In this document: one piece after another, positions 1 to 64,000 of the stretch | Layout: every line of letters starts with the position of its first letter | Position numbering within the stretch: the first letter of the stretch is position 1 | Assembly (NCBI GenBank): GCA_965215005.1 | Contig: CBDCCZ010000003.1 | Location: 128,001-192,000 of the forward strand | Direction of reading: 5' to 3' | Origin: Kofleriaceae bacterium | Lineage (GTDB): Bacteria; Myxococcota_A; Polyangia; Haliangiales; Haliangiaceae | DNA length: 64,000 nucleotides | Translations under genes and position numbers: made by a program | Notes under the pieces: model-generated | What the model was told of the DNA's origin: nothing | Seen by the model: only the letters and a program-made list of their open reading frames with translations | Databases searched by the model: none

Positions 1-1880
1 ACCTTCGCCCGCAGACCTGCACCCGCCTTCGCCGCGCCGTCCACCCGCACCTTTGCTCCAGTCCTCACCGCCGGCGCCTTCACCTTCAGCTTGCCCCGCA
101 CATCCGGCGCCTTCACGTCGAGCTTCCCGCGAACTTTGGGCCCCTTGACCTTCGCGTCGACCTTGGCATTCATGCGCGCATTGAGCCCCCCACGCACGTC
201 AGGAACGGCAACCCTGCCCCCGCCGCCTCCACGCGCGTTGATACCCGCTCCACCCACGCCAAACACCGCGCCGCCGATCCTCACCCCCGAAGCTACTCGC
301 ATTCGCGCCTTCACCCGCGGCCGCGCCACACCGATGCGCACCACCGGTGGCCGCGGCACCGCAGCGTCAACCGCGAACACCGGCCGCAGCGGCGCCTTTA
401 CTTTTACTCCAGCCAGAATCCTGGCCTTCGGCGCTTTTGCCCGTGCGTACCAGTTTGCGCGAACCCGCGCCGGCGCGACCTTCACCGAGCCGTACCAATT
501 GGCCTCCGGCGCCACCAATCGGACCTTCCGACGATGATCCCGCACCACTACCGTAGGCGGACGGTACACCGTTACCCCAACCCGTTCATTCACTCGCGCC
601 GCCGGAATCGCGCGCAGTTGAGTCTTCAAGTAGAACGGTGCCACCACCTGACCATGCGCCGCAACCTGCACTCGTCCCATCGGATGATGACGCCAATACG
701 ATACTCGCATCGGCGCCACGTGCCCATGAACCACCCCATGCAGCTTCTTCTGATACAGGATTGTTCCATGCACCTCGGGTGCGGCCGCAACATAGATTGG
801 CTGCACCTCGAGCGGATGCCGAACATACAACTCCCCCGTGATGTACGCCCGCGATAGCATCGCGTACGTCAGCGCCTCGAGCCGCAGCGACGCCAAGTAG
901 GATGCCTCGATCGTTGCACCCAAGTCCGGCGCCATCGCAGCGTAGGCCTTCACATCGCCCGAGTCTGCATAAACCTCCGCCTGCGCGTCCGCCTCGACCA
1001 CTGCAGTGTTCAGTACTTCGAAATCCCCGTACGCCCCGTCTATCTCCGCTTGTAGCTCGCCAATTGCCTCCACTTGCGCTTGCGCCACCGCCGCCGGCTC
1101 CACCGCAGCCTCGGCTCCATCACGCCACGCGCCCCAGCCATCCACGGCGAACGCCGCCGGCGCAGCCACGCTGCCCTCCGCGCTCAGCTCCACCGCCTCA
1201 CCCCCGCTCACCGTCACCGTGTTGCCCAGATCCGCCAGGCCGTTCACCGCGACCTCGCCCTCTTCTACCCCAACTCGCGCCGCCCCCGTCGCCGCCACCC
1301 CAACCGTGTACGTCGTTCCCTTGGTGCCAACGACTCCAGCCGGAGTGAACACCAAGAACGCTCCTTCGCCCTCCGCACGCGGCGACACGCTAAACCGCGC
1401 CAATCCGTACAGCACCGCCACCTGAGACGCTGGTGCCGCCTGCGCGTCGCGATCGCCAATTGCGATCGCCGACTCCTCCGCCAGCTCGATCACCGTCTCG
1501 TCGGCCAGCATTACCGTCGCGCTCGACTCCGGGCCAGTCCGCAATTGATCCCCTGCCCCGAGCACCACCTCACCACTTGCGTCCGCAAACGTTTCCTCGC
1601 CCAAACGCCGCAGCTCGAGCGAGCCGCTGGTACTCTTCACTGCCGCTTCGACACCTGCTTTGGGATCGGCCTGCCACGGGCCTGGCTGCACACCGATTTC
1701 CTCGGCGAGCTTGTCGGCATCCACCGTGGGCGCCGCTTGCGCCAAGGGAGCATCGTCGGCGTTCACCTCAGTCGCCACTTCTTGCTCGCCCGACTCCACG
1801 ACCTCATCGCCCTTGCACCCGACGACGCCGGCGAGAAGCGCCGCGAAGCAAACCTGAATTCTCCAATGGGATGTGCACAT
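1..1880 (-). CDS. Lipoprotein with FecR-like domain and long basic, low-complexity C-terminal tail (3' end lies outside the window)
   Basis: Absent from the ORF track because no stop is in the window. Hand translation from ATG 1880 (AGGAAAGGGG upstream) gives MCTSHWRIQVCFAALLAGVVGC (lipobox), then GDQLRTGPESSATVMLADETVIELAEES...VFTPAGVVGTKGTTYTV (FecR-like), then a K/V/G/A/P-rich tail still in frame at position 1. Confidence 0.8.
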   Translation of the reverse strand, partial: MCTSHWRIQVCFAALLAGVVGCKGDEVVESGEQEVATEVNADDAPLAQAAPTVDADKLAEEIGVQPGPWQADPKAGVEAAVKSTSGSLELRRLGEETFADASGEVVLGAGDQLRTGPESSATVMLADETVIELAEESAIAIGDRDAQAAPASQVAVLYGLARFSVSPRAEGEGAFLVFTPAGVVGTKGTTYTVGVAATGAARVGVEEGEVAVNGLADLGNTVTVSGGEAVELSAEGSVAAPAAFAVDGWGAWRDGAEAAVEPAAVAQAQVEAIGELQAEIDGAYGDFEVLNTAVVEADAQAEVYADSGDVKAYAAMAPDLGATIEASYLASLRLEALTYAMLSRAYITGELYVRHPLEVQPIYVAAAPEVHGTILYQKKLHGVVHGHVAPMRVSYWRHHPMGRVQVAAHGQVVAPFYLKTQLRAIPAARVNERVGVTVYRPPTVVVRDHRRKVRLVAPEANWYGSVKVAPARVRANWYARAKAPKARILAGVKVKAPLRPVFAVDAAVPRPPVVRIGVARPRVKARMRVASGVRIGGAVFGVGGAGINARGGGGGRVAVPDVRGGLNARMNAKVDAKVKGPKVRGKLDVKAPDVRGKLKVKAPAVRTGAKVRVDGAAKAGAGLRAK

Positions 1881-1939
1881 AGCCGTTCCCCTTTCCTGCT
1901 GCTCAGTATCTGCGCCGTGCAGCCTCCGCGAAAGGGAGG

Positions 1940-1954
1940 GCATGTATGCAGCCA
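1940..1954 (-). promoter_or_regulatory. Possible sigma54 -24/-12 promoter
   Basis: TGGCTGCATACATGC (GG-N10-GC) about 60 bp upstream of the ATG at 1880. Confidence 0.35.
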
Positions 1955-1963
1955 GAGCTAGCG

Positions 1964-2106
1964 GTAGCGGCTCACGACGGACGCTACAAACCAAAAATCG
2001 CTTGCGGGAGACGCCGAAGGGGGCGCGTGAGTAGCAGAAATCTGCCGACCTTGCCCCGCATCGGGGCGACGGATTTCTGCGTCATCAATCCCGCGGCGGC
2101 GTACTA
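1964..2106 (-). repeat. 150-bp palindromic element, copy 1 (inverted, short deletion in the terminal hairpin)
   Basis: Reverse complement TAGTACGCCGCCGCGGGATTGATGACGCAGAAATCCGTCGCCCCGATGCGGGGCAAGG... matches the copies at 15822, 57473 and 60543. Confidence 0.92.
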
Positions 2107-2156
2107 AAGCGCCTACTGCCTTACGCCATGCCACACAGCGACCAGCAGTACTCTCG

Positions 2157-2726
2157 TCAGCTCTCGTTCAACGCGCGACGCACGAGCTCTGCTGCACGCT
2201 CCTGCAGCGGCAGGCGCAGCGCTTCGGCGTGTGCGCGCTCGCTCATCTTGCGCCACGTCTTACGCACGATTGCCACCACTTTCTCGCTCGGGTGCTTTGC
2301 TGCAAAGTCCGCAAAGTAGTGCTCGAGGAAGACCAAGCAAGCAACATCTTCTAGCGTCTGCACCTCGTCATCGGTGCCGAGCCCCGTCTTGGTGAGAAGC
2401 TGCCCCACCCGCACCGCCATGGTCTCTTCGTAGCCTTCTTCGCGGACGATGTTGCCGGCAAGACTCGCGTGCATTCGCGCCAGCTCCGCGCGCCAATGCT
2501 TGTAGCCTACTCGGCCTTCGGGATAGGCGGAGCGGGAAATCTTCCAGCGGCAGAGGTGGTGGGCTCGTGCCGCCAGCTGCAGCGCTTGGGAGGCTCGGGG
2601 TGCAAACGATGCCAGTCGCGCACTCATGCGCTCGGCGTAAAGCAGCTCCTTGCCCACCGGGTCCTCGGCGTTGGCGGCATCGAACCGCGCAAAAGTCCGC
2701 TGCAGCCGCGTATCGCTCTCACTCAT
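2157..2726 (-). CDS. DUF4202 family protein
   Basis: FDAANAEDP...ELLYAERMS...LAARAHHLCRW...YPEGRVGY..WR...QTLEDVACLVFLEHYF...KTWRKMS; start taken at MSESD. Confidence 0.85.
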   Translation of the reverse strand: MSESDTRLQRTFARFDAANAEDPVGKELLYAERMSARLASFAPRASQALQLAARAHHLCRWKISRSAYPEGRVGYKHWRAELARMHASLAGNIVREEGYEETMAVRVGQLLTKTGLGTDDEVQTLEDVACLVFLEHYFADFAAKHPSEKVVAIVRKTWRKMSERAHAEALRLPLQERAAELVRRALNES

Positions 2727-2764
2727 GGCATTTCCTCTCGGCAATCGTGTCGCATACTCGGCGC

Positions 2765-3211
2765 GTGCGCCCGCGTCTACCACCACCGCCTCGACGACTC
2801 CGCGTCATCGGCTTCGACGACGGCCCCTTCGAGCGCCGGACCGGAGCACCCGTTCCGCTTGCTGGCGTGGTGTGCGCAAACACCCGTTTCAACCTCATCG
2901 ACCTGCCGCACGTCGCCGCGACCTGCGAGCGCCCCTGCGTTGCAGTCATGCGCCGGGTTCCCAACGTTGCCGCAATGCGAAACGCGATTGCGCAGCTTCC
3001 CAACGCACCCGAGCGCTACGAGCTCCTCGAGCGCGCCGGACCGATTCACCAGCGCGGTGGATTCGTCTTTCAAGCTGCCGGCGTTGCCGTCAACGACGCC
3101 GCCGAGGCGCTCGCGCGGCTCACCGATACCGGTGGCGTGCCGGAGGCGCTGCGCATCGCGCACTTGATCGGCTCCGCCATCGTCTTGGGAGAAAGCCGCG
3201 GACGCGCCTAA
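2765..3211 (+). pseudogene. DUF99 family (endonuclease V-like) gene with apparent in-frame internal deletion
   Basis: N-terminal RVIGFDDGPF and C-terminal PEALRIAHLIGSAIVLGESRGRA are present, but GVVCANTRF joins directly to NLIDLP; only about 148 aa. Confidence 0.65.
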
Positions 3212-3219
3212 CATACATT

Positions 3220-4614
3220 TTAACCCGCCTCTTGTGCCTTGACGATTTCGAGGATGGCGCTCTTCGCATCGCCAAACAACATCAAGGTGTTGGGCGCGGC
3301 GAAAAGTGGGTTGGGAATGCCGGCAAAGCCGGGACTGAGTGAGCGTTTGATGACAACCACCGTTTGTGCCTTGTCGACATCGATGATCGGCATTCCGGCA
3401 ATGGGGCTCGTAGGATCCTCGCGAGCTGCGGGATTGACGACATCGTTGGCACCAAGCACGATCGCAACATCGACCTGCGCGAAGGTGGGGTTGATGTCCT
3501 CCATCTCGATGAGTCGCTCATACGGGACATCCGCCTCCGCCAGGAGCACGTTCATGTGCCCCGGCATCCGTCCCGCCACCGGATGAATTGCAAACTCGAC
3601 CTCCACACCGCGCGCGGTGAGCGCATTCATCAAGTCCCGCACCGCGTGCTGTGCCTGCGCCACCGCCATGCCGTATCCGGGGACGAACACCACCCGCTGG
3701 GCACCTTCCAAGATCAGCGCAACCTCGTCGGAGGTGGTCGACTTGACCTTGCCTGCATAGACATCATCAGCGCTGGGTCCGTCACTGCTGACGTCGCCGA
3801 GCGCAAACAAGACGTTGGTGAGCGAGCGATTCATCGCTTTGCACATGATGGAGGTGAGAATCAGCCCCGAAGCGCCAACCAGCGACCCAGAAATGATGAG
3901 CGCGGTGTTCATCAGCGCGAACCCGGCGGCGGCGGCCGCCAGCCCCGAGTACGAGTTGAGGAGCGCGATGACCACCGGCATATCGGCGCCACCGATGGGC
4001 GCGACCAACGTCACTCCGAGCACCGCGGACACCACGACCAACGCCCAGAACAACGCCAGCGACGGCGCGCTCACCATGGCAACGCACAATGCAATTGCCG
4101 CTAGCGCCAAGACTGCATTCAATACGCGCAGCGCCGAAGATCGCACGGCGCCGCCACCTACCAGCTCTTGAAGCTTGGCGAACGCGAGCACGCTGCCGGT
4201 GAACGTGACGGTGCCGATGAGTGCTGCGAGCGCGATCGTTATCGACTCCGCAGCGTGATCTCCGACCGCCATCCGTGCGAACGCCGGCGCAGCAACCACG
4301 TACTGCGACGCGGCAACGAGCGCCGAGGCAATGCCACCAAAGCCATTGAAGACCGCCACCAGCTGCGGCATTGCGGTCATCTGGACGCGCACAGCAAGCA
4401 CCAGCCCGAGGGCTGTGCCCAATGCCAGACCTATCGCCAAGCTCCCGTAGCCGAGAATCCGCTGATCCACCAACACGGCGAGCACCGCCAACAACATGCC
4501 GATGCCGGCAATGATGTTGCCCCGGGGTGCGGTTCGCGGGTGCGATAGTCCCTTGAGGCCGACGATGAACATGATCGCCGAAACCAGATATGCCAGCTGA
4601 ATCGCGGCGCTCAT
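3220..4614 (-). CDS. pntB: NAD(P) transhydrogenase subunit beta
   Basis: MTAMPQLVA, IGGADMPVVIALLNSYSG, VPGYGMAVAQAQH and HPVAGRMPGHMNVLLAEA motifs. Confidence 0.98.
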   Translation of the reverse strand: MSAAIQLAYLVSAIMFIVGLKGLSHPRTAPRGNIIAGIGMLLAVLAVLVDQRILGYGSLAIGLALGTALGLVLAVRVQMTAMPQLVAVFNGFGGIASALVAASQYVVAAPAFARMAVGDHAAESITIALAALIGTVTFTGSVLAFAKLQELVGGGAVRSSALRVLNAVLALAAIALCVAMVSAPSLALFWALVVVSAVLGVTLVAPIGGADMPVVIALLNSYSGLAAAAAGFALMNTALIISGSLVGASGLILTSIMCKAMNRSLTNVLFALGDVSSDGPSADDVYAGKVKSTTSDEVALILEGAQRVVFVPGYGMAVAQAQHAVRDLMNALTARGVEVEFAIHPVAGRMPGHMNVLLAEADVPYERLIEMEDINPTFAQVDVAIVLGANDVVNPAAREDPTSPIAGMPIIDVDKAQTVVVIKRSLSPGFAGIPNPLFAAPNTLMLFGDAKSAILEIVKAQEAG

Positions 4615-4889
4615 CGCTTATCCTTTCGAGCGAACATCTCCAGCATGCGGTGAGTGACCACGAAGCCGCCGACCACGTTGGTGGTTGCGAGTGCCACGGC
4701 AGCTACCCCAAGAGCAGTTGCCAGCGGCCCGGCTTCGGCGCCGGCCGCGAGTAGCGCGCCCACCACCGTGATGCCGCTGATCGCATTGGAGCCGCTCATG
4801 AGGGGCGTATGCAGCGTACGTGGGACCTTGCCGATGATCTCGATGCCGACGAAGATCGCGAGAACGAAAACGGTGATGAGGATGATCAT
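4611..4889 (-). CDS. pntAb: NAD(P) transhydrogenase subunit alpha, part 2
   Basis: VPRTLHTPLMSGSNAISG and NVVGGFVVTHRMLEMF; ATGA overlaps with both neighbours. Confidence 0.95.
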   Translation of the reverse strand: MIILITVFVLAIFVGIEIIGKVPRTLHTPLMSGSNAISGITVVGALLAAGAEAGPLATALGVAAVALATTNVVGGFVVTHRMLEMFARKDKR

Positions 4890-6052
4890 GCCGCAGATTC
4901 CTCCAAACCCAGACTCTGGCGCAGGCGCGAATGCACCACTTGACCATCTCGGCACATCAATGTGCCCAAGGTGATTTCATCGCTGGTGTCGATTACGAGC
5001 TGGCCCTCTTTGACCAAGTGGGCGAGAAACGTTGCCACGTTGCGCGAGAACATCTGGCTCGCATGAAACGGCAGTTGACTGGGCAAATTGACCGGACCTA
5101 GCACCGTCACGCCATGCCGCTCAACCTCGACACCGGCTTGCGTGGCCTCGCAGTTGCCGCCGCGCTCTGCGGCCAAATCGACGATGACCGACCCCGGGCG
5201 CATGGTCGCCAGCATCTCATCGGTGACCAAAACCGGCGCCTTGCGACCCGGAATTGCAGCCGTGGTCACGACGACGTCGCTATCGCCAACCACGCGCGCC
5301 ATGAGCTCGCGCTGGCGGCGATAGAACTCCTCACCCTGCGGGCGCGCGTAGCCGCCCTCGCCGCTGGCGCCGCCGGTGTCGAGCTCGATGTCGACGAACT
5401 TGCCGCCCACGCTCTTGACCTGCTCGGCGACCTCGGGCCGCACGTCGTAACCACTCACCACCGCTCCCAGGCGCTTTGCCGTGGCGATGGCTTGTAGTCC
5501 AGCGACGCCGGCACCAATGACGAACACCTTGGCCGCTTTCAACGTGCCGGCAGCGGTCATGAACATCGGAAAACATCGCGGCAGATTGTCGGCGGCGAGC
5601 AGCATCGCCTTGTAACCGGCGAGCATCGCCATCGACGACAGCACGTCCATGCTCTGCGCGCGGGTGATGCGGGGGATCAACTCGAGGCCAAACGCGGTGA
5701 CACCGGCGCGAGCCATTTCCGCCACTCGCTCTGGCGCCGACAACGGATTGGCCAGCCCCAGCACCACTTTATTGGTGCCAAGCTCGCGGAGCGCCTCGGG
5801 CGCGAGAGCCTCATCGGCAGCAAAGGTGTTCACCTGCGCGACGATCGCGGCGCGGTCGAAAACCGCCCCACGGCTCGCTGTGACCTCGGCACCGGCCTCG
5901 GCGTACGCGCTATCTGGGTAGCCCGCCGCGACGCCTGCGCCGCCCTCGATCATCACGCTCAGACCCACTCGCTGCAGCGGGCGCACCGAATCTGGCGTGA
6001 TCGCCACTCGCCGCTCCCCGGGCATGGTCTCTTTGACGACACCAACGATCAT
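4886..6052 (-). CDS. pntAa: NAD(P) transhydrogenase subunit alpha, part 1
   Basis: ERRVAITP, PRITRAQSMDVLSS, GAGVAGLQAIATAKRLGA and GSVIVDLAAERGGNCE motifs. Confidence 0.97.
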   Translation of the reverse strand: MIVGVVKETMPGERRVAITPDSVRPLQRVGLSVMIEGGAGVAAGYPDSAYAEAGAEVTASRGAVFDRAAIVAQVNTFAADEALAPEALRELGTNKVVLGLANPLSAPERVAEMARAGVTAFGLELIPRITRAQSMDVLSSMAMLAGYKAMLLAADNLPRCFPMFMTAAGTLKAAKVFVIGAGVAGLQAIATAKRLGAVVSGYDVRPEVAEQVKSVGGKFVDIELDTGGASGEGGYARPQGEEFYRRQRELMARVVGDSDVVVTTAAIPGRKAPVLVTDEMLATMRPGSVIVDLAAERGGNCEATQAGVEVERHGVTVLGPVNLPSQLPFHASQMFSRNVATFLAHLVKEGQLVIDTSDEITLGTLMCRDGQVVHSRLRQSLGLEESAA

Positions 6053-6241
6053 GCAAACCTCCCTTGCAGCGTCGCGCCAAGCAGAGCACGTAAACGCGCT
6101 CTACGGCGCGTGCCATCGTTCGACCGCACCCAGCCAGATTACCAGACTGAGGCGGCTCGAAGAGGGATACGCGGTAAGCGATCGAGAGGTTCCGCCAGCA
6201 AAGCTCGGCGGGAGCACAAACGGTGGCTGCCTTGATGGTGC

Positions 6242-7471
6242 TCAGCGGCCGACGATGAACACGCAGCTGGTGGTCCCACTACCGCCGATGTTCAGTGTGG
6301 CAATCTTGCTGGCACCGTCGATCTGATAGTTACCGGCTTCGCCCATCACCTGCTTGTGAGCATCGAGCAGCTGGCGCACACCGGTGGCGCCCACTGGATG
6401 GCCGGCGCCGATGAGCCCGCCCGAGGCGTTGATCGGCAGTCTGCCGTCGAAGTCGATCACGCCGTCCTCGATGGCCTTCCACGACTCTCCTGGGGCCGTG
6501 ATGCCGAAGTGATCAATGGCCATGTATTCCGAGGTCGTGAAGCAGTCATGCGTCTCGATTCCCGAAAGCTCCCAGACCTCGCGCACGGATGCGCGCTCGA
6601 AGGCATCGGTGATCGCCCGCCGGGTATGCGGCAAGATGTACGGCGCGTCTTTGCTTTGCGCGACCTTGTCGGCAAACGCAATGGGCGCTGTCGCGTGTCC
6701 CCAGCCGAGGATTCGCGGGATGGCTCCGAGCTTGAGGCCGCGCCGCTCGGCATACGCGGATGCGAACGCCTCAGAAGCCAACACCACGCCCACCGCACCA
6801 TCCGTTACTTGCGAACAATCGGTGATCTTGATGCGACCGCCAATCAAGCTGTTGTAGCTACTCGGGCACCGGGCGTGGTCCTCATTCATGAACCACGTGC
6901 GCGTTTGTGCCTTGGGATTTCTCTTTGCGTTGGCGTAATTGATCGCCGAGATGCGCGCCAAGTGCGCATCATCGAGCCCATACCGCTTGTCATACTCGTC
7001 GCCGAGCTTGCCAAACAGCTTGGGAAACGGAAACTCGATACCGTCGGCTTCGAGCTCGTACCAGGCCGCCGTTCCGAGGTAGTCACCACCGACGGCAGCG
7101 CCAACGGTTTTCATCTGCTCGACGCCCACCACCAACGAGCAATCGTAGCGTCCCGCTTCGATTTCCGCGGAAGCGGCCAAGAGCGCAATCGAGCCCGACG
7201 CACACGCCGCTTCGTGCCGCCCCGTGGGCATACCCGCGAAGGCCGGATCGGCCTCGACGAGGAATGCCCCGAGATGACCCTGCATCGCGTAGAGCTCAGC
7301 GGCGAAGTTACCCACGTGGCCAACCTCGAGGTCCTTGGGCTCGACCGCGGTAGCCTCTAACGTGCCAACCACGGCCTCGCGGATGAGAGCGGAGATATGC
7401 TTGCCCTCTTTCGTCCAGTTGCGAGCGAAGTCGGTTTGATATCCACCGAGGATGTAGACGGGTGCCGTCAT
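6242..7471 (-). CDS. Acetyl-CoA acetyltransferase (thiolase, SCP2/HDCF type)
   Basis: [14 protein letters not shown] and [14 protein letters not shown] motifs. Confidence 0.93.
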
Positions 7472-7481
7472 GGAAGTCTCC

Positions 7482-8792
7482 CTACTTGGCGTAGAAGAAT
7501 CGGCCTAAATCGACATTTGGCTCGCGCCAGAGCCGGGTGTCTTCGGTAGCCGCGGCAGCGACGGCAGCCGGCACTTCGAGCCGGGCCGCCTTTAGCAGCG
7601 CGAGCACTCGCTTGGCGCCGATGACGTCGACGAGCACGCTCGGCGGCGCCCAATTGAACCCAAAGCCCATGATCCGATCGACGTCGCGCGGCGCCTGCAC
7701 AACCTCGCCCACGCGACACAGGCCATATGAGATGTATCCGAGGATCACGTTCCGCATCAGCTCGGCTTCGGGCCCTCGCGCCTCGGCGAAGATATCCATC
7801 GCGCGGTGATAGCGACCGACCCGGTGCTCCCGCTTCATGCGCGTGACGAATGCCGGCGGCTCGACCAGCATTTCCGCCGCGGGACGATAATCACCGCTGG
7901 CCGGGTCGAGCACGAACCGCGCGGCATCGGCTCCCTTGCCTTCTTTGCGATAGAACCCTCCCTGCTTGGGAGTCTTCTTGCCTAGATGACCTGCCGCAAT
8001 CAGCCGAGCCATGTAGTCTGGCAGCGAAAACGCGCCATGCGCCTCATCACTCGTATGTTGATACACATTGTCGACAATCGCCTGATGAACGTCCCAACCG
8101 ACAAAGTCGATGGTGAGCAAGGGCGGCATGGCCCGCCCCGTGTGCGGCCCGATGAGCATGTCCATGAACGCCACGCCGTGCTCCTGGGCGAGCTGCGCCA
8201 CTTCATTGAGCACCTTGAAGCCAACCCGATTGCCGGCAAACGCGGGGGTATCGGCGGTGCGAACGACCTCTCGCCCGAGGACTCCCTCTAGGAGCTCGAC
8301 GACCTCTGCGACGATGGCCGGATCGGTGGCCGCATGCGGAATGACCTCGCACCCCACGATGACGTTGGGCGGATTGAAGAGATGCATGCCGAGGAAGTGC
8401 GACTGAAAGCTCGTCGATGTTCCCTGCACCATCTGCGCAATCGATAGCCCCGACGATACCGTGGCGACGATCGAGTCGGGCTTGCGAACGGCGTCGATGC
8501 GGGCGAAGAACTCACGCTTGAGCTCGAGTCGCTCGGCAACTGCTTCGAAGATGAGGTCTGCGTTGGCGACCTCGCGCTCGAGATCCTCCGCGTAGGAGCC
8601 CACCGAGATGCAGTGGGCAACGGCCTCGGCCTTGGCTAGCGCCTGCGCGCGCTCCAGCCCTTGTTGCGCCTTGTCTCGGCTGCGCGCCAGGAACACGGTG
8701 GGGATGCCCGCGGCAGCGAAGAGTTCCCCGCTCCCCGCGCCCATTGCGCCGTTTGCTCCTAGCACCACGACTTTGCTGATACGCCGCGCCAT
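7482..8792 (-). CDS. 3-hydroxyacyl-CoA dehydrogenase family protein
   Basis: VLGANGAMG Rossmann motif, [28 protein letters not shown]; directly upstream of the thiolase. Confidence 0.92.
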
Positions 8793-9061
8793 GATTTTCA
8801 AACTACGGGGCCTGACGCAGAGTGTCACCTGTAAATTTGTTTACTCTTCTCGCCCGCCAGCTGTAAACCGCGTTTGGGCGTTTCAGGAGCGCTTGCAGTG
8901 CCCCGTTTTCGCAGAGCTAATCCCCCAGGACAGCGCACCGGGAGAATTTACGAGAGCGAGCCTCTGCAAATTCGCGTCAGCTCCGGTGCTCCATTTCTGT
9001 AAATCTGTAAACAATGGTCAACGTGGTGTGCCGGAGACCGCGGTCTGCTATCACCGGCAGC

Positions 9062-9868
9062 ATGAAAACACTCACGGTTGCCCTATGCGGGGCCTTGCTA
9101 CTGGTCGCGGGCTGCCAAAAGGCGGGCGGCGACGCCGAGTCGAAGAAACGCGTCGAGGAGCTGAGCGCAAAGGTCGACGAGGTCGACGCTCGCTTGAAGA
9201 AGATCGAAACGATGATTCGCGAAGCGACCGAAGGCCCTGCGGAGCCCGATCCCGCCGCCACCTACGCGGTGCCCATTGAGGGAGATCCGTATCAAGGTGC
9301 CGAGGCCGCCAAGGTCACGGTGGTACAGGGCTTTGAGTTCGCTTGCCCGTTCTGCGCCCGCGTACATCCCACCGTTGCGCAACTGCTGAAGGATTACGAA
9401 GGAGACTTGAAAGTCGTCTCCAAGTACTACGTGGTTCACGATCAGGCAGTGCCAGCGGGATTGGCTGTCTGTGCCGCCGATCTGCAAGGCAAGTACGCCG
9501 AGATGGAGACCGCTATCTGGGAGAAGGCCTTCGCCGAACGCGACCTCAGCAGTGAGAAGCTCGAGAGCTTGGCCAAGAACCTCAAGCTCGACATGAAGAA
9601 GTTCAAAGCCGACATGGAGGGCGAGACCTGCGCAAGCTGGTTGCGAGAAAGCCAGGAAGAGCTTTCCCGCGTCGGCACCCGCGGAACCCCGGCGTTCTAC
9701 ATCAACGGTCGCTACATCTCCGGGGCGCAGCCACTAGAGGCCTTTAAGGCCGTCATCGATGAGGAATTGGCTGAGGCCAACGAAGCGATTGCGGCCGGCA
9801 CCCCGGTGGGGGCGTACTACCAGACTCACGTGCTCGACAAGGGTCTTAAAGAGTTCGCAGCCGAGTAA
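9062..9868 (+). CDS. DsbA/thioredoxin-fold lipoprotein
   Basis: Lipobox LVAGC, FEFACPFC active site, GTPAFYINGR..SGAQP. Confidence 0.92.
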   Translation: MKTLTVALCGALLLVAGCQKAGGDAESKKRVEELSAKVDEVDARLKKIETMIREATEGPAEPDPAATYAVPIEGDPYQGAEAAKVTVVQGFEFACPFCARVHPTVAQLLKDYEGDLKVVSKYYVVHDQAVPAGLAVCAADLQGKYAEMETAIWEKAFAERDLSSEKLESLAKNLKLDMKKFKADMEGETCASWLRESQEELSRVGTRGTPAFYINGRYISGAQPLEAFKAVIDEELAEANEAIAAGTPVGAYYQTHVLDKGLKEFAAE

Positions 9869-9872
9869 GAGA

Positions 9873-9899
9873 GCGCGCCTCGACCGGCTCGGGGCGCGC
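9873..9899. terminator. Hairpin between convergent genes
   Basis: GCGCGCCTCGA-CCGGC-TCGGGGCGCGC inverted repeat between the stops at 9868 and 9910; no U-tract. Confidence 0.4.
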
Positions 9900-9909
9900 C
9901 CTGGGCCGG

Positions 9910-10611
9910 TCAATCGCCTTTATCGCGCCGCTTGTCGCGGACTCGGGACTTGTCGCGCCCACCGCGGTGATCACGCGGAGCCGGTTGGCTTGCGGGTGCT
10001 CGCTGCTGGCGAGTGGCCGGCGGCGGCGCGCGATGATCGCGAGACCCTGGCGCGCGATGATCGCGAGACGCTGGCGCGCGATGATCGCGAGACGCTGGCG
10101 GCGATGCGCGATGGTCGCGAGACCCTGGCGCGCGATGGTCGCGAGACCCTGGCGCGCGATGGTCGCGGGACGCTGGCGCGCGATGATCGCGAGACGCTGG
10201 CGGCGACCGGTGATCCCGCACCGCCGGACCACGCTGACGATCAACCGATCGGCCGCGATCGTTGCGCCGATGGTCACGCACCGCCGGCCCGCGCTGCACG
10301 CTCCCGCGACCACGATAGCGGACATAGGTCCGCGGATTGTCGACGCGCCGAACCGCGACCGGCACCGAGCGCGCGCGGGTCCACCCGCCGTAATGCACGC
10401 TCGAGCGATACCAAAGGCCGTTGTGGTACCTCCAGTAATAGCTATCCGAGTAGAAAACCGGCTCGTCGTGGTCGTAAACCACCTGAACGCCCGGGCGAAC
10501 GTACACCAGCTCCGGCGCTGTCGAGCGCGCGCGGACTTGACCGCGGACGACGCAACCGCTGGTGAGGGCGGCGGTTGCGAGGACAAACGTAATCAAAAGA
10601 ATTCGTCTCAT
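9910..10611 (-). CDS. Lipoprotein with Trp/Tyr-rich domain and RDHR repeats
   Basis: Lipobox LTSGC; PELVYVRPGVQVV...EPVFYSDSYYWRY..GLWYRS; tandem (A/G)SRDHRAP. Confidence 0.85.
   Translation of the reverse strand: MRRILLITFVLATAALTSGCVVRGQVRARSTAPELVYVRPGVQVVYDHDEPVFYSDSYYWRYHNGLWYRSSVHYGGWTRARSVPVAVRRVDNPRTYVRYRGRGSVQRGPAVRDHRRNDRGRSVDRQRGPAVRDHRSPPASRDHRAPASRDHRAPGSRDHRAPGSRDHRASPPASRDHRAPASRDHRAPGSRDHRAPPPATRQQRAPASQPAPRDHRGGRDKSRVRDKRRDKGD
10025..10222 (-). repeat. Coding 24-bp tandem repeat (xSRDHRAP, about 7 copies)
   Basis: GGCGCGCGAT(G/A)ATCGCGAGAC(G/C)CT-type units repeated head to tail on the plus strand. Confidence 0.95.
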
Positions 10612-10637
10612 ACGTGACTCCTTGGCTCGACAAGACT

Positions 10638-10654
10638 AGCAAGTGCTCCGCCAA
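10638..10654 (-). promoter_or_regulatory. Putative sigma54 -24/-12 promoter
   Basis: TTGGCGGAGCACTTGCT (GG-N10-GC, TTGCT) about 27 bp upstream of the ATG at 10611. Confidence 0.55.
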
Positions 10655-10887
10655 GCTCCACCTCCAGCAAGTCCGCGAACCCTCGCGAGCTTGCTGTGGT
10701 GATAGCGCGTCGCTGTATCCGAAGGTTCGCAGCAACTAGAGCGACCTGCGACAGAGGCAGGCTTGTCCAGAGTAGCAGCGCTACCAGCCGCGGTAGCAGC
10801 GGAATCGACGGACGCTGCGCGCCGGCCATTCAATGCAGCCGCGGCACCTACATGCAGCCACGCAATGCTGCGGCGCAGGTCGAGCGG

Positions 10888-11157
10888 CTACGTGGGCGGC
10901 GCAGGAGTGCGAGTTTCGAGACTGTCTACGGCATGAACCGGGGCATCGCCGCCCTCCATGAGATGCGCGATCGACGTAAGCACGAGGCGGTGACGCGCGA
11001 GCATTGCTTTGCCTTCGAACTGAGCCGAGGTGACCTCGATTCGATAGTGCCCGCCGCCACCTTCGACCGAGACGGTGGCATCGGCTAGTGTCTTGTGAAT
11101 GGCATCGCGAATGGCGTCTGGAATGGAGCCTTGAAAGCTGGTTGGATGGCTGCTCAT
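10888..11157 (-). CDS. BolA/IbaG family protein
   Basis: GGGGHYRIEVTSAQFEGK..LARHRLV and VHA motifs. Confidence 0.9.
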   Translation of the reverse strand: MSSHPTSFQGSIPDAIRDAIHKTLADATVSVEGGGGHYRIEVTSAQFEGKAMLARHRLVLTSIAHLMEGGDAPVHAVDSLETRTPAPPT

Positions 11158-12208
11158 GGCCGGCGTTATACATCGACCTGAACAGCTCGGCTGGAGCGAG
11201 CACTTTGCTCGCGCGTTTGCGGCGCTTGGCGATGACGCGCTGATCGTAGGCCGCGTGGCGGTGATCGAGCGCGGCGCCTATCAGCTGCTCACCGCTGAAG
11301 GGCCGCGGTGGGCCCGCCTGCCGACTCGCTTCGCGCGTGGAGTGAGCGATGCCGCCGAGCTGCCGGCGGTGGGAGATTGGCTGGTGGTGCAGCGCGAGCA
11401 TGGGGAGCTAGTGGCGCACACGGTGTTGCCGCGACGAACATTTCTCGTGCGTCGCGCCGCCGGGCGCCGCGCCATGCCGCAAGCGGTGTGCGCCAACGTC
11501 GACACCATCTTCATCGTCACCGCAATTGGCCCCGACTTGAGTCAGCGACGCCTCGAACGCTACGTCGCCGCGATACGCGATGGCGGCGCCCTGCCGGTCA
11601 TTCTGCTCAACAAAACCGACTTGGCGACCGCGCTAGACGCCGCGCTCGACGCCGCTCGCGCCGCGGCTCCGGGCATCGAGGTCATTGCCTGCTCGGCTCA
11701 CAGCGACCCAACGTTGGCGCCGCTCGAGCCGTTTCTCATCAGCGGCCACACCGTCGCCTTCGTCGGCTCTTCCGGGGTTGGCAAATCGACTCTGATCAAC
11801 CGAATCCTCGGCGAGCAGCGTCAAGCCACGGCCGAGGTCCGCGCCAGCGATGACAAAGGCCGGCACACCACCACCCGACGTGAGCTGCTGGTAGCGCCAA
11901 ATGGAGCGATCATCATAGATACGCCCGGCATGCGCGAGCTCGGCTTGTGGAATGCGATGCGCGGGGTGGAGTTGGCCTTTCCCGAGGTGGATGCCATCGC
12001 CCAGAACTGCCGCTTTCGCGACTGCCGACACCTCGAGGAACCAGGCTGCGCTGTCGTCGGTGCGCTGGCGGCCGGAACGTTGGACGCGGCACGGGTGCAG
12101 AGCTGGCGCGTGCTCGCGGGCGAGCAAAGCGGCGCGCCATCCTCACGTGCAGCTCGCGCGCGCGAGTGCAGAACGAGTGCTCGCCGCCACAAGCCAAACA
12201 ATCGCTAG
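11156..12208 (+). CDS. rsgA: Ribosome small subunit-dependent GTPase A
   Basis: Circularly permuted GTPase (NKTD, GSSGVGKST, GRHTT, DTPG) plus Zn knuckle CRFRDCRHLEEPGC; start uncertain. Confidence 0.96.
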   Translation: MAGVIHRPEQLGWSEHFARAFAALGDDALIVGRVAVIERGAYQLLTAEGPRWARLPTRFARGVSDAAELPAVGDWLVVQREHGELVAHTVLPRRTFLVRRAAGRRAMPQAVCANVDTIFIVTAIGPDLSQRRLERYVAAIRDGGALPVILLNKTDLATALDAALDAARAAAPGIEVIACSAHSDPTLAPLEPFLISGHTVAFVGSSGVGKSTLINRILGEQRQATAEVRASDDKGRHTTTRRELLVAPNGAIIIDTPGMRELGLWNAMRGVELAFPEVDAIAQNCRFRDCRHLEEPGCAVVGALAAGTLDAARVQSWRVLAGEQSGAPSSRAARARECRTSARRHKPNNR

Positions 12209-12219
12209 CGCTTCTTCCT

Positions 12220-12243
12220 AAGGGTCGCGGTAGGTACGACCCT
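12220..12243. terminator. Hairpin downstream of rsgA
   Basis: AGGGTCG...CGACCCT inverted repeat about 12 bp after the stop codon. Confidence 0.35.
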
Positions 12244-12420
12244 CGAGGCCGCCCCGCACAGATCCGAGTGGGACTGCGAGTCAGCCGGGGCTCGTCTCTC
12301 CGGGTGCTGGCGATTGAACCCAGCTCGAGGAACTCGAAGCTGCACGGCTTGGACGCGCACGCGACGAAGCGATATTGCCGAGGCGTCTGTTCTCGCCGTC
12401 TTGAAGCGCCCAATCTGCAC

Positions 12421-12436
12421 TGGCATAACCGCTGCA
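12421..12436 (+). promoter_or_regulatory. Putative sigma54 promoter
   Basis: TGGCATAACCGCTGCA (GG-N10-GC) 16 bp upstream of the ATG at 12453. Confidence 0.5.
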
Positions 12437-12452
12437 CTCAGGCGCAGACACG

Positions 12453-14030
12453 ATGACGACCAACCGTTTACTGACGATGCTGGTTTGCTCTCTCTTCCTT
12501 GTCGGCTGTGCCGAGCTTGATGCCGAGACGACACGATCTTCCGGCGATCCCGACGGTGACCTCGTGGACGACTCGGCGGCGATCACGCCAACGTTTCGCG
12601 TTGCCGAGCGCAGCCTTTTGATCCGCGATCCGGTAGTCGTCAACAGCGAACGCTTCAAGAGCGCGACTGACTTCGGCTACCTGCTTGCCGTCCTCAACGA
12701 CTACGTTCGCACGCTGCCCGGGCAACAGAACCGCTCGCGCCCGGCGGGCACGTTCATTACGCGCATATTCGACGAGGCGATCAACGAAAACGCGGAACAC
12801 GAAGCGCTACCGGCTGCGAAGAAGCTCGGTGGAGATCCGCTTCACGGTCCGTTCGAGCGAACGATGGAGGCGGTTTACCGAAATTGGGCGTCAAGGTCGG
12901 AGCTCGAGTTGTTGCGCGATCCCGACGACCTTCGGGGTGGTCCTTTTCGATTGCTTGCTATCGTAAATCGCCTCGACCTTGCCGGGGATATTGACGATCG
13001 CGGTAATAGTGAAGCGGCTGCCGAGCCACGAGCTCTGGGAGAGGTTCACCTGGTCTATGGACTGATCGACGCCGAGTACGAAGAACAGACGGGACAGCCC
13101 TTCCCAATGACGTTCGTGCAGGCGTACCGAATCCCAGCTCGCTCGGGCGCGTCTCAGTGGGACATGATTCGGGATCGGGCCTTGTGGCAAACCGAGATGC
13201 AACAGTGGGCCCGGGACTGGTCTGCACTGTCGGGGCACGAAAAGCACACCCAGGCGTACCAGGACCGGCTCGAGGCCATTCTCGACCCCGTGCTTCAGCC
13301 GGAAAACTTCATCGGTTTGCGCAGCAATACACAGATCAACGAAGAAGAGTTCGAGCTTCGGTCGTGGTACGTCATCCAGACCCGGCAGAACCTAATCAAG
13401 CGCAAGCCTCGGCGCGAGCCATACCGCTGTTTATCGGGCTCGCGCGAGCTCGGCGATCTCGTGAACCACTTCTGGAATCCGTCGTATCGAGATCTCGACG
13501 TCACGACGCTGGCCAATATGGACCCGCTATTGGACGGCGCCAACGGCTTCACGGTGGTGCGTACGAACGTTCAGTTCGGCCGCATCCTTTACCCCGTAGA
13601 GTCCGGGTGGTCTAGTTGCGCGAACAGTGAAGCCGACCGCCCGTTCTTGATGGAGCAGATCGGCGGCAACAACACAGATCCCGACAATCGCCTCATGGTA
13701 GCCCCGGTTGCGCGTTTCAGCTTGCCCGGGGAGATCTGGCAGACCGGTACGTACGAGCGGCGGCGTCACGCCTTCGCAATTCGCACGTGCTCTGGATGCC
13801 ACTCTCAGGAAGGAGCCGCCCAAGGGTTTCATGTGAGCCCGGCGCTGGCCAATGAGCCCGCGGGTCTCTCACCCTACCTGCGCGGCGCCGGCCAAAACAC
13901 CTTCACCTACGCGGGCACAACGTACGAGTACAGCATACTTCGTGCTCGTGAGCAGTGGCTCGACCAGGCCGCAGACGGTACGGCAGTGCTGTTCGATTCG
14001 CTGAAGCGACCAGAGCTGCGAGACCTGTAA
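12453..14030 (+). CDS. Hypothetical lipoprotein with a single CxxCH motif
   Basis: Lipobox LVGC; PFRLLAIVNRLDL; RTCSGCH near the C-terminus. Confidence 0.8.
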   Translation: MTTNRLLTMLVCSLFLVGCAELDAETTRSSGDPDGDLVDDSAAITPTFRVAERSLLIRDPVVVNSERFKSATDFGYLLAVLNDYVRTLPGQQNRSRPAGTFITRIFDEAINENAEHEALPAAKKLGGDPLHGPFERTMEAVYRNWASRSELELLRDPDDLRGGPFRLLAIVNRLDLAGDIDDRGNSEAAAEPRALGEVHLVYGLIDAEYEEQTGQPFPMTFVQAYRIPARSGASQWDMIRDRALWQTEMQQWARDWSALSGHEKHTQAYQDRLEAILDPVLQPENFIGLRSNTQINEEEFELRSWYVIQTRQNLIKRKPRREPYRCLSGSRELGDLVNHFWNPSYRDLDVTTLANMDPLLDGANGFTVVRTNVQFGRILYPVESGWSSCANSEADRPFLMEQIGGNNTDPDNRLMVAPVARFSLPGEIWQTGTYERRRHAFAIRTCSGCHSQEGAAQGFHVSPALANEPAGLSPYLRGAGQNTFTYAGTTYEYSILRAREQWLDQAADGTAVLFDSLKRPELRDL

Positions 14031-14155
14031 TTAACCGTTCACGCGGGTCGCCGCCCACCGCCACTCATAACGTAGATCATGCGTCACTTCCGCGCGTCGG
14101 TCCCCCGACGTCGCGGAAAGCGAGGGACGAGAACGGTGACTCTGCCGCTCGCTGA

Positions 14156-15712
14156 TCAAACCTCGTGGTCGCTGCCGGCATCGTCGTGGTAGATGAGCTT
14201 GTATACGTCTTGGCGGCGATCCATCCACGGCCGCACCGTGCCGTTCCGCAGCGTTCGCTGCAGGGTCTCGAGATCGAGATCGTGCAGCAGCATCGTCTCG
14301 ACGTTGGGCGTTGCCTCAGAAGCCACTCCATCGCGAGCGAACGGAATGTCCGAAGGGGTTAGGATGCATGCTTGGGCGTAGTGAATGTCGGCACCCTCGA
14401 CGAACGGCAAGTTGCCCACCGCGCCGCTCAGCACGCAGTAGACGTGATTCTCGATGCAACGCGCCTGCGCGCAGGAGCGCACGCGAAGATGCCCGGAGCG
14501 GATGTCGGTGTTGTAAGGAACGAAGATGATGTTGGCGCCCTGCGCACGGGCGATGCGCGCGAGCTCGGGAAACTCGATGTCGTAACAGATGCAAATCGCG
14601 ATCTTGCCGCGATCGGTGTCGAAGACGTGCAGGCGATCTCCCGGATTCACGCCCCACCAGCGCGACTCCGACGGCGTGATGTGAATCTTGTACTGCTTGT
14701 CCATGCTGCCGTCGCGACGGAACAAGTAAGCGATGTTGTAAAGCGTGTCGTTCTCGACCGTGAGGTGTGTACCAGCAATGATGTTGACGCTGTACTTGAG
14801 CGCCATGTGACCAAAGAAGTCGACGTACTGCTGGGTGAACTTGTGCAAGAGCCGCGCGCTCTGTTCGGGTCGCGCGGCTGGGACCAGCGATAGAAGCTGG
14901 TTGGTCAGCAGCTCCGGGTAGAGAAGGAAATCGCAGCGATACTCGGCGGCGGTATCCGTGAAGAACTCGCACTGGGTGGCGAACTCATCAAAGCTGGCGA
15001 TCGAGCGCATCTGGTACTGCACCGTCGCTACGCGCACGCGGCGCGGCGGCAATGATCGCCGGTTAGGCGGCGAGTACGAAGGATTGAGCCACTCCATCAG
15101 CGCCGCGTGACCGCGCGACTCCTTATCGGCCGACAAATAGTTGCGCAGCACTCGGCGAATGGCGAAGCCATTGGCGAGCTGCGCGCGAATGACGTTGTCG
15201 CGAATGTGCTTGGCCTGCACCTCTTGCACATACTCTTCACCGCTCATCGACTCCGGCTGGCGATGGAACTCGGGCATGCGGCCCGCGATGAGGATGCCGC
15301 GCAAGTTGCGCGCCCGTACCAGATCTTTCCGCGCCTCATAAAGGCGACGCGCCAGCCGATAGCCGCGATAGCGCGGATGCACCGCGATGTCGATGCCATA
15401 GAGCGAGTCGCCCTCGGGCACGTGGGTGCCGAGATAGCCATCATCGGAAACCTGCACGAACGTGTGATCGGCGCGATAGTCATCACCATCGACGATGAGG
15501 CTCGAGGACGTCGCGACGAGCTTGCCATCGAGCTCGACCCCGAGCTGACCCTCGGGAAACCGCTCGATCTGTTTCTCGAGCTGATCGCGAGCCCACGGCT
15601 CAATATTAGGAAAACACTGACGCTGCAGCTCTTGTACGGCACGAATGTCCGATTTCTGCAGCGAGCGTACGACGAGTCGGTTGTTGCGCGAGGGCCGCGT
15701 CTTGGCTCCCAT
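14156..15712 (-). CDS. Bifunctional GNAT acetyltransferase / carbon-nitrogen hydrolase
   Basis: AVHPRYRGYRLARRLY (GNAT) plus nitrilase triad YPE, YKIH, ICYDIEFPE. Confidence 0.93.
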   Translation of the reverse strand: MGAKTRPSRNNRLVVRSLQKSDIRAVQELQRQCFPNIEPWARDQLEKQIERFPEGQLGVELDGKLVATSSSLIVDGDDYRADHTFVQVSDDGYLGTHVPEGDSLYGIDIAVHPRYRGYRLARRLYEARKDLVRARNLRGILIAGRMPEFHRQPESMSGEEYVQEVQAKHIRDNVIRAQLANGFAIRRVLRNYLSADKESRGHAALMEWLNPSYSPPNRRSLPPRRVRVATVQYQMRSIASFDEFATQCEFFTDTAAEYRCDFLLYPELLTNQLLSLVPAARPEQSARLLHKFTQQYVDFFGHMALKYSVNIIAGTHLTVENDTLYNIAYLFRRDGSMDKQYKIHITPSESRWWGVNPGDRLHVFDTDRGKIAICICYDIEFPELARIARAQGANIIFVPYNTDIRSGHLRVRSCAQARCIENHVYCVLSGAVGNLPFVEGADIHYAQACILTPSDIPFARDGVASEATPNVETMLLHDLDLETLQRTLRNGTVRPWMDRRQDVYKLIYHDDAGSDHEV

Positions 15713-15821
15713 GCGCCGACGGTGCCGCATCGGTTGCCGATTCGCAAGGCTTGCACCTCGCACACAGCGGCGTGGCTTCGACATGTGCACCCGCCAAGTA
15801 GGTTCACAGTCGCCGTGAACA

Positions 15822-15969
15822 TAGGAGCCGCGGGATTCGTGACGCACAAATCCGCCGCCCCGATGCGGGGCAAGGACGGCAGATTTCTGCTACTCACACG
15901 CCCCTTCGGCGTCTCCCCAAGCGATTGGGGCGTTTCTAGGGGTTCACGACGTCCGCCGTGAGCCCCTAG
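15822..15969 (+). repeat. 150-bp palindromic element, copy 2
   Basis: GCCGCGGGATTCGTGACGCACAAATCCGCCGCCCCGATGCGGGGCAAGG...GTGAGCCCCTAG; preceded by an extra terminal-hairpin remnant at 15798-15824. Confidence 0.92.
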
Positions 15970-16049
15970 GAGCTGGCGAGTTTCGAGTATCATTCGCCCC
16001 GATCGGTTTTTCTAGGTCGTCTTTGTTGTCGCCTCCGCCGCCACCTGTC

Positions 16050-17423
16050 ATGCCCTCACGCCGGATCATTGGGCAGCTCTTCGACTTAGCCGCGCCGATC
16101 ATCGGGCTCAACGTTCTCAACGTTCTGTCGCTCGCGGTTGACACCGCGATGGTCGGTCGACTGCCGCACGCCGAGGTCGAGCTCACCGCCCTCGGATTCG
16201 CTACCCAGCTCATTTTCTTGCTCCTGGTCGCGATGATGGGCCTCACCGTAGGCACGGTGGCGCTCATCTCGCGGGCCCACGGCGGCGGCGACTCGCAACG
16301 CGTCAACCACGTGATGGTGCAGTCGACGCAGCTCACTGCGATCATTGGCGTGGTGGTCGGCATTCTCGGCGTCGTGCTCGCCGAGTGGCTTCTCCGCGGG
16401 CTCGGTGCCTCCGGCGCCGCGGTCAGCGCCGGCGTCGACTATCTGCGCCCACTATTTGCGGGCACCATTTTCTACTACTTGACCATCCTCTACGGCGGGG
16501 TGCTGCGCGGCGTTGGCAACACCCGATTGCCCTTCCTCGTGGCGTTGGTAGCAAACCTCGTCAACTTCGTTCTCAACTACCTGCTCATCCTCGGCAACGC
16601 TGGATTTCCGCAGCTCGGCGTCCGCGGCGCCGCCATCGGCACCGTCGCCTCGCAGGCGGTGGGCGCCGCCATCCTCATGTACATCCTGTCGCGCGGCAGC
16701 GTCGCCGGGCTGCGCTTGCCGCTGCGGCTCGCGCGCATCGATGCTCGACTCGCGCGGCAGCTGTTTCGCGTCGGCTGGCCTGCCGCGCTCGACATGTTGA
16801 TTCTCAACGCAGGATTTCTCACCATCATCGGGCTACTCGGCCGCATCGATCAGGTTGCCGTCGCCGCTCACGGCATTGGACTCCGCATCCAAGGGCTGGC
16901 CTTCGTTCCTGGGCTTAGCGTCTCGCAAGCAACCGGGGCGATGGTCGGCAATGCGCTCGGCGCCGGCGACCGCGAGCGCGCGCGGCAAGTGGTGCGCGCT
17001 TCGGTGCTGCTCTGCGCGGTCATCATGACGAGCTTGGCCATCGCGATCATCGTCGCTGCGCATCCCATCGTCGGAATCTTCGATGTCGCGGCTGGCAGCG
17101 AGCTCGAGCGCTACTCGGTGATGTGGATGCGCCTGCTCGGCTACGCGATGCCCATCGTCGGTGTTCACATCGCGTTCATCGGCATGATGCAAGGCTCCGG
17201 CGCGACGGGGACCAGCCTGAGTATCAATGCTGCGTCGACGCTCCTGGTGCAGATTCCGCTAGGCGCGCTACTTGGTTTCACCCTCGATCTCGGTGCGTTT
17301 GGCGTATGGCTGAGCTTTCCAATCGCCTTCGTCCTCAAGGTGATCCTCTCGACGATCGTCTATAAGCGCGGACGCTGGGCAACGGTCGGTGTCGGGGCTC
17401 GCGCTAGCAGTCACGGTTTCTAA
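16050..17423 (+). CDS. MATE family efflux transporter
   Basis: VDTAMVGRL, LRGVGNTRLP and about 12 hydrophobic segments. Confidence 0.93.
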   Translation: MPSRRIIGQLFDLAAPIIGLNVLNVLSLAVDTAMVGRLPHAEVELTALGFATQLIFLLLVAMMGLTVGTVALISRAHGGGDSQRVNHVMVQSTQLTAIIGVVVGILGVVLAEWLLRGLGASGAAVSAGVDYLRPLFAGTIFYYLTILYGGVLRGVGNTRLPFLVALVANLVNFVLNYLLILGNAGFPQLGVRGAAIGTVASQAVGAAILMYILSRGSVAGLRLPLRLARIDARLARQLFRVGWPAALDMLILNAGFLTIIGLLGRIDQVAVAAHGIGLRIQGLAFVPGLSVSQATGAMVGNALGAGDRERARQVVRASVLLCAVIMTSLAIAIIVAAHPIVGIFDVAAGSELERYSVMWMRLLGYAMPIVGVHIAFIGMMQGSGATGTSLSINAASTLLVQIPLGALLGFTLDLGAFGVWLSFPIAFVLKVILSTIVYKRGRWATVGVGARASSHGF

Positions 17424-17580
17424 GCCGCGCGTTGGTGACCACAAGAAGCCGCACACCAGTGGCAGCTAGCCGAGCCACCGACAATCCATTGTTCCCGCGC
17501 GGGGAGCGCTAAATCCGCGCCGCGCGCCTCGCTCCGTAAGCACCACCACGTTGATAACGCGCGCGCGCCGCCAGCATCAC

Positions 17581-17596
17581 TGGCTCGAAAGTTGCT
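17581..17596 (+). promoter_or_regulatory. Putative sigma54 promoter
   Basis: TGGCTCGAAAGTTGCT, close to the TGGCACG-N4-TTGCW consensus, upstream of the ATG at 17610. Confidence 0.6.
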
Positions 17597-17609
17597 CCTC
17601 GGAGCCGTC

Positions 17610-18632
17610 ATGCGCCGCCGCTTCAAGTCAAACGACTCGTTCCGCCTGTTTCGCCGCGAGTGCCTCGCCGGAGCAGTCATTCTCGCTGCACTAGGCGGGT
17701 GCGCGGGCGATGCCGATCTCGAGCTATTGCCGGACGCGGCCGCGCCGTTCGTTCCCGACCCGAGCCCCGAGAACCCCGAGCCGGTTCCTCAGCCAGAGCC
17801 AGCTCCTCAACCAGAGCCAGTTCCTCGTCCGCAGCCTGGCGCGCCCATCACCAACACTCCCACGACAAACTTCGTCAATACCTCGGCGATACCCGGCGAT
17901 CGCTTCGTCATCGAAACCTCGAACCTGTTCGCCGAAGACTTCTCTTCGGCCTCGTTCGTGTCCTGGTACGCGGAGCTCCGCAATATCGGCGATGCGCCGC
18001 TTTGCGGCGGCCTCATCGAGTCGATCGCGCTCGTAGACGGCAATGGAGCCGAGCTGGCGACTCTAAACGGCGTGTTGTCGGGACCACCGTATAGCAGCGT
18101 CACGAACCTCCCCAGAACCTGCATTCCGGCCGGCGAGAGGGGATATGTGCACGCGCTCGAGCAGTTTGACGCACCGGTGGCGATGGCCTCGGTAACCACC
18201 GTGCGCTTCGCAATTGCGGTCACCAGTGAGCCCGCTGCCACGCGCCACCCGCTCGCACCAACCATCGTCGACGTCGCGTTGCAGTCAACGCCGCAAGGCC
18301 AGCGCGCACGAGGCACGCTGCGCAATGACAGCGGCCAGCCGATTCACAACATCGGGCTCCGCGTCTTCGTGCGCGGCTCGGATGGTTACATCGTCGACGA
18401 GCTCAGCGCCACCCACCTCGATACGTTGCCCGTGAGCGCCTCATGGAGCTACGAGACCACCACCTATACGCAGGGGCGGCTTAGCGAGTTGGTGCAGTTC
18501 GAGCGCTTCTTACCAGGACCTCGCCAGTCCCTGCGCGCGAACAAGACCATCTCCAGCGTCGAAAATCAGCGGCGCGATCGTCACGCGCTGCTCTTGAGCC
18601 AACGACGCGCGTTGCGAATGCAGGAGCGGTGA
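17610..18632 (+). CDS. Lipoprotein with Pro/Glu linker and two beta-sandwich (FxLYD-like) domains
   Basis: Lipobox LGGC; PEP repeats; GTLRNDSGQPIHNIGLRVFVRGSDG pattern. Confidence 0.7.
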   Translation: MRRRFKSNDSFRLFRRECLAGAVILAALGGCAGDADLELLPDAAAPFVPDPSPENPEPVPQPEPAPQPEPVPRPQPGAPITNTPTTNFVNTSAIPGDRFVIETSNLFAEDFSSASFVSWYAELRNIGDAPLCGGLIESIALVDGNGAELATLNGVLSGPPYSSVTNLPRTCIPAGERGYVHALEQFDAPVAMASVTTVRFAIAVTSEPAATRHPLAPTIVDVALQSTPQGQRARGTLRNDSGQPIHNIGLRVFVRGSDGYIVDELSATHLDTLPVSASWSYETTTYTQGRLSELVQFERFLPGPRQSLRANKTISSVENQRRDRHALLLSQRRALRMQER

Positions 18633-18656
18633 GGACGGCGCCTGGGGCTGCGCGTG

Positions 18657-19760
18657 CTAGCGCCGCCTCCCAAAGATGGACAAACGATGCCATAGGCCCT
18701 TCTTTTCGCGGGTATCCGGTGCTGGCGTGTGCTCGCCGCGCAAGTCGGCCACCGGCGTTTGCGAGGTGGGATCGCCCGTGCCCGCACCCATGCCGAGCCC
18801 CTCGCGCGCATCCAGCACCGAGCGCGCGAGCAGCGTGTGCAGGTCTTTGCGCGACTTGACCCGCCGCAGCACCGCCCCGAGATGGCCCGCCATGTCGCGC
18901 ACCGAGGCGTAGCGCTGCTCTTCCCGCGGTGCCAGCGCTTTATGGATCACGTTGACCAGCGGCGCCGGCACATCCGGCCGATAGGGCCGCAGCGGTTGTA
19001 CCTGGACATCGCGAACCTTGACGTAGGTATCGTAATCGGTGGCGCCTTCGAATAGCTTGCGCCCTACCAACGCCTCCCACAGCACCGAGCCCGCGGCGAA
19101 CTGATCCGAGAGCGGCGTCGGCCGCTCGCCGGCGACGATTTCGGGCGATAGATAGGACATCTTGCCCTTCACCACGCCGGGCTCGGTCAGCTCGCTCGTG
19201 CGATCGGCCGCCAGTGACAGGCCAAAGTCGATGACCTTCACCATGCCGCGCGTGGTGAGAAGGATATTGTGCGGCGACACATCGCGGTGAACGACCGGCG
19301 CGAGCGCACCGCTTGCGTCAGTGCGCTCGTGAGCCGCCGCGAGCCCGCGCAAGGTGCCAATACCGATGGCGGCGATGAGGTCCCATCTCGGCCGCGTCTC
19401 GCGCTCCACGTGATATCGGATGAAGCTGCCGAGGTCGATGCCGTCGACCCACTCCATCACCAGGTAGTAATTGCCGTGCTCCGCCACGAAGTCGTAGGCC
19501 TGGGCGATGTTGGGCGAATACAGCGTGGCGCCCACGCGCGCTTCCTCGACGAACATATCCACGTACTGCGGCTGCTTCGCCAGATGCGGATGCATTTGCT
19601 TGACCGCCACCGTGCGAACGAAGCCGTGGTCTCCGCGCAACAGCGCCCGCCACACGATCGCCATGCCCCCGCGACCGGCGACCTCGCACAGCTCATAGCG
19701 TCCGCCGACCAGCATTCCAGCGGTGGGCTCCCTTGCCAGCTCCTGTCCCACGCGCAACAT
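18657..19760 (-). CDS. Serine/threonine protein kinase
   Basis: GRGGMA, VAVK, HRDVSPHN, DFG and YLSPE motifs. Confidence 0.96.
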   Translation of the reverse strand: MLRVGQELAREPTAGMLVGGRYELCEVAGRGGMAIVWRALLRGDHGFVRTVAVKQMHPHLAKQPQYVDMFVEEARVGATLYSPNIAQAYDFVAEHGNYYLVMEWVDGIDLGSFIRYHVERETRPRWDLIAAIGIGTLRGLAAAHERTDASGALAPVVHRDVSPHNILLTTRGMVKVIDFGLSLAADRTSELTEPGVVKGKMSYLSPEIVAGERPTPLSDQFAAGSVLWEALVGRKLFEGATDYDTYVKVRDVQVQPLRPYRPDVPAPLVNVIHKALAPREEQRYASVRDMAGHLGAVLRRVKSRKDLHTLLARSVLDAREGLGMGAGTGDPTSQTPVADLRGEHTPAPDTREKKGLWHRLSIFGRRR

Positions 19761-19929
19761 TCTGACACGACTGCCCCTCAGTGTCCTGGACCGAGTCGAT
19801 CAACCGAGAGTCGCACAACCGCGGTGCGTGTAGCGGAGCCAATGTCCGCCGTACCCGCGCGGCGGACCGACCAACAGGAGCAAGAGGCTCGGATGAGACT
19901 CGCCCGGAGCGAGGGCTCTCGCCTGAAGC

Positions 19930-21045
19930 CTATGGAGCGTCCGCTCGCGCAGGAGTGCCGAGATATTCCTCAGGATCAACCAAGCGGTCACAGCCGAGCT
20001 GCTCACCCGCCGACGTGTCCACAGCCACGCAGGCCTGGCCCTCTGGGCAGCCATAGTCCGCCCCGCACGGCGCGTAACACAGGCCCGGCAAGCGAGAAGT
20101 GCGATCACTGCCGCAGAAGGCCTCGCCCTCGCAATCATCCTGCTGCCGCGATGCATCGCAGGTCTTCACACACGAAGCTTCAAAACCTGCAGCCTGATAC
20201 TCATGGACGTAACACGCTTCGCCCGCACCGCAGCCCTCATCGATGCAGCCGAGACGCTCTGGCGCGATGCACAACGCCGCGAAGCCCAGCGCTCTGGGAA
20301 TTTGCCGACAGACGCGGCCACCAGAACAGTCTTGATCGGTCGTGCAATGGGGCCGACACATCTTCGAATCGGCACCCACGAAGGTCGCACACGAAGAGCC
20401 GGGCCCGCAGTCATCGTCATCGGTGCAGCGAAGCGGAAGACACCCATGGTCGGTACAGCGCAACCCTCTAGCACAGCGCCCGCTGGGTTCGTAATTGACG
20501 TTCGCCGAACACGGTTGCCCCTTTGTCTGGCTGCCCGCTGTCGTGCACATAAAGATGCTCTCGCCACTGAACCTCGACCTGACTGAGCAGATCCTGCCTA
20601 TGCCGCACGCATCGTCTGTGCCGATCCCTGAGCATTCGGAAACGAGGCAGCGACGGACGAGACGGCCGTCGGGGTCGAACGCATCGGCAAACGTACAAAG
20701 TCCAATTGCGCAGTCCTGGTCGGTCTCACAGCGTGGGGGGCACCGCGTCTCGCCGTCGATCTTCACACAAGCCGCGCCGCACTCGCTCAGACAGTCATCG
20801 GGATTGGCGACCGCTTCGCCCGCTGCCTCCGTGGTGCGCAACGGCTGATCAAGTGAGCTTGCCGAGCCGTGCCCAACGCGCGGTGACACCTCAGAGAAGA
20901 CGCGTGCACCAGTTGCCGCTCCGAGCTCTCGCGGCGACTCCATTGCAATGTCGCCGTCGCCGTCACCGGCAGCTCCCGTCGACGCCAGAATCCACACCAG
21001 CGCCAAGCAAAGCAGACACAGAACAAGAGCGAGCGCTCGCCTCAC
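19930..21045 (-). CDS. Membrane-anchored or secreted Cys-rich repeat protein
   Basis: N-terminal hydrophobic segment; repeated CxxDxDC modules. Confidence 0.75.
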   Translation of the reverse strand: MRRALALVLCLLCLALVWILASTGAAGDGDGDIAMESPRELGAATGARVFSEVSPRVGHGSASSLDQPLRTTEAAGEAVANPDDCLSECGAACVKIDGETRCPPRCETDQDCAIGLCTFADAFDPDGRLVRRCLVSECSGIGTDDACGIGRICSVRSRFSGESIFMCTTAGSQTKGQPCSANVNYEPSGRCARGLRCTDHGCLPLRCTDDDDCGPGSSCATFVGADSKMCRPHCTTDQDCSGGRVCRQIPRALGFAALCIAPERLGCIDEGCGAGEACYVHEYQAAGFEASCVKTCDASRQQDDCEGEAFCGSDRTSRLPGLCYAPCGADYGCPEGQACVAVDTSAGEQLGCDRLVDPEEYLGTPARADAP

Positions 21046-21077
21046 CTAATACCGCCTATCACCAAACAGCTCTCAAA

Positions 21078-22862
21078 CTACGCGATGACGCCGACTCGTC
21101 GCATGAAGGTATCGACCACCTGACTGACGCGAACGCGATCGAGATGGTCATCTAGCCATTCCAGGCCGACGGCTTCGCCAACCACCCGCATGGCACCGGC
21201 GAGGCGAAACATCGAAGGGCCGCCGAGCATCTCGAAGCCGTGGGGACGTCCGGCTTCGTGGCGGCGGCGATCGCGTTCTTTGAACCGCGTTAGCTGCGTC
21301 GGCTCCTGCAGGCGCCAAACCCGCGCCTTTGCGCCGGTGAAGCCGTCGCGGTCGAGGATTGCGTTGGTGGCTCGGCGAGCAGCCTCGTTGGCGCCTTCCA
21401 TGCTGGCCAGATCGGTGTTGGTACGCACGTAGTCGCCGGCGAGGAAGAGATTTTCGATGGTGCAGTCCGGTTCCGGACGATGCGCCCAGGAGCCAGGCGG
21501 ATGGACCAACAGGCGCGATCGATTGATGGGCGGAGTTCCAAGCGAGTAGTCGAGGTCGGCGTCTAGATGCCACGAGTGCAGATGCGCATCTGTCAAACAG
21601 ATGCTCGAAAGGCTGTTCAGATGAATCTTGAGCTGGCCCCACACCTCACGCGCGATTTCCGCCGGCGTGCACGCGCGAGCGGGCTTGCGCACCATGACGC
21701 CCGGTGTTTCCCAATCAGATATGTCAACTGACAGAATGCCGCCTACTTCGCCGTTGCCATACCGTTTGCGAAACATTCCGTGGTCATTCCAGAACTGCGC
21801 TTGCGAGATGAGCGTTAGGGCCCACGGGGCATCGGCAAAGAAGACGTGGCCCGGCACGCATTGCACGTCTTCCCACAGAAAGAACTGGATCCCCGCCATC
21901 CAGGCGGTCAGCTGGCTCATATCGGCATGGGCGATCGCCGCCAGACTCGGCTCCGCCTCGCACATCGCCGGCGTGATGAGCCGATGCATGACGTCGATTG
22001 GGATTGCCGAGACGTAGTAGTCACCGACGATGGGCGCCGACTCGCCAGCGATGCATACGCCGGTGATGCGGTCGCGCTCGAACATCAGCGACGTCACCGG
22101 CGCGCTGAGATGGAAGCGAACCCCGCGACTCGCGAGATACGCCACCCAATGCTCGAGCCACATCTCGCTCGTCGGCCCGCTCATCGTTCGATCGGTGTTG
22201 ACGCCCTCATGAGAAAAGTCGAGTAGGAGCTGCATCGAGATGTTGCCGATGCTCCGAGCGCTGCCACGCATAGGATCCATCGCCACCATGGTTCGCGGGA
22301 CGATCCGCAAGAACCGCTGAAAGTTGGCCGAGTAGCCATCGCCTCGCAGATAGCTCCACCACGACACGCCCTCGTATTCACCCGCGCGACGCTCCTCGCA
22401 CGACGTCAGGTACTGCAAGACCTTCATGATGAAGAGCCCAACGTCGAACGAATCGACATCCATGGTCTGAAAAAACAGCTCGATAGAGCGCGCGATCGAT
22501 AGCGGCGTGTTGGGAGCTCGACGTGCGAAGCGATGCAAGCAACAACCATCGGCAAGTGCCACCGCCGCTTCGTTACAGTCGCGAAGGTTGTCGCGAACAT
22601 TGGCGCCTGGCTGCCCCACCAGCGGAATTCGCCGCATGGTGTCGATGACGTGCTCGTAGAAGCGCGGATAGAAGCGAAAACCGTGTTCTCCGGGCAGCTC
22701 TCGCCGTCCTCCAGCGGCAGAGCCCGCCACCCACTGGCTGCGCGCTTTGCCGCCGAGGGTGGCGTTGGCCTCGTAAACGTCGACCTCGAAGCCCCGTTCG
22801 ATCAGCTCGTGAGCCGCCGTGAGGCCGGCGATGCCACCTCCCAATACGACGACCTTCCCCAT
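21078..22862 (-). CDS. FAD-dependent oxidoreductase (phytoene/hydroxysqualene desaturase-like)
   Basis: GGGIAGLTAAHEL, GEHGFRF and NLFLAGDYVRT..DLASMEGANE motifs. Confidence 0.88.
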   Translation of the reverse strand: MGKVVVLGGGIAGLTAAHELIERGFEVDVYEANATLGGKARSQWVAGSAAGGRRELPGEHGFRFYPRFYEHVIDTMRRIPLVGQPGANVRDNLRDCNEAAVALADGCCLHRFARRAPNTPLSIARSIELFFQTMDVDSFDVGLFIMKVLQYLTSCEERRAGEYEGVSWWSYLRGDGYSANFQRFLRIVPRTMVAMDPMRGSARSIGNISMQLLLDFSHEGVNTDRTMSGPTSEMWLEHWVAYLASRGVRFHLSAPVTSLMFERDRITGVCIAGESAPIVGDYYVSAIPIDVMHRLITPAMCEAEPSLAAIAHADMSQLTAWMAGIQFFLWEDVQCVPGHVFFADAPWALTLISQAQFWNDHGMFRKRYGNGEVGGILSVDISDWETPGVMVRKPARACTPAEIAREVWGQLKIHLNSLSSICLTDAHLHSWHLDADLDYSLGTPPINRSRLLVHPPGSWAHRPEPDCTIENLFLAGDYVRTNTDLASMEGANEAARRATNAILDRDGFTGAKARVWRLQEPTQLTRFKERDRRRHEAGRPHGFEMLGGPSMFRLAGAMRVVGEAVGLEWLDDHLDRVRVSQVVDTFMRRVGVIA

Positions 22863-22872
22863 TGCCGGCAGC

Positions 22873-25800
22873 CTACCCGAGCGCGCCGGCCGTAAGCCAC
22901 TCGATCGTGGCGCTCATCTCGCCATCGCCGCGCAGTGCCGCGATGGCAGCGGCTTCGATGACGCCGCCGCATTTGCTCGCCGCGCGAGCGGCCTCACCCA
23001 GCACTTGCTGGCAGTCCGGCTCGCGCCTCATCAGCTGCAGCGCTTGGCCCTTGAGCCGCAGCGCGACGGGGTAAAAGAATGAACGTCGCCCAAGCCATTG
23101 AAGCCGGCGCGCGTGCGCATACGCCCGCTCGGCGTGCTTGTCGCTACCGCCCTCGCCATGCAATCCGAGGCCGAGATGCGCTGTAGCCAACAGCTGATGC
23201 CGCGTGGCTACGAAGATCGGTAACCGTGGAAGAACTCGGTCGAACTCGGGCGACCGCATCGCCTCTGCAGCGATTAGCGTGCCGCGATAATCACGACGGG
23301 CCAAGCACACCTCTGCCGCGAGGGTGAGCTGCCACAACCGCGATACTCCGAGCTGCGCCGAAGCATCGGCCGCAAGCTCGATGGAGCGATCCTCCGCTTC
23401 GTCCACCCGGCCGGCGTAAAGAACGGCGCGCGCGTAGAACAAGCTGGCGAGTGAGCGAGTGAATACGTCTGGCAGATCCGCTGCAAGCATGCCGCCGAGC
23501 ACGTCGACGGAGCGGTGAACCTCTCCAGCGTAAAACTCCCCGTGCGCATAATACGTGCGCAGAAACGACGCTTCCCAGGACCGGCTCAACCCGAGCTCAT
23601 TCGAGATGCGTTCACCGCGCGCCGATGCATCTCGCATCGCCCGCCAGTCTCCGCGCACCGTGTGGCCAAGCAGCCGCACCGCCGCGACCACCATCTGCGC
23701 GTAAGGATCGCCGCATCGCTCTGCAATCGCTTCGGCGCGATTGGTCCACGGACTGCGCAACAAGCCGACGCTGGTGACCTCGAGATACGACGACACCATC
23801 GCCCATCCGCACGCCTCGGCGCTGGCATTCCCGCGTCGGCGGGCGTGCAGAATCGAGCGCAGCACGTACTCGAACGCCTCCCGCGGATACGGCGTCGACA
23901 GATAGCTACCGATCACGCGATAGACCTCGGCCATCAGCTCGGCCTCCGTGGCCGCATTCGCGGTAGCGGAGGTAGGCGCGGAACGCGCGGAACGTGCGCG
24001 CCAGAGCAGCTCGAGCGCAGGCCCGAGCGGCGCCCATAGCGAGGCGAGGCGACGACGGCGAAACACGAGCCCGCGCGAGGCGAGTAGCTCTTCCAGAGTG
24101 GCGATGCCGCGGTCGAGCTCGCCGAGCTTGATCTGCGCTTCGGCAGCGCCTAGCAGCCACTGGTCACGCGCGAGCCCTTGCTGCTCGGCAGCCAAATCGC
24201 GGCACAGCGTCGCAGCGCGGCCATAGTCGCCCGCGAGCAACACCAGCCGCGCGCGCCGCTCTGCGGCCACTTGTACCTGCTCCGCTGGCAGCCCCAACTC
24301 CAGCGCTCGATCGTAGAGGGCAGCCGCATCTTCGAAAGCCAGCTGCTGCGCTGCCTGCTCGGCGGCGGCGTTTGCCCACGGCGCGGCGCGAGAAGACTCG
24401 CCTGCGCGAGCCCAGTGTTCGGCGAGCCGCTCGGCAACCCCGGGAACCAGCCGGTCGGCTTCGTAGCTGGTGGCAAACGCACGATGAAGCTCTTGTGCCC
24501 GCTCGGGGCCAAGCTGGCGATACGCCGCTTGCCGCAGGCGGTCATGATAATAATGATAGGCAACACCGCCGGTCGAGGTCGGTGCGATGCGCACGATGCG
24601 CGTCGCCAGAAGGCCGTGCAGGGCCGACAACAGCTTCGCAGGTGCCAATTGCGTGACCCGCTGGAGGCGCTCGTAGGCAACTGAGCCGCCGGCGACCGCC
24701 ACCGCCTGCGCCACCATCCGCTCGTGCTCCTCGAGGAACTCCACCCGAGAGCGCTCGAGGGCGGCGACATCGAGTCGTGAGCGACTCGCCACCGTCTGGT
24801 TCTGGGCCAGCTCACGCGCCATTGATTCCGCGATATATGGGATCCCGCCGCTGAGAAGCACCAGCTGCGAGACGACACCGTCGTCGAGCTCACCGGGGCA
24901 CATCGACCGAATGAGCGCCGCGGCATCGGGCTCCGCCAGCGGCGGCAGGTTGAGGAGCGAGGTCCGAGCGCTGGCGATGGCGCGGGTCAGGAAGGCTTGC
25001 AGAGGCGCTCTGGCCTTGAGGTCCTCATCGCGAAACATCAGGATCACCAGGAGCGGCAGCTCCTGCTGATCGCCGAGCATCGCGAGTAGCTCGAAGCTCG
25101 CCGGATCGGCCCACTGCAGATCATCGACCGCGAGGATGCCGGCACCGCCGCGCAGACGGCGTCGCAGCAGACCGGTGAGGGCACTGAACGCGCGTTCGCG
25201 CTCGGCGCGAGGATCCGTGACGGCGCTGTCGTCGATGACGGCGAGTTCTGCAAACGCGGGAAACACGCGCGCCAGGGCCGCGGCGTGCGGCGGCATGGCA
25301 TCGGTGCGCCAATCGGCTCCGGCATCCGCCGCAAGCTCCTCGGCAACGCGGTCGAATGCGCGATAGGAGATGGTTTCCGAGTCGTAGCAGCGATCGCGAT
25401 ATACGATCGCCTGCGCCGCCGACGTCGATACGTGCAGCTCATCGAGCAGCGCGGTCTTCCCGGCTCCAGAGGGTCCCACGAGAAACATCACGCGGGGGAG
25501 CCGGTCGCTGCGAGCCTTCTCGAGCTCGCCGCGCAGCGCCGCCAGCTCCTCTTGGCGGCCGACGAACTGCGGTCGCCGTTCGCGCCTGGGCTCGCTGAGC
25601 GCATGCCCCAGCGCCACAGAACGCACCGCTTCGGCGGTGGGACGCTCACTCGGATCCTTGCGCAACAGCGCGTCGATGGTTCGAGCCAGATCTTCGGCCA
25701 GCACCGGATTCACCGACCGCACCGCTGGGGCCAGCTCCTCGACGTGAGACGTGACGATTTGATAAAACGTGCCGCCAAACGGCGGCGCGCCAGTGACGAG

Positions 25801-26514
25801 CTCGAATGCCAACACCCCGAGGGCGTAGAGATCCACCGCCGGCGAAACTTCTTGGCCGTGCAGATATTCCGGCGCCATATAAGCGACCGTTCCGGCCATC
25901 GGCGAGGCAGTGCGGCTCTGCCCGCGCACCGGCGTGCAGTCGAAGACGAGCCCAAAATCGAGCAGCTTGACGTGACCATCTGCGGTGACGAGTGCGTTGG
26001 AGGGCTTTACGTCGCGATGCACCTTGCCGTGCTCGTGCAGGTGTGCGAGCCCTAACGCCAGCTGCGCCAAGGCGCTGCGCAGCCGCTCCTCGTTGAGCGA
26101 CAGCGCTCGCGGACGCAGCCAGGAAACCGGCTCCGGGCCCGGACCAGAGATGGTCTCGGCATCGATCGTACTCAGCGTCATCGCTCCCGTGTCGGCGTGC
26201 GCGATGACGCTCTCGGCTTCACCGCGGACCCAGCTCCGCAAGTCACTACCGCGCACCAGCTCCATCGTGAAGAACGCGGTATCGCGGTCGACATAGAGCT
26301 CGTAGAGGTCGACCAAGTTGCGATGGCGCAGCTCAGCAACCGAGCGGAACTCATGCTTGAGCTGCCCCAAGCGGCGCGGATCCGTATGCGCCACGGTCTT
26401 GAGCGCGAGCCTGGCACCGGTGTCGGTGTCAACCGCCTCGTACACCGTTCCCATGCCACCGCGCCCGAGCTCACAGACGATCTCGAAGCGCCCTCGACCC
26501 AGCTCACGTCGCAT
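22873..26514 (-). CDS. Ser/Thr kinase fused to AAA (STAND-like) ATPase and TPR-like helical region
   Basis: HRDVKPSN, DFG, YMAPE; FVGRQEEL, GPSGAGKT, VDDLQWAD. Alternative start at 26529. Confidence 0.93.
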   Translation of the reverse strand: MRRELGRGRFEIVCELGRGGMGTVYEAVDTDTGARLALKTVAHTDPRRLGQLKHEFRSVAELRHRNLVDLYELYVDRDTAFFTMELVRGSDLRSWVRGEAESVIAHADTGAMTLSTIDAETISGPGPEPVSWLRPRALSLNEERLRSALAQLALGLAHLHEHGKVHRDVKPSNALVTADGHVKLLDFGLVFDCTPVRGQSRTASPMAGTVAYMAPEYLHGQEVSPAVDLYALGVLAFELVTGAPPFGGTFYQIVTSHVEELAPAVRSVNPVLAEDLARTIDALLRKDPSERPTAEAVRSVALGHALSEPRRERRPQFVGRQEELAALRGELEKARSDRLPRVMFLVGPSGAGKTALLDELHVSTSAAQAIVYRDRCYDSETISYRAFDRVAEELAADAGADWRTDAMPPHAAALARVFPAFAELAVIDDSAVTDPRAERERAFSALTGLLRRRLRGGAGILAVDDLQWADPASFELLAMLGDQQELPLLVILMFRDEDLKARAPLQAFLTRAIASARTSLLNLPPLAEPDAAALIRSMCPGELDDGVVSQLVLLSGGIPYIAESMARELAQNQTVASRSRLDVAALERSRVEFLEEHERMVAQAVAVAGGSVAYERLQRVTQLAPAKLLSALHGLLATRIVRIAPTSTGGVAYHYYHDRLRQAAYRQLGPERAQELHRAFATSYEADRLVPGVAERLAEHWARAGESSRAAPWANAAAEQAAQQLAFEDAAALYDRALELGLPAEQVQVAAERRARLVLLAGDYGRAATLCRDLAAEQQGLARDQWLLGAAEAQIKLGELDRGIATLEELLASRGLVFRRRRLASLWAPLGPALELLWRARSARSAPTSATANAATEAELMAEVYRVIGSYLSTPYPREAFEYVLRSILHARRRGNASAEACGWAMVSSYLEVTSVGLLRSPWTNRAEAIAERCGDPYAQMVVAAVRLLGHTVRGDWRAMRDASARGERISNELGLSRSWEASFLRTYYAHGEFYAGEVHRSVDVLGGMLAADLPDVFTRSLASLFYARAVLYAGRVDEAEDRSIELAADASAQLGVSRLWQLTLAAEVCLARRDYRGTLIAAEAMRSPEFDRVLPRLPIFVATRHQLLATAHLGLGLHGEGGSDKHAERAYAHARRLQWLGRRSFFYPVALRLKGQALQLMRREPDCQQVLGEAARAASKCGGVIEAAAIAALRGDGEMSATIEWLTAGALG

Positions 26515-26575
26515 GAGCGATACCCCCATGATAGGCTAAACGACACCCACGCCGACGCCACTTGGACCTTCGTCG

Positions 26576-27301
26576 ATGCCGAACGCCAGCCGCATGCTCT
26601 TCGCTCATGTCGTCGACCGCGACGACGAAGACATCGAGCTCGACGTCGCTGCGCTGCTGGTAGCGGAGTGGGAGTATGAGCGACTCGAGGTTGCTCATTA
26701 CGTCGACCAGCTGGATCGCTTCTCGGAGTCGGTCGAGAAGATTTTGCGCGATCTGGGCAATGTCCGGTTTGGACCCGTGCGAGCCATCAATCGGGTCCTG
26801 TTCCGTGAGCTCGGCTTTCGCGGCAATCAAGACGACTACTACGATCCGCGCAACAGTTTCCTCAACGAGGTAATCGACCGCCGCACAGGGATTCCCATAA
26901 GTCTGTCTATTCTGTACATGGAAGTAGCCCGCCGTGTCGACATCCCCATCGAGGGTGTTGCCTTCCCCGGCCACTTCCTCGTCCGTTATGACGAAGACGA
27001 CGACTCGCTCATCATCGATCCGTTTCGCATGGGTCTCACGATGGACCGCGATGATCTCCAGTCGCTGCTCCGACGAGTGGAGGGACAGGAGGCAACGCTG
27101 TCCCCGGAGCATCTGCAACCGGTCAGCAAGAAGTCGCTACTGATGCGACTCTTGACCAATCTCGCAGCGATCTACAGCAAGCACCGCGACGCGCTCCGCT
27201 CCGTCGAGGTGCTCGAGCGCATGCGCATTCTCGACCCGCAGAACAGCCGCGTGGAACGCGCGCTGAGCCGGCTGCGCGCGCAAGCCATTGAAGTCAACTG
27301 A
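26576..27301 (+). CDS. SirB1-type transglutaminase-like protein with TPR
   Basis: GFRGNQDDYYDPRNSFLNEVIDRRTGIPISLS, FPGHFLV and IDPF motifs. Confidence 0.92.
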   Translation: MPNASRMLFAHVVDRDDEDIELDVAALLVAEWEYERLEVAHYVDQLDRFSESVEKILRDLGNVRFGPVRAINRVLFRELGFRGNQDDYYDPRNSFLNEVIDRRTGIPISLSILYMEVARRVDIPIEGVAFPGHFLVRYDEDDDSLIIDPFRMGLTMDRDDLQSLLRRVEGQEATLSPEHLQPVSKKSLLMRLLTNLAAIYSKHRDALRSVEVLERMRILDPQNSRVERALSRLRAQAIEVN

Positions 27302-27343
27302 GGCCGCGTGTGAGCGAGGCCAACGGAGCTCCCTCCAGAGGCA

Positions 27344-27715
27344 TTACTCCAGCTGCAAGCCACAATCGGCGCACGCACCCATGACCAGCGGTGCTGCGTG
27401 GCCACACGCCGGGCACGGCGGCTCGTCGCTTCCGCTTGCAACCGCGGGCGCGGGCGCGGCAGTGCCCTCCGCTGCAACCATAGCGGCCCACTCGGCCTGC
27501 AACAGCCTTGCAACGCGCTCAACATCTGCCTCCTGGACCAGGAGGACGGCTTTGGTGCCTCAGCCCTTGCCGCTGCCGGCAGGCGCCGCGGCCGCGGCGG
27601 CTACATCCGCAGCGAGACAGCGGTCTACGAGCTCTTTGATGTAAGCGAGCGAGCCCTGCACACAGGGAACGGCGCCGGATTCTTCGAGAAGCGCGGCAGC
27701 GGTCTTGGCGTCCAT
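27344..27715 (-). CDS. Candidate selenoprotein (123 aa, UGA at codon 52) with C-terminal zinc ribbon
   Basis: MDAKTAAALLEESGAVPCVQGSLAYIKELVDRCLAADVAAAAAAPAGSGKG-UGA-GTKAVLLVQEADVERVARLLQAEWAAMVAAEGT...PPCPACGHAAPLVMGACADCGLQLE-TAA. The frame stays open and protein-like past the UGA at 27560-27562, and a hairpin follows it. Confidence 0.72.
27523..27548 (-). promoter_or_regulatory. SECIS-like stem-loop
   Basis: mRNA reads UGA-GGCACCAAAGC-CGUC-CUCCUG-GUC-CAGGAG-GCA-GAUG; the stem starts 11 nt after UGA and the apical loop starts with G. Confidence 0.65.
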
Positions 27716-27781
27716 CCCGCCATTGTAATGGACTTCGGCAGCAAACGCAGTAGAGTCGCCGACCGACGAGAGTATCTGTTT

Positions 27782-29374
<1,593 letters not shown>

Positions 29375-29493
29375 CCGGGGCTTGGCACCGCGTTCTCGGC
29401 CATCGCCGCCAACGTCATCACGCTCGATGGGTTGCCGGCAGCCTTGCTATCGGAGTTGACCGGCGGCGATCCGCTTCCTAGCAACGTCGCGCC

Positions 29494-31410
29494 TCAAGTC
29501 GCGTCTTGCTGGCGCGCTTCGAGCTCTGCCCACCGCTCCACCAGCGCTTCGGCCGCCACCCGAGCCGCCTCGAGCTCGGCCGCAACCCGCGCCTGGTCCC
29601 CGTGCGGCAAGTCCGCAAACGATGGACTGCCGATGGTTGCCTCGAGCACAGCAACGTCGGCCTCGGCTGCCATGACGCGCTCCATCAGCCCTTCTAGCTC
29701 GAGCTCCTCCCCGTAGGTGAGCGCTTTTCTGTGCTTTGGCGCCGAGGGCGGATTCTGCGGCGTAGCGACCACCGGCTGCGGCCGCTGCGCTGCGCGAAGC
29801 TCATCGCGGTGGCGCACGAAGTCGCTGTAGCCGCCATGGACACGCAGCGCATGCGGCTTGCCGCTCTCGCCATTCTCGAGGCCGAGCACCGAGGTCGCAA
29901 CGCGATCGAGAAACCAGCGGTCGTGCGTCACGACTAGAACGGTGCCGCCAAAGTCCATGAGCGACTCTTCCAGCGCTGCCAGCGTCATGACGTCGAGGTC
30001 GTTGGTGGGCTCATCGAGGATGACCAGGTTCGAGCCCTCGCGCAGGATGCGCGCGAGCGCCACGCGCGCCCGCTCACCGCCCGACAACGAGCCGACTTTC
30101 TGCTGCTGCTTCTCGCGCGAGAACAAAAATCGCTCGAGATACGCCAGGACCGTCAGCTCCTGCGCGCCGAGCTGCACGTTCACGCGACCTTCGGCGACGT
30201 TGTCATAAACCGTGGCTGCGTCGTCGAGGCCGCTGCGACGCTGATCGAGATACGCGATCTTGGTGTTCTTGCCGAGCACCACCTCGCCGCGCGCCGGCGC
30301 AAGCTCACCCAACAGCACCCGCACCAGCGTTGTCTTGCCACTGCCGTTGCGACCGACGATGCCGATGCGTTCCCCCGCCCCGAGGCTGAGCTCGAGACCA
30401 TCGATCAATCGCTTGCCGGCAATCTCCACCGCCAAGTCATGAACCTCGAGCACTTGCTTGCCGCTGCGAGTCTGGCTCAGCGCAATGCGTGCTGTGCCAC
30501 TGGCACGCGTAGGACCCGAATCGAGCACCGCGTGCGCGCGGTCGATGCGCGCCTTTTGCTTGCCGGTGCGAGCTTTTGGTTGGCGACGCAGCCACTCGAG
30601 CTCGCGGCGGAGGAAATTTTGCCGATTGGCTTCCGTCTGCTCGGCCCGCTCGTGACGCTCGGCCCTCGCAGTGAGATACGACTCCCAGCCGCCATCGTAG
30701 GAAAACAGCGCGCCATTCTCGAGCTCGATGGTGCGCGTCACGACCCGATCGAGCAGATATCGATCATGGGTGACCAGCAGCAGTGCACCGGTAAAACGCT
30801 CGACCAGGTACGTCTCCAGCCACTCGATGGTGTCGACGTCGAGGTGGTTGGTAGGCTCATCGAGCAGCGCCACGTCCGGCCGCGCCACCAGCAAGCGCGC
30901 CATGGCAACGCGCCGGCGCTCGCCGCCGCTCATCGAGTCGATAGGAGCCGTCGCGTCGGCAATTCCTAAATGCCCGAGCACCGAGCTCGCCTCATGCGAC
31001 AGCTGCCACCCTCCGAGCCGCTCCACCGTGGCAGCCAGCGCGCTCTGCTCCGCCAACAGCGCCTCGAGCTCGACCCCCGGTTGTCCGAGCGCTTCGCTCA
31101 CGACTCGATGGCGCTCGACCGCGCGCGTCCATTCAGCCAACCCTTCGAGCACCGCCTGCAACGCCGTTGCGCCCACCGGCAGCGCTGGCTCTTGCGCCAG
31201 GTATCCGAGTCGAAGGTCGCGCTGGCGCGCTACCGCGCCCTCGTCAGCGTCTTCGAGGCCGGCAAGGATGCGAGCAAACGTGCTCTTCCCGGAGCCATTG
31301 CGGCCCACCACGCCGATTCGTTCGCCCGCATCGACAGTGAGGCTGACACCGGCAAGCACATCGCGATCGCCAAAGCTCTTGCGCAGCCCGGTCGCGGTGA
31401 GAATCGGCAT
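29494..31410 (-). CDS. ABC-F family ATPase (Uup-like)
   Basis: Two ABC cassettes (GRNGSGKS/T, SGGE, LDEPTN), linker ELEWLRRQPKARTGKQKARI, C-terminal coiled coil. Confidence 0.95.
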   Translation of the reverse strand: MPILTATGLRKSFGDRDVLAGVSLTVDAGERIGVVGRNGSGKSTFARILAGLEDADEGAVARQRDLRLGYLAQEPALPVGATALQAVLEGLAEWTRAVERHRVVSEALGQPGVELEALLAEQSALAATVERLGGWQLSHEASSVLGHLGIADATAPIDSMSGGERRRVAMARLLVARPDVALLDEPTNHLDVDTIEWLETYLVERFTGALLLVTHDRYLLDRVVTRTIELENGALFSYDGGWESYLTARAERHERAEQTEANRQNFLRRELEWLRRQPKARTGKQKARIDRAHAVLDSGPTRASGTARIALSQTRSGKQVLEVHDLAVEIAGKRLIDGLELSLGAGERIGIVGRNGSGKTTLVRVLLGELAPARGEVVLGKNTKIAYLDQRRSGLDDAATVYDNVAEGRVNVQLGAQELTVLAYLERFLFSREKQQQKVGSLSGGERARVALARILREGSNLVILDEPTNDLDVMTLAALEESLMDFGGTVLVVTHDRWFLDRVATSVLGLENGESGKPHALRVHGGYSDFVRHRDELRAAQRPQPVVATPQNPPSAPKHRKALTYGEELELEGLMERVMAAEADVAVLEATIGSPSFADLPHGDQARVAAELEAARVAAEALVERWAELEARQQDAT

Positions 31411-31503
31411 CGCATCGATTTACCACACTGGCGCCCTCTCCTCATGCCGCGGCCTCCACACGCCCCCGCAACGGGGTGATCGCGCACCGCCCCCATACCG
31501 AAC

Positions 31504-31926
31504 TCAGTCGTCTTCGACGCCATTCTCGAGATGTTGAAAGAGCTGGCTCGAGTCCACCGGCACTTCCGCAGGATCGCCCTCCGGCACCAGCTCGCGTAGA
31601 CGGCTATGAATTCGCGACAACTGTGCGAGCTGCGCCTCGAGGTCGACGATCTTTGGCTCGACCAGCGCAACTAGCTCCAGGTTGCTGGCGCCCCGCCGCG
31701 ACCGCAGCTCGAGCAGGGCGCGGATCTCGGCAAGCGTGAACCCAAGAGCCTGCGCGCGTTTGATGAAACCGATCCGAGAGACGATATCGGCTGAGTAGGA
31801 ACGATACCCGCTCGCACGCCGCGCCGGAGCCGGCAGGAGTCCTCGCCGCTCGTAGTACCGCACGGTCGCCGTGCTCACCCGAGCGCGTGCTGCGATATCT
31901 CCTATGAGGAGGTGATTTTCGTCCAT
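31504..31926 (-). CDS. MerR family transcriptional regulator
   Basis: IGDIAARARVSTATVRYYERRGLL...SGYRSY...FIKRAQALGFTLAEI. Confidence 0.93.
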   Translation of the reverse strand: MDENHLLIGDIAARARVSTATVRYYERRGLLPAPARRASGYRSYSADIVSRIGFIKRAQALGFTLAEIRALLELRSRRGASNLELVALVEPKIVDLEAQLAQLSRIHSRLRELVPEGDPAEVPVDSSQLFQHLENGVEDD

Positions 31927-31951
31927 AGAACAGGCGCCGCAAACAACCTGC

Positions 31952-31976
31952 ACCTAACACTTAGGTTGAAGGTCAA
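31952..31976 (-). promoter_or_regulatory. MerR-type promoter/operator
   Basis: Minus strand TTGACC (-35) followed by TTCAACCTAAGTGTTAGGT, which contains the dyad ACCTAA-N3-TTAGGT; upstream of the merR-family start. Confidence 0.6.
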
Positions 31977-32199
31977 GCGAACGACTGAGGAACATCAGCC
32001 TGACTCTGTCCTGCGTTTCCGGCTTCGTCTGAGGCGTTCACCAGGGCAACGTTCGGGCCGGCACGCCCAAAGCCGCACGGCAGTTTCGATTTGGCACATG
32101 CAGTGTATCTGAACAGAGCCGCGACCTTCGGCCCCTTCTCCCGCTGGAATCGAGCTGGTGACTTGCTGCGGTCAGCGTCTGTCGCCACACTCGCGCGAT

Positions 32200-32703
32200 A
32201 TGCAACGTGGGGAGCACTCGGTGAGCGCTGGCCGGCGCGGCTTTCTTGACACCCGCACCCTCGCCCTTGCTATCACCCTAATCGTGGGAGTGAGCACCGC
32301 ATCGTGCCGATCGGAGCCGCCGCCGTCGCAGTCGAGCGTCGCTGCCACGCCCGCGCCGGCACCTCTGGAGCCCCCCTCGCCCGTCGCACCACGGGCCGTC
32401 GACCTGGTCGAGCACGTGGAAGAACATCTGCGTATCGTCGAAGAGATGGCGGCGGCGGCCCAGTCCTATGGCTCGAACTGCCAACGCCTAGCAGCAGCGC
32501 TGCAGGCCATCGCCAGCCGCCATACGCGTTACTTCGTCGATGCCGACCGCCTCGCGCTGGAACCCGAGGTCACCGCCAAGCTCGAAGTCTTGGCAGCGCC
32601 ACTCGAGGAACGCAGCGAAGCGGCCATGCGCAAGCTCGAGGCGGCCCACGATTGCCTTGATGACGAGGCGGTCACGGCTGCGCTCGAGGCCATGCCCCTA
32701 TGA
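32200..32703 (+). CDS. Hypothetical lipoprotein
   Basis: Hydrophobic segment ending TASC, Pro-rich linker, helical domain with two Cys. Confidence 0.65.
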   Translation: MQRGEHSVSAGRRGFLDTRTLALAITLIVGVSTASCRSEPPPSQSSVAATPAPAPLEPPSPVAPRAVDLVEHVEEHLRIVEEMAAAAQSYGSNCQRLAAALQAIASRHTRYFVDADRLALEPEVTAKLEVLAAPLEERSEAAMRKLEAAHDCLDDEAVTAALEAMPL

Positions 32704-32717
32704 AACGCGACGCGCTG

Positions 32718-34127
<1,410 letters not shown>

Positions 34128-34303
34128 CTTAATCACGCCAGCAGGGGGAGCGGAAGGCGTGGCTCGCCTCATGGTTCGCTCATGGCTATCGGCGCAGGCC
34201 GACGACCACGTGATGATGTTGGGGCTGACTGCCGCGAGCGTCACGGTCTGCGGCGCTCATCGTTGACCCACCGCCGGTCAAGGTCGACACTGCGGGCCGG
34301 CGC

Positions 34304-34990
34304 ATGCTGTTTCGGCAACTCTTCGATCAGACCTCCTGCACCTACACCTATCTGCTTGCCGCGGATGGCGAAGCGCTGCTCATCGATCCGGTCAAGCAGC
34401 AGCTCGGCTGTTACCTGCGATTGCTCACCGAGCTCGAGCTGCGCCTAACCGCCGCCCTCGACACCCACGTCCACGCCGACCACGTCACCGCGCTCGGTGC
34501 CCTTCGCGAAGCGCTCGGCTGCACCACTCTCATGGGTGAGCAAAGTCGCGCCGATTGCGTATCACGCAAGCTCAAAGACGGCGATCGCATCTACGTTGCC
34601 GACCTCGAGCTGCGCGCGGTCTACACCCCCGGCCACACCGACGACAGCTACTCGTTCGTCATGAGCGACCGCGTGTTCACCGGCGACACCTTGCTGATCC
34701 GCGGCACCGGCCGCACCGACTTTCAAAACGGCGATCCCTACCGCCAGTATCACAGCTTGTTCGAGCGTCTGCTGCGGCTGCCCGCCGATACGCTGGTGTA
34801 TCCCGCCCATGATTATAAAGGATGGACGGTGAGCACCATTGGCGAAGAACGCGCGCACAATCCCCGGCTGCAGGTCGACTCCGCCGCCGACTACGCCAAG
34901 CTGATGCACGGGCTCGAGCTACCGCATCCGCGACTGATGGATATCGCCGTACCCGCCAACCTCAGCTGCGGCATGGACGAAACGTCCTGA
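34304..34990 (+). CDS. MBL-fold persulfide dioxygenase (ETHE1-like)
   Basis: [46 protein letters not shown] and ANLSCG motifs. Confidence 0.92.
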
Positions 34991-35039
34991 GCCGAGCGTG
35001 TTTGACCACCTAGGAGCGGCAGTCTACCCTCGTTGGGCC

Positions 35040-35336
35040 ATGGGCAAGTCGATCTCCCGCAACGATCCGTGCCCGTGTGGCAGCGGCAAGAAGTACAAAC
35101 ACTGCCACTATGGCAAGAACACCCTCGAGTCCACGGCTACGCGTTGGCTGCTGCCAGTCGTCGGCATCGCCGTCTCGGCAGCGCTTGGTATCTACATGGC
35201 GCTGCGCTACGACCTGAGCATTGGCGTCGGGTTCGGGGTCGGCGGGGTCATGGTTGTCGGCATCTTGCTCATCCTTCGCAACCCGCCACCACCGGGCGGC
35301 GGGGGCGATCCAGGCGCCATCAACTTCGGCGGCTAA
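35040..35336 (+). CDS. SEC-C motif membrane protein
   Basis: [17 protein letters not shown] followed by two hydrophobic helices. Confidence 0.85.
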
Positions 35337-35479
35337 CGCGGCTGGCAGCTCGCAGCGGCGAGCAACGTCTCCTTCCCGCAGCGCACAAAAAAAGCGCAGC
35401 TCGAGGGCGGGCGTGGGAATTTGACCGGCGGGGTCGCGGTTGACAGTCCTTGCAAACCGATGCGATCAGGGACGTTGAT

Positions 35480-36466
<987 letters not shown>

Positions 36467-36477
36467 CCGAGGCGCCG

Positions 36478-37461
36478 ATGCTGCCAGCGGAGATCGCAGA
36501 GCAGGTCAAGCGCGTCCAGCTGCAGACCGGACGCCACGTCGCCGACGTGCTCGCCGGTCACTATCTATCGGTGTTCAAAGGCCGCGGCATGGAGTTCGAC
36601 GAGGTGCGCCCGTACGTTCCCGGGGATGACGTTCGCACCATCGACTGGAACGTCACGGCGCGCATGGGCGAGCCCTATATCAAGCGGTATGTCGAAGAGC
36701 GCGAGCTCACGGTCATGTTGCTGGTCGACGTCTCCGCCTCGCTCGACTTTGGCTCGGCGCGCCGCTCCAAACGCGAGGCCGCGGTCGAGCTGTCGGCGTT
36801 GCTGGCGTTCTCGGCAATCCACAACCACGACAAGGTCGGGTTGCTCTTGTTCCACGGTGCCGCCGAAGAATACATTCCGCCACGCAGCGGCCAAAAACAC
36901 GCTCTCCGGGTGATTCGCGAGGTTTTAGCTCGCGGCCGTGAAGACGCCCCCGCGCCTCCGCAGCGGCGTTTCAACCCGTTTGGCTTGCCGCGCGAGATCC
37001 TGTCGCGGTTTCGCCAACTCAAGGCGCAGTCGCGGCGTGAGCCGCGGCGGGCTACCAATATCGCCCATGCGTTGGATTTCTGCCGGCGCGTGCTGCCGCG
37101 TCGAACCGTGCTGTTCTTGATTAGCGACTTTTTGGACGACGGCTATCTCGACATCCTGCGCAGCGCCAATCGCCGCCACGACGTGGTCTCGGTGCTAGTG
37201 ACCGATGAGCGCGAGCTAGCGATGCCAGGCGCTGGACTCATCACGTTAGAAGACGCCGAGTCGGGCTCGACACGGCTCATCGACTCGCAGTCGAGCGAGT
37301 TTCGCCAGGCGCTTGCAGCGGGAGCCAGCGCACGCATCGAAGGGCTCGCGAGCAGCCTGCGCGCCTCGCGCGTCGACATGATGCGCATCGACGCCACGCG
37401 TCCCACCATCGACCCACTGCTCGAGTTCTTTCGCATGCGAGAAAAGAGGCTGCGCCGGTGA
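36478..37461 (+). CDS. DUF58 domain protein
   Basis: FKGRGMEFDEVRPY.PGDDVRTIDWNVTAR, EERELT and ISDF motifs. Confidence 0.95.
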   Translation: MLPAEIAEQVKRVQLQTGRHVADVLAGHYLSVFKGRGMEFDEVRPYVPGDDVRTIDWNVTARMGEPYIKRYVEERELTVMLLVDVSASLDFGSARRSKREAAVELSALLAFSAIHNHDKVGLLLFHGAAEEYIPPRSGQKHALRVIREVLARGREDAPAPPQRRFNPFGLPREILSRFRQLKAQSRREPRRATNIAHALDFCRRVLPRRTVLFLISDFLDDGYLDILRSANRRHDVVSVLVTDERELAMPGAGLITLEDAESGSTRLIDSQSSEFRQALAAGASARIEGLASSLRASRVDMMRIDATRPTIDPLLEFFRMREKRLRR

Positions 37462-38456
37462 AGTCATTGCTTGCAATGATCGCTCTTGCCATCGCGGTAG
37501 CCGGCTGCGATGCGCCGGCGCCCACAGCGACCCCCGAGGTTGCCGATGACGCCCTCACGTCAACCGCCGAGCTCGGACCGGTGCGAGCCACACTCGAGCT
37601 GCGGCCGAAGGAGCCGCGCCTGGGCGATGTGCTCACGCTTTCGCTCGTGGTCACAGCCGAGGCCGGGATCGAGGTCACGATGCCCGACTTCGGCGAGGCG
37701 CTGGGCCGCTTTAGCATCGTCTCGTTCGAGCCGCGAGAGCGGCACCAGGCTGGCCAAACCGTGCATGAACAGGTCTATGGGCTGCAACCGCCGATGAGCG
37801 GACCTCAACGCATTCCGCCGCTGCGCGTCGAGTTTGTCGATAAACGCAAACGCGCGGGAAAAAAGCAACTCGAGTCGCGCGAGCTGTTGACCGATGAGCT
37901 GGCCGTCAACGTGGCGTCGGTTCTTCCCGAAGGCGAGGTGACGAGCGAGCTGCGCGCGGCGCGGGACTCACTCGGGCCGCGCAACCAAACTCTGCTGCTT
38001 CGCTTCTGGTGGGCGTTTCTGGCCGCCGGCGTCGTTTTGGGTGGCGCGGTGATGGCGCTACTGCGCTGGCGTTCGAGTCGCGCGCAGATCGCCAAAGTCG
38101 ATGCGTACCAGGCGGCGATGCAGCGACTCGCGGTGCTAGAGGCGCGTGGATTGCCCACCGGCGAGACCGCCGATGCTTGGTACGTCGAGCTCTCGAGCAT
38201 CGTCCGTCGCTATCTCGAAGATCGGTATCGCGTCCGCGCTCCAGAGCTCACCACCGAAGAGTTCCTGCTAGAAGCGCAGCGCTCGCGCGAGCTTACCGGC
38301 GAGCATCGCGCGCTGTTGGCTTCGTTCTTGACGATCTGCGACCGAGTGAAGTTTGCCGGTCACGAGCCCAACGAGTCGGAATCGAGCGAAGCGCTCACCG
38401 CGGCGCGGCGATTTCTCTCCGAAACCCGTGCAACTGCGGCGCAGGAGGCAGCGTGA
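37458..38456 (+). CDS. Bat-operon membrane lipoprotein
   Basis: Lipobox VAGC, Ig-like region, TM helix, RRYLE..Y...APELTTEEFL...DRVKFA. Confidence 0.8.
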   Translation: MKSLLAMIALAIAVAGCDAPAPTATPEVADDALTSTAELGPVRATLELRPKEPRLGDVLTLSLVVTAEAGIEVTMPDFGEALGRFSIVSFEPRERHQAGQTVHEQVYGLQPPMSGPQRIPPLRVEFVDKRKRAGKKQLESRELLTDELAVNVASVLPEGEVTSELRAARDSLGPRNQTLLLRFWWAFLAAGVVLGGAVMALLRWRSSRAQIAKVDAYQAAMQRLAVLEARGLPTGETADAWYVELSSIVRRYLEDRYRVRAPELTTEEFLLEAQRSRELTGEHRALLASFLTICDRVKFAGHEPNESESSEALTAARRFLSETRATAAQEAA

Positions 38457-39487
38457 TGCAGCTCTTCGGCGTTGGTTTTCGCCACCCGTGGCTGCTGCTC
38501 ACCGCGCTCTTGGCGTTGCCCGTGTTCTATTGGAGCTATCGGGCCTCTGCGCGGGTACTGTTTTCCTCGCTAGCAGCGCTGCCCACCCGCGGCTCGACCT
38601 GGCGCACGGCATTGTCGTGGGTGCCGGCGGCCCTGCTCGCGATCGCGACGCTGGCCTTGGCCGTAGCCCTCGCGGGACCGCGCACTGCGACCGACCTCCG
38701 TCGGATACGCCGCGAAGGCATCGCCATCATGATGGTGGTAGACATCTCGGGCTCGATGCGCGCGCTCGATCTCGCGCGCGATGGCAACAAAGACACCCGG
38801 CTCGATGCCGTGAAGCGAGTATTCGAAGACTTCGTGCTCGGCGGCAACGGACTGCCCGGCCGCCCCAACGATGCCATCGGCATCGTGAGCTTTGCCGGGT
38901 ACGCCGACACCCGCGCGCCGCTTACGCTCGATCACGAGCAGGTCGCCGAGATCGCCAAGCGACTGCGAATCGTCACCGATCGCTCCGAAGACGGCACCGC
39001 ACTCGGCGATGGCCTCGGGTTGGCCGTCGAGCGACTGCACCGCTCCAAGGCGCGCTCGAAGATCGCCATCGTGCTCACCGACGGCGTCAACAACGCCGGC
39101 GAGCTGACGCCGAGCGCGGCGGCTCAGCTGGCCAAGAAGAAAGGCATCAAGGTCTACACCATCGGCGCGGGCACCACTGGGATGGCGCCGATCGAGGTGC
39201 CTGATCCGTTCACCGGTCGCCCAACCATGCAGGCGGTGCCGGTAGAGATCGACGAGGCGACGCTGCAGGAGATCGCCGCTGAAACCAACGGCCAATACTT
39301 CCGCGCAAGCGATGCCGAGGCGTTGGCGCAGGTCTATCGCGAAATCGATTCACTCGAGCGCAGTGAGCTCGGCGAAGAACGAGAAACCGAGTACCACGAG
39401 CTCTACGCGCTGCCGCTGGGGCTCGGGCTGGCGCTGGCGTGCCTTGGCTGGCTCGCCCAGCTCACGGTGTTCAGGAGGCTGCCGTGA
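38456..39487 (+). CDS. batA: VWA domain protein (BatA-like)
   Basis: N-terminal F.HPW double TM, MIDAS DISGSM, GTALGDGL, LTDGVNNAG. Confidence 0.9.
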   Translation: MQLFGVGFRHPWLLLTALLALPVFYWSYRASARVLFSSLAALPTRGSTWRTALSWVPAALLAIATLALAVALAGPRTATDLRRIRREGIAIMMVVDISGSMRALDLARDGNKDTRLDAVKRVFEDFVLGGNGLPGRPNDAIGIVSFAGYADTRAPLTLDHEQVAEIAKRLRIVTDRSEDGTALGDGLGLAVERLHRSKARSKIAIVLTDGVNNAGELTPSAAAQLAKKKGIKVYTIGAGTTGMAPIEVPDPFTGRPTMQAVPVEIDEATLQEIAAETNGQYFRASDAEALAQVYREIDSLERSELGEERETEYHELYALPLGLGLALACLGWLAQLTVFRRLP

Positions 39488-40515
39488 TGAGCGCAATCTA
39501 TTTCGCCGAGCCGCAATGGGTTCATCTCATTTGGCTCGCAGCGGCATTGGTTGCGGTCTTCGGATGGCTAGAGCTGCGCCATCGCGAAGCCCTCGGTCGC
39601 TTCATCTCTTCGCTGATGGCGCGCCGGCTAGCGCGGGCACCGAGTCGCGGCGCGCGCATTGCGCGGCTGATCCTCATCGCGACGACGCTGCTGTTTGGCA
39701 TCTTGGCGCTGATGCGTCCGCAGACCGCCGGGGCGCCACGCAGCATCGCCGGAACCCGCGTATCGGGCGACGTGATGATCGTGCTCGACACCTCGCGCAG
39801 CATGCTCGCGGGTGACGCGGCGCCCTCGCGCCTGGCGCGCGCCAAAGCCGAGATTGCCGACCTGGCGGGACGCCTGGAGGAGCATCGCGTCGGGCTCGTC
39901 GCCTTTGCTGGCCGCGCAGCGGTGCTCGCGCCGCCGACCACCGATGATCAATTCTTTCGCATGGTGCTTCGCGAGGTCGATACCAGCACGGTGTCGCGAG
40001 GCGGCACCAACATCGGTCAGGCGCTGCGAGTCGCGGTAGAAGAGCTCGGACCAGGAGATGGCGCCAAGCTAATCGTGCTCATCACCGATGGCGAGGACCA
40101 CGACTCGCTTCCGCTCGATGCTGCCAAGGGAGCTCTCGAGGCCGGAATTCGGGTGGTAACCATCGGCTTTGGCAGCGAGACCGGCAGCGAGCTCTTCGAG
40201 GTCGATCCGCAGACCGGGGCACGCCGGCCGATTACCGACGCCAGCGGCGCGCCGGTAGTCTCACGACTCGATGGCGCGCTGCTTCGCGACATCGCCCGCA
40301 TCACCGAAGGCGCCTACATTCCCGCCGGCACCGCGGTGCTCGACCTCGAGTCGATCGTCAAGCGACACATCGAGCCGCTGGTGCGAGAAGCTGGCACCGA
40401 GCGCACCCGCACGATTCCCGGCGAGCAGTATCCATGGGCAGTGCTCGTCGCGCTGGCGTCGCTAGTAGCGGCGGTGTACGCCGGCAGCCGCAGCCGCGGC
40501 AGGAGGGCCCTTTGA
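39487..40515 (+). CDS. batB: VWA domain protein (BatB-like)
   Basis: DTSRSMLAGDAAPSRL, RVGLVAFAG and ITDGEDH motifs. Confidence 0.88.
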   Translation: MSAIYFAEPQWVHLIWLAAALVAVFGWLELRHREALGRFISSLMARRLARAPSRGARIARLILIATTLLFGILALMRPQTAGAPRSIAGTRVSGDVMIVLDTSRSMLAGDAAPSRLARAKAEIADLAGRLEEHRVGLVAFAGRAAVLAPPTTDDQFFRMVLREVDTSTVSRGGTNIGQALRVAVEELGPGDGAKLIVLITDGEDHDSLPLDAAKGALEAGIRVVTIGFGSETGSELFEVDPQTGARRPITDASGAPVVSRLDGALLRDIARITEGAYIPAGTAVLDLESIVKRHIEPLVREAGTERTRTIPGEQYPWAVLVALASLVAAVYAGSRSRGRRAL

Positions 40516-42827
40516 TCCCACGTTTGACGGTGTTATGTGCGCTTGCCGCGGTGCTGGGCTGCAGCGATCCTGGCGCCAGCGATGCAGCGCGTACGCAATA
40601 CAATGAGGGCGTTGGCGCGTTGGCCGCGGGCGACCCGATTGCAGCACGATCGGCGCTACTGGCGGCGCGCGATGACGCCGGCGCCGATAGCGAGCTGCGC
40701 TATCGGGCCGCGTTCAATCTCGGGCTCACGTACGCTACCGAGGCGGCCGGGCTGGAGAAGAGCGAGCCGGAGCAAGCATTGGAAGCCTTGGGTCACGCCG
40801 CGGCGTGGTTTCGCGATGCGAGTAGCTTGCGTCCCGAAGATGACGACGCGCGCGCGAACCTAGAAGTCGTGTTGCGTCGCCGCCAGGTACTCGCCGATCA
40901 GCTCAATGACGGCAAGGCGTTGGCAGCACGGCTCGCGCGAGTGATCGAAGACGAGCGTGCCCTGCGCGATCAGCTCCGCGCACTGCTAAGCCAACTCAAA
41001 GCCGCCGGCGCCACTGCCGAGCCAGCGGCGTTTGCTTCCTCGTTCGAGGCACTCGCAACCCAGCAGCGGGTCCTGCGTGGCGACGCCGGCACCGTGTGGG
41101 ACCTGGCCAGCGCCGAGCTCGGCAATCTCTCGGCGAAGCCCGAGCAGGAGCAGACGGAGATCGACCGGGCGCGGGCGATAGCTCTCGAGCGGCTCACGCC
41201 GTATCTCGAACAGGCGCGGCAAGCCATGGAAACCACGCGAAGTCAGCTTCGCCAGTTGAACGTGGAAACCGCCCACGATGAGAGTGACGAAGCACTGGAG
41301 AAGCTCAAGCGCGCCTATGAGCAGCTCATGGATCCCGTGCAGCTGCTGCGCAGCTTGGTGGGCGAAGAAGATCAACTCGCGCGCCACACCACCCTCTTGA
41401 GCGCGCTCCGAGGTGGCGGCTTGCGGCTCGACGATGCCGCGCCGCCGCAGGAGGCGCCGCCGTGGCTCACCGGTGAGCGGCTTGCCTCGCAGCAACAGCG
41501 GCTCGAGGAGCGCACGAGCGAGCTGCAAGCGCGGCTCGCAGCGGGCGCGAGCGCCGAGCCCCCAGAAGACGCGCCACCCGAGCAGGTGCGGCTGATTGCT
41601 GCCGCCGCTGAAGCAGCGCCGCTGGTGAGCCAGGCGAGCTCGCAGATGCAAGCCGCGGCCACCGCGTTGAATGGCGGCGAGCTCGACGTCGCTGCCAAAC
41701 ACGAGACGGCGGCCATCGAGGCGCTACTAGCGGCCGCCGAGCGCTTTGCCGATATTCGCGCGCTCATCGAGCTAGCGCATGCCGACCAGCAGGCGGTCAT
41801 CGCACTGTTAACGCCGCCGAGCCAGCTCGAGCTCGGCGACGATGCCGCTCGCGTATTGACCGAGATGAGCACCGCCGAGCGCGCTGAGCTGCTCACCACC
41901 AAGGTGCGGAGTAACCAGGACCGCATGACCAAGCTCGAGGCGCTATTTGCCAGCGAGGTCGAGAAACTGGCCGCACCGACGCCAGCGGACCCGGCGCAGC
42001 CGCAAGCTGCGCAAAACCCCGAGCAGCTCGAGGCCGAGCGCGAGCGTCTGCGGCTCGCCGAAGAGCATCGCGTCGCCGCCAGCGCCGCGCTCACGACGCT
42101 AGCTGAAATTCTGGCCCGGTCGGCCAAAGGGGCGCTGCCGCCGGCGCAGACCGCCGGCGAGCACCTCGAAGAGCTACGACGGCTGTGGTTTAGCATCGTC
42201 GAGCACCTCGAAGAGCTGCGCGATCGCCAGGCGCAGACCTATGATGCGACCTCGACGGCGCAAGCTTCCGGGGGAATCGATCAGCGCGCGGAGCTCGGCG
42301 CACCTGCCGATGCGCAACGGCAGCACCTCGCGCGAGCAACGCCGCTGGCAGCGGCGCTGGAGGAGCAGGCCGATCGAGCAGCGGCCGCGTCCGAAGAAGC
42401 GGCGCGCGCTCAAGCCGAGAAACTGGGGCAAGCGGCAGAGCTGGTGCGAAGCGCCGAGGGCGAGATCAACGTCGCCGCCGAGGTGCTCGGCACGGCGGTC
42501 GATGAGACCGTCGCGGAGTCGGTGGAGCTCGAACCGGCGCTCGAGGCGCAGCGCAACGCCATGCAGCACCTCGACGAAGCGATCGCCCTGCTCAAGCCAC
42601 CGCCGCAAAATCAGCAGGATCAGCAGGACCAAGACCAGAACCAGCAGCAAACGCAGCAGGACCAAGACCAGAACCAGCAGCAAAAACAGCAAGACCAGGC
42701 GCAAGAGGTGTCGCAGCAGCAAGCCGAGCGCCAGCTGCAAGCGATTCGCGATCGCGAAGCCGCGCGCAAGCGCAGCGAAGAACAGCGCCAGCGCGCGCCG
42801 CGCGAGCCGGTCGCCAAGGATTGGTAA
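40512..42827 (+). CDS. TPR/coiled-coil lipoprotein with Gln-rich tail (extended BatC-like)
   Basis: Lipobox VLGC, AAFNLG...DDARANLE TPR, long helical region, Q-rich repeat, C-terminal PVAKDW. Confidence 0.8.
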   Translation: MIPRLTVLCALAAVLGCSDPGASDAARTQYNEGVGALAAGDPIAARSALLAARDDAGADSELRYRAAFNLGLTYATEAAGLEKSEPEQALEALGHAAAWFRDASSLRPEDDDARANLEVVLRRRQVLADQLNDGKALAARLARVIEDERALRDQLRALLSQLKAAGATAEPAAFASSFEALATQQRVLRGDAGTVWDLASAELGNLSAKPEQEQTEIDRARAIALERLTPYLEQARQAMETTRSQLRQLNVETAHDESDEALEKLKRAYEQLMDPVQLLRSLVGEEDQLARHTTLLSALRGGGLRLDDAAPPQEAPPWLTGERLASQQQRLEERTSELQARLAAGASAEPPEDAPPEQVRLIAAAAEAAPLVSQASSQMQAAATALNGGELDVAAKHETAAIEALLAAAERFADIRALIELAHADQQAVIALLTPPSQLELGDDAARVLTEMSTAERAELLTTKVRSNQDRMTKLEALFASEVEKLAAPTPADPAQPQAAQNPEQLEAERERLRLAEEHRVAASAALTTLAEILARSAKGALPPAQTAGEHLEELRRLWFSIVEHLEELRDRQAQTYDATSTAQASGGIDQRAELGAPADAQRQHLARATPLAAALEEQADRAAAASEEAARAQAEKLGQAAELVRSAEGEINVAAEVLGTAVDETVAESVELEPALEAQRNAMQHLDEAIALLKPPPQNQQDQQDQDQNQQQTQQDQDQNQQQKQQDQAQEVSQQQAERQLQAIRDREAARKRSEEQRQRAPREPVAKDW

Positions 42828-45364
42828 TGGAGACCGGGCCACGCACACACCGACACCTCCGGGTGGTTGCCGCGGCGGCAGCAACCCTTCTCCTTCTTGC
42901 AGCCACGCCGGCACTCGCGCAGCGTGCCGAGCTGCAGGTCGACCAAGAAGCCTATGCGGGCCTGCCGTTCAACGTGGTGGTCGGCGCAGTTGGCTTTGAG
43001 CCGAGCCCGGAGCCGCCGCCGCCCGAGCTCGACATCGCTGGCGCCACCGTCACCTATCTGGGCGTCTCTCCCAACATCCAGAGCTTCACCAGCAACATCA
43101 ACGGCCGCATCACGCGGCAACAGAACGTGACGTTCGTCTATCGCTATCGCGTGCAGGCGAGCACGCCGGGCCGCTACGAAATCCCACCGGTGCTAGTCGA
43201 GCAGAATGGCGCCAAGGCAGTCACTCGCGGTGCAACGGTCGTGGTGCGCGACATTGCCGCGACCGACGAGATGAAGATCGCCCTCGAGCTTCCCGAGCGA
43301 CCGGTTTGGATCGGCGAGACCTTCACCGCGCACCTCGACTGGTTTCTCCGCCGCGACGTCGAGGACCAACACCTCGCCGTGCCGCTCTTCGCGATGGAAG
43401 ATGCCTTTCACGTTCAGGCGCCGCCGAGCACGGATCGCCAAGTGCTGCTCTTCGAGGCTGGCGCTCGTGAGCTCGAGCTGCCATTCGAGAAGAGCGCCGT
43501 CACCATCGAGGGCCAGAGCTATACGCGCTTCCGCTTTCGAGCCGAGGTCACGCCCACGCGCGCCGGAAGCATTGACGTGCCCCCGGCGGTAGCGGTGGCG
43601 CAGCTGCGGGTCGGCGTCGGTCGCGACCGCTTTGGCTTTCGGGTACCGCAAACGCGCCTGTTTAAGGCAACGGGACAAGCGCAGCGACTCGAGGTCAAGC
43701 CGCTGCCACTGCAAAACCGTCCCAAGAGCTTTGCAGGCGCCGTAGGCACCGCATTCTCGATTTCGGCGCAGGCCGACCGCACGGTGGTCGCGGTGGGCGA
43801 GCCTATCTCGCTCGAGCTCTTGGTGCGTGGCGATGCGCCGATGGAGGGACTGAGCTTGCCCGACCTCGACGAGGGCGGCGGTCTCGATCCCGCCAAGTTT
43901 CAAGTTGCCGACGAAGCGATCACCGGAGAGCTCGCACCGGAGCAAAACGGCAAGCGATTCCAAGTGACCATTCGGCTGCAAGACGCCGACGTCCGCGAGA
44001 TTCCGCCGATCGAGCTGTCGTACTTCGACCCCACCGCGGCCGCGTATCGCACCGCCAAGAGTGAGCCGATCGCCCTGTCGGTGAAGGGCTCGGCCGTGGT
44101 CGGCGCAAGCCAAGTCGAGAGCACCAGCACCGAGCGCGCTGCCGCGCCAACGGCTCCCGCCAGTCTGGTCGACGCCGAGCTGTCGCTGTCGCCCTCGGCG
44201 CGCACCCTCGCCGGGGTTTGGACGATGCGCCAAGCGTGGCCTATCGCGGCGATGCTCTACGTGCTTGGCATGCTGGTGCTGGCCCTGCGGCTTTGGCAAG
44301 TGCGAACGCGCGAGACTCGCGACGAGAAGAGCGAGCTTCGGCAAGCGCGCCGGCGGGTTCTGCAGCGGATCGCCGAGGCTCGGTCGCAGCCGGCCCGGCA
44401 GGCCGCGGGTCCACTTGCCGCTGCCCTCGCGCAGCTGGCTCGGCTGGAGGGTAAGAGTCCTGCAGCGCTGCTCGCGCGCATCGAGACTGCCGGCTACTCG
44501 CCCACCGCTGCCGACGAGCCGCTTGCGCCCGAGCTGCTCGACGAAGCGGCGGCGTTCAGCAAGCGCCGCGCGAGCAACACGCCCGTAGGCACCATCGCCG
44601 TGGTGTTGGTAGTGGCGCTCGGGGCCGCCAGTGGCTCGGCGCGAGCAAATACTCTCGAAAGCGCGCGTTCGACCTACGAGAACGCATTGACGACACCCGA
44701 GCGCGGAGCGCGCACGAGTGCGTTTGCCGCCGCAGAAGCGCAGTTTGCCGAGCTGGTAGCCGCACACCCCCACAGCCCGGAGCTGCTCGTCGACTGGGGC
44801 AACGCCGCCCTTGGCGCCGGCGATTTGGGCACCGCCACGCTCGCGTATCGGCGCGCGCTCGCCCTCCAGCCGACCAATGCGCGGGCCCAACAAAACCTGC
44901 GCTGGTTGCGCAGTCGCAGCGCCTCGTGGCTGCCAACCACTCCGACGAGCGGCGCGATCGAGTCGCTATTCTTCTGGCACGACCTGCTCAGCACCGCACA
45001 AAAGCATCTATTGGCGGCAATCGCCTTCGTTCTAGGCGCGGTGCTGTTGGCGCCGTGGGGTCCGCCGCGCCAGCGACGGGTATGGCGTGGGTTGGCTGTG
45101 ATACCGGCGCTAGTGTGGCTCGGGCTGCTGGGTTCTGCGCTGCTCGAGCACGACCTCACCGCCGATGCGGTGGTCACGCGCGATGACGTGGTGCTGCGTG
45201 CGGCCGACAGTGAAGGTGCACCAGCCGCGATCCAGACGCCGTTGCCGGCAGGAGCAGAGGTCTCGGTGCGAGAGCACCGCGGCAGCTGGAAACGCGTCGC
45301 ATTGGCCAATGGCGCGGCCGGTTGGGTGCCGGCGGCCGCGGTCACCAGTGTCGCGACGCGATGA
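42827..45364 (+). CDS. BatD-like protein fused to BatE-like TPR/SH3 region
   Basis: BatD-type beta domains (FAGAVG, YFDP...Y), then GNAAL..GDLGTATLAYRRAL TPR and an SH3-like ending W..V.LANG..GWVP. Confidence 0.85.
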   Translation: METGPRTHRHLRVVAAAAATLLLLAATPALAQRAELQVDQEAYAGLPFNVVVGAVGFEPSPEPPPPELDIAGATVTYLGVSPNIQSFTSNINGRITRQQNVTFVYRYRVQASTPGRYEIPPVLVEQNGAKAVTRGATVVVRDIAATDEMKIALELPERPVWIGETFTAHLDWFLRRDVEDQHLAVPLFAMEDAFHVQAPPSTDRQVLLFEAGARELELPFEKSAVTIEGQSYTRFRFRAEVTPTRAGSIDVPPAVAVAQLRVGVGRDRFGFRVPQTRLFKATGQAQRLEVKPLPLQNRPKSFAGAVGTAFSISAQADRTVVAVGEPISLELLVRGDAPMEGLSLPDLDEGGGLDPAKFQVADEAITGELAPEQNGKRFQVTIRLQDADVREIPPIELSYFDPTAAAYRTAKSEPIALSVKGSAVVGASQVESTSTERAAAPTAPASLVDAELSLSPSARTLAGVWTMRQAWPIAAMLYVLGMLVLALRLWQVRTRETRDEKSELRQARRRVLQRIAEARSQPARQAAGPLAAALAQLARLEGKSPAALLARIETAGYSPTAADEPLAPELLDEAAAFSKRRASNTPVGTIAVVLVVALGAASGSARANTLESARSTYENALTTPERGARTSAFAAAEAQFAELVAAHPHSPELLVDWGNAALGAGDLGTATLAYRRALALQPTNARAQQNLRWLRSRSASWLPTTPTSGAIESLFFWHDLLSTAQKHLLAAIAFVLGAVLLAPWGPPRQRRVWRGLAVIPALVWLGLLGSALLEHDLTADAVVTRDDVVLRAADSEGAPAAIQTPLPAGAEVSVREHRGSWKRVALANGAAGWVPAAAVTSVATR

Positions 45365-45392
45365 GGTCACGACACTGGCTTCTCGTGCTCCG

Positions 45393-46676
45393 CTAGCTCG
45401 ATATTCCAGGCAAGGCTCCGCCGTCGGCAGCAAACTCGCCGAATCGGTCGATCTCCGCCAGGCCCATCGCTTGGGCGATAGCGGCGAGCAGCCGGGTGTG
45501 CTGCTGCACCGTGGGCAGCTTGAGATAGCGGCCCGTACGGATCGAGGAACCGCCGCCGGCGAGAAGGAACGGCGTTGGCTCGTTGGCGTGGTCGCCGGTA
45601 GCCATCTCGGTGCTCATCACCACCAAGGTCTCATCGAGAAGTGACTGACCAGGCGAAGCTTCTGTGGTTGCGAGCAGCTGGAGGAAGCGCGCCAACTCGC
45701 CCATGAAGAAACGATTGATCTCGGCCGCTTCGGCGGAGCTGCCGTCGTGCTGGGCACTGTGTACAGTGCGCTGGGTCTGCAGCCCCGGGACGATGGTTTG
45801 GCTATCGGTGTTCGACAGTTGCAACGTAGCAACTCGGGTGAAATCGCACTGCAGCGCGGCCACCAAGAGCTCCGTCTGCAGCCGGATCACCGCGGGAAAG
45901 TTGGCGTCGAGCATCGCCGTTTCGGCAGTGTAGCTCGGCGCCTGTGCATTCGCCCCGCACTGCCCGCCGAGCGCATCGAGGCTGCGCTCGATGGATCTCA
46001 CCCCGTCGAGATGCTTTTCCACCTTGAAGCGATCCTCGGTATCGAGCGCGCCGTTCACGCGTTGCAGCTCGCCGGTGACGAAGTCGAGCACGCTGCGACG
46101 CTCGCGGCGCACTCGTTCCAACGCTGCAGCGTCTCCAAAGCTTTCGAATAGAAGCTTATAGATCGCATTGGGGTCATCTTGCGCCGGGACCGGTTGGTTG
46201 GGTCCTGCGTAGTGGACATATGGGTTACTGATGAAGGATGAGCGATTGGTCTGCACGCCGAAGTGCAGCGAGGCATATGGAGTGTCCTTGCCGAGCCGCT
46301 GCGCGACGACCTGGTCGATGGATGGATGCGTCGCCAGCTCTTGCAGGCCACCCTTGGGAGTTGCACCGGTCCAAAGGCCTACAGTGCCCTCGGAGTGCGC
46401 AAGCAAGAGGTTGCTAGTGCTGCCGCGCAATCCGTCGACGATGAGCATGCGATCGCGCAGCGGCGCAAACGGGGCCAGCGCCTCAGACATCTGAAAGTCG
46501 CGCTCGCCGCCGATTGGTTGCCAGCCGGGCTCGAGGCCTACCGGCCAGGTCACGACGACCAGACGCTTGGGACGGGCGAGCGACTGCGCCGCGGCGCGGC
46601 GCAAAAGACCGGTTGCAGGAGTAAGAAGAGCAGCGGCGCCCAAGCCGCCAAGAAAGCCTCGTCGAGAGATGCTCAT
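45393..46676 (-). CDS. DUF1552 family protein (Tat signal)
   Basis: SRRGFL Tat motif, SIDQVVA, SVLDFV, HLDGVRSIE, ALQCDFTRVATL, SLLDETLV. Confidence 0.9.
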   Translation of the reverse strand: MSISRRGFLGGLGAAALLTPATGLLRRAAAQSLARPKRLVVVTWPVGLEPGWQPIGGERDFQMSEALAPFAPLRDRMLIVDGLRGSTSNLLLAHSEGTVGLWTGATPKGGLQELATHPSIDQVVAQRLGKDTPYASLHFGVQTNRSSFISNPYVHYAGPNQPVPAQDDPNAIYKLLFESFGDAAALERVRRERRSVLDFVTGELQRVNGALDTEDRFKVEKHLDGVRSIERSLDALGGQCGANAQAPSYTAETAMLDANFPAVIRLQTELLVAALQCDFTRVATLQLSNTDSQTIVPGLQTQRTVHSAQHDGSSAEAAEINRFFMGELARFLQLLATTEASPGQSLLDETLVVMSTEMATGDHANEPTPFLLAGGGSSIRTGRYLKLPTVQQHTRLLAAIAQAMGLAEIDRFGEFAADGGALPGISS

Positions 46677-46678
46677 TG

Positions 46679-48274
46679 TCAGTTACCTTTCGCCTGTGCA
46701 CGAAACATCGGGCTTTGCACGATGGCCAGGATGAGCTCGCGGACGTTCATGCCGCTGGCTAGATAGTCGGACTGAAGTGTGGCCACTGCCTCGGCATCGC
46801 GCGCGGTATCGCGGCGATGCAGCGCAAATCGCAGCCATTGACGCACCATGCAGCTCGCCACGGTTTCTGAGTGAGCAAAGCGGCGACCGAGCTCGGCGGC
46901 GCCTTGCACCTCGCCATCCACCGCTGGATCGCCAATGGCGATCACGCCGGTATCGTCGATGGGCTGGAAGCCTTCGGTGTCGCGGTAGACGCCAAGGGGA
47001 TCGAATCGCTCGAAGGAAAATCCAAGCGGGTCGATGATGCGATGGCACGAGGCGCATGCAGGCGCAGCGACATGCTCGGCGAACCGCTCACGCGTGGTCT
47101 GCAGCGGGTTGGGGTCCGGCAGCGGCGGAATTTCCAGCCCCTCGGGCAGCACCATCTCGTGGCAAAGAATGTTATCGAGCACGAAGACGCCCCGCTTCAC
47201 CGGCGAGGTGTGGTCGGTGTGCGAGGTTGCCGCCAATACGCTAGCGTGAGTGAGCACGCCCGCACGCTCGGGCCCGAGCTTGGTGGGACCGTCCTCGGCT
47301 TGGCTGAGACCGTAAATGGGTAGCAGCGGTTCGCTGGGGAACGAGAAATCGGCCGCAAACAGGGTCGACTGCAGGCCATCGCCCTGCCGTACGACGTAAT
47401 CGAAGAACTGCGCCGTCTCGCGCTGCATCGCCACGGGAAGCTCTGGCGTGAAGCTCGGAAAGATGTCGCTTGGACGGGTGATAAACTCGAGCTGCTCGAG
47501 GTTGAGCCATGCAAGGGCGAAACGTTCCATGGACGCACTGGCCTGCGGATCCGCCAGCAGCCGCTCCGCCTCCGCCAAGAGGCCCGCGTCGCTAGCCAGG
47601 GTGCCGGCTTCGGCGGCATCTAGAAGCGCGTCGTCTGGGGTTCTATCCCAGAGAAAAAACGCCAGACGAGCGGCCAGCTCGTAGCCGTCGAGCAGTCTGG
47701 CTGGAGCTTGAGGGGCAGGTTCAACCAGATACAAGAACTGAGGCGACTGCAAGACGGCGCTGATCACCAAACGAAGACCTACGGCGAAGCTCTCTTGAGT
47801 CGCATGGAGCTCCATGAGCGCCTGCGTTTGCGCGTCGGTGAGCGGGCGACGAAACGCGCGGCGACCGAACGATGTAATGAAGTCACGCGCACAAGCGGCG
47901 GCATCCACATTGGGATCACAGCTGAGAATCAGCGGCAGATGCTCCGGCGCAACCGCCGCCGAAGCAGCCTCTTCCGCCAGATTCATGAAGATGCGCACGT
48001 GCGCATCCGAAGGGGCAGCGGCGCTGTTTGCGGCAAACGGGCCCGCGCGATCATCGGCCGGCAGGCTGCCAGCAGTGAAGGAGGGCAGCGCGAGCAGATA
48101 ACTCACGCTCCGCTCGTATTGGCTGCGCGTGAGCCGGCGAAGCGGAGTGCGATCGCTTACCGCTTGCTCCATTTCGCCGGAGCCCCCGCTAGGGCCATCG
48201 ATGACACCGGTACACCCGATGAGGAACACCGCGGCTACCGCGGCACAGCTCGACCATTGTAACGTTACCTTCAT
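46679..48274 (-). CDS. DUF1592/DUF1588/DUF1585 multi-domain lipoprotein
   Basis: LRRLT..QY, RAFRRPL, LQSPQFLY, YELAARLAFFLW..PD, TSPVKRG, CASCH..IDPLGF. Confidence 0.92.
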   Translation of the reverse strand: MKVTLQWSSCAAVAAVFLIGCTGVIDGPSGGSGEMEQAVSDRTPLRRLTRSQYERSVSYLLALPSFTAGSLPADDRAGPFAANSAAAPSDAHVRIFMNLAEEAASAAVAPEHLPLILSCDPNVDAAACARDFITSFGRRAFRRPLTDAQTQALMELHATQESFAVGLRLVISAVLQSPQFLYLVEPAPQAPARLLDGYELAARLAFFLWDRTPDDALLDAAEAGTLASDAGLLAEAERLLADPQASASMERFALAWLNLEQLEFITRPSDIFPSFTPELPVAMQRETAQFFDYVVRQGDGLQSTLFAADFSFPSEPLLPIYGLSQAEDGPTKLGPERAGVLTHASVLAATSHTDHTSPVKRGVFVLDNILCHEMVLPEGLEIPPLPDPNPLQTTRERFAEHVAAPACASCHRIIDPLGFSFERFDPLGVYRDTEGFQPIDDTGVIAIGDPAVDGEVQGAAELGRRFAHSETVASCMVRQWLRFALHRRDTARDAEAVATLQSDYLASGMNVRELILAIVQSPMFRAQAKGN

Positions 48275-48756
48275 GTGCGTTTACTCCGCATCGAGCGCGA
48301 TGAAGTCGACGCTCGATGTACAGCCGTACCTTTCCAACAAATCAGAGACAGCAAGGTCCATGGGTTCCCATTCAGCACAGCGCGGACCATGCGCTTGCTC
48401 AGTCGCCTACTTGCGTCTTGTCGGGCACTTGCGGCATCTGCGGCCTTTTCAGTGGCGCGATCCACTACGCAGCGGTGTCGCTGACAGCACAACGATTGTG
48501 GAGATCTCCAACAACACGCTCGTGCACGGCTCTCGCTTCGCAAGGTTCGATGCACCCGCGAAGCACTTGCTCAATGCACTCCGCGAAGCGTCCCTTCGAT
48601 GCACTCTTAGCGGCTACACGATTGGATAGCGACCTACATCCAAGACGATGAGCCCGGTGGGACCGCGGTCACTACTTGCGCGGGAACAGCTGTCCCCAGC
48701 GCAGGCAACTGCACGTGATTTCAGGCAGCTAGCGGCGGGATCCCGCGCTGCTGCAG

Positions 48757-48772
48757 CGGCATACCGCTTGCT
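48757..48772 (+). promoter_or_regulatory. Putative sigma54 promoter
   Basis: CGGCATACCGCTTGCT (GG-N10-GC) 13 bp upstream of the ATG at 48786. Confidence 0.55.
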
Positions 48773-48785
48773 GTCTTCCCTTTGC

Positions 48786-49949
48786 ATGCGTCTGGCTCGC
48801 TTGATCCTCTTCTCAGCAATCTTTGTCGGCTTCGCCTGCGGTGATGATGGTGCACGCCTCGGCGGTGCTGGTCCCTGCGACGTCGAGCCACCGGCCCCGG
48901 AATGCGCGACGAGCTGTACCAGAGATGCCGACTGCGGAAGCGACTTCTTCTGCGACTTAGCGGGTGGTCTCTGCAACGCAGAGTGTGTCGTTGGCGAGGA
49001 TAGTTGTGGTGAAGGGCGCAGCTGTAGCGGTGGCCACTGCATCGACGGAACCGACGATTCTACCAATGGGTGCCCAAGCGTGTCGGTGCGACTCACTGCG
49101 CAAGTGCCAACGGTCATGCTCGTCATTGATCAATCGGGAAGTATGGTGGACCCGTTTGGACCCGTGTCGCGTTGGGAGGCCGTGCATGATGCATTAGTCG
49201 GCCCAGCCGGTGCGGTGACCGCATTGGCCGAGCGGGTAATCTTTGGCGCTGCGCTCTATACCAGCAACGGCGGGAATGCTGGCGGCACTTGTCCCATGCT
49301 GCAAGAAACGCCTCCTCGCGCAGACAATCTCGGCGCGATAAAAATGCTTTTGGAGACCAACGGCCCCGCTGGCGACACGCCCACTGCTGAATCCATCGAT
49401 GCAGTCGTGGGCGGATTTCCGAGAGTAGATGTCGATCGCCCCGGACCGCGCGTCATCGTGCTCGCAACCGACGGCTCCCCCGACAACTGCACCGACCCCG
49501 ACGCCCACAACCAAGCATCGCGGGATCTATCGGAGGCTGCGGTCGCACGGGCCTATGAGGCCGGCATCTCGACGTATGTCCTCAGCGTCGGCACCGGTGT
49601 GCTTAAGGAGCACCTCGATCGAATCGCTGACATTGGTGTGGGAGCTGCCCCTGGCTCCGGTACCGGTGAGGCCAAGGTGGCCACCAACCCCGCCGCATTG
49701 GTTGCTGCGTTCGACCAGCTCATTCGCGGTGCCCGCGGCTGTCGCTTCAACCTCGACGGCAGCGTCAATGCCAATCGCGCCAACGACGGCACCGTCACGC
49801 TCGATGGGACAGAGCTGGAATATCAGACCGACTGGATTCTCGTGGATGATTCGACGCTCGAGCTACAGGGCGCGGCATGCGAAGCCGTCAAACAGCGCGA
49901 TGACGCCGTGCTCGACGCAGAGTTCCCCTGCGGCGTGGTGGTCCTCTGA
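48786..49949 (+). CDS. VWA-domain lipoprotein with Cys-rich N-terminus
   Basis: Lipobox GFAC, DQSGSM MIDAS, GDTPT, LATDGSP. Confidence 0.88.
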   Translation: MRLARLILFSAIFVGFACGDDGARLGGAGPCDVEPPAPECATSCTRDADCGSDFFCDLAGGLCNAECVVGEDSCGEGRSCSGGHCIDGTDDSTNGCPSVSVRLTAQVPTVMLVIDQSGSMVDPFGPVSRWEAVHDALVGPAGAVTALAERVIFGAALYTSNGGNAGGTCPMLQETPPRADNLGAIKMLLETNGPAGDTPTAESIDAVVGGFPRVDVDRPGPRVIVLATDGSPDNCTDPDAHNQASRDLSEAAVARAYEAGISTYVLSVGTGVLKEHLDRIADIGVGAAPGSGTGEAKVATNPAALVAAFDQLIRGARGCRFNLDGSVNANRANDGTVTLDGTELEYQTDWILVDDSTLELQGAACEAVKQRDDAVLDAEFPCGVVVL

Positions 49950-50088
49950 TCCGCGTATCGAGACTACCTTTGCCACACGGCAGGACAACAGCGGCAAACA
50001 CCACCATCGAGACGAGTCGCTAAGACCGCATCGCTTCGTGTTACGTTGAGCTCCTGGCATCACGCTCGATGCCTTCAAAGAGGATTCG

Positions 50089-50588
50089 ATGAAACTGAGC
50101 TCTCTTGTCGCCGCCGGGCTGGCCGCCGCCGCACTGGTTGGTTGCGGTGGCGATCATGAACACGACCACGCAGGCGCGCATGATGGTTGCGGCCTCGAGG
50201 CCAACTGCACTGCCGATCTGCTGCGCTATCGCGACGGCATGGTGGTCTCCGGAGATGTCGGCAATCTCAAGATTCGGATCGTGAGCGCCACTCCAGCGCC
50301 CCGGGCGCCGAAGGGATGAACGTCTGGACGATTGATGTTCTCGATTCCGGTAATGACGTCGTGGCCGACGCCCAGATCACCCGCTTCAACACCTGGTCCG
50401 TTGACTGCGAGCACTACGGCGTTGAAGGCGAAGAAGGGGTTGACGTGAGCGGCATCAGCAACGGCGACGGAACCCACAGCATCGAGTTCTTTTGGGCCCA
50501 CGGCGGCCCCTGGCGTGCCGAGCTCGACGTCACCGCCAATGGCCTCACGGAGACCGTGCACATTGGCTTCTGCCTAGCCGAGGTCTAA
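50089..50588 (+). pseudogene. FixH/YtkA-like lipoprotein split by a 1-bp frameshift near 50298-50301
   Basis: ORF 50089-50319 (lipobox, His-rich) continues in the -1 frame as GAEGMNVWTIDVLD...FCLAEV; adding one C to the CCCC run joins them. Confidence 0.7.
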
Positions 50589-50639
50589 GCCCATCGCCTC
50601 GGCGCTCGGTTCTACGCGGGCCGAGGTACCATCGCGGCC

Positions 50640-53600
50640 GTGGCGAACCGTCCTCCCAGTCCTGGTTCCGAGGAAGGACCTGCCGAGCAGCCCTCGGCAG
50701 ACGGCCCGCTCCTGCGCAGGCCAGCCACCGCCGATGACAACACGCGCACCACGAACGCCGCAGAGCTTGCCGCGCTGCAGTTCGAGACCATCGCCGATGA
50801 CGTCTATGAACGCGCCGAAGAGCTCGCGCGCGGGGGACTTGGACGCATCGTGTTGGCGCGCGATCGCCGCCTCGCGCGCACCGTAGCGATCAAAGAGCTC
50901 ACGGTCGATCATCCCTTCGCGCAGGCGCGCTTTGCCCGTGAGGTGCGCATCACGGCGCGCCTTCAGCATCCCAGCATCGTCCCCGTTCACGAGGCGGGCC
51001 GCTGGCGCGACGGCACTCCGTTTTACGCGATGAAGCACGTGCGTGGGCGCCCGCTCACCGCGGCGATCGAAGCCGCTAATGGCTGCAGCGAACGGCTGGC
51101 GCTCGTGGCGCATGTCATCGACGTTGCCGACGCCATGGCTTATGCCCACGCCGAAGGCATCCTCCATCGCGACCTGAAACCGGCCAACGTGCTCGTGGGA
51201 CCCTTCGGTGAAACCGTCGTCATCGACTGGGGACTCGCCAAGAACCTCCGCGATCCGGATGATCGACCGCCGCCCCTATCGCGCCCCGTCGCCCCTTATG
51301 AGACCAGCGACGGCACGGTCGTTGGAACGCCTGCGTACATGCCGCCCGAGCAGGCGCTCGGTAAGCCGGTTGATCTTCGCGCCGATGTCTATGCGCTAGG
51401 GGCCATCCTTTATCAGGTGCTCGCGGGGCGACGTCCTTATGCGGAAGCCGTCGCCGCCAATGTCGTTGCTAGCGTCACCGCTGGGCCGCCCACAACCGCT
51501 CGCGCAGCTCGCACCAGAGGCACCGCGTGACTTGATCGCTATCGTCGAAAAAGCGATGGCTCGCGACCCCAGCGCCCGTTACGCTGACGCCCAAGAGATG
51601 GCCGCGGAGCTCAGTCGCTACGACGCCGATGGCCTGGTCGGAGCGCACCGTTACACGTCGATGGAGCTCCTGCGGCGCTTTTATCGCCGCAGGCGCGCCG
51701 CGCTGCTCACCGCCGCGGCCGCATTCATGCTTCTAGTGCTCATTGGGACGCTCAGCGTCATCAACATCGCGAGCCAACGCCGCCGCGCCGAAGCCAGCGC
51801 GCGAGCCGAAATTCTGGCTCGACAGAAAGCAGATCGAGCCGCCGCCGCAGAGGCCAGTGCGCGTGCGGAAGCCGAGTCGCGCTTTGATCAACTGGTGGTC
51901 GAACGGGCACGCTCGCTACTGGATAGTGATCCCACGGCCGCGCTGGCTTGGCTCAAAGAGCTCGGGGTCGTCGTCTCGGGTGCAGCATCGATCGCCGCCG
52001 ACGCCCAGCAGCGAGGCGTGGCGCGGTGGGTCTTCGCAGGTCACGGCGGCGAAGTCTGGGACGTGGCGCTCAGCTCCGATGGCGAGCGACTCGCCTCCGG
52101 TGCAAGCGATGGAAACGTCCGGGTGTGGGAGCTCGACAGCGGCCGACTGCGGCTGTTGCGCGGTCATGAGGCGCGGGTTCCGACGGTGGCATTCTCTCCA
52201 AGCGGAGGATTGCTGGCCAGCGGCAGCTATGACGGCACGGTGCGGCTTTGGGATCTGAGCCAGGCGAGCCCGCGCGCGCGGGTGCTGTCCGACCACAAGG
52301 GCGAAATCAAACGAATCGTGTTTTCGCCGGATGGAAACCGTCTCGCCGCCCTCGGTTCCGGCGACATCGCGGTGTGGGACCTCTCCAACGGCCGCGTGGC
52401 CCATCGCAACGCAGGAGGCGCTCGCGAGGCGCTGCTAGCATTCTCGCCGGATGGGAAGCTTCTAGCAAATGGCCCCCACTCCACTGGGATCGAGCTTTGG
52501 GATCAAACGAGCGGCGCCATCACCAAGCTGCGTGGGCCCCGCGACGAAGTCACCGCGCTGGCGTTCTCGAGCGACGGCAAGGCGTTGGTCATCGGCGACG
52601 AAGGCGGCAATGTCTGGATTTCTGGCCTCGACGGTCGCAGCCGGCTAATCGGCACCAGCTCGGCGATGATCCGCGCGGTGGCGTTCGCACCGGATGCAGC
52701 GAGTGTTGCTTCAGGCGATCAAGACGGCGGGGTGTGGATCTGGGATGCAGCCGGCCGAGGCGGCCGCGCTATCGGCGCGCATGAAGAGCGCGTGACTGCG
52801 CTTGCTTACTCCATTGACGACACGCTAATCACGACCAGCTGGGACAAAACCGCGCGCATTTGGTCGCTCTCCGAGGAGACCGTCGAGACCTTGCGCGGTC
52901 ACACCGGTGTGATCGAGGCATTGGCGGTTTCGCCAACGGGCATGGTGGCTACCGGCTCATGGGACAAGACGGTGCGGGTATGGCCTGTACAGGCACCAAC
53001 TCGCCGCGTCCTCCGCGGTCATCGCATTGGCGTCAAGGCCATTGCGGTAGCGCCTAGCGGCCGGCTCTTGGCCTCAGGAGCGCACGACGACACGGTTCGC
53101 GTATGGAATCTTCAAAGCGGGACGAGCCGCGCCTTTACCGGTCACACAGACCATATCTTTCGCGTGCTCTTCTCGCCCGATGGAAGCACCATCGCCAGCT
53201 CCTCCGATGACCGCACGGTGCGCCTCTGGAACCTCACTACAGGACGAGCGCGAGTGCTCGAGGGCCACACCGGCGATGTCGAAGAGCTCGCTTTCTCCCC
53301 CGACGGTCGATATCTCGTATCCGGCGCAGAGGATCAGAGCGCGCGACTTTGGAATCTGGCCAGCGACGAGAGTCGCATCTTGCCCGCCAACGCCGATGTC
53401 TCCGATGTCGCATTCTCGCCAACCGGTGATTCGGTCGCGGTTGCCAGTCTCGATGGCCGCGTTCGCGTTTGGCCGGTCGCAGGCGGCGCACCCGAAGAGC
53501 TCGATGGATCGGATGCCGGCGTCGGAACGCTGGAATTCCTCGACCAAGCAACGCTGCTTTGGGGCGACGCCGCCGGCAGGCTGCATCTGGTGAATCGGCA

Positions 53601-54069
53601 CAGCGGGTCAACGCGCTCGCTCGCCACCGGCTTGCCCAACGTGCGCTCGCTAGCGGTTCATCCAGCAAGCGCACAGGTTGCAGCGATAGGCGCATCCCCC
53701 GACGTGGCCTTCTGCGACCTCGATGCTGGCACCTGCCGCACCTGGGTTGGCCACGAAGGCGAGGTGCTAGCGCTGGCTTTTTCTGCCGATGGTCGCGCGC
53801 TCGCAACCGGGGGCGCCGACGACACCGTGCGGCTTTGGTCGGTGGCTACCGGTGAGCATCGACCGCTCCGAGGTCCCGATGCGCCTATCTTCGACGTCGC
53901 GTTCACGCCCAGTGGCGAAGAAGTGCTCGCAGGGAGCGGCGACGGAACCATCTCGCGGTGGCCGGCCGAGCTTCCACCCAGGCCGAGCATGCTACGCAGC
54001 TGGCTGCAAAAGGCGACCACGATGGAGGTAGCGCCCCTGCGGTCTCAACAGCGCGCGGCCAGCAAGTAG
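50640..54069 (+). pseudogene. Ser/Thr kinase-TM-WD40 repeat protein split by a 1-bp frameshift near 51489-51491
   Basis: Kinase motifs ([16 protein letters not shown]) lie in 50640-51530; the kinase C-lobe [23 protein letters not shown] and about 14 WD40 repeats lie in 51439-54069. May be a sequencing error. Confidence 0.85.
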
Positions 54070-54758
54070 CCAACGCCGCGCACCGACTTGATGAGCATGG
54101 GCTCGCGAGCATCGTCGCCGAGCTTGGTGCGCAACAGTGACACCCGCCGATCGATCGAGCGATCGAGGCCGTCGTGGGCGATACCGCGGGTCTCGCGATA
54201 GATGCGATCGCGGCTGAGAGCCTCACCAGCATGGCGCACAAGCAGCCAGAGCAGCTCAAACTCCGCGCAGGTCAGCTCGACGCGTTTGCCGGCGACGGTG
54301 GCGGCGCGGGCGGCGGGATCGACGAGCAGCGCGCCCACGCGAATCGGCCGCGGCACGTCGAGTTCGCCTTCTAGAACCGAGCTAGCGCGACGAAGCAGCG
54401 AACGCACCCGCGCGAGTAAGAGCCGCGGTCGCAGCGGCTTGCGCACGAAGTCATCGGCACCCAGCTCGAGCGCGACGATCTCATCGACGTCTTCGCCACC
54501 CGCCGAGATTACGAGGATTGGTCCCGAGAAGCTCTGGCGCACGCGCCGGCAGACCTCGAAGCCATCGATATCGGGCAGCGCCGTGCCGACAATCATCAGA
54601 TCGGGTGGCCGCAGAGCCGCGTGCTCGCAGCCGCCGAGCCCCGAGTCTTCGACGTCGACGACGTAGCCATTGGCCATCAAGTACTCGCGGACCACTCGCG
54701 CCAACAGCGCATCGTCCTCAACGAGCAACAGTTGCTTCACTCGCTCCACACAAGCCAT
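54045..54758 (-). CDS. OmpR-family response regulator, atypical receiver
   Basis: LLVEDD, GADDFVRKP and winged helix (EFELL, IKSVRGVGY); the phosphoacceptor position reads IVGTALP. Confidence 0.92.
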   Translation of the reverse strand: MACVERVKQLLLVEDDALLARVVREYLMANGYVVDVEDSGLGGCEHAALRPPDLMIVGTALPDIDGFEVCRRVRQSFSGPILVISAGGEDVDEIVALELGADDFVRKPLRPRLLLARVRSLLRRASSVLEGELDVPRPIRVGALLVDPAARAATVAGKRVELTCAEFELLWLLVRHAGEALSRDRIYRETRGIAHDGLDRSIDRRVSLLRTKLGDDAREPMLIKSVRGVGYLLAARC

Positions 54759-55002
54759 CGCCGCGTCGGACCATCGCATAGCCGAGCGGCCAGCGGAAGG
54801 TCCTATGAAAAGCGACCATTCCCGCTTGCCGCCTCATGAAAATACCTAGGAATCTCGAACTGCTATGACCACCCACGCAGCGTTTCGATGCTGGCCGCAG
54901 GGGACACGTGGCGACGTTGGTTGCTTGCACACAACTGGCTGCAGTCGCCGGCTGGGGCCCAAGGAGGTGCCGCCAACCGGCTGAATTGGCGTAGGCGGGT
55001 GT

Positions 55003-55018
55003 GGGCCCAATGCTTGCT
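55003..55018 (+). promoter_or_regulatory. Putative sigma54 promoter
   Basis: GGGCCCAATGCTTGCT (GG-N10-GC) upstream of the ATG at 55031. Confidence 0.45.
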
Positions 55019-55030
55019 AGGTCGGCGCCT

Positions 55031-57187
55031 ATGGCGAATCGCCTCGGCGTTGTCTCGGTGTTACTGCTCGCTTCCGCCTGTGCGGCCGATCTGGCTCCTG
55101 AGCCGGAAGGCGAGGACGTTGGTGACGTGTATGAGGAGACGGCGGTCGTCGACTGCGAGGTTATCGTGGCTGGCGGCTCCACGGCGGCCCTAGCGGCGGC
55201 GCTGACGGCGGCGCGGGAAGGCGCGCAAACGTGTCTGCTCGAGCCAACGGATTGGGTGGGCGGACAGCTCACGGCGAGCGCGGTACCTGCAATTGACTTC
55301 GCGTGGCACAAGGTCGGCGAGCTCGATGTGAAGCGCGCCGCGCACGATCCGCGCAACATTCCCCGCGAGCTCAATGAGCTCTTGGCCGCCGTCGGCAATC
55401 CCGGCAGCTGTTGGGTGTCGCGCAACTGCTTTCGCCCCGATGCGTTCCATGACAATCGCCTGCAGCCCGCCATCGCGGCGCAGTCGCGGCTACAGGTGTT
55501 TCTCAACACGGTCGTCAAAGATGTGGTTACTCAGCCTGGCGTCGAAGACACGATCATCGAGTCGCTGGTGGCCATCCGTCGCACCGCTCGTCCCGGCGTC
55601 GATGCGTGGGACCGCCGGCTTTCCGCAGAGCTTGGCGACTGGTACTCCCCCACTAGTTCGGCGCGTTTCGTCAAAGAGACGCTGCGGTTTCGCGGCGTCG
55701 GCGGAGCCATTCCGATCGTCATCGATGCGACTGAGCTAGGTGACGTGCTGGTGCTTTCGGGTGCTCCGTATCTGCAAGGCGCGGAGGTGCTCGATGGCAC
55801 CACCGAGCTCGCCGACGACCGCTGTGGCCAGGCCGCCGTAGTGCCGTTCGCGATGAAATATCACACCGGTCCCCGCACCGAGCCGCCGGTTCCGCTGCCC
55901 ACCGAGCACCGAGACTTCTATGGCCTCGGAGCGCACAGCTGGGAGCGCATCTGGAGCTATCGCCGAATCATAAAGGCGCCAGGACAAGCTCTCTATGGCG
56001 ACGTAACGCTGCAGAACTGGAATCCGGGAAACGATTTCCCCTTCGGATATTTGCTACTCGGCGCCGCAGCCACTGAAGCGCAGCGCAGCAACTGGCAAGG
56101 CGGTGTAGATCTCACCGCGCTCGCAGCCTTGGAGCTCCACGCCTATGGCTTCTACAATTGGTTCAAAGCCCGCGCGCCCAACGGCCAGTCGAGCTGGCTC
56201 ACTCTCGATCGGGAGATCCTCGGCAGCTCGACAGGGTTGGCCAAGATGCCCTATCTCCGTGACACGCGGCGCAGCGTAGGGCTCGACGGCTTCGTCCTCG
56301 CCGGCCGGCACTTTCGCGGCACCGCCGCCGACGTCACTGGCACGCGCTTCGCCGACCGCGTTGCGATCGGCTCCTACGTGGTCGACATTCATCCGCTGCA
56401 CACCTGTCGGTTGCCGAGCTGGGCCTTTGGCAGTCCGCTCACGCTGCCGTACTTCATTCCGTTTCGCGCGCTCACCAATGCCGACCTCGAGAACCTCCTC
56501 GTCGCTGGCAAGACGATGGCGCAGTCCTCCCTTGCCAATGCCGCAACCCGGTTGCAGCCCACCGAATGGTCGACTGGCATCGCCGCGGGTGCTGCCGCGG
56601 CGCATATGCGCGCCGCGGGACTCGAGACCACGCGCGAGGCGCTGCAGAACATCGGCGCGATTCAGGCGCGCATTCGCAACCACGCGCCGATCGACTGGAC
56701 CATTGACGGCAACACCTATCCCGCCGCCAACGAGGTGCTACCGCCGGTTGCGCAGACTATTTACTGTCCAGATGGAGCCCGCTTTGACGAAGGCTATGGC
56801 TTTTGCGTCTCGGGTGAGCACGCCTGGGGGCCCTTCACCCATGGGATGATCGAGCGCTGCAACGCCGCCGGCGGCGGCAACGCCTGCTCGCAAACCACCG
56901 TCACCACGATCGCCGGACGCTCCGTTCGACTACGCCGGTGGGCCAAGAGCTTTGCGCGCACCATTCGCGGCGACGGCTCGTGCCCGCTGGGCGCCGAACG
57001 CTCCGCCGAATACCTTGGCCACTGCACGGAACGCTACTTTGACGGCCAAGCCTGGCAGCACGACGTGTTTGGACCTTTCGGTGCTGACCTCGTCGAGGCG
57101 TGCTCACGCGCCGGCGGCGGCAACGCCTGCGTAACACACCGCTGGGGCGCACCGTTCTTCCGCCAGCTCGTCGGCTCGCTGCGCTAA
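55031..57187 (+). CDS. FAD-dependent oxidoreductase lipoprotein with C-terminal Cys repeats
   Basis: Lipobox ASAC; VAGGSTAALAAA, EPTDWVGGQLT, IDATELGD, PYLRDTRR, NAATRLQP; two GPF...C..AGGGNAC repeats. Confidence 0.88.
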   Translation: MANRLGVVSVLLLASACAADLAPEPEGEDVGDVYEETAVVDCEVIVAGGSTAALAAALTAAREGAQTCLLEPTDWVGGQLTASAVPAIDFAWHKVGELDVKRAAHDPRNIPRELNELLAAVGNPGSCWVSRNCFRPDAFHDNRLQPAIAAQSRLQVFLNTVVKDVVTQPGVEDTIIESLVAIRRTARPGVDAWDRRLSAELGDWYSPTSSARFVKETLRFRGVGGAIPIVIDATELGDVLVLSGAPYLQGAEVLDGTTELADDRCGQAAVVPFAMKYHTGPRTEPPVPLPTEHRDFYGLGAHSWERIWSYRRIIKAPGQALYGDVTLQNWNPGNDFPFGYLLLGAAATEAQRSNWQGGVDLTALAALELHAYGFYNWFKARAPNGQSSWLTLDREILGSSTGLAKMPYLRDTRRSVGLDGFVLAGRHFRGTAADVTGTRFADRVAIGSYVVDIHPLHTCRLPSWAFGSPLTLPYFIPFRALTNADLENLLVAGKTMAQSSLANAATRLQPTEWSTGIAAGAAAAHMRAAGLETTREALQNIGAIQARIRNHAPIDWTIDGNTYPAANEVLPPVAQTIYCPDGARFDEGYGFCVSGEHAWGPFTHGMIERCNAAGGGNACSQTTVTTIAGRSVRLRRWAKSFARTIRGDGSCPLGAERSAEYLGHCTERYFDGQAWQHDVFGPFGADLVEACSRAGGGNACVTHRWGAPFFRQLVGSLR

Positions 57188-57314
57188 GCGGTCTTGAATA
57201 AGGGAGGCGACCGAGGCACCTTCGCGCGTGTCTTCACTTGCGGGGTCTTGCTCTTCGGCGCGATGACGGCCGCGTGCGTTGCCGTTGTCACTCCCATAGC
57301 GCGGAGGCGACCGT

Positions 57315-57469
57315 GGGGCTATGGACATGCCGGGGCGAGGACAAGTCCTATCCGCTCCGCGGTGCCCTATGCACAGCTCGCCTTCGGCCACCTGCGCATA
57401 GGACAATGAACTTGCCCACGCCTCTTGGACAACCCTCCTTCGTCGGGTTGCCCACCTGCCCACAGCCCC
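57315..57469. repeat. Second palindromic (MITE/IS-end-like) element
   Basis: Terminal inverted repeats GGGGCTATGGACA / TGCCCACAGCCCC with internal hairpins. Confidence 0.6.
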
Positions 57470-57472
57470 GAG

Positions 57473-57625
57473 TAGTACGCCGCCGCGGGATTGATGACGC
57501 AGAAATCCGCCGCCCCGATGCGGGGCAAGGGCGGCAGATTTCTGCTGCTCAGGCGCCCCGTTCGGCGTCTCCCCAAGCGATTGTTGTTTTTCTAGCGGTT
57601 CACGACTTCCGCCGTGAACCACTAG
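57473..57625 (+). repeat. 150-bp palindromic element, copy 3
   Basis: TAGTACGCCGCC...GTGAACCACTAG; TAG to TAG spacing 150 bp; 7 mismatches to copy 4 by eye. Confidence 0.95.
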
Positions 57626-57830
57626 CCCTTTAAATGGGAACACAACAAGAACGCGAACCGCATGCGTGACGAGACCAACACTTGGCTCACCGCCGGCGGG
57701 AATGCTTGTTCACCGGCAAGGGGCAATTAAGCCGGATCACCCGAAGGTGCTCCGAGAGGAGTTGCAGTCCATCTGATGCTGGGCGTCGAGCCAGCCGGTC
57801 TACCTCTCGCATCGCTTTGCGGGGGAAGTC

Positions 57831-57911
57831 TCTCGCCTGGCGCAGGCTTGCATCTGGCATTCTGCGTCTGGCGCAGGTCTGCGTCTCGCGCAGGTCCGCC
57901 TCCAGCGCGAG
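57831..57911 (+). repeat. 17-bp mini-palindrome tandem array upstream of the transposase
   Basis: TCTGCGTCTGGCGCAGG and TCTGCGTCTCGCGCAGG plus degenerate flanking units. Confidence 0.7.
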
Positions 57912-58057
57912 CACGCGCCGCAGAGCGCAAGTACTCGCCTGGCGCGGCCGGTCCTTCTCGCCAGTGCCGATGCCCGCGCTGGGTCTGCACCTCTGGGCGC
58001 CGGCCGCGCCGGGGGCAAACTGTCAGACGCGCGTGAGAGATTGTCTGCCGATTGAAG

Positions 58058-58717
58058 ATGGTGGGCACGAAGTTCAAAGTGAAGACTCGGAGGAAGCGAC
58101 ACCGGCAGGAAGCGTTCGCGTTTCGCACCTGGGGTGGCAAGCGCGAGGGTGCTGGGCGCAAGCCGACGGGCAAGCGCGCCGGGGTGTCCCACGCGCCGCG
58201 TGCGCGCATTCGCCGCACGACGCCGGTGCACGTCACGCTTCGCATGGCGCCGCATGTCTACAATCTGCGCAGCAGGCGGTCGTTCCGGGTCATTCAGCAG
58301 GCGTTGTTTGCGGCTAGCAATCGCCTAGGCACCAAGATTCTCGAGTTCTCGGTGCAGGGCAACCACGTGCATCTGCTCGCCGAGACGCAGGACGACGCTG
58401 CGCTCTCCCGAGCGATGAAGGGCTTGTCGGTGCGCCTCGCTCGGGGCCTCAACAAGATGATGGGCAAGCGCGGCCGGGTGCTCGGCGACCGCTACCACGC
58501 TCACGTGCTGCGGACGCCCACCGAGGTGGTGCGCGTCCGCGCTTACATCAAGCGCAACTACCGCAAGCACGCCGCCGAGCGCGGGCACAAGCTGCCCGCG
58601 GGCTTCGTAGATCCATATTCGTCGTCGGCGCCCGGAATGCGCCGCAGGCTCGGGCTACCGGCGCCTGGCTGGCTCGCGAGCCACGGCGCCTCCGCCACGG
58701 CAGAAAACACGACGTGA
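58058..58717 (+). mobile_element. HUH Y1 transposase (IS200-like / REP-associated RAYT-like)
   Basis: PVHVTLR, FSVQGNHVHLL (HUH), DRYHAHVL, YIKRN..KH (catalytic Tyr) and DPYSS motifs. Confidence 0.88.
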
Positions 58718-58748
58718 CAGCTCGTCGCCTCGCTACGCTAACATCGTT

Positions 58749-61610
58749 TCACAGCGGCGCTGCGTCATCGAGCGGTACGTCGACCACCAGCCGGGTGCCT
58801 ATGCCCGGGCTCGAGCCGATGCGCGCGGTACCGCCGAGCTCCTCCGCTGCGAGCTTGATGGCATCCATCCCTACGCCGCGCCCGGAAATGGTCGAGACGC
58901 GCTCAGCCGTCGAAAAGCCGGGCAAGAACAACAGCTCGTCGATTTGGGTGTCAATGAGCTGGGTTGCATGCGCGGGGTCGACCAGGCCTTTATCGATGGC
59001 GCGCCGGCGGACGCGGTCGCGGTCGATGCCGCGGCCATCGTCGCCCACGGTGACGCGCAACCGTTCGTCGTCGACCTCGAGCTGCACGCGCACGATGCCG
59101 CGCTCGGGCTTGCCTTGGCGAACGCGGTCGGCTGGATCTTCGAGGCCGTGATCGATGGCGTTGCGAACCGCATGCAAGAGAATCTCGCCGAGCTTGCGCA
59201 GGCGGCTCTCTTCCACTAGTGGTGATGCTCCCTCGAACCGCAACTCGACCGGCTTACCGAGCTCTTCGCCTAAGTCGGTCGCCAGCGAGCCCAGGCGATC
59301 CGCGAGTCCACGAACGGGAACACACGTGAGCCCCCGGACCGCACGACGCAGGCGTCCATACGCTTCGTGAAGCTCGTCAGATAACGCGCGTCCCGCGCCG
59401 GTCAACGCGTCCAGCGAGGCCATCTCGGTTTGCACCAACGCCGCGCGTTCGGCTGCCGAGTGGCCAACGCCTGCTTGCGCCGCGGGCCGCACGGTGAACG
59501 CGCTGGCATCGCGAAACAGTCGCTCCAAGCGAGCCGAGGCCAGAGAGGTGCCCGCGCTCAAGGTCTGCCGCAGCGTGAGGATGCCGAGCGACTCGGCCTC
59601 GGTGGCCAGCTCTTCGAGCACGTTGACGAGCGGCGGCGGCGCGCTGGCGACGCGATCGATGGCGCGCTCGAGAAACAGTCGGCCATCGGCGCTGCGCACC
59701 TCGACCATGAAGGATTGGTAGAGGCGAAGCTGCTCGTCGAGCTCGGTGAGCCACGCCTCGACCCGGGCGGTGATACTGCGTTGCGGTCGCTCTGCGCGCA
59801 TCGCGTCGTCGAGCAGCTCGTGCAGCTCGCGGGCGTGAGCGCTCAAAGCCGGAAAGCGATAGCGTCGCGCGCATGCGGCGTAGCTATGGGCAAGCTCGTA
59901 GATACGCGCCAGTGCGCTCTTATCGCGCAGCCGCGTGCTCCAGCGCTCATACCCCCGCTGCATCTGCGAGAGCAGCTTACGCGCTTCGTCGTGAAAGCTC
60001 GCTAGGGCATCGACCACGCGCTCTTGCGGCGCGAGCGGAGCAATGGCTCGGGCGGCGTCGAGAAGCTCGAGAAGCTCGACCACCAGATAGTCATCGGGAC
60101 CGGCAACGCACGCCTCGACGTCAAAGACCATCTGCATGGCTGCTTGCGCGGCAACTCTTACGCTCTCGATAGCAAAGCTCTCTGCTGCACTTCGGGCGGC
60201 GTCGATCGCTCTGAGCAGCGCGCACATCACCAGTGGGTCTTCGCGTCGTTCGCACCAGCGATCGTGGCTTCGATCGATCTCGCTGGCGATCACCGCGCAC
60301 TCGGCGACGAAGTGCTCGGGCAAGTCCGAGCGGCCGAGCTCCGCCACTAGCGTGGTGACCCGAGCGAGCTCCTGCTCTAGGAGCGCCAGCGCTTCGGCGC
60401 GCGCCAGCGGATCGTGCAAGCTCTCCACCACCGGCACCGCAGCGCGGTGTAGCGCTCCTAGCGGCCGCACCCCGGCGGCATCGATGGCGCGCAGCAACTC
60501 GCGCCCAACGCGCTCGAGCTGACCAGCGTCGGTCGAGGCGGCTAGTACGCCGCCGCGGGATGGATGACGCAGAAATCCGCCGCCCCGATGCGGGGCAAGG
60601 GCGGCAGATTTCTGCTGCTCACCGCCCCCCTTCGGCGTCTCCCCAAGCGATTGTTGTGTTTCTAGCGGTTCACGACTTCCGCCGTGAACCACTAGGTGGC
60701 GGCAGGCGTCGACGGCTGCGATGACGCGAGCTAGCGAATCACGTCGCTGGGGCGCGTCCACCTCGGCAGAGCGGCTGAACTGCGCCGCCTCGCCGATCAG
60801 GTCGCGCAGACCGCCGATCAAGCTGCGAATGCGCGCGATCTGCTCGGGGGTGAGCGGCTCACGAGCGGCGCGCATCGGCTCGAGCTCATCTTCCGCGCTA
60901 TGCGCTGCTGCTTGCAAAGCATCGAGGTGAACCGCCCGCGCGTTGCCTTTGAGGGTATGAATGGCGCGAAAGATTTTGTGCACGGCGTGGCGCGCGGACG
61001 GGTCGGTTTGCAGGCGATCGGCCGCGGCGCTGCACTCGGTGAGAAGCCCCTGCGCTTCGGCGCGAAAGGTCTCGACGGCCACGGGATCCACGGCGGGTGC
61101 CGTCTGCGCCCGTGGCACCGAGGTCTGCTCGGAGGCGGGCACGGCCTCGGCTAGTCGTGCAAACATGAGCACGCGCACCAGCGCGCCGTCTTCATAAATA
61201 GGAGCATAGTCGAGCGCGAGCTCGGTACCGCCAGCGTCGGCGCGGCGCGGTGCTTCGTCGAGTTGCAGTGACCAGCCTTCGGAATCCGTTCCGGAGACGC
61301 ATGCGAGCCAGAGCGTCCACATGGCGGCAACGTCGGAGTCTTCTGAGACGCCGAGCGCATCGTGGAGCAAACAGCCGCGGCTCTGCTGCGCAGGCACGGC
61401 GGCGAGATTGGAGTGCAGGGTTTCGACCTCACCCGAGGTTGCATCGAACAGCACCACCACCCCGGGAAACTGCGCGAGCATCAGCTGCCCTAGCTCTGGC
61501 GCCGGCTCATGCACCGACTCGGCGATCGGCTCGATGACCTGACTTCCCATGGGCTCGTCGGCGAGCGGGAAGCTGCCGGTGCGGCGCTTCTTGAAGAATC
61601 CGCTAATCAT
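58749..61610 (-). CDS. CheA-like histidine kinase with several HPt-like bundles, no CheW domain
   Basis: FRAIHTLKG (HPt), HAVRNAIDHGLE, DDGRGID, LFLPGFSTA..VSTISGRGVGMD; ends right after the ATPase domain; carries a 50-aa repeat-derived insert. Confidence 0.9.
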   Translation of the reverse strand: MISGFFKKRRTGSFPLADEPMGSQVIEPIAESVHEPAPELGQLMLAQFPGVVVLFDATSGEVETLHSNLAAVPAQQSRGCLLHDALGVSEDSDVAAMWTLWLACVSGTDSEGWSLQLDEAPRRADAGGTELALDYAPIYEDGALVRVLMFARLAEAVPASEQTSVPRAQTAPAVDPVAVETFRAEAQGLLTECSAAADRLQTDPSARHAVHKIFRAIHTLKGNARAVHLDALQAAAHSAEDELEPMRAAREPLTPEQIARIRSLIGGLRDLIGEAAQFSRSAEVDAPQRRDSLARVIAAVDACRHLVVHGGSREPLETQQSLGETPKGGGEQQKSAALAPHRGGGFLRHPSRGGVLAASTDAGQLERVGRELLRAIDAAGVRPLGALHRAAVPVVESLHDPLARAEALALLEQELARVTTLVAELGRSDLPEHFVAECAVIASEIDRSHDRWCERREDPLVMCALLRAIDAARSAAESFAIESVRVAAQAAMQMVFDVEACVAGPDDYLVVELLELLDAARAIAPLAPQERVVDALASFHDEARKLLSQMQRGYERWSTRLRDKSALARIYELAHSYAACARRYRFPALSAHARELHELLDDAMRAERPQRSITARVEAWLTELDEQLRLYQSFMVEVRSADGRLFLERAIDRVASAPPPLVNVLEELATEAESLGILTLRQTLSAGTSLASARLERLFRDASAFTVRPAAQAGVGHSAAERAALVQTEMASLDALTGAGRALSDELHEAYGRLRRAVRGLTCVPVRGLADRLGSLATDLGEELGKPVELRFEGASPLVEESRLRKLGEILLHAVRNAIDHGLEDPADRVRQGKPERGIVRVQLEVDDERLRVTVGDDGRGIDRDRVRRRAIDKGLVDPAHATQLIDTQIDELLFLPGFSTAERVSTISGRGVGMDAIKLAAEELGGTARIGSSPGIGTRLVVDVPLDDAAPL
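60543..60695 (+). repeat. 150-bp palindromic element, copy 4 (in frame inside the CheA-like gene)
   Basis: CTAG at 60542-60545 and at 60692-60695, exactly 150 bp apart. Confidence 0.96.
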
Positions 61611-62089
61611 TCGCCCTCGATGATGCGCACGCCGATGAGAATCTTCAGAACTCCGGCGCTGGTGTCGAGCGAGACTACGAGAACCTGCTCGGTCAAGCTG
61701 CGATCTTCGATCGAGCCACTGTGAATTCGCGGCGGTAAAATCTCTACTTCATAGCCAGCATCGAGGAGCAGTCCCGTTGCATTGCCGGTGATGATGTTGG
61801 CGAGCTCGCTCACCACGTCGTCGCAAACTGCTTGCTCGAGCGCATCCATCGCGTCGATGGCCATCATCTTGGTGGCAAACAGTCGCGCGAGCTCTTCGCT
61901 GAATACCCACGTGATCGGCCCCGCTAGGCGACCCGTCATCTCCACGGTGCACACCAGGCTCGGCGGCGGATCGATCGCTCGGGTGATGCTGAGCCCGGCC
62001 GGCTGCACATCGATGCCGATGAACGTCTTGATGACGTCGACGACTGGATCGACGAAGGCATTGACGACCTGTGCATTGATGTTAGCCAT
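61607..62089 (-). CDS. cheX: Chemotaxis phosphatase CheX family
   Basis: INAQVVNAF, SELANIITGNA (ExxN) and ILPP motifs. Confidence 0.85.
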   Translation of the reverse strand: MANINAQVVNAFVDPVVDVIKTFIGIDVQPAGLSITRAIDPPPSLVCTVEMTGRLAGPITWVFSEELARLFATKMMAIDAMDALEQAVCDDVVSELANIITGNATGLLLDAGYEVEILPPRIHSGSIEDRSLTEQVLVVSLDTSAGVLKILIGVRIIEGE

Positions 62090-62100
62090 CGCCCGCGCCC

Positions 62101-63741
62101 TCATCCTCGGGTAACGCGCATAACCTCGCGCGCGGAGGTAATGCCAGCAATGAGCTTCTTGAGCGCCTGGAACCGCATCGGCTTGAAGCCTTCACTTAAC
62201 GCATGCTCGCGGATCGCCTCGGTGGTGGCACCGCGCGAGATGAGCGCGCGCAGCGGCTCCGTCACTTCGAGTAGCTCACGCACCGCGGTCCGGCCCGAGT
62301 AGCCGGTATCGTTGCAGCGAAAGCAGCCACGCCCGCGCTTGAAGCGAATTTCGGGTGGCAGGTTCTGCAGCCCCAGCGCTTCACGCTCCTGCAGCGACGG
62401 CTCGTACTCTTCTACGCAGCCGGTGCAGACCTTGCGCAACAGCCGCTGCGCGATGACGCCTACCATGGATGGCGCGACGAGATACGGCTGCACGCCCATT
62501 TCCGTGAGCCGGGTAATCGCGCCGGGCGCATCGTTGGTGTGCAGCGACGCCAGCACGAGATGGCCCGTGAGCGCCGCTTCTGAAGCGATGACTCCAGTCT
62601 CGTGGTCGCGAATCTCGCCGATGAGAATCACGTCGGGGTCCTGGCGCAGGATCGAGCGCAGCGCCCCCGCGAAGCTCAGGCCGCGTTTGACATTGACCTG
62701 CACCTGATTGATGCCGGGCAGCTGATACTCGATGGGATCTTCGACCGAGACGATGTTGATGTCGGGCGCTCGAACCGTGTTGAGCGCGCCGTAGAGGGTG
62801 GTGCTCTTGCCACTACCGGTCGGCCCCGTGACCAAGAGCAGCCCGTATGGCGCCGTCACCATGGTCTGAAAGATCTCGAGCTGCTTCTTGTCGAATCCGA
62901 GGTCCTCGAGCGGCAAGAGGGCTTTCTTGCTGTCGAGGATGCGCATGCAGACCTTCTCACCCCAATAGGTGGGAAGAACGGAGACGCGCAGATCGATCTC
63001 GCCCTCCGCGCGCCGCATCTTGATACGGCCGTCTTGCGGCACGTAGCGCACCGAGATGTCGAGCTCCGCGAGCACCTTGATGCGCGAAACGATCGCCGGA
63101 TGCAGCTCGGCGGGGCGCGTGTCGACGTGGCGCAATCCACCATCGACGCGATAGCGGGTGACGGTCTCTTTCTCGCTGGCCTCGATGTGAATGTCGCTAG
63201 CGCCCGCTTCAACAGCGCCTGCAATGAGTCGATCGACGATTTGAGTCGCTTCTAAGAGCGCCTCTTGCGTGACGTCGACCTCTTCTTCCACGGCCACGAT
63301 CTTGGTCGCTGGCTCGTCATACAGGCGACGAATCGCGCGATCAATCTCCAGCGGCGAAGCCAAGAGAATCGAGACGCTGCGCTTGAGCTCGGCCCCAATC
63401 CAGTCAAAGACCTCGAGCTGGGTCGGGTCTGCGGTGGCGATGGAGACCTCGCTGCCGTCGAGATAGGTGGGCACCAAGCGATGGCGTTCCGCTAGATGCC
63501 GCGGCAACAGAGTCGCGAGCTCGACGGCAATCTCGACACCATCGAGCTCGAGGCGCGCTACGTTGAAGCGCCGAGCCACCACCTCGAGCAGATCATCGAC
63601 GCTGGCGAAACCTGCAGCCGACAAACTGGCCTCGGAGAGGCGGCGCTGCTTGAGCAGCTCGAGCGCGGCGCGGTCGCGATTGGCTGCTGCGGTCGGTGCT
63701 GGCGTCGAGGCCTTCGCAGTGCCGGAAAACCGCAGGTTCAA
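62101..63741 (-). CDS. GspE/PilB family secretion/pilus ATPase
   Basis: ASDIHIE, PQDGRI, GPTGSGKSTT, EDPIEY, LRQDPDVILIGEIRD and tetracysteine CTGC...CFRC. Confidence 0.96.
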   Translation of the reverse strand: MNLRFSGTAKASTPAPTAAANRDRAALELLKQRRLSEASLSAAGFASVDDLLEVVARRFNVARLELDGVEIAVELATLLPRHLAERHRLVPTYLDGSEVSIATADPTQLEVFDWIGAELKRSVSILLASPLEIDRAIRRLYDEPATKIVAVEEEVDVTQEALLEATQIVDRLIAGAVEAGASDIHIEASEKETVTRYRVDGGLRHVDTRPAELHPAIVSRIKVLAELDISVRYVPQDGRIKMRRAEGEIDLRVSVLPTYWGEKVCMRILDSKKALLPLEDLGFDKKQLEIFQTMVTAPYGLLLVTGPTGSGKSTTLYGALNTVRAPDINIVSVEDPIEYQLPGINQVQVNVKRGLSFAGALRSILRQDPDVILIGEIRDHETGVIASEAALTGHLVLASLHTNDAPGAITRLTEMGVQPYLVAPSMVGVIAQRLLRKVCTGCVEEYEPSLQEREALGLQNLPPEIRFKRGRGCFRCNDTGYSGRTAVRELLEVTEPLRALISRGATTEAIREHALSEGFKPMRFQALKKLIAGITSAREVMRVTRG

Positions 63742-64000
63742 AAGCCATCTCCGAACAACCGATCGAGATCATCCTGAGTCACGCGGCCTTGCGGCAGCGC
63801 CACCTCGTTCTCCGGCTCGTCGGCGTCTTCGAGGAGTTGGGCGATTTCGGCAGCATCGACCACCTCGATTTCTTGACTAATGCGAGGCGTCTTGCTGCTA
63901 ACGGCCGGCTCTGCGGGTTCTTGCGGTCTTGGCTCAGGCGCCGGTGCCACGGCGACTGGCGCTGGCAAGGGAGCCGGAGCGATGGGCGCCGGAGCGATGG
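63738..64000 (-). CDS. C-terminal part of a protein with Pro/Ala linker and acidic CheZ-like tail (partial)
   Basis: The frame enters from the window edge and ends ...GRVTQDDLDRLFGDGF; its stop overlaps the ATPase start. Confidence 0.7.
   Translation of the reverse strand, partial: IAPAPIAPAPLPAPVAVAPAPEPRPQEPAEPAVSSKTPRISQEIEVVDAAEIAQLLEDADEPENEVALPQGRVTQDDLDRLFGDGF

Follow-up and report, generated by a model that had tools for sequence, protein, structure and literature searches.

The closest described relative of the gene reported here is the hypothetical protein DG, which was first described in 2025 by Xiao and Zhang with deep-Sep (PMC12013277). A table in a 2026 review lists it as 'Hypothetical protein DG, NF049953, motif GUxG' and credits the deep-Sep paper (PMC13188914). 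In the published DG sequence (supplement file 4, row 10) selenocysteine (Sec, U) lies in a K-G-U-G-G-P stretch before a hydrophobic L-x-L-V-V strand, and an additional CPxC...CxxC ribbon is carried at the N-terminus (PMC12013277). Concerning the RNA element that accompanies Sec codons in bacteria, the same review gives the bSECISearch consensus in the legend to its Fig. 2: a stem of 4-16 bp capped by a 3-9-nt loop, a G at loop position 1 or 2 which is mostly followed by G or U, a distance of 16-37 nt between UGA and loop, and a minimum free energy (MFE) of -7.5 kcal/mol or lower (PMC13188914).

Here we describe a gene on the minus strand of a 64,000-nucleotide stretch of DNA from a Kofleriaceae bacterium (the window). 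From its sequence and that of its relatives we consider the gene at 27715-27344 to be genuinely Sec-decoding, with a probability of about 0.92. It adds a well-supported predicted selenoprotein to Kofleriaceae/Haliangiales-type Myxococcota.

The reading frame and its relation to DG

A preliminary description made from the letters of the window had proposed a minus-strand frame that starts at ATG 27715, reaches UGA at codon 52 and continues for 71 codons through a CPAC...CADC ribbon to TAA. Translation confirmed every part of it. A single frame runs from ATG 27715-27713 to TAA 27346-27344, codon 52 is its sole in-frame TGA (GSGKG-U-GTKAVLLV in the read-through translation), and the whole product has 123 residues. 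The gap between the end of the SirB1-like gene (27301) and the ATG of prfC (27782) measures 480 nt, of which the frame leaves 42 and 66 nt free. The features of the locus are the following.

27344..27715, minus strand: predicted selenoprotein coding sequence, complete, 123 residues (translation, full-length homologues, orthologous loci)
27560..27562, minus strand: in-frame UGA, probably read as Sec, U52 (aligned with an invariant Cys; TGA in related loci)
27528..27547, minus strand: putative SECIS hairpin (folds; kept in 62 of 62 TGA loci; frozen synonymous sites in the stem)
27467..27676, minus strand: N-terminal alpha/beta domain, residues about 14-83 (AlphaFold2 model; weak fold matches)
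27359..27415, minus strand: C-terminal zinc ribbon, C101-P-A-C104-G...C115-A-D-C118-G (invariant Cys, weak Pfam matches, C-terminal end of NF049953)
27782..29374, plus strand: prfC (RF3), divergent neighbour (ORF; tblastn synteny)
26576..27301, plus strand: SirB1-like gene, convergent neighbour with TGA as its stop (ORF)

The GC content by codon position is 0.77/0.58/0.72 in each half of the frame, which is consistent with coding but does not discriminate here. A scan for promoters and terminators over 27150-27950 found none.

The preliminary description had not recognised the product as a member of a described selenoprotein family. It does have such a family: DG, to which it is distantly related, with a shorter chain and Sec at the same site. 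Its residues 9-122 match positions 53-171 of the 172 positions of the NF049953 profile, 'zinc ribbon-containing (seleno)protein DG' (E 3.3e-14), and because K-G-U-G of DG recurs in the K-G-U-G-T-K-A-V-L-L-V of the window protein, we regard the Sec sites as homologous. DG and the window protein have in common the Sec in a K-G-U-G loop and the C-terminal ribbon CPAC...CxxCG; the CPxC...CxxCG ribbon at the C-terminal end of NF049953 is kept in the window protein and is invariant in both alignments. Cys-type and Sec-type members occur both in DG and in the group of the window protein. The two differ in that the window protein is devoid of the N-terminal zinc ribbon (profile positions of about 1-45), whereas DG forms of about 170 aa have CPxC...CxxC there. 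They differ also in their hosts, Desulfosediminicola for DG and Myxococcota (Kofleriaceae/Haliangiales-type MAGs) for the window form.

The NF049953 cut-off of 130 bits is missed by the window protein, with 53.2 bits for the protein and 49.5 bits for the genome (match from profile position 46). Two Cys relatives reach 71.8 bits (P0004) and 55.5 bits (P0021). Scores of 89-126 bits are obtained with long DG-like forms (about 170 aa) of the same phylum; in a joint alignment the U52 column holds Cys in five of six such forms and Ser in the sixth, L056. NF049953 has matches at E <=1e-8 in 52 of 301 genomes from this phylum, and none reaches the cut-off, the best match having 126 bits. With a score of 53 against a cut-off of 130 and without the N-terminal ribbon, the window protein is missed by annotation pipelines. 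As the cut-off misses the whole clade, public proteomes hold only truncated C-terminal pieces of it.

Pfam gave only weak zinc-ribbon matches on the window protein. Our literature searches found no paper on the short DG form and no published selenoprotein of such kind in Kofleriaceae/Haliangiales-type Myxococcota; the main text of BSepDB is silent on the short form, and its data may hold entries. By its sequence the window protein belongs to a short, single-ribbon Myxococcota sister group of DG, which lies outside NCBI's model. The DG family thereby gains a second architecture, another phylum and 62 Sec-type loci.

Codon 52 in homologues and the Sec machinery

A search of protein databases with the read-through product (P0001) gave 29 homologues of 86-147 aa (E 3e-14 to 2.4e-27, query coverage up to 100%), including proteins of Haliangium sp. 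and Pyxidicoccus fallax. They span both halves of the product and begin at the same Met as the window protein. The column of U52 is Cys in all 29 and never Trp or Gly; the four Cys of the ribbon, W76 and E83 are likewise invariant in this alignment. The preliminary description had reckoned with Trp, Arg or Gly at this position, with lack of conservation, or with two halves that are separate genes in relatives, as signs against Sec. Neither the residues nor the split was seen: the two halves are one gene in the Cys-type relatives, the Cys-type homologues being single proteins.

A profile applied to 41 related genomes, among them that of the window, found 27 full-length matches, 18 with exactly one in-frame TGA and nine with none. 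A wider scan, with each species represented by a single genome, returned 240 further relatives, the best 80 of which were kept; these bear the names Kofleriaceae, Haliangiales, Myxococcales, Myxococcus, Pyxidicoccus and Archangium. Of 107 loci, 100 were parsed (L032, L038, L072, L080, L096, L116 and L121 were not), and 89 unique loci were left after removal of duplicates. Codon 52 is TGA in 62 of them, TGC in 23 and TGT in 4; 61 unique loci other than that of the window thus have TGA. The preliminary description had suggested checking for either Cys or a conserved UGA with a hairpin at this position, and both forms exist, Cys in 29 of 29 homologues and UGA with the hairpin in 62 of the 89 loci.

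The codons which directly follow the UGA point in the same direction. Among 59 distinct TGA rows Gly is kept in 58 and Thr in 53, each with four different codons in use. Residues that are conserved while their codons vary are the expected signature of translation past the UGA, and the gene is probably translated in this way.

Standard gene callers had been expected to truncate or miss such a gene, and the databases indeed hold C-terminal halves called from internal starts. Four 'shorter' database matches (43-63 aa) are C-terminal halves that begin at an internal Met. An exhaustive profile search of 1.84 billion representatives gave 422 matches at E <=1e-3, 130 at 1e-10 and 27 at 1e-30; among the 150 representatives listed, about 23 are pieces of 52-71 aa which match the part after Sec only. 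These pieces have been called as proteins, and the ORF listing of the window contains a 52-aa ORF from an internal TTG at 27502. Both fit a reading in which the TGA is a true stop and the locus is either a pseudogene or encodes a 51-aa product and a zinc-ribbon peptide that starts at TTG 27502. We consider this very improbable. The same TGA codon is found in 62 unique loci of many genera, which is incompatible with decay, and G-T-K lies upstream of any internal start and yet is conserved with synonymous variation. Moreover, the Cys-type homologues are single proteins, and the hairpin described below accompanies TGA, not Cys codons.

Decoding of the UGA as Sec calls for a dedicated machinery, and the preliminary description had suggested looking for selA, selB, selC and selD. 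In the genome, selA (541 bits), selB (313 bits) and selD (300 bits) score higher than their curated cut-offs, and there is, on C49, a tRNA-Sec with the anticodon tca, so that the whole set is present. In the genomes of relatives with the TGA form, selA is above the cut-off in 16 of 18; the two in which it was not found are MAGs that are 82% (G020) and 91% (G012) complete. Sec-type FdhA (TIGR01553) was sought in the window's genome, with no match above the cut-off and no TGA. Neither this search nor 14 of the 191 scan candidates described in the next section revealed another selenoprotein gene in this genome.

The hairpin downstream of the UGA

A SECIS-like hairpin with the core CCUCCUG/GUC/CAGGAGG had been proposed to start 11 nt after the UGA. 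The core is there, a perfect stem of 7 bp with arms at 27545-27539 and 27535-27529 and the loop GUC at 27538-27536. The distance has to be corrected: the perfect core starts at 14 nt, and an additional G-C pair (27547/27528) with a bulged U (27546) begins 12 nt past the UGA.

All four properties of the published bacterial SECIS model, as summarised in the review (PMC13188914), are found in this hairpin. It has a 3-nt loop on a 7-bp stem. The loop starts with G-U, and neither of these two columns (25-26) varies in any of the 59 distinct rows. The loop lies 21 nt from the UGA (a 14-nt spacer and the 7-nt 5' arm), and the MFE is -11.0 kcal/mol for a segment of 25 nt and -15.2 kcal/mol for one of 41 nt. 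As in the model and in fdhF-type elements, the stem-loop lies within the coding sequence just past the UGA and has a small loop that opens with G-U. It differs from them by a very short stem (7-8 bp) and a loop of 3 nt, or 5 nt in GAG variants. The run G-G-U-C at the top of the hairpin presumably resembles the loop of E. coli fdhF. An Rfam scan of 27300-27800 with E up to 10 returned no SECIS family and only four chance-level matches.

By itself, the hairpin pattern is only modestly above chance. The 41-nt fold has a z of -2.05, with six of 200 shuffles folding equally well, and in a context of 91 nt the z is -0.68. A loose scan of the GC-rich 6.2-Mb genome yielded 191 further cases in which a TGA, a hairpin and an open frame are combined. 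The window sequence alone is therefore not decisive, given the modest z and the number of similar combinations. The 14 of these 191 candidates with the best codon-position GC pattern (L144-L157) gave no Pfam match (0 of 14); they look like antisense frames, the filter of the scan being blind to sense versus antisense.

It is the comparative evidence that lifts the hairpin beyond chance. All seven stem pairs are formed in 36 of the 62 TGA loci, the window copy among them, and six of seven in the other 26. The 27 Cys loci, in contrast, form four pairs in 14 cases, three in five, five in four, two in two and six in two, and most of them are without the hairpin. For the 25-nt segment, the MFE averages -10.7 kcal/mol in the TGA loci versus -5.1 kcal/mol in the Cys loci.

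In the 59 distinct TGA rows, 93.7% of the cells are paired, versus 45-64% with the partners displaced by 1-3 columns. Of the seven stem pairs, three have been altered on both sides. The outer pair is C-G in 50 rows, G-C in three, U-A in two, U-G in two and G-U in one; pair 5 shows one change from C-G to U-A, and pair 7 is G-C in 31 rows and C-G in three. The observed covariation score was reached by none of 500 shuffles, a count that is not to be read as a probability, since the TGA rows are relatives of each other. The controls with slid partners and the contrast with the Cys loci agree with covariation.

Synonymous sites within the stem are nearly frozen. Third codon positions have an entropy of 0-0.71 bits inside the stem and of 1.2-1.9 bits outside. 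The stem codon for Leu is CTC and that for Glu is GAG, each in 59 of 59 rows, whereas five codons are in use for a Leu that lies seven codons further downstream. The hairpin overlaps with a conserved peptide, LLV[EQ]E, and its conservation is therefore in part that of the protein sequence.

This overlap matters for a further explanation, namely read-through of the UGA independent of the Sec machinery, for instance by a near-cognate Trp or Cys tRNA or under a reassigned code, with a hairpin that slows ribosomes or simply reflects LLVxE. The hairpin does in part encode a conserved peptide, and incorporation of selenium at the UGA is something that we infer. Even so, such read-through is no more probable than a true stop. 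TGA is the ordinary stop of the adjoining SirB1-like gene, and a reassigned code is therefore not the explanation. The homologous residue is always Cys, the genome has the full Sec machinery, and the loop G-U is present in 59 of 59 distinct rows on a stem that covaries. Furthermore, Sec occupies this very site in the DG relative, as given in the supplement of its publication (PMC12013277).

Least probable of all is an error of sequencing or assembly, behind which the real codon would be TGC or TGT and the product an ordinary Cys protein. The preliminary description had advised confirming the TGA in reads. A separate read assembly carries the same TGA: two Logan contigs cover 27250-27850 with 0 differences from the window. 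Their depths are low (2 and 4.2), and both come from runs of one sample, which is probably the source sample of the window, so that they are not independent of it; the search of sequencing runs listed no RNA run with the locus. TGA is also the codon in 61 other unique loci of independent assemblies. In addition, the hairpin of the window is perfect (7/7), whereas it is absent from most Cys loci.

That the UGA encodes Sec, as first supposed, is accordingly the reading that we prefer on comparative sequence grounds; the Cys column, the TGA loci, the covarying hairpin and the Sec machinery all argue for it. A conserved Cys opposite the TGA, TGA homologues in other organisms that use Sec, and selA, selB, selC and selD in the genome are the Cys/Sec-pair criteria as deep-Sep applies them (PMC12013277), and each of the three was observed here. 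In this reading UGA codon 52 would be recoded to Sec under the direction of a SECIS element inside the coding sequence, with its 7-bp stem and G-U-C loop, and SelB with Sec-tRNA(Sec) would be expected to bind the hairpin. For minimal SECIS elements the clade provides an unusually clean natural data set, as it combines a 7-bp stem, a G-U loop, covariation and hairpin remnants.

Evolution, gene neighbourhood and fold

A quick maximum-likelihood tree of 89 rows was calculated; it is unrooted and, as it rests on 121 columns, leaves many forks unresolved. The Sec/Cys label changes at least five times on this tree, three of the changes being forced by well-supported branches, as compared with about 23 changes for shuffled labels. 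Sec forms fill the Kofleriaceae/Haliangiales-type clade, and Cys forms are found in Myxococcaceae and Archangiaceae. Two Cys rows, L023 and L140, are nested among Sec rows and have remnants of the hairpin. These remnants suggest reversions from Sec to Cys, a direction which we infer, the tree being unrooted.

prfC adjoins the orthologue in 36 of the 89 unique loci. It lies downstream in the same direction in 33 of them (gaps of 9-3209 nt) and is divergent in three, the window included. The SirB1-like gene is adjacent in only four of the 89. As the lengths of the flanks differ among loci, a missing neighbour is no proof of absence. When the neighbours were clustered over the 89 loci, the only recurrent ones besides prfC were Ser/Thr kinases and a polysaccharide deacetylase. 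Genes of these kinds are widespread in Myxococcota and offer no clear hint at a function. We also considered the gene as a translationally coupled leader of prfC and did not adopt this as the main reading, since the window copy is divergent and the spacer of relatives contains a promoter-like box.

An AlphaFold2 model of the protein, built with a 30-row alignment, has a mean pLDDT of 86.4. It consists of a helix (residues 3-13), a strand (16-22), a helix (23-35), two strands (40-43 and 55-60) and a long helix (62-83), followed by a linker of lower confidence and the ribbon. Sec52 lies in the glycine-rich beta2-beta3 loop (44-54). In PII proteins, this is where the T-loop lies.

The fold itself was compared by several routes. 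Foldseek against the PDB gave no match at E <=1e-3. With VIA-align, the ring-building motif of PrgK/EscJ reached Z values of 6.6-7.3, the DUF2007 structure 2hfv a Z of 5.1 (rmsd 4.2 over 64 residues) and the PII-like 1o51 a Z of 4.0; such values are typical of common small arrangements. The DUF2007 structure thus scores below the PrgK/EscJ motifs against the window model, while the order of secondary-structure elements is the same in DUF2007/PII-like domains and in the model. An Atlas search with a natural Cys homologue (P0004) found DUF2007 clusters with feature scores of 0.85-0.90 and TM values of 0.49-0.55, and a cluster named 'DG family' was among the nearest. DUF2007 (PF09413), a 'putative prokaryotic signal transducing protein', gave weak matches in two of 13 members of the joint alignment (best E 0.025) and no Pfam match to the window protein at E up to 10. 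Judged from the model, the alpha/beta domain may be DUF2007/PII-like.

In this small family the most conserved site is occupied by Sec, which points to it as the likely active centre. Judged by the positions of the conserved Cys and Sec residues, a small cytoplasmic adaptor that responds to redox state or metals, with the exposed Sec as its reactive centre, is a tentative guess and one that may well be wrong. Sec52 would perhaps act together with Cys33, a nearly invariant residue where helix 1 ends, and the zinc ribbon would have a role in structure or docking.

A bolder proposal, which we consider improbable, is that Sec at the T-loop position of a PII/DUF2007-like fold is a selenium-based redox or ligand switch and not an enzyme, and that the adjacency to prfC reflects a tie between recoding and termination. 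The protein, or the read-through of its UGA, might then report the balance between SelB and release factor. The autoregulation of prfB through an in-frame UGA is a loose parallel. Against the tie with prfC speaks the spacer in the relatives, which varies between 9 and 3209 nt and has a conserved promoter-like box before prfC. Likewise, the Cys forms of Myxococcaceae lie elsewhere than beside prfC.

Residues around selenocysteine and selD of the genome

The residues surrounding the selenocysteine (Sec) differ among homologues of the selenoprotein gene. Many Sec forms, which carry TGA at the Sec codon, have a Cys eight residues upstream of Sec (G-C-P-P-G-A-G-K-G-U); unlike these, the protein of the window is devoid of a Cys at this position. 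In one relative (locus L088, approximately 4148-4153), a Cys codon lies immediately 5' of the Sec codon, so that the protein contains the dipeptide C-U (S-R-C-U-G-T-K). Cys forms, with TGC or TGT at the same codon, often show C-x4-C or C-C-G...C-G-C in this region.

Concerning Sec synthesis and use, selD of the genome of the window is encoded as a fusion:

L010 (selD locus, contig C11), 1384-3630, minus strand: selD fusion of 748 aa

An N-terminal domain of approximately 400 aa is followed by the SelD part, whose active site is of the Cys type (S-R-C-G-G-C-G-S-K). The N-terminal domain begins with a glycine-rich stretch and, on that ground, looks like a putative pyridine-nucleotide-disulfide oxidoreductase. 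A search of the whole genome, which carries complete Sec machinery, detected no formate dehydrogenase alpha subunit of the Sec type.

Spacers flanking the selenoprotein gene and prfC

On its 3' side, the selenoprotein gene is separated from the convergent SirB1-like gene by a short spacer:

Window 27302-27343: 42 nt between the two convergent stops

This spacer contains the palindrome GGAGCTCC and no T-run, and a terminator scan found no intrinsic terminator in it. Where a relative has prfC downstream of the selenoprotein gene, a conserved box, ...GTAGATTGCGCCGTC-ATG, closes the spacer; it is seen directly upstream of prfC in L064, L067, L068, L071, L082, L106, L108, L138 and other loci. Here the hexamer TAGATT lies approximately 8 nt 5' of the prfC ATG, and in many cases TTGCG stands approximately 17 nt farther upstream. 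The TAGATT/TTGCG box looks like a candidate promoter; if so, its closeness to the start would leave the prfC transcript with little or no leader.

Contig labels and a tRNA-like call

Homologues are also present on three contigs (L093, L080, L129) whose MAGs bear the labels Amaricoccus sp. and 'uncultured Rickettsiales'. L093 and L129 were parsed, their gene is Sec-type and they are placed among Myxococcota rows in the tree; L080 is one of seven unparsed loci. All three contigs are probably mis-binned.

Within the window, ARAGORN called one tRNA with an unusual anticodon:

Window 36883-36961, minus strand: tRNA-Phe (AAA), 79 nt

The prediction could be spurious, or the element could be an unusual tRNA-like one.

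What the first reader, a model, noticed from the sequence alone, without database searches (positions are those of the whole stretch)
60542..60695. Palindromic repeat inserted in frame into a CheA-like kinase (RPE-like protein insert)
Seen: the repeat sits between two CTAGs exactly 150 bp apart and adds 50 residues (VVHGGSREPLETQQSLGETPKGGGEQQKSAALAPHRGGGFLRHPSRGGVL) without breaking the 953-aa ORF. Removing it restores ...VDACRHLAASTDAGQLE.... The intergenic copy at 57473 has the same open frame and length, so the element is intrinsically coding-compatible in this orientation. Established: Rickettsia palindromic elements insert in frame into proteins. Inference: an analogous selfish element that creates new peptide segments in a probable myxobacterium.
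Basis: partly seen in the sequence, partly recalled or inferred. Interest (0 to 1): 0.85.

Follow-up and report, generated by a model that had tools for sequence, protein, structure and literature searches.

The report
Mobile palindromic repeat inserted in-frame in kinase
A 150-base mobile palindromic repeat, present in about 160 places in this genome, has landed inside a CheA-like kinase gene and adds a 50-residue loop without breaking it, a kind of event already known from Rickettsia and other bacteria.

Summary
Window 60546-60695 is a 150-nt repeat copy bounded by CTAG (60542-60545 and 60692-60695). It lies inside the 953-aa ORF 58749-61610 (minus strand) and adds residues 307-356 without a stop.

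The repeat belongs to a genome-wide family: 159 nhmmer hits, 71 of them full length. It inserts at YTAG sites and leaves a TA(G) direct repeat. Three relatives of the kinase carry no counterpart of the segment. Independent contigs of a public run run from unique flank into the repeat on both sides. AlphaFold2 predicts a disordered loop between two helices, 37 residues after the Hpt domain.

Other genes carry the same peptide in frame. A Ser/Thr kinase has exactly 50 extra residues compared with its neighbouring paralogue. A TonB-dependent receptor, a HAD hydrolase and a GNAT acetyltransferase are probable cases.

The "coding compatibility" has a simple explanation. The length is a multiple of three, and about 85% of coding-like CTAG sites are read CTA|G. 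In that phase the consensus has no stop in either orientation, which is roughly what chance gives at 65% GC. The frame used in the kinase is not preserved in intergenic copies.

The mobilising enzyme is unresolved: an IS630-family IS or a Y1 transposase.

Verdict: real, and a new member of a known kind.

The parts
60542..60545 (.). CTAG target tetranucleotide on the low-coordinate side of the insert; read as CTA|G (Leu356 + first base of Ala357) on the minus strand
60546..60695 (+). 150-nt copy of the dispersed palindromic repeat (TACGCC...CACTAG), antisense to the host gene; encodes residues 307-356 of the kinase
60547..60638 (+). long imperfect hairpin ('body') of the repeat; coordinates transferred from the fold of the 57473 copy (positions 5-96)
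60662..60695 (+). 3' hairpin bounded by CTAG on both sides (CTAG-CGGTTCACG...CGTGAACCA-CTAG); this module is conserved in another genus (G016) and also occurs alone
58749..61610 (-). host gene: CheA-like kinase, 953 aa (Hpt 179-269, HATPase_c 806-948; no CheW-like or dimerisation domain detected by Pfam)
57476..57625 (+). intergenic copy of the repeat, preceded by GTAG; it is an insertion into a sequence that has two element-free paralogues (C46:6255-6400, C40:56092-56231)
1982..2106 (-). partial copy of the repeat (positions 1-125)
15818..15970 (+). diverged copy of the repeat
58052..58717 (+). IS200-like Y1 (HUH) transposase gene, one of 5 copies in the genome; candidate mobilising enzyme, link not shown
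61607..62104 (-). CheX-like gene directly upstream of the kinase (context)
62101..63741 (-). T2SSE/GspE-like ATPase gene (context); the same neighbour stands beside the kinase relatives in G032 and G014

Best explanation
Window 60546-60695 is a copy of a non-autonomous, strongly self-complementary mobile repeat about 150 nt long. The repeat consists of a palindromic body of about 100 nt joined to a roughly 50-nt tail that ends in a CTAG-bounded hairpin.

The family inserts at YTAG sites, mostly CTAG, and leaves TA(G) repeated at both borders. The net gain is 150 bp. In the CheA-like kinase gene it entered a CTAG that is read CTA|G, in a helical linker 37 residues after the Hpt domain, and it lies antisense to the gene. 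The length is 3n and that frame of the element has no stop, so the ORF reads through and gains a 50-residue loop rich in Gly, Ser, Pro, Arg and Gln that is predicted to be disordered.

Shown here: the insertion, its borders, the lack of a counterpart in relatives, and further in-frame copies in other genes.

Inferred: the kinase remains functional and the peptide is a tolerated passenger. Survival of genic copies then reflects filtering. The TAG inside CTAG cannot be in frame within an ORF, about 85% of coding-like CTAG sites are in the CTA|G phase, and the element is stop-free in that phase in both orientations.

Not resolved: which enzyme moves the element. My estimates are about 0.4 for the IS630-family transposase of the 1515-bp IS in the same genome, about 0.25 for the IS200-like Y1 transposase, and the remainder for something else.
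For: Repeat family. blastn gives 112 hits. nhmmer gives 159 hits: 71 full, 53 right parts, 27 left parts and 8 internal. 31 of the 71 full copies are exactly 150 nt.

Borders. The left flank is mostly CTAG or TTAG and the right end is CACTAG. Two element-free paralogues of the intergenic site show a clean 150-nt insertion: filled AGTAG[el]CTAG against empty GCTGG. Head-to-tail arrays share the CTAG.

Structure. Folding energy is -40.7 kcal/mol (z -4.3) on the + strand and -47.7 kcal/mol (z -6.3) on the - strand, and 0 of 200 shuffles reach these values. One stem pair shows a compensated change, CG in 35 copies and TA in 11.

Host gene. The ORF is intact with Hpt and HATPase_c domains. The relatives G032:C48, G014:C97 and P0002 are 34-38% identical in the 12-sequence alignment. 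G032:C48 and G014:C97 have the same T2SSE neighbour. All three are shorter at the site. Among 41 genomes, the only matches listed that fall on residues 277-395 alone lie in G000's own repeat copies.

Assembly. A 2033-nt contig covers 60000-60592 and a 6547-nt contig covers 60666-61200, each with 0 differences and depth about 5.5-5.9. No joint skips the element.

Fold. pLDDT is below 50 for residues 312-359, which are coil between helices 286-309 and 362-379.

Other in-frame copies.
- Ser/Thr kinase at C14:124875-127598: the adjacent paralogue matches residues 28-492 and 543-904 with contiguous subject coordinates, so it lacks exactly 50 aa.
- TonB-dependent receptor: a signal-peptide-like N-terminus lies upstream of the element and the Plug domain downstream.
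- HAD hydrolase and GNAT acetyltransferase.

Frames and phases. 2 of 6 frames are open. Of the 2029 coding-like CTAG sites assigned a single phase, 1726 are read CTA|G.

Candidate enzyme. The 1515-bp IS630-family IS is flanked by CTAG on both sides. The element's left end matches the IS terminal repeat at 16 of 26 positions, whereas the non-element, non-IS CTAG|TA 26-mers reach at most 13. The reference list of PMC2170065 cites a 1991 paper whose title states that IS630 prefers the TA within CTAG.
Against: - The relatives are only 34-38% identical and the linker is poorly conserved. Absence is therefore shown by length and lack of similarity, not by a base-precise empty site.
- No genome of the same genus is held, and no RNA run holds the stretch, so expression and function of the kinase are untested.
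- Contigs cannot exclude a rare allele without the insert.
- The AlphaFold2 model rests on 12 sequences (mean pLDDT 69.8), and low confidence over an orphan insert is expected in any case.
- GNAT: no homologue was found in 25 relatives. HAD: homologues align only up to the insert, residues 14-164. These two cases are unproven.
- Enzyme: the 150-nt unit has no terminal inverted repeat (9 of 26). The IS630-like transposase was not found in G016, which has the related element. The Y1 family occurs in 46 of 61 genomes against 2 of 61 for the element. The conserved unit of the Y1 genes shares no ends with the element.
Confidence: 0.85

Rival explanations
1. The gene is already dead or dying. The insertion inactivated the kinase and the ORF is open only because the event is recent.
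For: The copy is young: 95-96% identical to the intergenic copy. No expression data exist. Roughly 6 of 71 full copies have a coding-like frame spanning the site after removal in silico, against about 32% of CTAG sites passing a similar but not identical test. That suggests most genic insertions are selected against.
Against: The 953-aa frame is intact. The Hpt and HATPase_c domains score well above the Pfam cut-offs. Nearly invariant kinase residues are present in the 12-sequence alignment. The insert falls in a poorly conserved linker, predicted as coil between helices. Five different genes keep read-through copies, including an older one (94% identical, with both CTAGs mutated) in a Ser/Thr kinase that is still open.
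Confidence: 0.1
2. Assembly artefact: the repeat was placed in the gene by a mis-join at a repeated sequence in a metagenome assembly.
For: The genome is a 62-contig draft and the source run is a metagenome with low depth of about 5.5. Repeats of this size break short-read graphs, and no single contig spans the whole element.
Against: Contigs of an independent assembly run from unique flank into the element on both sides with 0 differences, by 50 nt on one side and 30 nt on the other, one short of the tool's 31-letter bridging rule. The two flanks encode colinear parts of one protein when compared with its relatives. The same architecture is seen in a second gene compared with its paralogue.
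Confidence: 0.03
3. The segment is an ancestral linker of this kinase family, and the genomic repeats derive from it or resemble it by chance.
For: The linker after Hpt varies in length among relatives.
Against: 71 full-length copies have unrelated flanks, most of them outside coding-like frames. Similarity ends exactly at CTAG on both sides. Element-free paralogous sites exist for two other copies. No relative carries the peptide.
Confidence: 0.02
4. The element is moved by the IS200-like Y1 (HUH) transposases, as REP/REPIN elements are moved by RAYTs. It would insert as single-stranded DNA 3' of a YTAG, with no true duplication.
For: The 150-nt unit has no terminal inverted repeats. It has strong hairpins with a tetranucleotide at the foot. 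Solo hairpins and a roughly 50-nt mini-element without inverted ends occur on their own. The 3' hairpin is conserved in G016 while the body differs. The genome has five Y1 genes, one of them 430 nt from the intergenic copy. The best NCBIfam hit is the REP-associated tyrosine transposase model.
Against: That hit scores 33.9 bits against a cut-off of 80. The conserved unit of the Y1 genes (about 720-780 nt) has no element-like ends. The nearby copy is a secondary insertion that is absent from paralogous loci. Only this one of the five Y1 genes has a copy within 1 kb. The Y1 family is in 46 of 61 genomes and the element in 2 of 61.
Confidence: 0.25
5. The inserted peptide has been co-opted: it provides a functional loop or regulatory site in the kinase and the other host proteins.
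For: The same peptide sits in several signalling or envelope proteins. The + strand frame is open in 25 of 26 non-genic 150-nt copies against 21.4 expected, with 2.9% of simulations reaching 25.
Against: The frame actually used in five of the six genic copies is open in 18 of 26 non-genic copies against 18.7 expected. The peptide is predicted to be disordered. The host proteins are unrelated and the insertion sites are linkers or termini.
Confidence: 0.05

Closest known systems
Rickettsia palindromic elements (RPEs)
   Same: Palindromic repeats of about 150 bp found in frame inside unrelated protein-coding genes, each family encoding a conserved peptide. Source: review PMC10969869 and PMC3733652, passages read.
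   Different: The host is a free-living-sized 6.2-Mb, 65% GC genome of the Deltaproteobacteria/Myxococcota type, not a reduced intracellular alphaproteobacterium. PMC3733652 reports RPEs as CGTC-tagged, whereas this element is bounded by CTAG and targets YTAG. No sequence comparison with RPEs was made here.
Intragenic REP sequences (GTAG- and CGTC-tagged palindromes) and RAYT/REPIN systems
   Same: A hairpin with a conserved tetranucleotide at its foot, present as single, paired and clustered copies, with some copies inside genes adding 20-30 residues (PMC3733652, passages). A Y1 transposase family is present in the genome.
   Different: The tetranucleotide is CTAG on both sides of the hairpin. 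The mobile unit is 150 nt and composite. The Y1 genes are multi-copy and not flanked by the repeat, unlike REPtrons.
IS630/Tc1-mariner-derived MITEs
   Same: TA duplication within a CTAG target. IS630's preference is stated in the title of Tenzen & Ohtsubo 1991, seen in the reference list of PMC2170065; TA duplication is described in passages of the same paper. An IS630-family IS with CTAG flanks is in the same genome, and the element's left end resembles its terminal repeat at 16 of 26 positions.
   Different: The right end has no matching inverted repeat (9 of 26). The related element in G016 occurs where this transposase was not found.
Other bacterial small repeats found in ORFs (ERIC/RU elements, Coxiella QMITE1, MITEPsy1)
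   Same: Small non-autonomous repeats that sometimes lie inside genes and create in-frame fusions (PMC10969869 passages; PMC2759123 and PMC5896051 from search listing and abstract only). MITEPsy1 inserts after CTAG or YTAA (PMC3189936 passage).
   Different: Those elements have terminal inverted repeats and belong to other sequence families and other phyla.

Membership tests
Rickettsia palindromic elements (RPE) | Palindromic repeat of about 100-150 bp, dispersed in the genome | tested here: met
Rickettsia palindromic elements (RPE) | Copies inserted in frame in functional protein-coding genes | tested here: met
   two firm cases; probable cases
Rickettsia palindromic elements (RPE) | Sequence relationship to an RPE family, or the CGTC tag reported for RPEs | not tested
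   No RPE sequence was compared. The tag here is CTAG. Rfam gave only a sub-threshold microRNA match, 33 bits against a gathering score of 100. I do not file this as an RPE.
Classical MITE | Terminal inverted repeats at both ends of the mobile unit | tested here: not met
   Left end against the reverse complement of the right end: 9 of 26. Only the inner body of about 100 nt has inverted arms.
Classical MITE | Short direct repeat of the target at both borders | tested here: met
   TA(G) at both borders; an element-free paralogue has the same length once 150 nt are removed
Classical MITE | A parent IS in the genome with matching ends | tested here: inconclusive
   IS630-family IS: same CTAG target, left-end similarity of 16 of 26, no right-end match; not found in G016
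REP/REPIN with RAYT | RAYT gene flanked by the repeats (REPtron) | tested here: not met
   The conserved unit of the five Y1 genes has no element ends. The one nearby copy is a secondary insertion.
REP/REPIN with RAYT | The transposase scores as a RAYT | tested here: not met
   NF047646 scores 33.9 bits against a cut-off of 80; Pfam Y1_Tnp scores 31.2 bits against a cut-off of 23
REP/REPIN with RAYT | Short palindrome with a conserved tetranucleotide at its foot | tested here: met
   CTAG rather than GTAG on both sides of the 3' hairpin; compensated stem change, CG in 35 copies and TA in 11
CheA histidine kinase (host gene) | Hpt (P1) and HATPase_c (P4) domains | tested here: met
CheA histidine kinase (host gene) | Dimerisation (P3) and CheW-like (P5) domains | tested here: not met
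   Pfam did not detect them. NCBIfam CheA models match only residues 745-948, far below their cut-offs. The protein is CheA-like, not a canonical CheA.

The most novel reading that the evidence does not exclude
The family may be adapted to live in coding DNA. Its target, CTAG, can occur in ORFs in only two phases, and about 85% of coding-like CTAG sites are read CTA|G. The unit is exactly 3n long and is stop-free in that phase in both orientations. Under this reading, most insertions into genes would be read through, which would make the element a systematic source of new disordered loops in signalling and envelope proteins of a large-genome, free-living bacterium of the Deltaproteobacteria/Myxococcota type.
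Probability: 0.2. Interest if true: 0.6.

Novelty: new member of a known kind. Interest (0 to 1): 0.4.

Why it matters
It extends repeat-made protein segments, best known from Rickettsia, to an uncultured large-genome lineage. It also gives a concrete and testable reason why such insertions keep the frame: target phase, a length of 3n, and no stops in that phase. The several host proteins offer natural experiments on how much extra loop a kinase linker, an AAA-type domain or a receptor linker can tolerate. It does not open a new class of system.

Tried and rejected
- Rfam scan of 57300-60900: only a sub-threshold microRNA match.
- Exact 47-mer of the body hairpin in genome contigs: 0 matches.
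- Earlier findings of this scan: nothing by place or by sequence.
- TnpB/omega-RNA idea: no PF07282 match in the genome. IS5-type idea: no PF01609 match.
- Co-occurrence tests were uninformative or negative. The Y1 family is in 46 of 61 genomes. The IS630-like transposase is in 11 of 61 and was not found in G016.
- No left end and right end enclosing a transposase gene was found among neighbouring hits within 6 kb.
- RNA evidence: no RNA holder listed. Contigs show no allele without the insert, which does not prove absence.
- GNAT homologues: none in 25 relatives at E <= 1e-8.
- A 4-bp CTAG duplication was rejected, because copies with a left flank of TTAG or GTAG still end in CTAG.
- Three copies might disrupt genes or lie in ambiguous frames (C6:36291, C42:259286, C44:122538). 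I did not resolve them.
- I did not search for an empty-site allele by typing the joined flanks, because joined sequence may not be typed.
- Idea not tested: CTAG-bounded modules shuffled by cutting and ligation at C^TAG rather than by a transposase.
Full report
**1. The observation**

CTAG occupies 60542-60545 and 60692-60695. The repeat proper, from TACGCC to CACTAG, is 60546-60695 (150 nt). The intergenic copy is 57476-57625, also 150 nt, and is preceded by GTAG.

The two copies are 95% identical, and similarity stops at the borders. The window holds two more copies, at 1982-2106 (minus strand, partial) and 15818-15970 (diverged).

ORF 58749..61610 on the minus strand is open for 953 aa. 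The repeat supplies residues 307-356. Leu306 and Leu356 are the two CTA codons of the flanking CTAGs.

**2. A genome-wide family**

The window is C3:128001-192000 of a 6.21-Mb, 62-contig, 65% GC genome.

- blastn finds 112 matches.
- A profile of 48 near-full copies finds 159: 71 full length, 53 right parts, 27 left parts and 8 internal.
- 31 of the 71 full copies are exactly 150 nt.
- Left flanks are mostly CTAG or TTAG, and right ends are CACTAG.
- Copies whose left flank is TTAG or GTAG still end in CTAG. What is repeated at the borders is therefore TA or TAG, not four bases.
- Head-to-tail pairs, and a 3.5-unit array at C38:43186-43714, share the CTAG between units.

An internal control is available for the intergenic copy. 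The sequence around it has paralogues at C46:6255-6400 and C40:56092-56231 that lack the element. The filled site reads AGTAG[150 nt ending CTAG]CCC, and the empty site reads GCTGGCCC.

**3. Anatomy of the element**

Both strands fold far better than shuffled controls: -40.7 kcal/mol (z -4.3) and -47.7 kcal/mol (z -6.3). Positions 5-96 form one long imperfect hairpin. Positions 120-153 form a second hairpin whose stem begins and ends with CTAG.

One stem pair shows a compensated change, CG in 35 copies and TA in 11. This may be a single inherited event.

The unit looks composite.
- 40 of 113 hits to the 3' hairpin have no body within 200 bp, and 34 of 98 body hits have no 3' hairpin within 200 bp.
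- A mini-element of about 50 nt, bounded by CTAG, occurs alone at several loci.

Among 61 genomes of the same family, only G000 has the full element. G016, from another genus, has 12 matches to the 3' module only. These belong to a 149-nt unit with the same architecture but a different body.

No Rfam family fits.

**4. Is the insert real and derived?**

No genome of the same genus is held. Three relatives of the kinase were found: G032:C48, G014:C97 and the metagenomic protein P0002. They are 34-38% identical in the 12-sequence alignment. G032:C48 and G014:C97 have the same T2SSE ATPase neighbour.

All three are shorter at the site and show no similarity to the peptide. With the 50 residues removed in silico, the flanks align to two of them without a large gap. 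Across 41 genomes, the only matches listed that fall on residues 277-395 alone were G000's own repeat copies.

This linker is poorly conserved, so absence is shown by length and lack of similarity rather than by a base-precise empty site.

One public run (X1) holds the stretch. A 2033-nt contig covers 60000-60592 and a 6547-nt contig covers 60666-61200. Each has 0 differences and a depth of about 5.5-5.9. No joint skips the element. The second contig reaches 30 nt into the element, one short of the tool's 31-letter bridging rule. The run may be the sample the genome was assembled from.

The two flanks encode colinear parts of one protein, which argues against a mis-join.

**5. Context in the protein**

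Pfam finds Hpt (179-269) and HATPase_c (806-948), but no dimerisation or CheW-like domain. NCBIfam CheA models match only the catalytic part. The protein is therefore CheA-like rather than a canonical CheA. A CheX-like gene lies directly upstream.

The AlphaFold2 model uses 12 sequences and has a mean pLDDT of 69.8. It gives confident helices for Hpt. Residues 312-359 are coil with pLDDT below 50, lying between helices 286-309 and 362-379. Low confidence over an orphan insert is expected, so this supports a loop but does not prove one.

**6. Other genes with the same peptide**

*Firm case.* The Ser/Thr kinase with an AAA_16 domain is at C14:124875-127598 (908 aa). Its neighbouring paralogue matches residues 28-492 and 543-904 with adjoining subject coordinates, so it lacks exactly 50 residues. 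Both CTAGs of this older copy have mutated, and the frame is still open.

*Probable cases.*
- A TonB-dependent receptor. A signal-peptide-like N-terminus lies upstream of the element (my reading of the sequence, not tested by a tool). Pro/Ala-rich linker lies on both sides, and the Plug domain is downstream.
- A HAD hydrolase. Homologues align only to residues 14-164, up to the insert.
- A GNAT acetyltransferase. No homologue was found in 25 relatives.

*Unclear cases.*
- A 442-aa ORF without a Pfam family holds a partial copy in the other orientation.
- An 883-aa open frame at C44:133332-135983 has a copy at residues 28-79, just before a lipoprotein-like signal.

Five of the six genic copies are antisense to the gene, as in the kinase. 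The numbers are too small to call this a bias.

**7. Why the frame is kept**

The consensus is open in 2 of 6 frames. These are the two in which the flanking CTAG is read CTA|G, one on each strand. At 65% GC a random 50-codon frame is open with probability of about 0.28 (my arithmetic). Two open frames of six is therefore about what chance gives, and both CTA|G-phase frames being open has a chance of about 0.08.

CTAG is rare in this genome: 6730 sites against 19942 expected from base frequencies. Of the 2029 sites outside the repeats that lie in a single coding-like frame, 1726 are in the CTA|G phase and 303 in the xCT|AGx phase. A further 83 of the 6535 sites were ambiguous and 4423 were unclear. 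The test itself passes only 1309 of 3000 random positions, so it is insensitive.

Most insertions into genic CTAG sites would therefore be read through, because the length is 3n.

Selection does not appear to maintain the frame used in the kinase. In 26 non-genic 150-nt copies it is open in 18, against 18.7 expected under random substitution. The other frame is open in 25 against 21.4 expected, and 2.9% of simulations reach 25.

Genic copies are few. About 6 of 71 have a coding-like frame spanning the site after removal, while about 32% of CTAG sites pass a similar but not identical test. This fits selection against most genic insertions.

**8. What moves it**

*Candidate A: an IS630-family IS.* It is 1515 bp, with terminal repeats beginning TACCCGGCCACAG and CTAG on both sides. 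Three copies plus fragments are present, and one has an intact 400-aa transposase. Two copies sit exactly on the terminal CTAG of an element copy or of a solo hairpin.

The element's left end matches the IS terminal repeat at 16 of 26 positions. Among 101 CTAG|TA 26-mers in the genome, those that are neither element copies nor IS copies reach at most 13. IS630-family elements duplicate TA (PMC2170065, passages), and the preference of IS630 for TA within CTAG is stated in a title in that paper's reference list.

Against this candidate, the 150-nt unit has no right-end inverted repeat (9 of 26), and the transposase was not found in G016.

*Candidate B: the IS200-like Y1 transposases.* There are five copies, 86-92% identical at the DNA level, and one lies at 58052-58717 next to the intergenic copy. 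In favour are the hairpins with a tetranucleotide at the foot, the asymmetric ends and the solo hairpins.

Against this candidate, the conserved unit of these genes shares no ends with the element, and the nearby copy is a secondary insertion. The family is in 46 of 61 genomes against 2 of 61 for the element. The RAYT model scores below its cut-off.

TnpB and IS5-type transposases were not found. I rate candidate A at about 0.4, candidate B at about 0.25 and something else for the rest.

**9. Comparison with what is known**

In-frame palindromic repeats are documented for Rickettsia RPEs. They are also documented for GTAG- and CGTC-tagged REPs in several other bacteria, including Opitutus terrae, Thioalkalivibrio and Xanthomonas (passages of PMC10969869 and PMC3733652). 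ERIC/RU elements and Coxiella MITEs are further examples, seen only in the search listing and abstracts.

A search for Myxococc* together with the MITE term returned 6 papers. By title and abstract start, none of the 5 listed deals with such an element. The element works like an RPE or an intragenic REP, but I do not file it in either family: the tag is CTAG, the unit is composite, and no sequence relationship was tested.

**10. Verdict**

This is a new member of a known kind and of moderate interest.

Noticed in passing
window 10001-10230: Array of at least 7 tandem units with a period of 24 nt (one spacing of 30), GC-rich (GGCGCGCGATGATCGCGAGAC...).
   Followed up: no
G000 C6:55896-57405 and onward, C14:184023-185537, C21:67494-69000: A 1515-bp IS630-family IS with CTAG on both sides. 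Two copies are inserted exactly at the terminal CTAG of a repeat copy or a solo hairpin, and C6 holds two IS copies head to tail. Only the C14 copy has an intact 400-aa transposase.
   Followed up: partly
window 58052-58717 and G000 C25, C17, C4, C46: Five copies (86-92% DNA identity) of an IS200-like Y1 transposase gene unit of about 720-780 nt. The family has up to 54 matches per genome in 46 of 61 related genomes.
   Followed up: partly
G000 C38:43186-43714: Head-to-tail array of 3.5 units of the repeat with a period of 151 nt. Shorter pairs occur at C9:91183-91474, C23:18849-19151, C46:21135-21438 and C4:150770-151044.
   Followed up: partly
G000 C44:133332-135983: An 883-aa open frame with a repeat copy at residues ~28-79, immediately before a lipoprotein-like signal sequence. 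The element may supply or displace the start of the gene.
   Followed up: no
G000 C3:117878-117930, C3:91026-91078, C38:79082-79134, C12:144124-144177: A mini-element of about 50 nt (CTAG, a T-rich spacer, then the CTAG-bounded hairpin) occurs alone. This suggests the 150-nt unit arose by joining a palindromic body to this mini-element.
   Followed up: partly
L026 (G016:C284) 1322-1548: A genome of another genus has a 149-nt repeat with the same architecture and a nearly identical 3' hairpin but a different body. There are 12 matches in that genome.
   Followed up: partly
whole genome G000: CTAG is about three-fold under-represented: 6730 observed against 19942 expected from base frequencies.
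   Followed up: no
G000 C6:36291-36428, C42:259286-259437, C44:122538-122689: Repeat copies where removing the element in silico gives a coding-like frame across the site but the present sequence is not open. These may be disrupted genes or chance.
   Followed up: no
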